Part shown: in pieces, positions 1-37,490 of the stretch
How the letters are laid out: each line of letters starts with the position of its first letter
Numbering within the stretch: the first letter of the stretch is position 1
IMG/VR virus record: IMGVR_UViG_3300024254_000007
Coordinates: 1-37,490 of that record
DNA length: 37,490 bases
DNA from: a virus
Taxonomy: Duplodnaviria > Caudoviricetes
Direction: 5' to 3' (one strand)
Translations under genes and position numbers: made by a program
Notes under the pieces: model-generated
The model's input: only the letters and a program-made list of their open reading frames with translations
The model's database searches: none
What the model was told of the DNA's origin: nothing

Positions 1-127
1 GAATGCCGCCGACGCCAAGAGCCCCGCGTGCCCGACGTGCAAGGGCCGGGCGACCTTGTGCAAGCCGGGCACGGAGAAAATTACCGGCTTGCTGCAATTG
101 CGCCCGCGCTTTCGGCGCGACGTCGAC
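1..127 (+). repeat. Terminal direct repeat, copy 1 (circularity overlap)
   Basis: 1-127 is identical to 37364-37490 and falls mid-gene. Confidence 0.95.
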
Positions 128-889
128 ACGTGGGAAATGATGGGCTCGGAGGCCGGGTTGATTGCGCTCGTGTGCGAGCTCGTCACGCCGGGCGACCTCA
201 TCGTGGCCGAGGGCCGCGGCGCCCGCTCCCGGGACGCCGATTTCGGCGACGTCAACAAAACCGTCAAGATGGCGCAAAAGAGCGCGCAAACCGACGCCGT
301 GTTGCGTTTCGGCGGCCTCTCGGAAATTTTCACGCAAGACCTCGAGGACCTGCCCGGATGGGCCCGCGAGGGCGAGGAGGCGCCCGCCACGTTCGAGCAA
401 CCCAAGCGGCAAGCCGCCGAGTCCAAGGCGGCGCCGGCGCCTCGAGCGCCCCAGCAAGGCGACCTCGCCGACGCGCTCCGCCGGTCGGTCGCCGAGGCCG
501 CCGCCAAAAAGGCCGCCGCCGAGGGCGCACGCCCGGCGGCCCCGCGGCCCGCGAGCGCGAGCGCGGCGCCCGCCGACGAGGCCCGGCCCGACGACGCGTT
601 GAGCAAGGCACGGGTCGGGCGCTTGATGGCGCTCGTGCATGAGGCCGTCGAGGCCGCCGACGTGCCGACCGACGCACACGAGGAGATGTTTACCCGCGCG
701 CTTGACTGGCTCCGCGGGTGGGTCGCGACGACGCAAGGCCGCCGCCATTTGGCGCACGCCTCGTACCGCCAGTACGACGCGCTGTGCGACCAGGTCGGCC
801 CCGCCGTCGAGGCCGCCTTGCACGGCGAGCGCCGGCCCGCCCCGCGCCTCGTGCGGCGCTCCTACTCGCCGCCGCGGCGCCGCTCCTAA
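1..889 (+). CDS. Putative single-strand annealing protein/recombinase, 3' part (starts at 37125 and wraps the origin; about 375 aa)
   Basis: Frame continuous across the overlap; motifs LCKPGTEK, NKTVKMAQKSAQTDA and SEIFTQDLED typical of a phage SSAP-like family; adjacent to a nuclease. Confidence 0.65.
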   Translation, partial: NAADAKSPACPTCKGRATLCKPGTEKITGLLQLRPRFRRDVDTWEMMGSEAGLIALVCELVTPGDLIVAEGRGARSRDADFGDVNKTVKMAQKSAQTDAVLRFGGLSEIFTQDLEDLPGWAREGEEAPATFEQPKRQAAESKAAPAPRAPQQGDLADALRRSVAEAAAKKAAAEGARPAAPRPASASAAPADEARPDDALSKARVGRLMALVHEAVEAADVPTDAHEEMFTRALDWLRGWVATTQGRRHLAHASYRQYDALCDQVGPAVEAALHGERRPAPRLVRRSYSPPRRRS

Positions 890-901
890 AGTAGGCGGGC
901 G

Positions 902-1006
902 ATGGTAACGCTCCTGTTTCGACAGTGTGCCCGTCGTCGCTGGCGTCGTCGGGTTGAGCGGTGGCTTAACCGCCAAGCCAGGCGCGAGGATTCACGCTGG
1001 CGATGA
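902..1006 (+). CDS. Small Arg/Trp-rich peptide (34 aa)
   Basis: MVTLLFRQCARRRWRRR...; fills the gap and its stop overlaps the next ATG (ATGA). Confidence 0.4.
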   Translation: MVTLLFRQCARRRWRRRVERWLNRQARREDSRWR

Positions 1007-1692
1007 CCGGGCCGGTTGATACCGTCGATGGTGCCACGCCCCGCGTGCTGGCGTTCAACGCGGTCGACCATACGTATTGGGTTGACGGCGAGCTCAAACC
1101 GAGCGTGACGCAATTGCTCGACGCCGCCGGCATGACGCCGGACTATTCGGTCGTGCAACCGCACGTCTTACAGCACGCCCGCGAGCGCGGTATCCACATT
1201 GACGCATGTTGCGACCTCCTCGACGCCGACGACCTCGACTGGCGGAGCGTGGATCCCGAGGCGTTGCCCTATGTCGAGGCGTGGCTCGCGTTTCGCGAAT
1301 ACGAGGGCTACACGCCGCTTGCCGGGCAAGTGCCGCTCTATCATCCCGTCTACGGCTACGCGGGCACCGCCGATAGCGTCGGCGTGCTCCCGGGCGCCCG
1401 GCCAACGATTGTCGAGCGCAAGGCCACGACCCGCATGGCGCCGACCTATGCGCTCCAAACCGCCGGCTACGGGCTCGATGGCATGCTGTACGCGCCGCCC
1501 GGGGGCGGCGTGCTGGCGCCCGTGCCTTGGTCGGCGCCGTGTCGCCTCGGCGTGCAATTGCTCCGTGACGGCAAATATCGGCTCGTGCCCTACGAGGATC
1601 CCGAGGATTTGACGGCCTTTCTCGGCGTCGTGCTCCTCGGGCGGTGGCGGGCCGCCCGCCGCGGCTTGCCAACGGCCCGCCCGGCGCGTTAG
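1003..1692 (+). CDS. PD-(D/E)XK (Cas4/RecB-like) exonuclease
   Basis: PSVTQLL, ERGIHID, YAGTAD...VERK and LQTAGY motifs; pairs with the SSAP. Confidence 0.8.
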   Translation: MTGPVDTVDGATPRVLAFNAVDHTYWVDGELKPSVTQLLDAAGMTPDYSVVQPHVLQHARERGIHIDACCDLLDADDLDWRSVDPEALPYVEAWLAFREYEGYTPLAGQVPLYHPVYGYAGTADSVGVLPGARPTIVERKATTRMAPTYALQTAGYGLDGMLYAPPGGGVLAPVPWSAPCRLGVQLLRDGKYRLVPYEDPEDLTAFLGVVLLGRWRAARRGLPTARPAR

Positions 1693-1703
1693 CGTTACAG
1701 CGT

Positions 1704-1970
1704 ATGGCGACCAAGGGACGCGGGTCGAATGGCGCGCCCCGCGACCTACTCGCGCGGCGCCTCCTCGGCTTGGAACGCGGGCAAGCCGTGACGAATCAGC
1801 GCCTCGGGCACCTCGAGGCGCTCGTGGACGTGACCAACGAGCGCCTCGCGGGCGTCGAGCGGCTCGCCGAGGTCCTCGTCGACGAGCTCCGCGGCTTGCG
1901 CCGCGACTTGGGCGACGTGGCCGACCTCCGCCGCCGCGTCGAGGTCCTCGAGGGGCGGGCGCAAGGGTGA
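1704..1970 (+). CDS. Small coiled-coil hypothetical protein
   Basis: Heptad Leu pattern; stop overlaps the next GTG. Confidence 0.6.
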   Translation: MATKGRGSNGAPRDLLARRLLGLERGQAVTNQRLGHLEALVDVTNERLAGVERLAEVLVDELRGLRRDLGDVADLRRRVEVLEGRAQG

Positions 1971-2263
1971 CGCTCGTGCATGAGCTCCCCGATCCGGGGC
2001 CGCCCCGAATCCTCGGCGTCAATCGGCGCACGTATCCCAAGCAAGGGGCCGAATACCCCGAGCACGGTGGATTCGACCGCGAGGGCTGTACCGTCCTCGT
2101 CGTGCTCGTCGCCGGCGACCCGCGCGTCGGCAATTACGCGGCGTATGCGGGCGCTGGGTCGCCCGAATGGGTCGCCCGCCACGGCAACAAGCTATCTTTC
2201 GCCGAGGCATGCGTCCACTTTCCCGGCGGCCAGCTCGAGGCCGACCGCTACCGGGAGCGCTAG
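1967..2263 (+). CDS. Hypothetical protein
   Basis: Coupled start; protein-like composition. Confidence 0.6.
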   Translation: MTLVHELPDPGPPRILGVNRRTYPKQGAEYPEHGGFDREGCTVLVVLVAGDPRVGNYAAYAGAGSPEWVARHGNKLSFAEACVHFPGGQLEADRYRER

Positions 2264-2481
2264 GGCTCGGCGGCGTCGTCCTCGAGGCGCTCGAGCGCGT
2301 CGGCGGCGAGCGCCTCGAGGACGTCGGCCGGGAGGGCCCCGGTTACGTCGAGCTCGCCGAGGCGCACGATAAGGTCAACCGACGCGGGCTCGGGCGCCGA
2401 CCATAGCGTACCCGTGCGGCCCCGCACGGCGTCGAGGATTTCAACGGCGAGCTCGAGCTCGACCTCGGTTGTGTAGCGCAT
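2260..2481 (-). CDS. Acidic hypothetical protein
   Basis: Last gene of the minus-strand operon; convergent with 1967-2263. Confidence 0.55.
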   Translation of the reverse strand: MRYTTEVELELAVEILDAVRGRTGTLWSAPEPASVDLIVRLGELDVTGALPADVLEALAADALERLEDDAAEP

Positions 2482-2484
2482 GCG

Positions 2485-2679
2485 TCAGTCGCCGACGTCG
2501 CGCGCTTGCTCAAGGTCGTGCACGAGGGCGCGGAGATACTCGTGTAGGATGGCGCGTTGGGCTTGGAGCAATTGCTTGTCGAGCCGGCGGAGGTACGCTT
2601 GCAAGTGCTTGACGGCAAAGTCGAGCCGCTCCGCCAGCGCGCGTTGCTCCTCGTACCACTCGCCCGGGTCGTTCGCCAT
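2485..2679 (-). CDS. Helical hypothetical protein (MANDPGEW...)
   Basis: ATG overlaps the HNH stop (TAATG). Confidence 0.6.
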   Translation of the reverse strand: MANDPGEWYEEQRALAERLDFAVKHLQAYLRRLDKQLLQAQRAILHEYLRALVHDLEQARDVGD

Positions 2680-3215
2680 TAGCCGAGTTGGTCGTGCACG
2701 AGGTTTGGTGGGAAATTCAGGCGAGCATGGTCGCCCCATGCCACGCGCAGGGAAGCGTCAACGGCTCGCGCTGCCGCCTCCTCGTCGGCGAAGCGCCCGA
2801 GGTAATGCCGCACGCCACGCGCGACGACGACGGCGCGCCACTTGCCGCGGTGCCAGATCACGCCCCGATACCGGCTTGACGTGCCGAAATGCCGCTGGTT
2901 GGCGTGATTCTCGGCGGGCGATACGAGGCGCAAGTTGGGGCGGCGGTTATCGAGCGTGTCGCCGTTCTTGTGGTCGACGTGCAAGTGCGGCGGCGCGTCG
3001 AGCAAGAACCGATGCAAGAGGACCAGGCCACCGCCCCGGCGTCCGGTTGCGGCATAGGGCCAATGGGCGCCAGCGCGAAAGAGGCACCACCGCAACGGGG
3101 CGACACGCGGCCAATCGCGCTCGTCAATGAGCGTCGAGGCCCCTTGCGTGAGCGGCACGCGCACGCCGTCGGCGAGCACCTCGACGGGCGGCCGCGGGAG
3201 TGGCGGGCGACCCAT
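2679..3215 (-). CDS. HNH-AP2 homing endonuclease
   Basis: LHRFLL...VDHKNGDTLDNRRPNL HNH motif, then SRYRGV...W...YLGRF..EEAAARA AP2 domain; ATG overlaps the TerL-N stop. Confidence 0.92.
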   Translation of the reverse strand: MGRPPLPRPPVEVLADGVRVPLTQGASTLIDERDWPRVAPLRWCLFRAGAHWPYAATGRRGGGLVLLHRFLLDAPPHLHVDHKNGDTLDNRRPNLRLVSPAENHANQRHFGTSSRYRGVIWHRGKWRAVVVARGVRHYLGRFADEEAAARAVDASLRVAWGDHARLNFPPNLVHDQLG

Positions 3216-3913
3216 TATCCTAGTTGATCCATGACTAAATCTTTGAAGAAGCCCGGGCCCGCCGAGCTCACGGCCGTGAGGCGCCCGCCGCCCTCGATGG
3301 TCGGGCGGAGCGCGACCCATGTCTCAAAGGCGTGATCCCAAAACGCGACCTCATCGGCGAGCACGCTCGTAAAGGTGTGCTGCCGCGCTTGCTCCTCGCC
3401 CTCGCCGAGCGCCACGATCTCCGAGCCATTGGGAAAGCGGAGAAAGCCAATGGAGTACTCGACCTCGACCGCGGGAAACGTCGGCGGCAAGTGGTCGTGG
3501 ATGAATTTCGCCCGCCGCACGAGCTCCGCCGACCCCTCCGTCTCCGTCTTGCCGAGTTTGCGCGCCATGAACGCGACCTTGGCATGCGGCGAGAACCGCG
3601 CGAGCCAGTAGTTGGCGGCGACAAAGAGCCAGGTAATCACCATGCGGCGCGATTTCGGCACGGCCAAGATGGGATGCTCTTGCCACCGCCGCACGAGGAG
3701 CTCGGCGTACTCATGCGCGGGGTAGCGCCGCACGCGGCCCGTCACCTCGTCCCGCGTCCAGACGCAATCCCGCACAAACGCCCACGGGTCGCCGGCGGGC
3801 CCGTAGGCGCCGAGCATTTTGCGTTGCTCGAGCAGCAAGCGCGCCGCGGCGCGCATGGCTAAGGGATGGTCGGGCCCGAGGACGCGGCCCGCACCGGCGC
3901 CGGGTTGCGGCAT
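3215..3913 (-). CDS. terL: Terminase large subunit, N-terminal ATPase half
   Basis: Walker A-like PKSRRMVITW, FPNGSEI, Walker B VLADE, motif III VSS; no nuclease domain. Confidence 0.85.
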   Translation of the reverse strand: MPQPGAGAGRVLGPDHPLAMRAAARLLLEQRKMLGAYGPAGDPWAFVRDCVWTRDEVTGRVRRYPAHEYAELLVRRWQEHPILAVPKSRRMVITWLFVAANYWLARFSPHAKVAFMARKLGKTETEGSAELVRRAKFIHDHLPPTFPAVEVEYSIGFLRFPNGSEIVALGEGEEQARQHTFTSVLADEVAFWDHAFETWVALRPTIEGGGRLTAVSSAGPGFFKDLVMDQLG

Positions 3914-3949
3914 TGGCGGGCCCTTGTAGCGCGGCGCCCGGGGGCTCGC

Positions 3950-4153
3950 CTAGGCGTCGGTATGCTCGAGGCGCGCGAGGAGGCGTTTCAGCATGAGCCC
4001 GAGGAGTGGCCGCACGGCGTCGCCGAGCTCCTCGGGCGCGACCGCCATGGTCGACCCCCGAAGCCAGGCCGCCCGGCCGGCATGCTCGACCTCGAGCACG
4101 AGCCGCACGCGATAGCGCACGGCGAGCTCGGCGAGCGCCTCCTCGCGTGTCAT
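3950..4153 (-). CDS. Hypothetical protein
   Basis: GAGGAG upstream; fits the operon. Confidence 0.55.
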   Translation of the reverse strand: MTREEALAELAVRYRVRLVLEVEHAGRAAWLRGSTMAVAPEELGDAVRPLLGLMLKRLLARLEHTDA

Positions 4154-4186
4154 GGCTCCTCGAGGAGCAGGCGCACGACCGGCACG

Positions 4187-4402
4187 CTACCAATTCCCGC
4201 CGGCGGTCTCGGCCTCGCCAAACGTACACGGGCCGCACAGGCCGACCTCGCACACCGTCGGCGCCGCGCCGCATGCATCGCACGCGCCGGTCCAATCCGG
4301 ATCGGTACACGGGCGCGTGTTGCCGTGCGCGCGGCACCGCGGGAGGCGCGCCCAATATGCCGCGTCGCGCCCGGGCACGCGCACCTCATGGGTACGGCTC
4401 AC
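4187..4402 (-). CDS. Cys-rich putative Zn-binding protein
   Basis: GTG overlaps the upstream stop; CDAC...C...CGPC. Confidence 0.5.
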   Translation of the reverse strand: MSRTHEVRVPGRDAAYWARLPRCRAHGNTRPCTDPDWTGACDACGAAPTVCEVGLCGPCTFGEAETAGGNW

Positions 4403-4590
4403 GGCTCCTCGAGGAGCTCGCGCGCCGTTTCCCACGGCTGCGGCTCCATGCTCCCGAGCACGGCGACCGTCCCGGGTAGGAATACGCCCGGGCCGCCGCG
4501 CACGGCCTCGAGCGGGCCGGGGCCGACGTCGACTAAGTACCACGGCCCGCGGGCGTGCTCGAGCGCCTCGGCGACGTTGCCCGGCCTCAT
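4399..4590 (-). CDS. Hypothetical protein
   Basis: ATGA-coupled to the upstream gene. Confidence 0.5.
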   Translation of the reverse strand: MRPGNVAEALEHARGPWYLVDVGPGPLEAVRGGPGVFLPGTVAVLGSMEPQPWETARELLEEP

Positions 4591-4766
4591 GGCGCGCCGG
4601 CCTCGGGCCGCCGCACGAGCCGCGCCGTGCCCCACCGCCGCGCCGCCCGCGCGAGGGCCGGCGTGTGCCAGCTGACGCGCATGTAGGGGTCGCCCTCGAG
4701 GAGCATGGCGCGGAGCACGGGCGCGAGCGCCGCAGGGATCCGCCCGGCGGGCGGCTCGCGGCTCAT
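4587..4766 (-). CDS. Hypothetical protein
   Basis: ATGA-coupled to the TerS stop. Confidence 0.5.
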   Translation of the reverse strand: MSREPPAGRIPAALAPVLRAMLLEGDPYMRVSWHTPALARAARRWGTARLVRRPEAGAP

Positions 4767-5458
4767 GGCTCGCCGTCCGCGGGCGCCGGGAGCGCGCCGA
4801 CGATGCCCTCGAGCCGCGCCGGCCATTCGCCGCGGGTCGAGAACGCCTCCAGCTCGGCGTCGGAGAGCTGCTCGAGCACATGAATCTGATACGACGCCGA
4901 GCGCACCACCTTGTCGCCCGACGTGGTCAACACCAAGTCGGCCGCCCGAATGGCGTCGGCGTCGCGGCGCGCCCGCCCCAGCCGCTCGCCGCTCGCCCGG
5001 TCCTTCCGCCCGCCCGCGAGCTCGGCCAAATGCTCCATCACGGTCGGCGCCGCGGCCTTCGCCTGCGCCGCCACGCCAAACTCGCCGCGCATGACGCGCT
5101 CGAGTTGCGCCGCGCGCACCAGCTCGATCAGGCGCTTCACCGCGGGATGCTGCAACGCTTGCTTGGCCGCTTGCTCCCGCGTGTAGCCGATCGCCCGCGC
5201 AATCGACGCGATGTCATAGCCGCCCAAGTAGAGCATGCCGACCGACCACAACCGCGCCGGCGTCGACCGGCGCAGCTCCTCCATGCTCATGCTCGCGCAC
5301 GCTTCCAGCCACGCCTGCGCCTTCGCCTTGCGCTCCGCCCGCGTCCGCTTCTCCGCCGCCTGCATGACGGCGACCCGCTCGGCCAACACGTCGGGCGGGA
5401 TCGCCCCCGGCCGATAGGTCCCGGGCCCCGTCCGCCGGTCGCGTGCCGCGTCGCCCAT
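4763..5458 (-). CDS. terS: Putative terminase small subunit
   Basis: HTH IARAIGYTREQAAKQALQHPAVKRLI resembles TerS N-domains; helical oligomerisation region; C-terminal LSDAELE; upstream of TerL-N. Confidence 0.65.
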   Translation of the reverse strand: MGDAARDRRTGPGTYRPGAIPPDVLAERVAVMQAAEKRTRAERKAKAQAWLEACASMSMEELRRSTPARLWSVGMLYLGGYDIASIARAIGYTREQAAKQALQHPAVKRLIELVRAAQLERVMRGEFGVAAQAKAAAPTVMEHLAELAGGRKDRASGERLGRARRDADAIRAADLVLTTSGDKVVRSASYQIHVLEQLSDAELEAFSTRGEWPARLEGIVGALPAPADGEP

Positions 5459-5675
5459 CGCGGACCCCGCTAGCACACCCGCCGGGTCTAGGGCGAGCGG
5501 CCCGGCCGCCGGGGCATCGTTAGGTCGTGGCCGTCGGGACGGCGCCGCGGTCCGGCCCGTGCACGGCGGGGGCCGGCCCGGGTAGCACGCTCGCGCGACG
5601 CGCTCGCTCACCCCCGCTACCGCGGGGCTGGCGGCCGGGCCCTGGCTTGCTCGCTTGCTAGCTCGCTGGCTGGCT

Positions 5676-5711
5676 GGGATGCGGGCGCCCGCGCGGGATG
5701 CGGGCGCCCGC
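5676..5711. repeat. Two 17-bp direct repeats GGGATGCGGGCGCCCGC, each with a 12-bp palindrome
   Basis: 5676-5692 and 5695-5711. Confidence 0.85.
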
Positions 5712-5742
5712 AGCGGGGACCCTCCGGCGGGCCCGGGGCCCT

Positions 5743-5768
5743 GCTAGCTGGCTAGGGAGCCAGCTAGC
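5743..5768. repeat. Perfect 11-bp inverted repeat GCTAGCTGGCT-AGGG-AGCCAGCTAGC
   Basis: Read directly; non-coding region upstream of terS. Confidence 0.85.
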
Positions 5769-6089
5769 CTGACAGTGCTGGTGTGAGGTGCCGGGGGTCG
5801 GTGCGAGCGGAGCCCCGGAGGGGCGGAGCGGCTATCCCTCGCGGGCCGCGAGCCCCCGCCGGCGATTGGCTACCAACCTAGTACCCTAGCCCTCGCGGGC
5901 GGAACCCCACGCGGGCGGATTGGGGAGGAACCGAGCGGCCTACCACGGGGGGCCAGGGGCGTGGTCTGGTCCGGATGCGCGGGTCCACGGGGAGGCTAGT
6001 TCGAGGGCCAAGCCCGGACTGGCCTCTCGATTGGAGCCCCGTGGCGGTGTTGGAATGGACAAGTAGCATGCCCGTCAAGGCACGGTGCG

Positions 6090-6377
6090 TCATGGTGAGG
6101 GTGTCGGGGGGGTGCGGAGGCGGGTGCGGGCATTGCGGACGGCGCGGGAGGGGGTCTGGCCGGCGCCGAGGAAGGTGCCGGCGGTGGTGCGGACGGTCCA
6201 GTAGGGGCGGGTTGGGGTCGGGGGGTCGAGGGAGGCGTGGTAGTGCGTGAGCCACCGGGCGGGGTCGAACCGGGCGAACCGGCCGCGGGGGCGGGGGGCG
6301 GCGCTCCGGGCACGATCGCGGGCCCGGACGGCGTCCCAGCCGACGAGGCGACTGCCGTCGGCGCGTCCGCGGCGCAT
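6090..6377 (-). CDS. Basic hypothetical protein, RPYWTV paralog 1
   Basis: Shares PPTxxRPYWTV...GxFL with the neighbouring ORF. Confidence 0.55.
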   Translation of the reverse strand: MRRGRADGSRLVGWDAVRARDRARSAAPRPRGRFARFDPARWLTHYHASLDPPTPTRPYWTVRTTAGTFLGAGQTPSRAVRNARTRLRTPPTPSP

Positions 6378-6387
6378 GCTGGCGTCT

Positions 6388-6630
6388 CTAGCAGGGGGCG
6401 TGGCGGGCGCGGAGGATGGCGGCCCGGGGGGAGCGGGCGGCGGCGAGAAAGCGGCCGCGCTGCCAGACGGTCCAATAGGGCCGGCGGGCGGTGGGGGGCT
6501 CCAAGCGCGCGCCGAGGCGGCGGAGCAGCGCGGTCAAGTCGGCGTCGCTGGGCCGGTCGGGGCGGGGGAGCCAGGCGGCGCGGCCGTGGTCGCGGGTGCG
6601 GAGCGCCTCGAGCGAGCGGTGCCGCGCCAT
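6388..6630 (-). CDS. Basic hypothetical protein, RPYWTV paralog 2
   Basis: Shares the motif with 6090-6377. Confidence 0.55.
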   Translation of the reverse strand: MARHRSLEALRTRDHGRAAWLPRPDRPSDADLTALLRRLGARLEPPTARRPYWTVWQRGRFLAAARSPRAAILRARHAPC

Positions 6631-7013
6631 CCCGCGGCCCCTCGTAGCACGGTTTTCGCACGGGAACAGCCGCGACGGGCCGAAAAATCGCGTGTTTCCT
6701 CCGCGCGAGGCCGCCGAAACCCCGAACGGAGGGAAACACGGCCCCGATGGCGCGCCTCGAGGCCAATTCGGGCCCGGGAGCGTCACAGAAACCGGCCTAA
6801 CGAGCCGATTTTGCGCACATCGAGGCCGGGGGTCGTGCCAACCCCTCGAGGCAGGCGATTTCGGGGGGCTTGACGACCCCCGGGGGCGACTGGCAGACGG
6901 GCCCGCCCGGAAGTGGCCTCTATCTACCGCCCCCGGGTCGACCGACCGACACTTGGCGCCGCCCCCGGCGTCTCCCCGGCGGTCGGTCGACCCCTCCCCC
7001 CGCGCGCGGCGCC

Positions 7014-7409
7014 ATGAGCGGCCCCGGGAGCGGCCCGGGCGGCGCCCCGCAAGTCGTCATCCCGGGCTCGGGGTGGGTCGACGTCGCCTCGCGGGCGATT
7101 GTGCAGGTCGGGTTTCCGGTCGTGGTCGCCGGCGTCCTCTTGTGGTTCCTCTTGACGCGCTTCGAGGGCACCATGACGACGATCACGGCCCGGATGGCGG
7201 CCAATACCGAAGCCGCGGGGCGTTTGGTCGACTCCGCCGCGCTCGAATTCGCCGAAATTCAGCGCCAATCGGGCGAATTGACGCGGCAAACCGCGCTCTT
7301 GCAGCAAATCGCCGACGACAGCAAGACGATCACGGCCACGCGGGCCCGCGAGCTCGAGGAATTGCAGGGGATTGCGCGCCGGATGCCGCACACAGAGGCC
7401 CCGCGGTGA
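7014..7409 (+). CDS. Putative holin (single TM plus coiled coil; YvrJ/BhlA-like)
   Basis: QVGFPVVVAGVLLWFLL TM segment; directly upstream of the endolysin. Confidence 0.6.
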   Translation: MSGPGSGPGGAPQVVIPGSGWVDVASRAIVQVGFPVVVAGVLLWFLLTRFEGTMTTITARMAANTEAAGRLVDSAALEFAEIQRQSGELTRQTALLQQIADDSKTITATRARELEELQGIARRMPHTEAPR

Positions 7410-7882
7410 CCTGGCGCCTCGCGAAGGCGCTCGGGGGCCGCGCCGACGAGGGCTTGCTCGGCGAAATCAACGCCGCGGCCCCGACTCGGTCGAAAGCGAG
7501 CGACGGCGGCATCGGCGACCCGCGCCACGCGGCCCGGACGAGCGACCACAACCCGTGCACGTGTTGCCGGGTCGTCTGCGCGCGGGATTTCACCCACGAC
7601 CCGGCCGGCGGCTTCGATTCCTACGCCTTTGCGGACTGGCTCCGCGGCCGCGTCATGTCCGGCGCCGAGCCGCGCGTCCGCTACGTGATCTCCAACGGCA
7701 AGATCTTCTCGGGCGCCGGGCAGTCGCATGCCGCCGGCTTCTGGCGCCCCTACACGGGCAGCAACACGCATGCCCACCATGTGCATGTGAGCGTCCGCCA
7801 CGGGGCGGACACCTATGATGATGTGCGCCCGTGGGGCTGGCCGCCGGCCCCCGAGGCGCCCGAGGGAGGATCCCCGCCATGA
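7406..7882 (+). CDS. Endolysin, M15-like zinc peptidase
   Basis: SDGGIGDPRH, SDHNP, ARD and HAHHVHVS motifs; GTG overlaps the holin stop. Confidence 0.8.
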   Translation: MTWRLAKALGGRADEGLLGEINAAAPTRSKASDGGIGDPRHAARTSDHNPCTCCRVVCARDFTHDPAGGFDSYAFADWLRGRVMSGAEPRVRYVISNGKIFSGAGQSHAAGFWRPYTGSNTHAHHVHVSVRHGADTYDDVRPWGWPPAPEAPEGGSPP

Positions 7883-8010
7883 CGAAGCGCCCCGAGGACG
7901 AGGAGATACCGCCGCCGCCCCCGCCCGATGACGAGGACGCGCTGAAGCGCCTCGAGGACCTGGAGCCCGAGCCCAAAGACGAGCCCGAGCCCGAGGACGC
8001 CGGCGCGTAG
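7879..8010 (+). CDS. Small acidic Pro/Glu-rich protein (43 aa)
   Basis: GGAGG upstream; ATGA overlap. Confidence 0.5.
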
Positions 8011-8014
8011 CGCC

Positions 8015-9082
8015 ATGGCGTGGTCCTATACCGCGCCGCGGGTGCAGCGCCGCCCGCTCGGCACGCCCGTGCGGCCGGCGTCGAGTGGCGGGACCGGCGG
8101 CCCGCCGACCGGGCCGGCGGGGGGCGACCTCACCGGCACGTATCCCAATCCGACCCTGGATATTTCCGGCGTCAATCCGGGGATCTACGGGGATGCGACG
8201 CACGTCCCGACCCTGGACGTGCGCGGTGATGGTCGGATTTACGGGGCGACCGAGACGGTGTTGCCCACGACGTTCCCGCCAAGTGGCCCGGCGGGCGGTG
8301 ATTTGACCGGGACGTATCCCGGCCCGACCGTGGCCGCGGCAAAGATCACCGCGGCGAAGCTGTCGCCGGCGCCCGTGGCAGGGGACGTCGGCAAGATGGT
8401 GACGGTGGCGACGGGGCCGGCCCTCGCCTACACGGCGGTACCGACAGCGTTGCCCCCGAGCGGCGCCGCCTCGGGTGATCTCTCGGGCACGTACCCGAGC
8501 CCCCAGATCGCGGCGGGGGTGATTGTCGACGCCGACGTGAGCGCCACGGCGGCAATTCAGTACAGCAAGCTCACGGGCGTCCCGACGGCCTTGCCCCCGA
8601 GCGGGGCGGCGAGCGGGGACCTTACGGGGACGTATCCGGGCCCCACCATCGGCGCCCTCAAGGTGACCGATGCGAAGATCAATGACGTCGCGTGGGGCAA
8701 GATCACGGGGGCGCCGACGGCGTTGCCGCCGAGTGGGACGGCGGGCGGCTCGCTGGCGGGCAGCTACCCGAATCCCACGTTGACGACGAGCGGCGTCGCG
8801 GCGGGCACGTACGGGACGGCGGCCAAGATTCCGCAAGTGACGCTCACCGCCGAGGGCCGGGTCAGCGCCGTCACGGAGCTGGCCGTGGCGCCGACCGGCG
8901 GGAGCCCAAGCGGGCCGGCGGGCGGATCGCTCGCGGGCTCGTATCCCAACCCGACGCTCGCGACGACGGGCGTCACGGCGGGCACCACGGGCGACAAGTA
9001 CAACGTCGCCCAAGTCACCGTGAATGCCGAGGGCCGCGTGACCGCCGTCGCGCCCGTGCTGATCCGCGCGCGGTGGGGTTGA
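8015..9082 (+). CDS. Fibre-like structural protein with repeats
   Basis: Six P[ST]GxA[GS]G[DS]LxG[TS]YPxP repeats and three GxxG...[DE]GR[IV] fibre repeats. Confidence 0.75.
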
Positions 9083-9525
9083 ATCCGTTGACGCGGGTTC
9101 CGCTCACGCTGCGCGAAGCCAACGCCTACGTCGCGCGATGGCATCGCCATCACGGGCCGGCGCACGGGTGCCGGTTTTGTCTCGCTGCCGTCTTAGACAA
9201 CCGCGTCGTCGGCGTCGCCATCGTCGGCCGCCCCGTCGCCCGTCGCCTCGACGACGGCTACACGGTCGAGGTCCGCCGCGTGGCGACCGATGGCACGCCG
9301 AATGCGTGCTCCTTCCTCTACGGGGCGTGCCGTCGGGCGGCGCTGGCGCTCGGCTACACGCGGTGCCTTACGTACATTCTCGATACCGAGCCGGGCACGA
9401 GTCTCCGCGCGGCGGGCTATCGCTTGGTCGGCGAGGCCGGTGGCGGCTCGTGGTCGCGCGTGAGCCGCCCGCGGGTCGATCTGCACCCGACGCAAGGAAA
9501 GCTCCGCTTCGAGGCCGGCGCCTAG
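9079..9525 (+). CDS. XF1762-family, Mom-like GNAT protein (candidate DNA base modification)
   Basis: [39 protein letters not shown] and [10 protein letters not shown]; TTG overlaps the fibre stop. Confidence 0.8.
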
Positions 9526-10395
9526 ATGCCGTTTCTCGGCGCCCGCGGCGCGGCCCCCGACCCGCGCGGTGTCGCCGCGCAACCCATGCCGGGCGTGACG
9601 GAATGGAAATGCCCGCGGAACGGCGTCCATGTGGTCGAGGTCCACTATACTGCCGACCCGGGCAAGCGGACGGCCGAATGGAAGCGCACCGCGCAGCAAG
9701 GCATGCCGCCGCGCGGCTGGCAACGCGAGTTTGAAATTGCCTTCGACCTCGCCGCGGGCGAGCCCGTGTTGCCGGAATACGTGCCGGCGGAGATGCGCCG
9801 CCCGTTTCCCGTGAGCCCGAGCGCGCGCCTGCTGCGCGGTTGGGATTTCGGGCAAGTGTGCCCCGTCACGCTCTTTGCCCAAGTCGACGTGCACGGGCGG
9901 CTTGGGTTTGTCGCCGAGCTCGTGCTCGAGCATGCCAATCTGACGGCGCAAATCGAGGCGACGAAAGCGCTAACGCTCGAGCTCATGGGCCCGGGCGCGA
10001 ATTGCTTTGACGCCGGCGACCCGGAGGCATTGCATGAGATGGAGCTCGGGTCGATTCGCGCCGCGCTCTTGAAGCACGGCATTGTGTTGCAGACGTTCGG
10101 CGGCCGCGGCGACACGTCGTACAATAATTTGCGCGACCGGCTTTTGCGCCGCGTGAAGATTCCCGGCGAGGACGTGCCGAGCCCGGCGCTCATTGTCGAC
10201 CCGCGGTGCCCGATTCTGCATTCGGCGCTCTCGGGCGGCTTCGCCCGCCATCCGAAAACCGGGAAGCCCATGCCGACGCATCCGTACAAGGACGCTGTAG
10301 ATGCAGCACGCTACCTGAACGACAATCTGCTCGGGAGCTCGTCGGAATGGATGCTCAAACTGCAAGCCATCGCGAAAGCGGATTGCGCGTGGTAG
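9526..10395 (+). CDS. terL: Terminase large subunit, C-terminal (lid plus RNase H-like nuclease) half
   Basis: VHYTADP...WQREFEIAF linker, GWDFG, GDP and DAVDAARY acidic motifs; upstream of the portal. Confidence 0.85.
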   Translation: MPFLGARGAAPDPRGVAAQPMPGVTEWKCPRNGVHVVEVHYTADPGKRTAEWKRTAQQGMPPRGWQREFEIAFDLAAGEPVLPEYVPAEMRRPFPVSPSARLLRGWDFGQVCPVTLFAQVDVHGRLGFVAELVLEHANLTAQIEATKALTLELMGPGANCFDAGDPEALHEMELGSIRAALLKHGIVLQTFGGRGDTSYNNLRDRLLRRVKIPGEDVPSPALIVDPRCPILHSALSGGFARHPKTGKPMPTHPYKDAVDAARYLNDNLLGSSSEWMLKLQAIAKADCAW

Positions 10396-10559
10396 CCACG
10401 CGGCCCTCGTTACGGATACGGTTGGCGAATTTGCGGGGGAATTGCGTCCCCCTGCATTTGTTAGAGGAAGTCGAGGCGCTCGAGCGCGAGCTCGCGGCGC
10501 TACGGGAGCGCGTTGACGACGCCGGGGGCGTTCCGCTACACGGGCCCGCCCGGAGGTAA
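10389..10559 (+). CDS. Small coiled-coil hypothetical protein
   Basis: Fills the TerL-C to portal gap. Confidence 0.4.
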   Translation: MVATRPSLRIRLANLRGNCVPLHLLEEVEALERELAALRERVDDAGGVPLHGPARR

Positions 10560-10564
10560 GGGGC

Positions 10565-13099
10565 ATGGCGCGAGCTCGAGGCGGGGCGACTGCCGAGACG
10601 TTGTCGCCGGGCCGCGGCGACACGCCGACCAATCTCGCCCGCGACCCCGACATTGCGCTCCGGGTCAAGCAAGAGCTCGTGCCGCTCATGAAGCGCACGC
10701 GCGACGAGCGCAACGGCGTGCTCCGCGAGCGCTGGCTCCGCTACTACCGCATTTGGAGCGTGCGCCACGACCAGCAAGGCTACCGCGGCCGGACCAATAC
10801 CTATTTTCCCGTGGGCCGGCGGTGGATCGAACAATGGGTGACACGCATCAAGCGCGACCTCTTCCCCGACCAGGATTGGTTTGCGTGCCGCGCGTTGCGC
10901 GAGGATTTCGAGTCACGGATTCCCGCCAAGGTCGCGCTGCAAAAGTATTGGATGCGCCGCTACATGCGGCTCCGGAAGCACTCGCTCCCGTGGCTCCGCC
11001 AGCTCGTCATGTATGGCACGTCGCCCGTGCGCAACGTGTGGCGCGTGCTCGAGCACGAGCAAACCGTCTTGCACGACGTGCTCGCCGACGACGGCTCGCC
11101 GTCGGGCAAGACCATCGAGGAGGTCGAGAAGGTCGCCGATTTTCTCGGGCCGACCTTCGAGCCCGTCGACCTCTTTGCATTCTACGTGTGGCCGGCGACG
11201 GCCGACGGCGTCGACTCCGCCTCGCTGGTCTTTGAGGACCGCTGCGTGCCGCGGAGCCGCGTGTATGCGCTCGGCAACCGCCCGCTCGACCCGCGCGACC
11301 CGAAAGCGAGCGGCAACGTGTATGAGAACGTGGACGAGTTGACGGCGCTCTACGACGCCGCGCTCGCCGACCGAGGCGGCGGCGGGCGCAACCCCGACAA
11401 GTATGCGGCGCTCTCGCAACGGCTCGCCGACAAGGGGTTCACCGCGCCGCTCGATGACAACGTGCCCGCGGCGCTCCGCCCGCTCGACATTACGGAATGC
11501 ATGTGGACGGTGGACCTCGAGGGCGACGAGCCCGCACGCTATCTCGTCACGCTCGGCGCCGACGCGATCCCGCTCCGGGTGCAACGCCGCCCGTTCTTTC
11601 ATGGCACGACGTCCTGGCTCGTCGGGCGCTTCGTCCAGTTGCCCGAGGAGTTTTATGGCCGCGGGTTGCCCGAGCTCTTTGACTACATGCAGTATTTTAT
11701 CAACGACCTCGGCAACCAATCCGGCGACGCGTTCGTCTGGTCAACGAATCCGATTGCCGTGGTCGACGTCGGCGCCGTGCAGGATCCGACGTCGCTCCGC
11801 ATGGCGCCGGGCGCGAAGTGGCTTGCCAACCCGGCCGGCGTGCAATTCACGACGCCGCCGCAAGGCGCCGCGCAAGCCGGCTTTGAGGCCGTATCAAATT
11901 ACGTGGGCATGGCCGACAACTTGGTGGCGCCGACGCCGGCGCGCCCCATGGTCGGGCAGCAAGGGCAAGGGCCGACGGACTCCGCCGGGCTTGCCGCGCA
12001 GCTTGCCGATAGCGCCGTCGACCTCCGCGCGATTGTCGAGAACCTCGAGGACGAGGTCATGGTGCCGCTGCTGGAGCGCAGCGACATTCTCTCGCAACAG
12101 TGTCTCGACCGCGACATTATTTTGAAGGTCGCCGGCGCCGACGGCATGGAGCTCGTCGAGCATCCCGTCACGGTCGCCGACTTGGTCGGCGAATACGAGT
12201 GGGAATGGCTCGGGACCACGACCGCGCTCAACCAACAAGTACGGGCGCAACAAATGGTGCAAGGCATCGCGCTCTTGACGCAAGTGCCGCAAGACCAGCT
12301 CGCCGCCCAAGGCGTCACGGTCGACTGGCCGTATGTGCTCCGCACGTTCTGGTCGGTCGGGCTCGGGCTGCCCGACGCCGACCGGGTTGTCAAAACCAGC
12401 GAGCTCCCGCCGAATGATTGGCGGTGGGAGAACGCGCTCGCCCGCGTCAATCGTGCCGGCGAGCTCCGCGTGTCGCCGCAAGACGCTCACACGGCGCACG
12501 TCCAGGGGCATCAACACATGCTGGCCTCGGGCGCGCTCTCCGACGACGCGCGCCTCGCGTTGCAAGCGCATACGCACCAGCACGTCGGCCTCATGATTGC
12601 CGCCGAGGCGCAAGCGCTCGCGCAGAGCATGGCGCAGCTTGCCGGCCCCGGGGGCGCCCCGCCCGGCGGCCTCCCGCCGGGAGCCCCTCCCGGCCCGCCC
12701 GGGCCCCTCCCCACTCTGCCCGGCGGGCCACCGCCGATGGGGGGGTTCCCGCCGGGCGGGCCGCCCGGGCCACCGCCCATGGGGCCGCCGCCCGGCCTCC
12801 CGCCGGGGGGCCCGCCGCCCGGGCTCATCATGCCCCCACCGCCGCCCGGGGCCATGCCGGGCGGCCCGCCGCGCGGGCTCATGCCGGGTGTCCCCGGGCA
12901 CGGCGTCAATGCGCTCGCGAGTTTTTTGACCGCGCCGATGGGCCCGCGACCCGCGCGGCCGCATTCCGACGCGCGCAACCAGGCCAAGGCGATGATGGGG
13001 ATTCGGCCGCCGGCGCCGCTCGGGCAAGGCCGCGTCGGGAAAACGCGTAACGTGTCGGATCTCTTCCGCCGCCTCCCGCGGCTCCCGACAGGAGGGTAG
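10565..13099 (+). CDS. Portal protein (P22-like) with long Pro/Gly-rich C-terminus
   Basis: Size and position; QLVMYGTS, EEFYGRGLPE...Q..IN and MAPGAKW motifs. Confidence 0.88.
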   Translation: MARARGGATAETLSPGRGDTPTNLARDPDIALRVKQELVPLMKRTRDERNGVLRERWLRYYRIWSVRHDQQGYRGRTNTYFPVGRRWIEQWVTRIKRDLFPDQDWFACRALREDFESRIPAKVALQKYWMRRYMRLRKHSLPWLRQLVMYGTSPVRNVWRVLEHEQTVLHDVLADDGSPSGKTIEEVEKVADFLGPTFEPVDLFAFYVWPATADGVDSASLVFEDRCVPRSRVYALGNRPLDPRDPKASGNVYENVDELTALYDAALADRGGGGRNPDKYAALSQRLADKGFTAPLDDNVPAALRPLDITECMWTVDLEGDEPARYLVTLGADAIPLRVQRRPFFHGTTSWLVGRFVQLPEEFYGRGLPELFDYMQYFINDLGNQSGDAFVWSTNPIAVVDVGAVQDPTSLRMAPGAKWLANPAGVQFTTPPQGAAQAGFEAVSNYVGMADNLVAPTPARPMVGQQGQGPTDSAGLAAQLADSAVDLRAIVENLEDEVMVPLLERSDILSQQCLDRDIILKVAGADGMELVEHPVTVADLVGEYEWEWLGTTTALNQQVRAQQMVQGIALLTQVPQDQLAAQGVTVDWPYVLRTFWSVGLGLPDADRVVKTSELPPNDWRWENALARVNRAGELRVSPQDAHTAHVQGHQHMLASGALSDDARLALQAHTHQHVGLMIAAEAQALAQSMAQLAGPGGAPPGGLPPGAPPGPPGPLPTLPGGPPPMGGFPPGGPPGPPPMGPPPGLPPGGPPPGLIMPPPPPGAMPGGPPRGLMPGVPGHGVNALASFLTAPMGPRPARPHSDARNQAKAMMGIRPPAPLGQGRVGKTRNVSDLFRRLPRLPTGG

Positions 13100-13103
13100 G
13101 GCA

Positions 13104-13688
13104 ATGGCCGCGAAAGGCACGCTCTTTGGGAAACCGCGCGACGAGGTCGTGAAGCGCCCCGGCGCGTTCACCGCCAAGGCCGACAAGGCCGGCAAATCGA
13201 CAAGCGCCTATGCCCGGCAAGTGCTGAAACCGAGCTCAAGCGCCTCGACGCGGACCAAGAAACAAGCCGCCCTCGCGCAAACCTTCAAAAAACTTCGCGC
13301 GGGCAAGGCGAAATTCGCGGCGGCGCTCGTGCTCGCCTCGGCGCTCGTCGCCCGCGCCGACGCCGCCTCCAAGGGATGCCCGAGCGGGAGCCTCACGCCG
13401 ACGCCGATCACCGCGATCGGAGCGACACCGGATGTTGTCCTTGCGCGCGCGGCGCCCGCGCTGCTCCTAGAAGTCACCGCGACCGCGGGCACCGCGACCG
13501 CGCAAATGGAAATTTCGTGCGACGATATCTATTGGGCGCCCGTGCAAAATTCGGTCATGAATCTGACGCCGCCAAACAATAGCCAAGCTGTTTCGGTCTT
13601 GGCGCCCACATGCAGCTACCGGGCCCGGGTCACCGCGTGCTCGTCATGCGCGGTGCGGGTCCTCTACGCGTGCTCGGGAGCGCACTAG
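13104..13688 (+). CDS. Basic N-domain fused to a signal-like segment and a Cys-containing beta domain
   Basis: KRPGAFTAKA...KKQAALAQTFKKL, then FAAALVLASALVARADA, then a domain with 6 Cys. Confidence 0.65.
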   Translation: MAAKGTLFGKPRDEVVKRPGAFTAKADKAGKSTSAYARQVLKPSSSASTRTKKQAALAQTFKKLRAGKAKFAAALVLASALVARADAASKGCPSGSLTPTPITAIGATPDVVLARAAPALLLEVTATAGTATAQMEISCDDIYWAPVQNSVMNLTPPNNSQAVSVLAPTCSYRARVTACSSCAVRVLYACSGAH

Positions 13689-13916
13689 ATGCGTACCGCG
13701 TGGCTCGGGCTCCTCGGGCTCGCCGGCGTCGCCGCCGCGCAACCCGCGGCGGTTGATTGCGGCCCGGCTTGGAACGGGTGCGGCCCCGCGGGCGGCGTGA
13801 CGAGCTCGACCACGTCGACCACGTCGACCACGACGGCCGCCCCGACGACGCTCGCGCCAACGACGCTCGCGCCAACGACCACGACGCCGACGAGCTCGAC
13901 CACGAGCACGACCTAA
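13689..13916 (+). CDS. Small secreted Thr-rich protein
   Basis: Signal peptide MRTAWLGLLGLAGVAAA, CxxxxxxC, Thr/Ser/Pro tail. Confidence 0.6.
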   Translation: MRTAWLGLLGLAGVAAAQPAAVDCGPAWNGCGPAGGVTSSTTSTTSTTTAAPTTLAPTTLAPTTTTPTSSTTSTT

Positions 13917-13931
13917 CGGGAGGGGGCAATT

Positions 13932-14174
13932 ATGCCGCTCATTCAGTTGATTGTGGTCCTTATCGTCATTGGGTTGATTCTCTATCTCGTGGAAAGTCTC
14001 TTGCCGCTCGACCCGGCCATTAAGCAGGTCATTCGCGTCGTCATTGTGCTGGCCGTTGTCCTCTGGTTGCTCTCGCTCGTCGGCCTGATTCCGGCGCGAA
14101 TTGGCCGCGCCGACGGTGCGACGCGCTACGCCCGAGCCATCATCGAAGCGGCCCCGCGCGCACGAGGGGCTTGA
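13932..14174 (+). CDS. Two-TM membrane protein (Thivi_2564-like)
   Basis: LIVVLIVIGLILYLV...PLDPAIKQVIRVVIVLAVVLWLL. Confidence 0.75.
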   Translation: MPLIQLIVVLIVIGLILYLVESLLPLDPAIKQVIRVVIVLAVVLWLLSLVGLIPARIGRADGATRYARAIIEAAPRARGA

Positions 14175-14213
14175 CACGCCGGGGGGGCGCAAGGCACACG
14201 GGCCCGCCCAAAG

Positions 14214-14585
14214 ATGGCACGCAAAGCGTTAGTGCCGCCGATGGGCCCGCCCGGTACCATGCCGCCCGGTAAGGTCGGCGGCGGGAAACGGAAGGGTAAG
14301 GCCGCCGTGCCACGCATGAAAGGCGGCGCGCCACCGCCGCCCCCGCGGCCCGTGCGCGGCCGCGTGCCCGGCCCGCCCGGTCTGACACCGCGGCGCATGG
14401 GGCCACCGCCGCCGGGGCGCGGCGCGCCGCCCCGCATGACGCCCCCGCCGATGGCCGCCGAAACCTCACGCGCCGAGCGCCTCGAGGGCGCCATGCCGCC
14501 GCCGCCGTCCACTCGCGCCCCCGCCATGCCGCCAGGCCGGGCGCAAACCATGGCCGCGCTCCGCCGCGGCAAGGTGGCGTTCTAG
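14214..14585 (+). CDS. Pro/Arg-rich disordered protein
   Basis: Stop overlaps the next GTG; low complexity. Confidence 0.5.
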   Translation: MARKALVPPMGPPGTMPPGKVGGGKRKGKAAVPRMKGGAPPPPPRPVRGRVPGPPGLTPRRMGPPPPGRGAPPRMTPPPMAAETSRAERLEGAMPPPPSTRAPAMPPGRAQTMAALRRGKVAF

Positions 14586-14932
14586 TGTTTGGGCCCGCCG
14601 CCGGCGTCGACCCGCACGAGCTCGCGCGCTTGACGGCCGAGCTCGAGGCGAGCGGGTACCACCGCGCGCTCCGGGAGTACGTCGAGGCGCGCACGCAACA
14701 CTTGCTCGCGACCGACCTCCGCGACCCGCACGCGGTCATGAAAGGCCGCGGGCAAGTCGAGGAGCTCCAACGCCTCGTGTCGCCCGTCTTTGTCCAATCG
14801 CTCGCCCTCACGGCGCTCGCGAAACGCGCCGGCGAGCGCGCCGGCCTCGAGGCGAGCGCGGCCGCCGACCGGGCTGCCGTCGTGCGCGCCGAATGGTGGA
14901 CCGACCCGGTCGCCGACGAGCCGATCCCGTAG
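14585..14932 (+). CDS. Head-module hypothetical protein (pre-scaffold)
   Basis: Helical; typical position between portal and scaffold. Confidence 0.6.
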   Translation: MFGPAAGVDPHELARLTAELEASGYHRALREYVEARTQHLLATDLRDPHAVMKGRGQVEELQRLVSPVFVQSLALTALAKRAGERAGLEASAAADRAAVVRAEWWTDPVADEPIP

Positions 14933-14939
14933 GAGGCAC

Positions 14940-15692
14940 ATGGCCGACGAGCTCGCACCGAGCACCGCGCCGAGCCCGCCCGAGGGCGCCGGCGCGCCCC
15001 CGCCCGAGGCGCCCGAGGCGCCGGCGGCGCCGAGCGTTGACGAGCGGTTTGCGAAACTCGAGAGCGACCTCGCCCGCGAGCGCGATTACCGCGGGCACTT
15101 GGAGAGCACGCTCCGCCTCCTGCAACCCCAGCAAGCCCCCGCCCAAGGGCCGCCGCCGCTCGTGCGCCTCCCGCGCGATTCCGCGCAACGGATTGCCGCC
15201 ACGCTCGGCGGACAATGGAACGAGGACGCCGTGCAATCGCACGCGCCAATCTTCGCGGCATTCCTGCAAGAGCTCGCCGCGCCGCTCCTCGTCGGCATCG
15301 AGGGCATGGCCGACGCCGTCGACCTCGTGCAAGCCCGGCAAGAGGTCGACCACTACGAAACCATCGCCGAGGAGGCCGACCGTGTGCGGGGCGAGTATCG
15401 CCGCGGCGGCCAAGTCATCACGCGCAAGCAAGCCGTTGCGCTCGTAAAGGCGCGCCGCATGGATGATCCGGCCTACGTCGACCGCATGATAGACGAGCGC
15501 GCGAAGCAACGCGGCGCCGAGCACGCGAACCGCGCCGCGGCCGCCGGCGCGGCCGTCACGGAGGGCGGCGCCTCGGCACAGAAAGCCGGGCCCGAGCCGA
15601 CGAAAGGGCCGCGGGCGCCCGTCACGCGCGAGGAGTTTTCCCGCATGTCGCTCGAGGAGAAACGCAAGGCGCTCGAGGGCGCCGCGCTCTAG
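14940..15692 (+). CDS. Capsid scaffolding protein
   Basis: AGGAGG RBS; acidic/Pro N-terminus, helical body, C-terminal EFSRMSLEEKRK; precedes the MCP. Confidence 0.8.
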   Translation: MADELAPSTAPSPPEGAGAPPPEAPEAPAAPSVDERFAKLESDLARERDYRGHLESTLRLLQPQQAPAQGPPPLVRLPRDSAQRIAATLGGQWNEDAVQSHAPIFAAFLQELAAPLLVGIEGMADAVDLVQARQEVDHYETIAEEADRVRGEYRRGGQVITRKQAVALVKARRMDDPAYVDRMIDERAKQRGAEHANRAAAAGAAVTEGGASAQKAGPEPTKGPRAPVTREEFSRMSLEEKRKALEGAAL

Positions 15693-15704
15693 GAGGAGGT
15701 CGCC

Positions 15705-17036
15705 ATGCCAGGCTCGACGTATAACTACAACGATCCCGGGTTGAGTACCTCAACCACGCTCGTCAACGACCTCGCGCCACTCTGGTTACAGGACGAGCTC
15801 CTCGCCGTGGCGGAAAAACTCACCGTGTTTTCCGACATCGGCGACAAGCCCAACATTCCCGACGGCGAGGGCAAGACGTACTCGGCGCAGCGCTATGAGC
15901 GGCTCCCGCTCCCGACGGCGCCGCTCTCCGAGGGCATCACGCCGGATGCCACCGCGCTCGTGGTCAACAAGGTGACCGCGCTCTTGGAGCAGTGGGGCAT
16001 GGTTGTCGCCCTGACCGACGTCGCGCTCATGACGACCAAACACCCGGCGCTCAACGCCGCGAAGGATCGCCTCGGCAACTCCGCCGCGGAATTGCAGGAC
16101 CGCGAGATACAGAAAACTCTCATGGGCTCTGGCGCGGTCGTGTTCCCGGGCGGCAAGACGTCGCGCACGACGCTCGTGGCCGGCGACGTGCCGACCACGG
16201 ATTTCGTCTCGGGCATCGTCGCGACGCTCCGCCAGCTGGGCGCGCCGACCTTCCCCGGCGCGATGTACGCCGGCGTGATCGACCCGTTCAACGAGCAGGA
16301 TCTGGCGAAGGATCAAACCTTCGTGCTCTCGCATCAGTACGCTGAAAACGTGGCGCTCATGAATGCCGAGGTTGGGCGGTGGCGTGGCGTGCGCTGGAAG
16401 CGGTCGAACCTGCTTCCCATCGTGTCGCTCCTCGCGACCGGCGCCGGGGGCGCCTCGGCAACGAATCAGGCGCCGGGCACGGGCGAGACGGGATTCACCG
16501 CGGGCGCCACCGTCAAGGTGACCGTCGCGCTCGCCGACCCGATTTCCGGGCTCGATACCAAGCAGATTGCGAGCGCCAGCGTGACCAACGCCGCGGCGTT
16601 TACCGTCGCGTTTACGATCACGGCCACGGCGCCCGAGGGCCGCTACAACGTGTACGTGTCGGCCGAGGGCGGCGCCGTGCCGCTCTATCAGACCACCGTG
16701 CAAAAGCCGCTCGGCGCGCAGTATGTCGGCGTCGTTGCCAAGGCCGTGACGAGCGCCGCGGCCACGACGTCGGTCGGCTTCAACGCGAGCGGCGCCCCCG
16801 CCGGCGCGGATCCGCCCGCCGCGGGCAACGTGCATTTCGGCTACATTTTCGGCAAGAGCGCCTTTGCCGTGCCCGCGCTCGGCGCCCGGGTCGAGACCAC
16901 CATCACGCCGGCGACGGCGACCGATAGCGACCCGCTGAAGCAGCGCCGCAAGTGCGGGTTCAAGTTCATGACGAAAACCTGCATTCTCAATACGGATTTC
17001 TTCCGGCGCTTTGAGTGTCAGAGCGCCTTCGGGTGA
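15705..17036 (+). CDS. Major capsid protein, N4-gp56 family
   Basis: PLSEGITP, LEQWGMVVALTD, EVGRWRGVRW and SDPLKQRRKCGFK; strong RBS. Confidence 0.9.
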   Translation: MPGSTYNYNDPGLSTSTTLVNDLAPLWLQDELLAVAEKLTVFSDIGDKPNIPDGEGKTYSAQRYERLPLPTAPLSEGITPDATALVVNKVTALLEQWGMVVALTDVALMTTKHPALNAAKDRLGNSAAELQDREIQKTLMGSGAVVFPGGKTSRTTLVAGDVPTTDFVSGIVATLRQLGAPTFPGAMYAGVIDPFNEQDLAKDQTFVLSHQYAENVALMNAEVGRWRGVRWKRSNLLPIVSLLATGAGGASATNQAPGTGETGFTAGATVKVTVALADPISGLDTKQIASASVTNAAAFTVAFTITATAPEGRYNVYVSAEGGAVPLYQTTVQKPLGAQYVGVVAKAVTSAAATTSVGFNASGAPAGADPPAAGNVHFGYIFGKSAFAVPALGARVETTITPATATDSDPLKQRRKCGFKFMTKTCILNTDFFRRFECQSAFG

Positions 17037-17041
17037 TTCGT

Positions 17042-17524
17042 ATGGGCCGCCCTCCGAAAATCCGTCCGAGCGGCGGCGACGTGCCCGCACTCGAGCCCGA
17101 GCGGCTCGAGCCCGAGGACGTCGCCGCCGAGGCGATCGCCCACCGCGACCCGTTGTCACCCGAGGAGGTCCGGGCGCTCAATCAATTGTGGCGCGATACG
17201 AACCACTACGAGGACGACGAATCCCGCAAACTCAACCGCACCGCCGTCGCCCGGCTCCGCCGCGCGTCGCATACCGAGATTCATCCGGGCTGTACGCTCG
17301 TGACCATCGACATCCCCATGCTGCCCAATAAGCAATTCGTGCGTATCAACGAGGAGGCGTATTTCGGCACGCGCGAGGTCTGGGAATGCACGGCGCGCAC
17401 CATTCTCGAGCTCGTTACGCATGCCCGCCAGGTCGAGGCCGCCCGCATGAGCGATACCGGCGGCGGCATGGTGGACCTCGATTCGCCGCTCGCCGAGCGC
17501 GTGCGGGCGATTCAACGGGCATGA
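17042..17524 (+). CDS. Hypothetical head-module protein
   Basis: Follows the MCP; FVRINEEAY motif. Confidence 0.6.
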   Translation: MGRPPKIRPSGGDVPALEPERLEPEDVAAEAIAHRDPLSPEEVRALNQLWRDTNHYEDDESRKLNRTAVARLRRASHTEIHPGCTLVTIDIPMLPNKQFVRINEEAYFGTREVWECTARTILELVTHARQVEAARMSDTGGGMVDLDSPLAERVRAIQRA

Positions 17525-17871
17525 TGGCACACGGGAAAGCCGCACGGCCGTCGCCGCCGTTCTCCGGGCAATTGCTCCGCGTCACGGGCGAGGGCGAGCA
17601 AGTCACCATTGCGTTTACCGCCGCGAGCTCCGCGGAGCTCCTCGAGCGCCTCGAGGCCGCCGGCACGGCCGCCGTCGCCCGCATGCGCACTAACAACGCG
17701 GCCGTGCTCGCCGCCGGCGACGAGTTCGAGGCGCGGCAAACGCGCGTCTATCACAACGCGGTGGCGCAGCTCCGCCGCGAGCTCGGCATGCCCGACCCGC
17801 CCGCGGAGGAGGAGGACGTCACCCGTGCCGACAATTCCGCCGGGGCGGTACACACGCCAGCGCATCCGTGA
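17521..17871 (+). CDS. Hypothetical protein
   Basis: ATGA-coupled. Confidence 0.55.
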   Translation: MMAHGKAARPSPPFSGQLLRVTGEGEQVTIAFTAASSAELLERLEAAGTAAVARMRTNNAAVLAAGDEFEARQTRVYHNAVAQLRRELGMPDPPAEEEDVTRADNSAGAVHTPAHP

Positions 17872-18508
17872 CTTGGCGTTAAACCGCGCGGGCAACCGCG
17901 CGCTCGACGCCGACGCCAAGGATTTTCTCTCGCAACTCCTCTACGAGCTGTACACGCTCGCCGACTGGCCGTTTCTCTACGTGTCGGCACCACTCGCCAT
18001 TGCGGGCGCGAGCGTGGCGTTGCCCGAGGATTTCGTCACGCCGCAAGACGATCGCGCCATGCAAATCGTCGCCATTGACGGCACGCCGCAACACAATGCC
18101 TTTGTCCTCGAGGTCGCGCCCGAGCAATTGGCGGCGTATCCGACAGGCCCCGGCGGCGGGATTCCGACCGTGTGGGCCGTCTCCCGGAGCGATACGACCG
18201 CGCTCTTTGCGCCCGACCCGAGCGGGCGGCGCATTGACGCGCTCATACGATACCGCCGCCTCCCGCCCGAGCCGCTCCCGGCCGTCGAGCCCGCCGACGT
18301 GCCCGTGTTCCCGTATCACAATTATCTCGTCCAAGCGGTCTACGTGTTTGCGCTCGAGCACGAGCGCGACCCGCGCGCGCCGCAAGAGGCCGGCGTGCGG
18401 GATAATCTCATGGCGCTGATTCGCCGCGGCGCCTCGCCCGTGCGGTCGCAACGCGCCGATATTCCGCTTGACCCGCTCGTCTTTGGGCGGCCGTTCCAAG
18501 GGGATTAG
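17825..18508 (+). CDS. Head-tail adaptor (tail tubular A-like)
   Basis: GGAGGAGG RBS; helical N-terminus with DWPFL and PVFPYHNYLV; position. Confidence 0.75.
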   Translation: MPTIPPGRYTRQRIRDLALNRAGNRALDADAKDFLSQLLYELYTLADWPFLYVSAPLAIAGASVALPEDFVTPQDDRAMQIVAIDGTPQHNAFVLEVAPEQLAAYPTGPGGGIPTVWAVSRSDTTALFAPDPSGRRIDALIRYRRLPPEPLPAVEPADVPVFPYHNYLVQAVYVFALEHERDPRAPQEAGVRDNLMALIRRGASPVRSQRADIPLDPLVFGRPFQGD

Positions 18509-20527
18509 ATGCCCGGCGGCCCCGACAGAGAAACGCCGATTCCCGTCCGGCGCTTTCAGGGCACCATGCTCGCCATGGACCCGGCCTTTGTGCCGCCCGG
18601 CTTCGTCACGCGGTGCGAGAATTGGGTGCCGGATCTGACGCTCGTCTTGAGCAAGCGGCGCGGGAGCGCGCCGTGGCAACGGTTGCCGCAACCCGGGCGC
18701 GTCGACCCGCTCTACTACTGTAGCGGGAGCGACGGCACGCGCTATCTCTATTGCATCGCCAATGACCAACTGTACGTCTCCGTGAACGACGCACCGATGA
18801 CCACGGTCACCAATGGGGCGTTTACGGCGGGCCCCGTGGAGGACCTCCGCTACGGCGTCGCGGCGGTCGGCGATACGCTCTACATCGGGAACGACAGCGA
18901 CCCCATCAAACAGATTCCGCTCGGCGGCGCCGCGACGGACCTCGTGCCGCTCGCGTTGCTCGACGATACGGGCCAGGTCGCGACGGCGATTGCCGACGAG
19001 CTCGCCCGCGTGCTCGCCGGGACGTACAGCTATCGCTGGGCCATCTATCACACGTCGACGCAGCAGTGGACGAAAGTCGGCCCCGTGCACACCATCACGA
19101 CGGCGGGCACGGGGCGGCAACGGCTCGGCTTTCAGGCGCCGACCGTGGCGCTCGGGACGGGCGAGCTCTACCACTTGTTTCTTGCCGGCGTCGACCAGGA
19201 GATTGAGGGCGCGCACGACCAGACCCCGGCCGGGTTGCCGGCGTCGGGCGGCGTCGATCAATTCGCCTTGTGGGACGATCCCGCGGTGGAGTCGGCGGTC
19301 GTGCCGATTCCCTCGACGGTCGTCCGGCGCGGCGCGCATCTGATTGCGCATCGCGGCCGCTTGTGGGGCGCCGGCGGCCTCGATGCCACGGCGCGGCGCG
19401 TCTGGGCGACCAACGTGCTCGTGCCCGGCCTCGAACAATCGCTCTATGACCAAGCGCTCTTTTTCCCGGCCGGCGCCGTGACGCCGGACTTGGGAGACCC
19501 CGTCACGGCGCTCGCCGTCGCCACGTTGTCCTCGACCAATCGGAGCCCGACGTCGCCGCTCGGTATCATGACGGCGCAATCGACGTGGCTCTATTTCGGC
19601 GATCCGGTGGACGACCCGCAATCCTCGCTTGTCCAGGTGTCCGACGAGGTCGGGTGCATCAGCGACCGTACCGTGGCGTCGACCCCGCTCGGCATCGTGT
19701 TTTGCGGCAAGCGGAGCGTGTATCTCTTGACGCCGCAACAAGCCGAGCCGAAAGACGTGGGCTGGCCGATCGAGCCGGCGGTGCGCGCGGTGCCCGTGCC
19801 CGAGCGGACGCGGTGTTGGGCGATCTACCACCGCGGGTTTTACAAGCTGGCGCTTGTGCCCGCGGGCGGCGACGAGCCGACGCAGCAATGGTGGCTCGAC
19901 CTCCGCCGCGGCCTCGGCGACCCGCCGGCGTGGTGGGGGCCACATACGACGCCGAGCTACAGCGCCGGGGCGCGCGCGACGAATCATCCGGCGGAGGAGG
20001 ATCGCGCGTGGGCCGCGCAAGACAGCTCCGTGGCATTCTTCGTGCTCCTCGACCAGGCCGACCGTTACACCGATCCGGTCGGGCCGCGCTCGGGCGGGCA
20101 ATGGAACGTCGCGCACTGGAACGTTGACCAGTGGGCGCAAGAAAACGCCGTGCCCATTGTCTCGCGGCTCGTGACCGCGGACCTCGACGGCGGCGCGCCG
20201 TTGACGCCGAAGATTGCGAAGCGCGCCCGCATCGTCGCGAACATCTTTGAAAGCACGTCGCTCGGGATTACCGTGACCGCCGATCATAGCTACGGCGTCG
20301 CGGGCACGCTCAACGTGCCGATGGCGCTCGGCGACGTGTGGGATACGGCTGTGTGGGATACCGCCGCGTGGGCGATGCAACAATGGATCTTGAGCGAATT
20401 TGAATGCCCGGTGCCCGAGCCGCGCGGCCGGCTCTTTTCCACGACGTTGACGCACGTTGACCCGAATCCCTGTGACCTGCGCGATTTCGAGCTCCGCGTG
20501 CAACCGTCGAGTCGGGAGACGCAGTAG
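18509..20527 (+). CDS. Tail nozzle/stabilisation protein (tail tubular B, P22 gp10-like)
   Basis: 672 aa, beta-rich; LSKRRG, HRGRLW and VGCISDRTV motifs. Confidence 0.8.
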   Translation: MPGGPDRETPIPVRRFQGTMLAMDPAFVPPGFVTRCENWVPDLTLVLSKRRGSAPWQRLPQPGRVDPLYYCSGSDGTRYLYCIANDQLYVSVNDAPMTTVTNGAFTAGPVEDLRYGVAAVGDTLYIGNDSDPIKQIPLGGAATDLVPLALLDDTGQVATAIADELARVLAGTYSYRWAIYHTSTQQWTKVGPVHTITTAGTGRQRLGFQAPTVALGTGELYHLFLAGVDQEIEGAHDQTPAGLPASGGVDQFALWDDPAVESAVVPIPSTVVRRGAHLIAHRGRLWGAGGLDATARRVWATNVLVPGLEQSLYDQALFFPAGAVTPDLGDPVTALAVATLSSTNRSPTSPLGIMTAQSTWLYFGDPVDDPQSSLVQVSDEVGCISDRTVASTPLGIVFCGKRSVYLLTPQQAEPKDVGWPIEPAVRAVPVPERTRCWAIYHRGFYKLALVPAGGDEPTQQWWLDLRRGLGDPPAWWGPHTTPSYSAGARATNHPAEEDRAWAAQDSSVAFFVLLDQADRYTDPVGPRSGGQWNVAHWNVDQWAQENAVPIVSRLVTADLDGGAPLTPKIAKRARIVANIFESTSLGITVTADHSYGVAGTLNVPMALGDVWDTAVWDTAAWAMQQWILSEFECPVPEPRGRLFSTTLTHVDPNPCDLRDFELRVQPSSRETQ

Positions 20528-21504
20528 TGGCGCAGATTCCCCGCCCGCCGAAGCAAGGCGCCGTCATGACGTACGTCGCGAAAGTCGCGGCGGGCTACCC
20601 GCACATCTTGGCCGGCGAGATGGACGCGGACCTCGATACGATCTACGGCGCGTGGAATGGCGGCGCCGATACGGTCAACATTCGTGACGGCGCAATCACG
20701 AGCGCCAAGCTGGCGGCGGATTCGGTCGGGCCGCGCGAGTTGCAAGATAGCGGTGTGGGCACGAGCAATCTGGCCGACGCCGCCGTCACGACGCCGAAGA
20801 TTGCCGACGGCGCGGTGACGGATCCGAAGATCGTGAGTGTCGCGTGGGCGAAGGTGACGGGCATCACGCTCCCGACGACCCTCCCGCCGAGCGGCCCGGC
20901 CGGCGGCGATCTGGCGGGCTCGACGTATCCCAATCCGGTGATTGCGCCGGGCGCCGTGACGGCGGCGAAGCTCGCGCCCGGCGCGGTCGGCCCGACTGCT
21001 CTCGCGACGGGTTCGGTCGGGGCCGCCCAGATACTGGATGGCAGTATCGGCACGGTCGAGCTCGCCGACGGCGCGGTGACGCGCGCCAAACTCGCGGTCA
21101 ATGGAACGCTCGCGCCGCCCGGCGTGTTCGTCTCGAATCCGAGCGGCTTTGCGCTGAACACGGCGGGCGTGTGGACGAACTATGCGACGCTCCCGAGCCT
21201 CACGACGCGAGGCGGGGCCGTGCTCTTGCTGGCGAATCCCGCGTCAAGTGTGCTGGGGGGCGTCGCGGGGGGCATCTGCAACACGCGGTGGCTCCGCGAC
21301 GGCACCCCGCTCGCCGCGAGCCCGTGGTTGGTGTCCGCGCCGGCCGGCAACACCGCGACGCCTCTCCCGGGCGTGACCTGGCTGGATCTGAACGCGCCCG
21401 CGGGCGCGCACGTCTACAGCTATCAGGTGCAGGCGGGCGCCAGTTGTAGCATCGTGAGCCCCCCGCAAAGTGACGGCGGATTCTTCGCGTTGGAGATTGG
21501 CTAA
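20527..21504 (+). CDS. Tail fibre 1
   Basis: N-terminal anchor, DGAVTxxKL repeats, C-terminal beta domain. Confidence 0.8.
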   Translation: MAQIPRPPKQGAVMTYVAKVAAGYPHILAGEMDADLDTIYGAWNGGADTVNIRDGAITSAKLAADSVGPRELQDSGVGTSNLADAAVTTPKIADGAVTDPKIVSVAWAKVTGITLPTTLPPSGPAGGDLAGSTYPNPVIAPGAVTAAKLAPGAVGPTALATGSVGAAQILDGSIGTVELADGAVTRAKLAVNGTLAPPGVFVSNPSGFALNTAGVWTNYATLPSLTTRGGAVLLLANPASSVLGGVAGGICNTRWLRDGTPLAASPWLVSAPAGNTATPLPGVTWLDLNAPAGAHVYSYQVQAGASCSIVSPPQSDGGFFALEIG

Positions 21505-22595
21505 TGGCGGTCACGCGACCACTCAAAGAAGGCAGCGTCACCACGTATCAGGCCAAGGTCGCGGCCGGCTTTCCCGATATCCTCGCGAGCGAGGTCGACG
21601 CCGACCTCGATACGATCTATGCGGCCTGGAACGGCAACGTGGGCACGGCGAATCTCGTCGACGGCGCGGTCACGTATGCGAAGCTGGCGCCCGACGCGCA
21701 GCTCTGGCGCGACACGGGCACCGCGCTCACCCCCGGGACGAGTTTTGCGACGCGCCCCGTTGCGTGCGCGCCGGTCAATAATGCGCTCTCGTGGGGTGTC
21801 GCGACCGTGAAAGGGCGCTTGGTCGATCAAGGGGCGGGCGATATTCAATGGCGCGTCAATGCGACGACCAGCAACGTGCAGGATGACGTCGCGAAACCCT
21901 CGTGGGGGATGCGCATGGGGCCCGCGGTGGATAACCTGTATGTCTCTCGCGCTCCGGCGGGTTCCAGTACCTACGTCGGGTTACTGACGGTCGACGCGAC
22001 CGGCAACTTATATGTGACCGCCTCCGAGTTTTTCGGGGCGCAGGGGTCGCTCACGTCCGCCGCCGGCAGCTCGACCAACTTTGGTCGGAACTATAGCAAT
22101 GCGCCAGGATATGATAACACTAAAGCGAGCTGGGTAGTATTCCTTCATTCCAACGATACCCTTGGCGTGTGGCGTGGTGCGCCCGGCGTTGGCAGCCCAA
22201 ACACGAGCTTATTGTCGCTCGACGCGGCCGGCAATTTGACGATTGCCGGCGCGACGGCGACCAAAGCGAGCGGCACGACGTGGGCGAATCCCTCCGATCG
22301 CCGCTTGAAGGACGAGATTGCGGACTACGCGACCGGGCTCGCCGCCATCCTGCAATTGCAACCGCGGACCTTCGTGTACAACGGGAAAGGCGGCTCGGTC
22401 GCCGGCATGCGTGGCTATGGGTTCATCGCCGATGAAGTCGCGCCCGTCATGCCCGAGACGGTCAGCACGCGGGCCGGGAAGCTCGAGGCCGACGACGAGG
22501 AGGAGACCGACATTCAGACGCTTGACCAGTCGAATCTCATTCTGGCACTCGTCAACGCCGTCAAGGAGTTGGCGGCCCGTATGGACGCACAATGA
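21504..22595 (+). CDS. Tail fibre 2 with C-terminal S74 intramolecular chaperone
   Basis: Same anchor as fibre 1; SDRRLK...GFIADEV...ALVNAVKEL. Confidence 0.88.
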   Translation: MAVTRPLKEGSVTTYQAKVAAGFPDILASEVDADLDTIYAAWNGNVGTANLVDGAVTYAKLAPDAQLWRDTGTALTPGTSFATRPVACAPVNNALSWGVATVKGRLVDQGAGDIQWRVNATTSNVQDDVAKPSWGMRMGPAVDNLYVSRAPAGSSTYVGLLTVDATGNLYVTASEFFGAQGSLTSAAGSSTNFGRNYSNAPGYDNTKASWVVFLHSNDTLGVWRGAPGVGSPNTSLLSLDAAGNLTIAGATATKASGTTWANPSDRRLKDEIADYATGLAAILQLQPRTFVYNGKGGSVAGMRGYGFIADEVAPVMPETVSTRAGKLEADDEEETDIQTLDQSNLILALVNAVKELAARMDAQ

Positions 22596-22780
22596 CCGAC
22601 CGGGGCTCCCTCGACCGCGCGACGCTCGAGGCACGCCACGGCGCCTTGCACGCGGAGCTCCTCGAGGCTATGCGCACGGTCGAGCGCTACCGCGGCGCGC
22701 TCGCCCTCCTCGACGAGCTCCTCGCGCTGCCCGACCCGCCGCCGCCCGGCGAGGCGCGCGGGCTCGAGGCGGTCGCATGA
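22592..22780 (+). CDS. Small coiled-coil protein
   Basis: ATGA-coupled on both sides. Confidence 0.6.
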   Translation: MTDRGSLDRATLEARHGALHAELLEAMRTVERYRGALALLDELLALPDPPPPGEARGLEAVA

Positions 22781-23400
22781 TTCGCCGGGCGACCTTCGGC
22801 GACGTGCCCGGGCTCCGCCGCCTCTTTGCCGCGTTGACGGCGGAGGTCGAGGCGAGCCGCGCGGTATCGTATCCGACGCACGGCGCCGAGGATCTCGATT
22901 CCTTTACGCTCTTGACGGCGCAGCGGGTCGAGAACGATCCGACCTTGCTGCTGTACGTCGCAACCGACGACGCTGGCGAGCTCGTCGGGTTTCTCGGTGG
23001 CGAGGTTTCCGAGCGGGCCATCGGGCAGCCGCGCATTTTTGGCTCCGCCCATTGGCTCTATATCGTGCCCGCCGCCCGGGGCCGCGGCCTCGCCCGCGAG
23101 CTCGTGCGCCGCGGCGCCGCCGACTTGGAGGCGCTCGGTGTGTCACACGTTGAGCTCGCAGCCGTCGCCGGCGATCTGCAATGGATGGCCCGTGGCTGGA
23201 TTCCGTTCCTCGTGCACCATGCCTTGCCGGTCGCCGCCGTGCTGGCCGGCGCCGCCGAGCGCCCCGCCGTCCAACCCACCGCGGCGGAGCGCCCGGCGGC
23301 GTCGGCCCCTCCTCCGCCGCCCGAGGCGCCGGCGTCGCCTCCGAAACGCCGACGCGGGCGGCCGCCCAAGCCGCGGCTCGTCGCGGGAGGCCGGGCATGA
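22777..23400 (+). CDS. GNAT acyltransferase 1 with C-terminal AT-hook-like motif
   Basis: IRRATFGD start; LYIVPAARGRGLARELV motif A; tail PKRRRGRPPKPR. Confidence 0.88.
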   Translation: MIRRATFGDVPGLRRLFAALTAEVEASRAVSYPTHGAEDLDSFTLLTAQRVENDPTLLLYVATDDAGELVGFLGGEVSERAIGQPRIFGSAHWLYIVPAARGRGLARELVRRGAADLEALGVSHVELAAVAGDLQWMARGWIPFLVHHALPVAAVLAGAAERPAVQPTAAERPAASAPPPPPEAPASPPKRRRGRPPKPRLVAGGRA

Positions 23401-23915
23401 GCCTCGTGATCCGCCTCGCCGAGCCCGGCGACCGTCGCGCCCTCGAGCTCCTCCTCGGCGGGCTCATGCGGGAGCATCAAGCGGCCTTTCCCGAGGCCTA
23501 TCCGCATTTTGCGAGCCCCGAGGCGGCCGCCGCGTTTTTCGCCGGCGGCTACGCCGTGCGGCTCGAGCATGATTCGCGCCTCGTCGCCGTGCTGGCCGTC
23601 GACCGCGCCCCCGTGGGGTGCCTTGTGGGGGAGGTCGTCGGGCGGGCCGTCGGTCGGCCGGCGACGGTGTGTCACGTTGATTGGTTTGTTGTCGCGCCCG
23701 AGGCCCGCGGGCAGGGCATCGGGCGGCGGCTCGTGCGTGCCGGCCTCGCTGTGCTCGCGACGCACGGCGTGACGCACATCGAGTGCCTAAGCGCGCCGGG
23801 CGACCGGCAATGGCAACGCCGCGGCTGGCGGGAAACGGCGCGCCGCTACGTCGCCCCATGCGAGGACGTCGCCAAATGGGTCGACCTCGAGGAGCTCCCG
23901 CATGATGCAGGATAG
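23397..23915 (+). CDS. GNAT acyltransferase 2
   Basis: IRLAEPGD start; FVVAPEARGQGIGRRLV motif A. Confidence 0.88.
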   Translation: MSLVIRLAEPGDRRALELLLGGLMREHQAAFPEAYPHFASPEAAAAFFAGGYAVRLEHDSRLVAVLAVDRAPVGCLVGEVVGRAVGRPATVCHVDWFVVAPEARGQGIGRRLVRAGLAVLATHGVTHIECLSAPGDRQWQRRGWRETARRYVAPCEDVAKWVDLEELPHDAG

Positions 23916-25227
23916 CCGCCGCTACCATCGCACGCGCCCGCCGACCTTTGCGCGGGCGTATGGGTCGCAACAATCCTCGCCCGGCGTGGTGTCGCCGTAT
24001 GGCGGCCTCCCGGCGCAGGTCGCGGGGCGCCTCAACCGCCAACAACTCTCGCCGCTCCTCCTCGGGCTCGGCGCCGGGCAAGGCGCGAAATATCAGAAAC
24101 TCATGAGCGACATTCAAAGCGGCCGCGCCTCGGGTCCGCTCGCGTCGGCGATTCAACAAATCCAGCAATTCGCGCCCGGCGTGGTGAGCGGCGCGCAAGG
24201 CATCGGGCAGCAAATGAGCGCGCAAGGCGCCACGGCGGTCGGCAGCTTGCAAGACGCGATTCGGACCGCGCAAGCGCAAATGCCGCAATATCTCGCCGGC
24301 ACCAATCAGGCGTTTGGCGCGTCGCAAGGGGCGCTCGGCAACGCGCAGGATCTGTACGGGCAAGCCGCGGCCATGCTCCCGGGGTTGCAGCAAACCTCGG
24401 CGCAAGGCACGCAAGGGGCGCAGCAAGCGTTGGGCGCCGCGCAGGGCTACATGACGGGGCCGCAAATGCAGGCGGCGCAAGCGCAGCTTGCCCGCGCGCA
24501 AGGGCTCTTGCAGGGGGGGAGCGCGGAGGGCGGCGCCGAGAATGCCGTGCAATTGGCGCAACGCTACGCGCAGCAAGCCGCCTCGCCGATTGCGAATGAG
24601 GACCTCTACCAAGCGGCCTCGCGGCGCGTGATGCAGCAAATTCAACCCGGGCTCGCCGCCCGCGGCCTCGAGGCCGGTGGCGCCGGCGCGCAGCTCTCGG
24701 CCGACACGCAACGCGACTTGGCGATGCAGTTTGCGCAGAATCAGGCCGCGCAACGGCAAGCGACGTTGCAGGGGTTGACGGGCGCCTCGCAAGGGCTCGG
24801 CGGGCTCCAAACGCAAGCGCAGCAAAACGTGGGCGCCGCGGCCTCGGGGCTCGGCAACCTGCAAGCCCAAGGGCTGCAAGGGCTCGAGGGCGCGAGCCAG
24901 GGCGTCCAGCAAGCGGCGGCCGCGCAAGGGGCGCTCGGGCAAACGATGCTCCCGTATCTCTCGGCGATTCAGCAAGGCGCGCAAGGCGTCGGGCAGATGG
25001 CCGGGCAAGGCGCCAATATCAACATGATGGCGCCGCAGCTCGCCGGCATGCAGGCAGACGCCGTCAACCGGCTTGGGCAAACCCTCATGCAGCAATATAA
25101 TTTGCCGATGCAGGGGGCCGGCAATCTTCTCAACTTGCTCACGGCCGGGCAAGCCCCGAGCCTGCAGATGCTTCAGGCGACGTCGCCCCAAGTCGCAAAT
25201 TCGAGCAAGGGATACAATATCCTCTAG
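23902..25227 (+). CDS. Internal virion/ejection protein 1 (Q/G/A-rich) with conserved leader
   Basis: Composition and position; leader MMQDSRRYHRTRPPTFARAYG. Confidence 0.75.
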   Translation: MMQDSRRYHRTRPPTFARAYGSQQSSPGVVSPYGGLPAQVAGRLNRQQLSPLLLGLGAGQGAKYQKLMSDIQSGRASGPLASAIQQIQQFAPGVVSGAQGIGQQMSAQGATAVGSLQDAIRTAQAQMPQYLAGTNQAFGASQGALGNAQDLYGQAAAMLPGLQQTSAQGTQGAQQALGAAQGYMTGPQMQAAQAQLARAQGLLQGGSAEGGAENAVQLAQRYAQQAASPIANEDLYQAASRRVMQQIQPGLAARGLEAGGAGAQLSADTQRDLAMQFAQNQAAQRQATLQGLTGASQGLGGLQTQAQQNVGAAASGLGNLQAQGLQGLEGASQGVQQAAAAQGALGQTMLPYLSAIQQGAQGVGQMAGQGANINMMAPQLAGMQADAVNRLGQTLMQQYNLPMQGAGNLLNLLTAGQAPSLQMLQATSPQVANSSKGYNIL

Positions 25228-25239
25228 AGGTCGCGAGCT

Positions 25240-25857
25240 ATGACGCACGATACCCGGCGCTATCATCGCACACGGCGGCCGACGTTTGCCCGCGGATACG
25301 GGATGCTCGGTGCCCTCGGGAGCGGCGTGGCCGATGCCGCGGGCGCCGCCGGGGGCGCCCTCGGGAGCGCCGCGAGCACCGTCGGGAGCGGCCTCGAGAG
25401 CGCCGTCGGCTCGGCGCTCGGAGGCGCCGGGCAATCCGCGCTCGGCGGCCTCTCGAGCGTCGGGCAAGGGTTGCAATCGCTCTTTAGCGGGGGCGGCGGC
25501 GAGGCCGGGCACCTCGCGGCCCTCGGGCAAGCGGTGCCCCAAGGCGTCGAGCTCGCGGGGCCCTCGAGCACGTTTGCCGGGCCCGGGTTTCTCGGCGGTG
25601 TCATGCAAGGGTTTACCGGCGCCGCGTCACACGTCGCCGACCCGAGCGCGGCGACAAGTTTTGGCTCGGGGATCGGGCAGCTCTTGAGCACGCTCGACCA
25701 ATTGAACGCGGGGCGGCAAGGCGGCGTCTCGATGCAACCGATTGTGCAAGGGCTCGGCGCGCACCTCCAGGGGCCGCGCGTCATTCCCGGCGGCTCGTCG
25801 CAACCCGGGCAAGGGAACATCATGAAAATGATTGGGCAGATTCTCGGCGCGGTCTGA
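25240..25857 (+). CDS. Internal virion/ejection protein 2 (G/A/S-rich) with conserved leader
   Basis: Gly-rich pilot-like sequence; leader MTHDTRRYHRTRRPTFARGYG. Confidence 0.75.
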   Translation: MTHDTRRYHRTRRPTFARGYGMLGALGSGVADAAGAAGGALGSAASTVGSGLESAVGSALGGAGQSALGGLSSVGQGLQSLFSGGGGEAGHLAALGQAVPQGVELAGPSSTFAGPGFLGGVMQGFTGAASHVADPSAATSFGSGIGQLLSTLDQLNAGRQGGVSMQPIVQGLGAHLQGPRVIPGGSSQPGQGNIMKMIGQILGAV

Positions 25858-25858
25858 C

Positions 25859-28216
25859 ATGGATTCGCCCGTTACGAGCGGCATCGAGAATATCGCCGGG
25901 CGCGGGATCGGGCTCCTCGCCGCGGCCTCGGCGATTAAGGGCGGCGGCCTCGGGAATTACATGATGGCGCGCGCCCGCATGCTCGGGGATCCGAATTTCC
26001 GCTCGACGTTGATTGATAGCCCGTTCACGTCGGGATTTTTCGGCCTCGGGCAAGGGGCGGGGCCGACGCCGGCGGGCCCCGCGGGCACCGCCACGGGCGG
26101 CGTCGCGCAACCGGCCGATATGGTTGGGCCGCCCGCGCCGTCGGATGCAATCGCCGCCCCGCAAGACGTGCGCTACCTCCCGACGGGCGGGCACTGGTAC
26201 CCGGCCGTGTCGCCGCTCGACTACGCCTCGCAAGCGAAAGCGGAGCAAGACCGCGCCACGATGATCGGGCTCACCAGCACTGACCCGGGAATCCGCACGC
26301 AATCGAAACTCGCGCTCGGCGTGCCGCTGTCGACCGGCGAGCTCGAGCAATCCGTGAGCGCCGGACGGCATTTGGTTGGGCTCGCGGGGCCGGGCTCACA
26401 AGTCCAGTACAAAGTGCCGGGGGGCGCGTTGACGGTCGGGTCGCCCTATATCGCCGGCAACTACATGGATCCGGGCGCCGCGTCGGTCGTGGCGGCGCGC
26501 ACGGGCGGCGTCGTGGTGCCGGGCTCGGTACCGGGCACCTATGACGTCAAAACGCCCGAGAAGCCCGCCGAGAACGAGCACCTTAGCCGCGAGGAGGCCG
26601 CCGCCGCCGCGCAACCGGGCGAGGTGCCCGCGCTGTCGGGACGTACCGTGAACGGCGTGCCGACATGGGTCAACCGCAAGGTCGAGCCGCAAGGCGTGGC
26701 GCCGCTCGAGTCACGCGGCACCGTGCCAGCGACCGAGACGCCGCCCGCGACGATTCCGACCCGTACCAACAATCCGGGCAGCATCAAGGACGGTCCATTC
26801 GCGCAGGCGCAACCCGGCTACCTCGGCGCGGGCCCCCCGGCGACCGACGGCGGCCGCTTTGCCGTCTTCAACTCGCCCGAGGCCGGCCACGCCGCCATGA
26901 CGAATCTCTTGCGGGCGCCGTCCTATCAAGGCTTGCCGGTCGGGGCGGGCTTGCAACGTTGGTCCGGTGGGGGCTATGGCGGCGAGGTCGCGCAGGGGGC
27001 CGGTATCGACCCGACGCGCCCCATGGCGTCGCTTAGTGACGCGGAGCGCACCACGCTCACCGGCGCCATGGCGCGGCGGGAAGGATTCCAGGGGTCGCTC
27101 TCGGCGCCCGCGGCGCCCGCGGCCGCCCCGACACCGCCCGCGGCCGCACCCGCCCCGCCGCCTCCGCCGCCCCCGCCCCCGCATGAGGTCGTGCGGCTCA
27201 ACCCCGACGGCTCGTTTTCGCCCGTCACGCCGCCGGCGCCGCCCCCGCGAGCGCCCGCGCCGCGAGCCGCGGCGACCGTCGCCGCGCCGCCGAGCTCGTC
27301 GCTGTTCCAATTCCCCGCCGGGGCCGCCGTTGCGCCGCCATATGAGGTCGTGCCAGGCGCCGAATTGGGCGGCGTCGCGAGCGGCGCCCCGCCGGCGCCC
27401 GCCGAGCAACGCGGCCCGATGCCGCCGCCGACCCCGCCCGCGCCCGCCAGTGTGGTGCCGTTCGCCCAAGCGGTAGCCGGGCAAGCCGCGGGCGCCGCGG
27501 GCGCGGCCCCGGCCGGTATGCCCGCCGGCACGCAAGAGTTTACCGAAACGCGTCCGCTCCCCGCGGCCATTGGCGGCTCCGTCACCGTGACCGGCAAAAC
27601 GCCCGAGGCGCTCGATTACGAGCGGCGGCAAGCGGAGATACAAAAACAGGTCGAGCGCGACTTTGGGAAAATTCCCGAGGCCAAGGACGTGCAAGCCGCG
27701 CTCATGGTGCGCGCGCCGATTGATGCGCTCTTGACTGCATACCCGAAACCCGAGGACCGCGGCGCGTATCTCGGGTACGTCACGCCATATCTCCAGCAAG
27801 TGTTGGCGGCCAAGGATCCGCGTTACCAGCATTTTCTGGCACTCAACGACGAGATACGGAGCTCGATGCTGGCGGCGGGCGCGCCCAAAGAGGCGATTGA
27901 CGCGCTCCCGACCGGCGCGGAAACCACGGCGGAAGCCTACGAGGCGAAATTGCGCTCCGCGGCGGATACGGCCGACCGCATGATTGCCGGGCAAACCGCG
28001 CTCGCCAACATGCACACCAGGGATCTGTCGGCGCCCGACAAGCTACAAAAGTTGCTGCAATACATGGCAACCCCGAGCGCCGTGCATTACGGGCCGTACC
28101 CGTGGACCGACGAGCAAGCGCAAGCGCAATCGACCCCGCCGAGCGCGCCGCCGACGTCGACCACGAGCCCGTTTGTGGTGGACCGGCTCTACACGGTGCA
28201 ACCGTCGGCGCAGTAA
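25859..28216 (+). CDS. Internal virion protein with lysozyme-like domain
   Basis: RTNNPGSI...FAVFNSPEAG...MARREG domain amid Pro-rich linkers. Confidence 0.72.
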   Translation: MDSPVTSGIENIAGRGIGLLAAASAIKGGGLGNYMMARARMLGDPNFRSTLIDSPFTSGFFGLGQGAGPTPAGPAGTATGGVAQPADMVGPPAPSDAIAAPQDVRYLPTGGHWYPAVSPLDYASQAKAEQDRATMIGLTSTDPGIRTQSKLALGVPLSTGELEQSVSAGRHLVGLAGPGSQVQYKVPGGALTVGSPYIAGNYMDPGAASVVAARTGGVVVPGSVPGTYDVKTPEKPAENEHLSREEAAAAAQPGEVPALSGRTVNGVPTWVNRKVEPQGVAPLESRGTVPATETPPATIPTRTNNPGSIKDGPFAQAQPGYLGAGPPATDGGRFAVFNSPEAGHAAMTNLLRAPSYQGLPVGAGLQRWSGGGYGGEVAQGAGIDPTRPMASLSDAERTTLTGAMARREGFQGSLSAPAAPAAAPTPPAAAPAPPPPPPPPPHEVVRLNPDGSFSPVTPPAPPPRAPAPRAAATVAAPPSSSLFQFPAGAAVAPPYEVVPGAELGGVASGAPPAPAEQRGPMPPPTPPAPASVVPFAQAVAGQAAGAAGAAPAGMPAGTQEFTETRPLPAAIGGSVTVTGKTPEALDYERRQAEIQKQVERDFGKIPEAKDVQAALMVRAPIDALLTAYPKPEDRGAYLGYVTPYLQQVLAAKDPRYQHFLALNDEIRSSMLAAGAPKEAIDALPTGAETTAEAYEAKLRSAADTADRMIAGQTALANMHTRDLSAPDKLQKLLQYMATPSAVHYGPYPWTDEQAQAQSTPPSAPPTSTTSPFVVDRLYTVQPSAQ

Positions 28217-29958
28217 TGGCCGAGGACCAGCAATTCTACCGCCAATTCTTGCAGTCGACCGGCCCCGACGGCTCGCAAACCGTGCGGGAGGTCGTGTCGC
28301 CGACTCTGCTCGACGCCGACGCCGCCGCCGCGGCGGAGCACCAAGCGGGCCGCACGTTTGCGGGGTTCGTCGCGCCCGAGAAAATGGCGGGCGTTGGGCG
28401 GGCGCCGGCGCAACCGCCGCCACCGCCCGAGCCCGCGGTGCCACCGTTGCCGTCCGACGTCGCGCCGACGTCGGGCATCGTGCCGACAAATTACGGCGCG
28501 GCGCCCGACCCGCGGGCCGCGGCCATGGATGCCCGAATCCGCGGCGCGCTCGAGGAGGCGGGCGCCCCGAGCTCCCGCGTTGCGGCGCCCGGGAGCTCGC
28601 CGTGGCTCAATGCCATTCCGCCGTTTCTTGCGGCGGCGGGCCCAACGGCGCTCGCGATTGCGCAACCCGAGCTCGGGATACCGTTGTGGATTGCCCAAGC
28701 GGCGGCCGCCGGGGGCGGCATGGGCGGTGGTGAGGCACTCCGCGAGAAACTCGCGGGCGAGGCGCTCTCGCCGTCGAATATCGCCGAGTCCACCGCCCTC
28801 GGGGCCGGGACCGAGGCCGGCATGAGCCGGGTCGGTATTCCGCTCGCCACGGCCGCCGCGCGCGGCCTCGTCGGCCGCCTCTCTGGAACGCTCGGCGCCG
28901 TCGAGGAGCTCGGGCCCGTGCTGGCGTCGCAAAATGCCGCGACCACCGCGGCGCCGACGGTCGGCGACCTGGCCGCCGCGGGCGCCGACGCGACCCGGAG
29001 CGCAACCGAGCCCGCCTTTAAGGCTGCCCGGGTTGCGGGGGCGGGGCTCCCGGTCTCGACGGCCGGGCTCGAGCCGTATGCGACGGCCGCGAGCACCGCG
29101 GTCACGCGGGCCGGCGCCACGCCCGACCAGGTCGCCGAATTTGGCACGGTCGTCAAACCCATGGTCGGCGGCGTGCCGGGCGATTACGCGCAGCTCGCCG
29201 GGCGCGAGCGCCAACTCGAGAATTGGGTTGCTGGCATGCGCGCACAAGGCGCCGACCCGGCCGACGTGGCGGCCGTCCAGCAATTGCACGGCGCCGTCGG
29301 GAGCCAGCTTGACGCCACGGCCACGGGCACGCCGGCGGCCCCGATGCGCGCGCAATACGTGGCGCTCCAAGGCGAAACCCTCCCGACCCGCTACGGGCTG
29401 TCGAACCTGCAAAGCAACCCCGCCGAGCTCGCGGCGCCGGCGAACGTGCCCGCGTTCCAAACGGTCGTGGCGCAAGCGAGTGCCGCCGACCGGCCCGCGC
29501 TGGCGGCCGCATGGGTCGATTCCGCCCGGCAAGCCGCGGCGCAAGCGGGCAACCCCGTCACCGCCATGCGCGGGGCATACGAGGCGCTCGGGCCCGAGAC
29601 GCAAACGGCGCTCTTTGGCGCGCAAAAGGGCGCCTTTGAGCACGTCATCAATACCGCGTGGGGCGGCTCGCCGGCCGACGTGCAAAGCCTCCTCGGCACG
29701 ACGGCCGCCTTTGGCGGTGGGGGTGCCGGGGCGAGTCACCTCGGGCTTCCGTTCCATGTGCCGGGCATCATAACGGCGCGGGCGGTCTCCGACGCCGCCA
29801 CGCCATTTCTTGCACGCGGCGCGCTTATGAATCCGCCCGTGGCGGCGTTTGGGGCGGGCGTGTCGCGTGTGGCCGGCCAAGCGGGGCCGGCGGTGGCTCG
29901 CCTCGGCGGGCAAGTGGTTGCCGAGCGGGCCCGGCAAGCGGGCTTGCCGACGTTCTAG
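28216..29958 (+). CDS. Large Ala/Gly-rich internal virion protein
   Basis: TAATG-coupled; last gene of the structural operon. Confidence 0.7.
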   Translation: MAEDQQFYRQFLQSTGPDGSQTVREVVSPTLLDADAAAAAEHQAGRTFAGFVAPEKMAGVGRAPAQPPPPPEPAVPPLPSDVAPTSGIVPTNYGAAPDPRAAAMDARIRGALEEAGAPSSRVAAPGSSPWLNAIPPFLAAAGPTALAIAQPELGIPLWIAQAAAAGGGMGGGEALREKLAGEALSPSNIAESTALGAGTEAGMSRVGIPLATAAARGLVGRLSGTLGAVEELGPVLASQNAATTAAPTVGDLAAAGADATRSATEPAFKAARVAGAGLPVSTAGLEPYATAASTAVTRAGATPDQVAEFGTVVKPMVGGVPGDYAQLAGRERQLENWVAGMRAQGADPADVAAVQQLHGAVGSQLDATATGTPAAPMRAQYVALQGETLPTRYGLSNLQSNPAELAAPANVPAFQTVVAQASAADRPALAAAWVDSARQAAAQAGNPVTAMRGAYEALGPETQTALFGAQKGAFEHVINTAWGGSPADVQSLLGTTAAFGGGGAGASHLGLPFHVPGIITARAVSDAATPFLARGALMNPPVAAFGAGVSRVAGQAGPAVARLGGQVVAERARQAGLPTF

Positions 29959-30070
29959 CGTCGCGCGCTGCGTACCCAAGTAGCTGCCCGAGCCAATCCG
30001 CGGGCACGTAGGTATCGTAGAGGTACCCGATTGCGCCCACGATTCCGAGGCCGATAATCCACGAGAGCAT
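29825..30070 (-). CDS. Small membrane protein (moron-like)
   Basis: MLSWIIGLGIVGAIGYLY TM segment; lower GC; TTGTCA-18-TATCGT upstream; 3' end overlaps the convergent gene. Confidence 0.4.
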   Translation of the reverse strand: MLSWIIGLGIVGAIGYLYDTYVPADWLGQLLGYAARDARTSASPLAGPARQPLARRGEPPPAPLGRPHATRPPQTPPRADS

Positions 30071-30119
30071 AGTATCAGAGACGATACGTGTCACGGCGAT
30101 GGGTTGACAAGGGGGGCCG

Positions 30120-30341
30120 TCACCGCCGGCGGGCCCGGAGGGCTTCGAGGGTCTCCCGCGCGACGTCGCGTGCTAAGGCGACGAATTGGCTCCGAAACTC
30201 CTCGTCTTTGAGGAGCTCGCCCCCGAGGAGGTCGCCTTGCTGTTCCGCCGCGACGCGGAGGCGCGCAACGAGGGCCGCCTCAACGCCGTCGCGGACGAGC
30301 GCATGGAGGGGCGTTCCATTGCCGGTGCGTCGGGGTTTCAT
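30120..30341 (-). CDS. Hypothetical protein
   Basis: Helical; protein-like composition. Confidence 0.6.
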   Translation of the reverse strand: MKPRRTGNGTPLHALVRDGVEAALVARLRVAAEQQGDLLGGELLKDEEFRSQFVALARDVARETLEALRARRR

Positions 30342-30381
30342 CGCTTCTTAGCGTTACACTGGCCGGCCCGCGATGGGCAAG

Positions 30382-30654
30382 TCACCGCCGCCGGCCCCGG
30401 GCATAGGCGACAAGGCCAAGCGCAAGCCCCGCCGCGGCGAGGGCGAGGATGGCGCCCGGCGTGCCGAGGAGCCCCGCGAGCCAGCGAACGCCGAGCACGG
30501 CGCCGAGGAGCGGGCCGACCATGACGGCGCCGAGGACGGCATACGGGAGCACGGCGACGGCGACCGCGGCGAGGAGGTAGAGCGCCACGGCGAGGAGGGC
30601 GAGCCGGGCGAGCGTATCGGAATCAGGCAACCACACGGCGGCCCGCGCACACAT
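30382..30654 (-). CDS. Small multi-TM membrane protein
   Basis: Almost entirely hydrophobic; start may be GTG at 30636. Confidence 0.55.
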   Translation of the reverse strand: MCARAAVWLPDSDTLARLALLAVALYLLAAVAVAVLPYAVLGAVMVGPLLGAVLGVRWLAGLLGTPGAILALAAAGLALGLVAYARGRRR

Positions 30655-30841
30655 GCGTCACGTAGAAGGGCACGCCCTCGCCGGCCCGGCGGCAGACGCG
30701 CTCGGGCTTGTAGCGGTAGGCGCGCTCGAGGAGATAGACGGCCGGGGCCCGCTCGAGGCAGACCGGCGTCTCGGTCACATGCCACCGCACGCGGAGCCGC
30801 GCCCGCACGACCGGGCGGCGACACGCCGGGCAGACTGTCAC
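30623..30841 (-). CDS. Zn-ribbon-like hypothetical protein
   Basis: CPAC...HVC; GTGA-coupled. Confidence 0.5.
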   Translation of the reverse strand: MTVCPACRRPVVRARLRVRWHVTETPVCLERAPAVYLLERAYRYKPERVCRRAGEGVPFYVTHVCAGRRVVA

Positions 30842-31044
30842 CGCGCCGGCGCCTCGGCGCCCGCCCCTTGCCGGATCCGCCAGGCCGTCACCCGGCACCG
30901 CGGCGAGCAATAGCGGGCCGTCGACCGCCACGGCCGAAATGGCATGCGGCAGGTCGGGCACACGCGGCGCCGTTTGTGCGCACCCTGTAACGGATTGCGT
31001 GCCCGCCTAGGCGTTACAGGGCCCCGGCGCGCCTCCTGGCTCAT
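30838..31044 (-). CDS. Zn-finger protein
   Basis: CPTC...YCSPRCR; ATGA-coupled. Confidence 0.65.
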   Translation of the reverse strand: MSQEARRGPVTPRRARNPLQGAHKRRRVCPTCRMPFRPWRSTARYCSPRCRVTAWRIRQGAGAEAPAR

Positions 31045-31271
31045 GCCGAGGCGCCCACGGCCCGGCGCCGGGCCGTGGGCGTGGTTTGCGGGTCGCTCTC
31101 GTCGGCGGCCGTGCCGCCCACTTCCCGCAAATGGGTGGCGAGCGCGTCGGCGACCCACTCGCATACGCGAGTGCCCTCCTCAACCGCCGCCACCTTGACG
31201 GCGCGGTGCAGGCGGGCCGGAATCCGGGTTCCGAGTTGCACGACGTGGGTGCGGTACTCGACTCGCGGCAT
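31041..31271 (-). CDS. Ribbon-helix-helix DNA-binding protein
   Basis: VQLGTRIPARLHRAVKVAAVEEG...EWVADAL. Confidence 0.7.
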   Translation of the reverse strand: MPRVEYRTHVVQLGTRIPARLHRAVKVAAVEEGTRVCEWVADALATHLREVGGTAADESDPQTTPTARRRAVGASA

Positions 31272-31800
31272 GGTCGGATCCTTTCGCGGCCGCGACATAC
31301 GCGGCCATGAGCAAGCCCTCGGCGGGGCCCTCGTCGACGGCGGCAATGGCGCCGAGGCTCGGGAAGCGCTCTTGCGCCCGCAACCGGCTCGCGCGCTTGT
31401 CGGCGTGAATCAGGCCGGCGTGTTGCTTCCACACGGCGGGGGCGACAATCCGAAACGGGACGCGCATGCCGACCACAAGCCCAAGCCACAAGCCAAACCC
31501 GACACCCGTGCGGTAGCTCGACGCCGTGCCTTGGCGGGGGCGGGCGCCTTGTGCCTCGAGCACGACCTCGACGCCGCGGAGCGCGGGCGGGAGGCCGTCG
31601 ACCGCCGGGCGGCCGTCGACCGCGGCGGCGAGGAGCGCCCGCATGGCCTCGGGGTTGTACTCGTCGCGTGCCTTGCGCCCGCGCATCACCATGAGGACGG
31701 GCGTGCGGTGCATGCTGACGCCGAGGAGCTCGCCGGCGGCGTCGAGGTCGAGCACGCCGAGGCCGCCGTGCAAGCCCGGGTCGATCCCGATTACCCTCAT
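31180..31800 (-). CDS. RuvC-like Holliday junction resolvase
   Basis: VIGIDPG, VVLE, VAPAVWK and EGPAEGLL motifs. Confidence 0.85.
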   Translation of the reverse strand: MRVIGIDPGLHGGLGVLDLDAAGELLGVSMHRTPVLMVMRGRKARDEYNPEAMRALLAAAVDGRPAVDGLPPALRGVEVVLEAQGARPRQGTASSYRTGVGFGLWLGLVVGMRVPFRIVAPAVWKQHAGLIHADKRASRLRAQERFPSLGAIAAVDEGPAEGLLMAAYVAAAKGSDHAASRVPHPRRATRNPDSGPPAPRRQGGGG

Positions 31801-31955
31801 GGCCGCCGCCGTGGGCACGCGAGGCCATGCCGCCACCACTGCCCGCACCGCCGGCAATAGAGCCCAAGCACCGCCCCGAGGACGCGCCACCGCCCCGGGC
31901 GGCGGAGCTCGAGGAGCACGACCGGCCTCGCGCCATTCATGCGGGGGAGGCTCAT
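31797..31955 (-). CDS. Small Cys-containing protein
   Basis: CRRC...H..C; coupled on both sides. Confidence 0.45.
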   Translation of the reverse strand: MSLPRMNGARPVVLLELRRPGRWRVLGAVLGLYCRRCGQWWRHGLACPRRRP

Positions 31956-32362
31956 CCGTCCTCGCCCGGCTCCCGCCGCCCGGGAGCGGGGCGGCTCGCA
32001 ATGTCCGTGAGCAAGGTCCGGAACCCCGACCCGGGCCGGATGCGTGGGAGGACCTCCCGCAACGCCGCCGCCATTTCCTCCCGCGTCACGTAGGGGAGGA
32101 GCGGCGACATGGGCGGCGACGGCGGGCGGGGCGGCACGGGCCGGACGCACGCCCGGCGGCGGAGCTCGACGGGGGTCGGCAGCAACGCCCCGCTTTCGGC
32201 CCCGTGGACGAGTCGGCGGAGCGCGCGCGTGATGGCGGCGAGCTCGAGGTCCTCGAGGGCCCGGAAATATGCCCGCGCGACCTCCTCGGGCACGCGGCGT
32301 CCAAGCACGCCCGCGGCGGCGAGGAGCTCACCCCGAAACGCGGCGTAGTCGTCGCCGCTCAT
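31952..32362 (-). CDS. Putative helicase loader/inhibitor-like protein
   Basis: YFRALEDL...LPTPVELR pattern directly after the initiator. Confidence 0.6.
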   Translation of the reverse strand: MSGDDYAAFRGELLAAAGVLGRRVPEEVARAYFRALEDLELAAITRALRRLVHGAESGALLPTPVELRRRACVRPVPPRPPSPPMSPLLPYVTREEMAAALREVLPRIRPGSGFRTLLTDIASRPAPGRREPGEDG

Positions 32363-33171
32363 GGCTGCTGCCCCGCGTGCTCGGCTTTCAAGATCGCGAT
32401 GGATTCCGCCACGGCGCGCTCCTCGCCCGTCAAGGGCAGCTCGTCTTGCCACTGCTGCTGGCGTAAAAATGTCGCTGGGTCCTCGATAAATCCCCGGCGC
32501 CACGCGTCGCTCGCTTGCCACCGCGCGACGCCGGCAAGAATCGGCTCGAGATGGCGGGCCGCGTCGGTCGCCGTCCAGGCCCGGAGCGCCGCCGGCTTGT
32601 GGCGTTTCTTGGGGTAGGCCGACCAGAATCGGTCAAAGCCCAATGCAGTCGGACAGGGCGCCGGCCCGGCGGCGCCGTGAGTGAGCGAAGCGAACGATAA
32701 AAGATCTTCTCCGGATCCGGGTACGGGACCGGGAGGCTGCGTTTCCAACGCGTTGGTAACGGCGTTGGTAACGGTGTTGGTAACGGCGTTACATCGGCGT
32801 TTCGCTCGCCACCGCTGGACGCGAGTCGTGATTTTCGTGCTTCGCTCCTGCTGTTCTGCCCGTGACAAGTTGTAATCGAGGAAGTCGTGCACCTCCCACG
32901 ACGCGCCCTGGTCGTGCCACAACCCGATCCGGGCCAGGTCCGCGGCGACGTCGGCCGGCGTGACGCCATGCCGCACCCGGCCGCCCGTCGCCTCGCTCAC
33001 CTGGATGCTCGAGAGGTCGAGGAGCTGTGCCACGCGGCGCTTGGGGATAAACCCATCGGTCAGATTGCGGGCACACCACGTAATCGCGGCGACGTGGAGC
33101 GCAAACCCGAGCGGGCCCGCCGCGATGATTTTGGGGTTGTCGAGGATGGCGTCATCCAACCGCGCCCACAT
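32359..33171 (-). CDS. Phage replication initiator (lambda O-like organisation)
   Basis: GGAGGAGG RBS; WARLDD..NPK, LTDGFIP, HDFLDYN, FDRFWSAYPKK and PATFL...WQDE. Confidence 0.85.
   Translation of the reverse strand: MWARLDDAILDNPKIIAAGPLGFALHVAAITWCARNLTDGFIPKRRVAQLLDLSSIQVSEATGGRVRHGVTPADVAADLARIGLWHDQGASWEVHDFLDYNLSRAEQQERSTKITTRVQRWRAKRRCNAVTNTVTNAVTNALETQPPGPVPGSGEDLLSFASLTHGAAGPAPCPTALGFDRFWSAYPKKRHKPAALRAWTATDAARHLEPILAGVARWQASDAWRRGFIEDPATFLRQQQWQDELPLTGEERAVAESIAILKAEHAGQQP
32750..32793. repeat. About 3.5 tandem 12-bp iterons G(C/T)GTTGGTAACG; probable origin
   Basis: Located in the initiator linker (NAVTNTVTNAVTNA). Confidence 0.7.
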
Positions 33172-33224
33172 GCCCGCGCCTCCTCCCCGATACGGGTCAC
33201 TTTCGCCCCGTATCTCGCCGAATC

Positions 33225-33244
33225 CTGCAACCAGTTTGCAACCA
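33225..33244 (+). promoter_or_regulatory. Integrase arm-type site pair (TGCAACCA x2)
   Basis: CTGCAACCAGTTTGCAACCA left of the att core. Confidence 0.7.
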
Positions 33245-33369
33245 CGAGCCCGCCGAGCCGTGCGGCGCCGTGCCGACCCGCTCCCGGCGCCGGTCGCGCG
33301 GCACGAATCTTTCCGCACGGTTAGCGGGCCGTGCCCGCGGGGCTCCCGGCGCCGGTCGGCGCCCGGGCA

Positions 33370-33413
33370 GACTCTTAATCAGCGGGTCGGAGGTTCGATC
33401 CCTCCGCGGCCCA
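33370..33413 (+). other. attP core: 3' half of tRNA-Lys(CTT)
   Basis: GA-CTCTTAA-TCAGC GGGTC GGAGG-TTCGATC-CCTCC GCGGCCC A gives anticodon loop, T-arm and acceptor 3' strand; no D-arm. Confidence 0.88.
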
Positions 33414-33435
33414 TTAACAAAATCATGGGCTTGCG

Positions 33436-33783
33436 TCACGCCCGCCGTCTCCGCGACGCCTTGCTAGCCGTTTCTGCAACCACTTTGCAACCACGAGGAT
33501 CCGCCGCCGGGGGCGGCCCCAAAAGACCCGGCCCGCAATCGTCGACGCGCAGAAAGCGCGGACCATGACGCGCGGCGACGTCGTCGTAGTCGGGTTGGAA
33601 CGATTCCGCGATGGGCCGCGCGCCAAATCCGCCGACGACCTCGATTCCACACGTCGGGCAGCGATAGAGGTCAGCATACCAAAGCTTGTACGGGCGCCAG
33701 TCGTCCCCAACGGGCATGCCCTCCTCGATGAGCACGCCGGCCTTTTTGGTCCGGAGAAACTTCTTGCACGCGACGCAAATCAT
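33436..33783 (-). CDS. Zn-ribbon protein between int and attP
   Basis: CVAC...CPTC; ATG overlaps the int stop. Confidence 0.65.
   Translation of the reverse strand: MICVACKKFLRTKKAGVLIEEGMPVGDDWRPYKLWYADLYRCPTCGIEVVGGFGARPIAESFQPDYDDVAARHGPRFLRVDDCGPGLLGPPPAADPRGCKVVAETASKASRRRRA
33474..33493 (+). promoter_or_regulatory. Integrase arm-type site pair (TGCAACCA x2)
   Basis: CTGCAACCACTTTGCAACCA right of the att core. Confidence 0.7.
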
Positions 33784-34955
33784 GCGCGCCCCCGCCGGCC
33801 CGTGGTTGCAGGGCTGGTTGCAGGGGCCGCGTCGAGCACGTCGACCCCGGCCCGATCCTCGAGCGGCAACCCCGAGCCGTAGAGGTCGACGGTCGTGGCG
33901 AGGCTCGCGTGCCCGAGGAGCCGTTGCACGTAGACGGGCGATTTGCCCGCCGAGATGAGCTGCGATCCGACCGTGTGGCGGAGGTCGTGCGGCCCGAGGC
34001 GCCGCCCGAGGCAGGCGCCGGCGGCGAGCCGCGCGAGCGCCCGGCGCACGTTCCGGCCGTCGAGCATGGTGCCGGCCTCGGAGGGAAAGAGCCACGGCGT
34101 GACGGGCTCGCCGTCGAGCCGCACGACCTTCGCGAGCGCCGCCGCGTGCGCGTCGAGCACGCCGGCGAGCTCGCGGGAGACGTCGACCACGCGGGCCCCG
34201 TGTTTCGGGAGCTCCGCCCGCCCGTGCTTGGCGTTCCAGGCCCGCTCGACCCGGAGCACGCCGCCGGCGGCGTTGTAGTCGCCGAGGCGAAGCATGAGCG
34301 CCTCCCCAAGCCGCATGCCCGTCCGGGCGAGGAGGAGCACGACCGGAAACCATGAGGGCTCCGCGGTGCGCGTGTACTCGAGGAGGGCGGCCGTTTGCTC
34401 CCGGTCGAGGGCCCGGCGGCGCACGGCGGCCCGCCGGGCGTTTTTGCTCGGGTAGAGGCGCAGCACCTTGCCGAGCCGCGCCGCCGGGTTGTCACCGCGC
34501 AACCCATCCTCGACGGCCGCGTTGAGCAGGGCGCGAAGCGTCGCATACACGGCGTAAATCGACCCGGGGGCGAGCGGCTTGCCGGCGACGCCTTGGCGGC
34601 GACACTCGACCAGCATGGCGCGGAGCTCGGGCCGCGAGAGCTCGGCGACCGGCCGGGCCCCGAGGCGCGGCGCGAGATAGCGCGCGAATTGCTCGGCATA
34701 GGCCGCATGCGTCCGCGCCTTGACGGCGTCCTCAATCGCCGCGAGCCACCGCGCCCCGTAGACGGCCACCGTGCTGTCGCTGGCAACCACGGGCTCGAGG
34801 CCGCGGGCCGCGCGGAGCCGCCGAGCGTTGGCGTCCAACCACGCTTGCGCCTCGCGATGGGTCGCAAAGGCCGGGTATTTCTGCGTGCCGTCGGGCGTGC
34901 GGTACTTGACGTAAAAGGGCTTTTTGCATGGGCGGCCCCACTTGCTAACTCTCAC
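33780..34955 (-). CDS. int: Tyrosine integrase
   Basis: TGMRLGE, PKHG, HDLRH, LGH and DLYG catalytic set; GTG overlaps the xis stop. Confidence 0.95.
   Translation of the reverse strand: MRVSKWGRPCKKPFYVKYRTPDGTQKYPAFATHREAQAWLDANARRLRAARGLEPVVASDSTVAVYGARWLAAIEDAVKARTHAAYAEQFARYLAPRLGARPVAELSRPELRAMLVECRRQGVAGKPLAPGSIYAVYATLRALLNAAVEDGLRGDNPAARLGKVLRLYPSKNARRAAVRRRALDREQTAALLEYTRTAEPSWFPVVLLLARTGMRLGEALMLRLGDYNAAGGVLRVERAWNAKHGRAELPKHGARVVDVSRELAGVLDAHAAALAKVVRLDGEPVTPWLFPSEAGTMLDGRNVRRALARLAAGACLGRRLGPHDLRHTVGSQLISAGKSPVYVQRLLGHASLATTVDLYGSGLPLEDRAGVDVLDAAPATSPATTGRRGRA
33803..33823 (-). promoter_or_regulatory. Third arm-like pair (CTGCAACCA x2, inverted) in the int 3' end
   Basis: TGGTTGCAG-GGC-TGGTTGCAG. 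Confidence 0.55.
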
Positions 34956-35160
34956 GAGCCGCCCCCGTGCGGCCCCGGGTCGGGGCCGCGCCATGCTGCT
35001 TGACCAGGAGCCCAAGGCTCGCCGTGGCGAGGGCCGTGACTGCCCGCGCCCCTTGCTCCCAGCGGGCGACGGTCGTCACCGTCACCCCGAGGGCGCTCGC
35101 GAGCTCCCGCTGTGTCCAGCCGAGGCGCCGGCGCAGTGCTTGTACGTCTTGTGGGGTCAT
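34945..35160 (-). CDS. XRE-family HTH regulator nested in the xis frame-shifted tail
   Basis: MTPQDVQALRRRLGWTQRELASALGVTVTTVARWEQG; TATACT 7 nt before the ATG. Confidence 0.82.
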   Translation of the reverse strand: MTPQDVQALRRRLGWTQRELASALGVTVTTVARWEQGARAVTALATASLGLLVKQHGAAPTRGRTGAARES

Positions 35161-35539
35161 GCCGTGGAGTATACCGGAGGTCTGCACCGCTCGCCACGGC
35201 ATCGAGGGCGGCGCGGGCAAAGTGCAGGCGGCCCTTGGGCGGCCGCGGGAGCGGCACGAGCTCGCCGCGCTCGACCCGGGCGTAGAGCGTATCGAGCGAG
35301 ATGCGCAGGTAATCGGCGGCCTCGGGCGCCGTCAAAATCGCCCGCACGGTGCCGGGTTGTGGCGCCCGCTCGAGGACGACGGGCGCCGGGGCGGCCCGCT
35401 CGGCGCGCTCCGTCCGCACCCGGTCGTCGCACAAGGCGCAGAGGGATACGCATGGTGCGTGCGGGAGCTCGCGGACAAAGGCGTCCAGCTCGGGGAGCGT
35501 GAGTGCCGCCACCGCGGCGGCCAGCGCGGCGGCTTTCAC
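34952..35539 (-). CDS. xis: Excisionase-like HTH protein with long C-terminal extension
   Basis: ILTAPEAADYLRISLDTLYARVERGEL; upstream of int. Confidence 0.75.
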   Translation of the reverse strand: MKAAALAAAVAALTLPELDAFVRELPHAPCVSLCALCDDRVRTERAERAAPAPVVLERAPQPGTVRAILTAPEAADYLRISLDTLYARVERGELVPLPRPPKGRLHFARAALDAVASGADLRYTPRHDPTRRTSTAPAPRLDTAGARERPRGDGDDRRPLGARGAGSHGPRHGEPWAPGQAAWRGPDPGPHGGGS

Positions 35540-35716
35540 GCGCGCCCTCGCCCGACGTTGCGGCCGATTCTCCCCGTGCGCGTCATGATTCGCCCTCGAT
35601 TGCGGTCTGCGAGCGGGCGTGCCCGTTTCCAGTCACCACGCGCCCCCACTGCCCAACCCGGCAACGCACCCGCCCGAGAGCTGGAATATGTCGCGCTTGC
35701 GATGTGAGAGGGTCGC

Positions 35717-35745
35717 TCACTACTGCCGTTGTGTTTTTCTGTCAA
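35717..35745 (-). promoter_or_regulatory. Leftward sigma70-type promoter for the xis-int operon
   Basis: TTGACA-17 bp-TAGTGA in an AT-rich island. Confidence 0.55.
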
Positions 35746-35758
35746 GTCGAACTATGGT
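35729..35758 (+). promoter_or_regulatory. Rightward promoter for a leaderless RHH gene
   Basis: TTGTGT-18 bp-TATGGT, 6 nt before GTG 35765. Confidence 0.45.
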
Positions 35759-35764
35759 GTCAGC

Positions 35765-36094
35765 GTGCGGAAAACTGCACCTAAACGCGCGACTCGCAAG
35801 GACATTGAAGCATTGCGGCGCGTACGCTACGCCCGCGAGCGCATGGGGCGCCCGCCGCAACCGCCGCGCAGCTATGTCACGCGGCACATTCGATTTCGCC
35901 GGGTTATCGACGCCGGCGTGCGCCAAGCCGCGCGTGAGGAACGCCGCGGCTTTAACGACCTCGTGCAACTGATCGTGGAGGATTGGTTGCATGCCCGCGC
36001 CGAGCGCCGCGGGCACGAGCTCCCGGGCACGCCGGCGCCGCTCCTACCGCCTCGGCGTCACCGGCAACCCCGCCAGCCGCCGCGCAAGCCGTAG
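35765..36094 (+). CDS. Arc/Mnt-like RHH regulator (candidate repressor)
   Basis: RHIRFRRVIDAGVRQAAREERRGFNDLVQLIVEDWL; divergent from xis-int. Confidence 0.7.
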   Translation: MRKTAPKRATRKDIEALRRVRYARERMGRPPQPPRSYVTRHIRFRRVIDAGVRQAAREERRGFNDLVQLIVEDWLHARAERRGHELPGTPAPLLPPRRHRQPRQPPRKP

Positions 36095-36313
36095 CTGCGC
36101 CTCGAAGGCGCCGGGATGCACGACCGCGGCCCACGTCAACACGGCGCGGGCATCGAGCACGACGCCGGCCCGGCGCCAGCGCTTCAACGTGGCCTCGGCG
36201 ACGCCGAGCGCCTCGAGCACGGCCGTCGGCCCACCGGCGGCTTGGATGGTCCGATAGACCAGATTGACGGGCGTGCGCGGGCGGTTGCGCCCGTTCTTGC
36301 GGCGGCGTGCCAT
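36044..36313 (-). CDS. Cro-like HTH protein
   Basis: IQAAGGPTAVLEALGVAEATLKRWRRAG. Confidence 0.7.
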   Translation of the reverse strand: MARRRKNGRNRPRTPVNLVYRTIQAAGGPTAVLEALGVAEATLKRWRRAGVVLDARAVLTWAAVVHPGAFEAQLRLARRLAGLPVTPRR

Positions 36314-36387
36314 AGGGCTTGGATCTGTACCGTATCGGCGGGGGCGCGTCGAGCCAATCTAGGGGCCGCGCGCAATACGTGTCGTGC

Positions 36388-36417
36388 TTGACACCTAATC
36401 GGGCGGGGGCGTATGGT
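36388..36417 (+). promoter_or_regulatory. Sigma70-type promoter, leaderless, for the lipoprotein gene
   Basis: TTGACA-18 bp-TATGGT, 8 nt before ATG 36426. Confidence 0.6.
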
Positions 36418-36425
36418 CTAGCCAC

Positions 36426-36638
36426 ATGACAACCCCCCCCGCCCGCGTGCGCCGTCTCGTGACCGTCCTGCTCCTCGCCACCGCCCTGACCGGGTGTACG
36501 TGGTACGACATTTTCCGCATGCGCCAGATTCAGCGGCAAATGTACGAGGGCTACCAGGCGTATTGCGCCGAGCACGTCAAAGAATGCGTCGACGCCTACA
36601 ACCGGGCGCAAATCGACGTCAACCTCAACCGCCGATAA
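36426..36638 (+). CDS. Small lipoprotein
   Basis: Basic N-region, hydrophobic core, lipobox LTG-C. Confidence 0.75.
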   Translation: MTTPPARVRRLVTVLLLATALTGCTWYDIFRMRQIQRQMYEGYQAYCAEHVKECVDAYNRAQIDVNLNRR

Positions 36639-36640
36639 TG

Positions 36641-37078
36641 CTAGCCGGTCGCGCGACAGAGGAGCATGGGCGGGCGGCCGCGCCGGGCGCGAAACGTGCG
36701 GAGCGCCCGCGCGGGCGGCGTGGGCGGGCGGCGGGCGACCGTGGCACGGAGCCGCGCCCGCACGGCGTCGGCGTCGAGCTCGAGCACGTCGCACATGGGG
36801 CGAAACGCGAGCGGCCAGCGCTCGTCCTCGCTCATGAGCCACCGCCACGCGGTCGCATAGTCTCTCGCCGTCACCGGATAGCGCCGCAAATCCTCGAGGC
36901 TTGCCGTGAACACCGCTAAGAGTAAGCGCCGCTCGGGCACGACCTCGCGGCGCCGGGCGCGGAATGGGTCGAGCATCGCGACGGCGTCGGTCGGATCCGG
37001 GCCCGATTCCGGCAACCCGAAGCGGCGTCGCCCGCCCGAGATTTGCACCTGTGTACCGGCGCCGGAAGAAAATGCCAC
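36641..37078 (-). CDS. Conserved helical hypothetical protein (possible transcription regulator)
   Basis: PERRLLLAV...AWRWLMSED..WPLAFRPMCDVLELDADAVR motif. Confidence 0.6.
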   Translation of the reverse strand: MAFSSGAGTQVQISGGRRRFGLPESGPDPTDAVAMLDPFRARRREVVPERRLLLAVFTASLEDLRRYPVTARDYATAWRWLMSEDERWPLAFRPMCDVLELDADAVRARLRATVARRPPTPPARALRTFRARRGRPPMLLCRATG

Positions 37079-37124
37079 TATATCGGCCGTCTATCAGACC
37101 GCCGGCGTAACAGAAAGGCCAGCA

Positions 37125-37490
37125 ATGGAACCGCAAAGCATGCCCGCCGAGGCCGCCCCCGCCGTGGTACCCGACGCCGCGCCCGACGCGCTCGCTGCCG
37201 GGCTCGTGCTCGGCGACCCGGTCGCGCTCGCCGCCCGCCTCGAGACGTACACCAAAGCCCGCGAGATTTTCCTCGACTGGCTCTTTAACCGCCTCGTCGC
37301 GGGAAACGATTACATGCTCATCCACCGCAAGGTCGGGCCGCGCGGCAACAAGACGGAATGCCCGAATGCCGCCGACGCCAAGAGCCCCGCGTGCCCGACG
37401 TGCAAGGGCCGGGCGACCTTGTGCAAGCCGGGCACGGAGAAAATTACCGGCTTGCTGCAATTGCGCCCGCGCTTTCGGCGCGACGTCGAC
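37125..37490 (+). CDS. SSAP/recombinase, 5' part (continues at 1-889)
   Basis: ATG 37125 with AAAGG upstream; in frame through the overlap. Confidence 0.7.
   Translation, partial: MEPQSMPAEAAPAVVPDAAPDALAAGLVLGDPVALAARLETYTKAREIFLDWLFNRLVAGNDYMLIHRKVGPRGNKTECPNAADAKSPACPTCKGRATLCKPGTEKITGLLQLRPRFRRDVD
37364..37490 (+). repeat. Terminal direct repeat, copy 2
   Basis: Identical to 1-127. Confidence 0.95.

Follow-up and report, generated by a model that had tools for sequence, protein, structure and literature searches.

An optional, swappable leader peptide on two likely phage ejection proteins beside a pair of GNAT genes

The window, a viral DNA stretch of 37,490 nucleotides (Caudoviricetes; IMG/VR record IMGVR_UViG_3300024254_000007), contains a segment that probably serves an uncultured, temperate, short-tailed phage as its ejection-protein cassette. 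All genes described here lie on the + strand. The upstream part (18509..22595) holds a likely tail tube B gene, for which size and position suggest the tube label, and two tail-fibre genes with matches to tail-fibre PHROGs and S74. GNAT1 (22777..23400; 207 aa) consists of a GNAT core of about 160 aa and a Pro-rich, basic C-terminal tail. Its paralog GNAT2 (23397..23915; 172 aa) shares about 35-40% identity with it, has no tail and falls in a separate clade, G2, of the GNAT tree. The two genes overlap in the sequence ATGA, and the end of GNAT2 overlaps the start of E1 (23902..25227), which encodes a Gln/Ala/Gly-rich protein of 441 aa. E2 (25240..25857) encodes a Gly/Ala-rich protein of 205 aa. 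Both proteins begin with a leader of 20 residues (E1, 23902..23961; E2, 25240..25299), and a hydrophobic stretch follows Gly21 in E2. The two coupled GNAT genes and the common start of the next two proteins, as reported in the initial annotation, were thus confirmed. Two genes without the leader complete the block: E3 (25859..28216), likely a large ejection protein, in which one stretch resembles lysozymes (matches to phrog_873 and phrog_2276, E about 1e-4), and E4 (28102..29958), which has an uncertain start and is likely the last ejection protein by position.

E1 is likely the first ejection protein and E2 likely an ejection (pilot-like) protein; these names are suggested by gene position, the lysozyme-like match in E3 and a weak ESM lead from E1 to PF25688 (P22_gp7; 21% of one cluster; 0.91, 153 shared features). 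In gene order, E1 opens the internal-protein block that follows the tail genes, a position like that of P22 gp7; the P22 GNAT-fold gene 14 likewise lies upstream of gp7. The PF25688 HMM gave no match to E1 at E<=1, no family match named E1 or E2, and E4 had no match in Pfam or PHROG profile searches. Relatives of E1 were found neither in cultured phages nor in solved structures, nor in GTDB when searched by E1 patterns.

Both GNAT proteins match PF00583 (E 3e-8 for GNAT1 and 6e-11 for GNAT2) and phrog_1249. The model of GNAT1 residues 1-165 has a pLDDT of 92 (59 in a shallow-alignment model) and is a GNAT fold, with a best Z of 15.8 over 126 residues and an rmsd of 2.6. The acyl-CoA pyrophosphate loop R-x-x-G-x-[AG] is intact, as RGRGLA in G1 and RGQGIG in G2; the loop residue Arg101 and a beta-5 Glu, Glu126, are invariant in 79/79 GNAT sequences and the loop Gly is kept in 64/67. 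The best 50 solved-structure matches are small acetyltransferases with no myristoyltransferase among them, a result that still leaves room for a long acyl chain. No match to PF11090 (Phage_T7_Gp13) or PF11039 was found in the window genome, and nothing on point about a link between GNATs and ejection proteins was found in a literature search whose coverage left out most subscription papers.

Residues 1-21 of E1 and E2 are identical at 16 of 21 positions, and 8 of these 16 residues are written with different codons. Likeness between the two proteins is limited to these residues, residue 22 being S in E1 and M in E2, so the abrupt end after YG seen in the initial annotation holds. The leader is Arg/His-rich and consists of a D-S-R-R-Y-H-R core, a variable linker and R-x-Y; its N-terminal half is best conserved, and the six frames of the window contain no further copy of the motif. 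Both leaders are kept in 15/15 close loci (14 distinct), and since these were retrieved with E1 body peptides rather than with the leader, the likeness is not due to chance. Among 80 E1 leader variants, the motif Ser uses AGY in 47 and TCN in 29. In 290 within-genome codon pairs of the motif, 3 amino-acid differences stand against 140 synonymous ones, the amino-acid figure being set partly by the search pattern; in the linker, 47% of E2 codon pairs differ. These counts support the view, already taken from the synonymous codons at this locus, that selection acts on the leader peptide, with strong purifying selection on the motif.

A DNA or RNA element in place of a peptide was rejected because of the free variation at synonymous sites. 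The upstream gene frequently ends with its stop codon inside the first leader codons and may thereby bias them; this overlap does not explain the motif, because the E2 leader of the window overlaps no gene. The two leaders showed no signal of ongoing gene conversion (0.722 within vs 0.716 between genomes, p 0.16). A Tat signal peptide, which needs an invariant RR with a hydrophobic h-region behind it, was also rejected: RR is replaced in variants such as SQRYH, SHRYH, SRQYH and TRHLH, and the leader has no hydrophobic stretch. An internal start of E2 at Met22 is unlikely, given that Met22 is replaced in several loci that keep the leader. Two strict-pattern searches yielded no third protein carrying the motif: in the first, 43/45 stretches were on contigs of the E1 family and the other 2 lay out of frame; in the second, among 23 stretches inspected of 60, 1 belonged to another E1 and the remaining 22 lacked a start codon immediately ahead of the motif.

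Comparison across the E1 family shows that the leader behaves as a module which is both optional and swappable. It is absent from 47/88 E1 representatives, as sorted by eye on predicted starts with the DNA context seen for 4 leaderless loci. A 60-row tree of E1 bodies requires at least 11 changes of leader state, and at least 7 for the DSRRYH type. Since more than half of the family works without it, the leader is not the sole loading signal. All 47 leaderless E1 proteins begin with M followed by G, A, S or P at residue 2, while at positions 3-10 these residues occur in only 18-29 of 47; leaderless E2 orthologs begin M-G/A. Such a strict small-residue N-terminus suggests that the free end itself may matter. 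An M-P start, a poor acetylation substrate, is found in 4/47.

The leader is likely cut before Gly21, judging from the register of related proteins. Leaderless orthologs place their initiator Met at the leader end, and the leader therefore looks removable at the Y-G junction. The sister-clade E2, for example, begins MGFIAPVLGAIG, in register with the residues past this junction; in one locus (L107), the E2 residues after Tyr, GAIGPILGAIG, correspond to GFIAPVLGAIG after the initiator Met of the sister-clade E2. Similarly, GKNQSSTSISSPYG after Tyr in clade-B E1 corresponds to GKTQSQTGVHSPFG after Met in the leaderless E1 P0133. An aromatic-Gly junction lies exactly 11 residues ahead of a conserved P-[FY]-G in 13/22 leader-bearing representatives, and after Met removal 11-12 residues remain ahead of P-[FY]-G in 19/47 leaderless E1. 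The junction is absent in 7/22 leader-bearing representatives, in which the post-leader residue is not always Gly. Cleavage exposing a Gly, as originally proposed, thus gains from the register with Met-initiated orthologs and loses generality in these 7 representatives. No phage protease gene was found among the 112 ORF translations scanned, and the junction, R-x-[YF] before Gly, does not match the T4-type cleavage site L/I-x-E. Self-cleavage before Ser was rejected, as the post-Gly residue may be S, K, Q, M or others.

A GNAT gene lies directly upstream of E1 in 37/37 loci with an E1 match, 4 of which are leaderless. Of the 54 de-duplicated loci whose GNAT stretch is complete, 21 have both GNATs and both leaders, and the E2 leader, confined to the clade of the window, is found only in two-GNAT loci. 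In 15 de-duplicated two-GNAT loci, however, only E1 carries the leader, and E1 is leaderless in 4/12 single-GNAT loci. Enzyme and leader are therefore not inherited together: GNATs, whose co-occurrence with the leader the initial annotation had proposed to check, are kept whatever the leader state. In the GNAT tree, the G1 and G2 clades each hold both phage clades, so the GNAT pair predates the E2 leader; the two-GNAT, two-leader state, being confined to one clade, represents one event. E2 in that clade probably received its leader as a copy from E1, at a time when the second GNAT was already present.

The best explanation, to which slightly better than an even chance is given, is that a portable propeptide, probably cut before Gly21, accompanies GNATs that serve the cassette as leader-independent helpers. 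The near-invariant D-[ST]-R-R-[YL]-H half would act in handling or head loading, and the R-x-[YF] end would mark the cut. A host peptidase, proposed because no phage protease was found, would make the cut and leave the same small-residue N-terminus as Met removal does in leaderless relatives. The GNATs, recognising the mature part, may then acetylate the free N-terminus or prepare the proteins in some other way for packaging or ejection; this is the weakest step and is held only tentatively, somewhat below even chances. A bolder version, rather unlikely at present, makes the cassette GNATs of short-tailed phages N-terminal acyltransferases for the Gly/Ala/Ser ends of E1 and E2, the leader being a removable cap that would time the modification by keeping the alpha-amine blocked up to cleavage by a host peptidase between R-x-[YF] and Gly. 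The leader might instead stay uncut, as a basic tag with affinity for DNA, scaffold or portal that helps to load or order E1 and E2 in the head while the GNATs act elsewhere. Its Arg/His-rich character, the conservation of its N-terminal half, the lack of a protease gene among the scanned translations and the inconstant junction agree with retention. A cut site is the better fit for the precise alignment with orthologs that start at Met and for the conserved R-x-[YF] before Gly past a variable linker, and in P22 a host enzyme removes the leader found in this gene position (PMC8402733). Retention is thus considered unlikely.

Somewhat less probable again is a leader that is cut with minor effect, as a solubility, anti-toxicity or translation aid masking a membrane-active N-terminus, with GNATs acting as chaperones or modifying lysines or other targets. 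Its frequent absence from E1, the largely dispensable P22 leader (PMC8402733), best structural matches that are generic small-molecule and lysine acetyltransferases, and the hydrophobic stretch right after the E2 leader would suit this role, which sits poorly with the strong purifying selection on the motif and the uniform small-residue N-terminus of leaderless E1. The initial annotation favoured RiPP-like, leader-directed acylation, in which each substrate would have its own GNAT, which binds the leader and adds an acyl group to the Gly that the cut exposes. Besides the loci combining both GNATs with both leaders, it can draw on a consistent difference between G1 and G2 at position 92 (His in 30 and Glu in 30 of 67), a hint that their substrates differ, and on a myristoyltransferase (NMT) label in 2 of the 50 BFVD matches listed. 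Against it stand the GNATs beside leaderless E1 (4 loci), the 15 two-GNAT loci with one leader, and L264, a locus in which a phrog_1249 GNAT precedes an unrelated leader type. The GNAT lineages are older than the E2 leader, which further weakens a pairing of one GNAT with each leader, and the two-leader state counts as a single event. A leader that guides the adjacent GNATs is thus unlikely, and this mechanism is regarded as improbable, the least favoured of those weighed here.

Several known systems resemble the cassette in part. In P22, gp7 loses 20 residues to the host oligopeptidase A (OpdA), and deletion of its leader still allows a burst of about 60% (PMC8402733). Both phages have a leader of about 20 residues on the first ejection gene and a Gly-rich mature start, with a host cut presumed here; however, the leader sequences are unrelated, and the cut predicted here follows an aromatic residue instead of preceding Lys. 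The leader is also present here on two different proteins, beside two GNATs, with no PF25688 or PF11039 match. The CTS of T4 is described as a targeting half plus a processing half (PMC9026906), and as a near-identical propeptide on the unrelated internal proteins IPI, IPII and IPIII (PMC9026906; PMC3012670). One propeptide common to unrelated internal proteins, here E1 and E2, is thus shared with T4. The CTS, however, is 10 residues long and the phage protease gp21 cleaves it after Glu, whereas 20 basic residues with a putative targeting role are present here, many orthologs carry no tag and no phage protease was found.

The closest cultured GNATs, at about 31% identity, belong to SP6/K1E-like Vectrevirus and lie ahead of the portal gene, not of the ejection genes. 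As in those phages, a small GNAT is found in the virion gene block, and phrog_1249 is common to G1, G2 and the L264 GNAT; in Vectrevirus VEc3, by contrast, the GNAT gene is single and two genes before portal, whereas here it is duplicated and directly coupled to E1. Helpers of the T7 gp13 type are likewise small GNATs in the virion gene block, but PF11090 is not matched here. RiPP leader-directed acylation, with GNAT tailoring of the lipopeptide type, combines a conserved leader, a variable downstream part and an adjacent GNAT. The cassette has all three, but its enzyme and leader assort independently, its putative substrates are virion proteins of 200-440 aa, and no protease or leader-recognition domain was found.

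As it stands, the cassette extends the P22 and T4 precedents, and a new system is not established. The assembly of ejection proteins in short-tailed phages is called poorly understood in PMC8402733. The E1 family offers a natural experiment on how these proteins are loaded and readied: one and the same protein occurs without a leader, with the DSRRYH leader or with leaders of unrelated type, and its neighbours are one or two GNATs. Moreover, the mature N-terminus is predicted to the residue, which makes cleavage and acylation approachable with short peptides. Should the leader load cargo, it would be a new portable tag of 20 residues. If the GNAT acylates the mature N-terminus, a widespread phage gene would gain a function, and an N-terminal acyltransferase with a removable cap would provide a chemistry for the GNAT helpers in the ejection blocks of podoviruses, which have long lacked an explanation.

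The leader shared by E1 and E2 (N-terminal residues 1-20, with a D-S-R-R-Y-H-R core) is a real and swappable element under selection, carried by two likely ejection proteins. The cassette comprises two paralogous GNAT genes, G1 (22777-23400, +) and G2 (23397-23915, +), both matching PF00583 and phrog_1249, followed by E1 (23902-25227, +) and E2 (25240-25857, +). The tandem GNATs and the common leader described in the initial annotation were borne out: 16 of the first 21 residues are identical, 8 of these 16 use different codons, and the proteins diverge from residue 22. Both GNATs and both leaders occurred in all 15 viral loci (14 distinct) retrieved via E1 body peptides. Three zones make up the leader: D-[ST]-R-R-[YL]-H is near-invariant, the basic linker after it varies, and R-x-[YF] precedes Gly. 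Among 29 two-leader loci picked for a gap-free linker, one being the window's own record, motif codons differed synonymously in 34% of pairs for E1 and 52% for E2. When the two leaders were compared within each genome, 290 codon pairs yielded 140 synonymous and 3 amino-acid differences, the latter count being partly fixed by the search pattern and the former free of that effect.

The leader is optional in related phages. Profile search gave 88 E1 representatives, sorted by eye into 47 leaderless proteins, 25 with a leader, 15 fragments and 1 unclear case. DSRRYH leaders account for 16 of the 25, His/Arg-rich leaders of other kinds for 3, unrelated ones for 4 and the form YTKIVID...KGG for 2. 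With leader columns taken out, a tree of 60 E1 bodies implies no fewer than 11 changes in leader presence and no fewer than 7 in the DSRRYH type; 23 of its 57 inner branches are poorly supported, and gain and loss are indistinguishable. In a sister clade, the leader is kept on E1 and E2 starts directly, e.g. with MGFIAPVLGAIG or MAWMAPVLGAVG; several loci of this clade (L127, L144, L227, L251) have an HNH-like gene between E1 and E2. Loci L260 and L001 carry nearly the same leader (DSRRYHRRRPPTFTR) on distant E1 proteins, which suggests that leaders move across lineages through recombination.

Judged from sequence register, cleavage before Gly21 (Y|G) is likely. The leader end coincides with the initiator Met position of leaderless orthologs. 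Among the 22 of 25 leader-bearing E1 representatives included in the junction check, 13 have an aromatic|Gly junction exactly 11 residues ahead of the conserved P-[FY]-G, 2 have one elsewhere and 7 have none; after Met removal, 11-12 residues remain before this motif in 19 of the 47 leaderless E1, most others being longer. For E2, Y|GAIGPILGAIG of locus L107 aligns with M|GFIAPVLGAIG. All 47 leaderless E1 have a small residue at position 2 (Ala in 15, Ser in 15, Gly in 13, Pro in 4), whereas the same four account for only 18-29 of the 47 at positions 3-10. These residues permit Met removal, so leader cleavage and Met removal would both yield a free small-residue N-terminus. This reading is limited by the sorting by eye, by the use of predicted starts (DNA context was seen at 4 leaderless loci) and by the relatedness of the sequences. 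A scan of 112 ORF translations (40 + 72) against Pfam and PHROGs turned up no protease, which suggests a host peptidase. Seven E1 orthologs (P0162, P0172, P0193, P0200, P0143, P0129, P0133) carry a fused C-terminal self-cleaving domain: Pfam assigned Peptidase_S74 to 4 and Hint to 1, and 2 more look Hint-like by eye. The fusion begins precisely where E1 normally stops, so processing may affect E1 at both termini.

The Y|G cut had been proposed to expose Gly for acylation directed by the leader. The cut stands as probable from the Met register; the directed acylation is not supported, since the GNATs track the gene rather than the leader. In a scan anchored on the upstream likely tail tube B gene, 37 of 66 loci had an E1 match, and a GNAT lay directly upstream of E1 in all 37. 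Twelve of these are single-GNAT loci, with leaderless E1 in 4 (L200, L219, L255, L256) and a leader solely on E1 in 8; the GNAT of L200 (= L169) is clearly homologous to G1 (probability 98.6). An automated tally of 64 de-duplicated loci, from which the script left out several loci of the tube-anchored scan, held 54 with a complete GNAT stretch: two GNATs accompanied two leaders in 21, a leader confined to E1 in 15 (one with an HNH-like next gene), a next gene that is cut off in 10 and a degenerate leader in 1, and 7 had one GNAT. In the GNAT tree, where single GNATs form long branches of unsure placement, both phage clades fall inside G1 (support 92) and inside G2 (99); thus the GNAT pair predates the E2 leader. 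At the more distant locus L264, a GNAT of the same family precedes a protein with an unrelated K-type leader. A GNAT is present whatever the leader state, so the leader is largely unlinked to the GNATs, an outcome that the initial annotation had itself named as counting against its proposal, and leader-directed acylation has no support.

The G1 model (residues 1-165, built from 79 sequences; pLDDT 92) resembles small single-domain acetyltransferases in structure search, matching HPA2 (Z 15.8), VF_1542 (15.3), DpA (15.2), NatA (12.9) and RimI (12.8) with no clear winner. In BFVD, phage GNATs matched best, and myristoyltransferase labels appeared on 2 of the best 50 rows. G1 and G2 look like intact CoA binders, as a prediction. 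Pro33, Pro85, Pro98, Arg101 and Glu126 are invariant; in RimI, a beta-5 Glu serves as the base, and the usual catalytic Tyr position is apparently Trp in 64 of 67 GNATs (equivalence by eye). Among cultured phages, the nearest relatives are acetyltransferases of Vectrevirus (~31% identity), whose genes precede the portal gene. PF11090 and PF11039 had no match in the window. The G1 tail (23260-23400) consists of a Pro-rich linker and a basic run, a feature of 115 of the 116 homologs; 19 contain RGRP and 81 finish in an LVxGG-like sequence. In most single-GNAT tails, an NG[HL]D-like motif is seen instead.

The 37.5-kb window has direct terminal repeats, and the virus record is complete. Its portal (PF23899-like, 10565), major head protein (15705), two tail-fibre genes and integrase (Pfam, PHROGs) make it likely a temperate short-tailed phage. 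The tail-fibre genes (20527-22595) have a common N-terminal segment of ~62 residues (~63% identity in relatives), likely an attachment domain. The terminase may be split, with halves on opposite strands: an ATPase-like half (3218-3913, -) matches phrog_2, and a 289-aa ORF preceding the portal (9526-10395, +), resembling a nuclease half by eye, had no match in Pfam, PHROG or PDB. A Mom-like DNA modification protein is encoded at 8692-9525 (+; phrog_1384, E 2.5e-31); Mom is a GNAT-fold protein, so this would be the third GNAT-fold gene in the genome. The sole GTDB match, a 30-kb contig in a Gaiellales MAG (L265), may be a binned phage. One 54-kb IMG/VR contig with two different copies of the entire tail and ejection module (L024, L070) is probably two related genomes joined.

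Moderately probable, in our judgment, is a mechanism in which E1 and E2 would be made with a portable propeptide, whose N-terminal half would aid handling or loading into the head. Cleavage at R-x-[YF]|G would fall to a host peptidase in this scheme; the GNATs would act on cassette products regardless of the leader, possibly acetylating the mature N-terminus. It is unlikely that the leader is instead kept as a basic binding tag, and somewhat more doubtful that it has minor effect while the GNATs act on other targets. Leader-directed acylation is improbable, as GNATs follow the E1 gene across loci.

The proposed portable propeptide has counterparts. P22 gp7 is cleaved by host OpdA to a mature start of Lys-Gly-Gly-Lys-Gly, and without its first 20 residues ~60% of burst remains (PMC8402733). 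The T4 CTS is a 10-residue propeptide common to several proteins, with targeting and processing positions (PMC9026906; PMC3012670). A term search of the available part of an ejection-protein review (PMC8954989) returned neither "acetyl" nor "leader", the accessible portions of PMC10386132, PMC3765740 and PMC9728967 held nothing on a link between GNATs and ejection proteins, and the literature search, covering main texts, yielded no study describing GNAT action on ejection proteins. The E1/E2 leader would act in the manner of the P22 and T4 propeptides, yet its sequence places it in neither group; it extends these two known cases.
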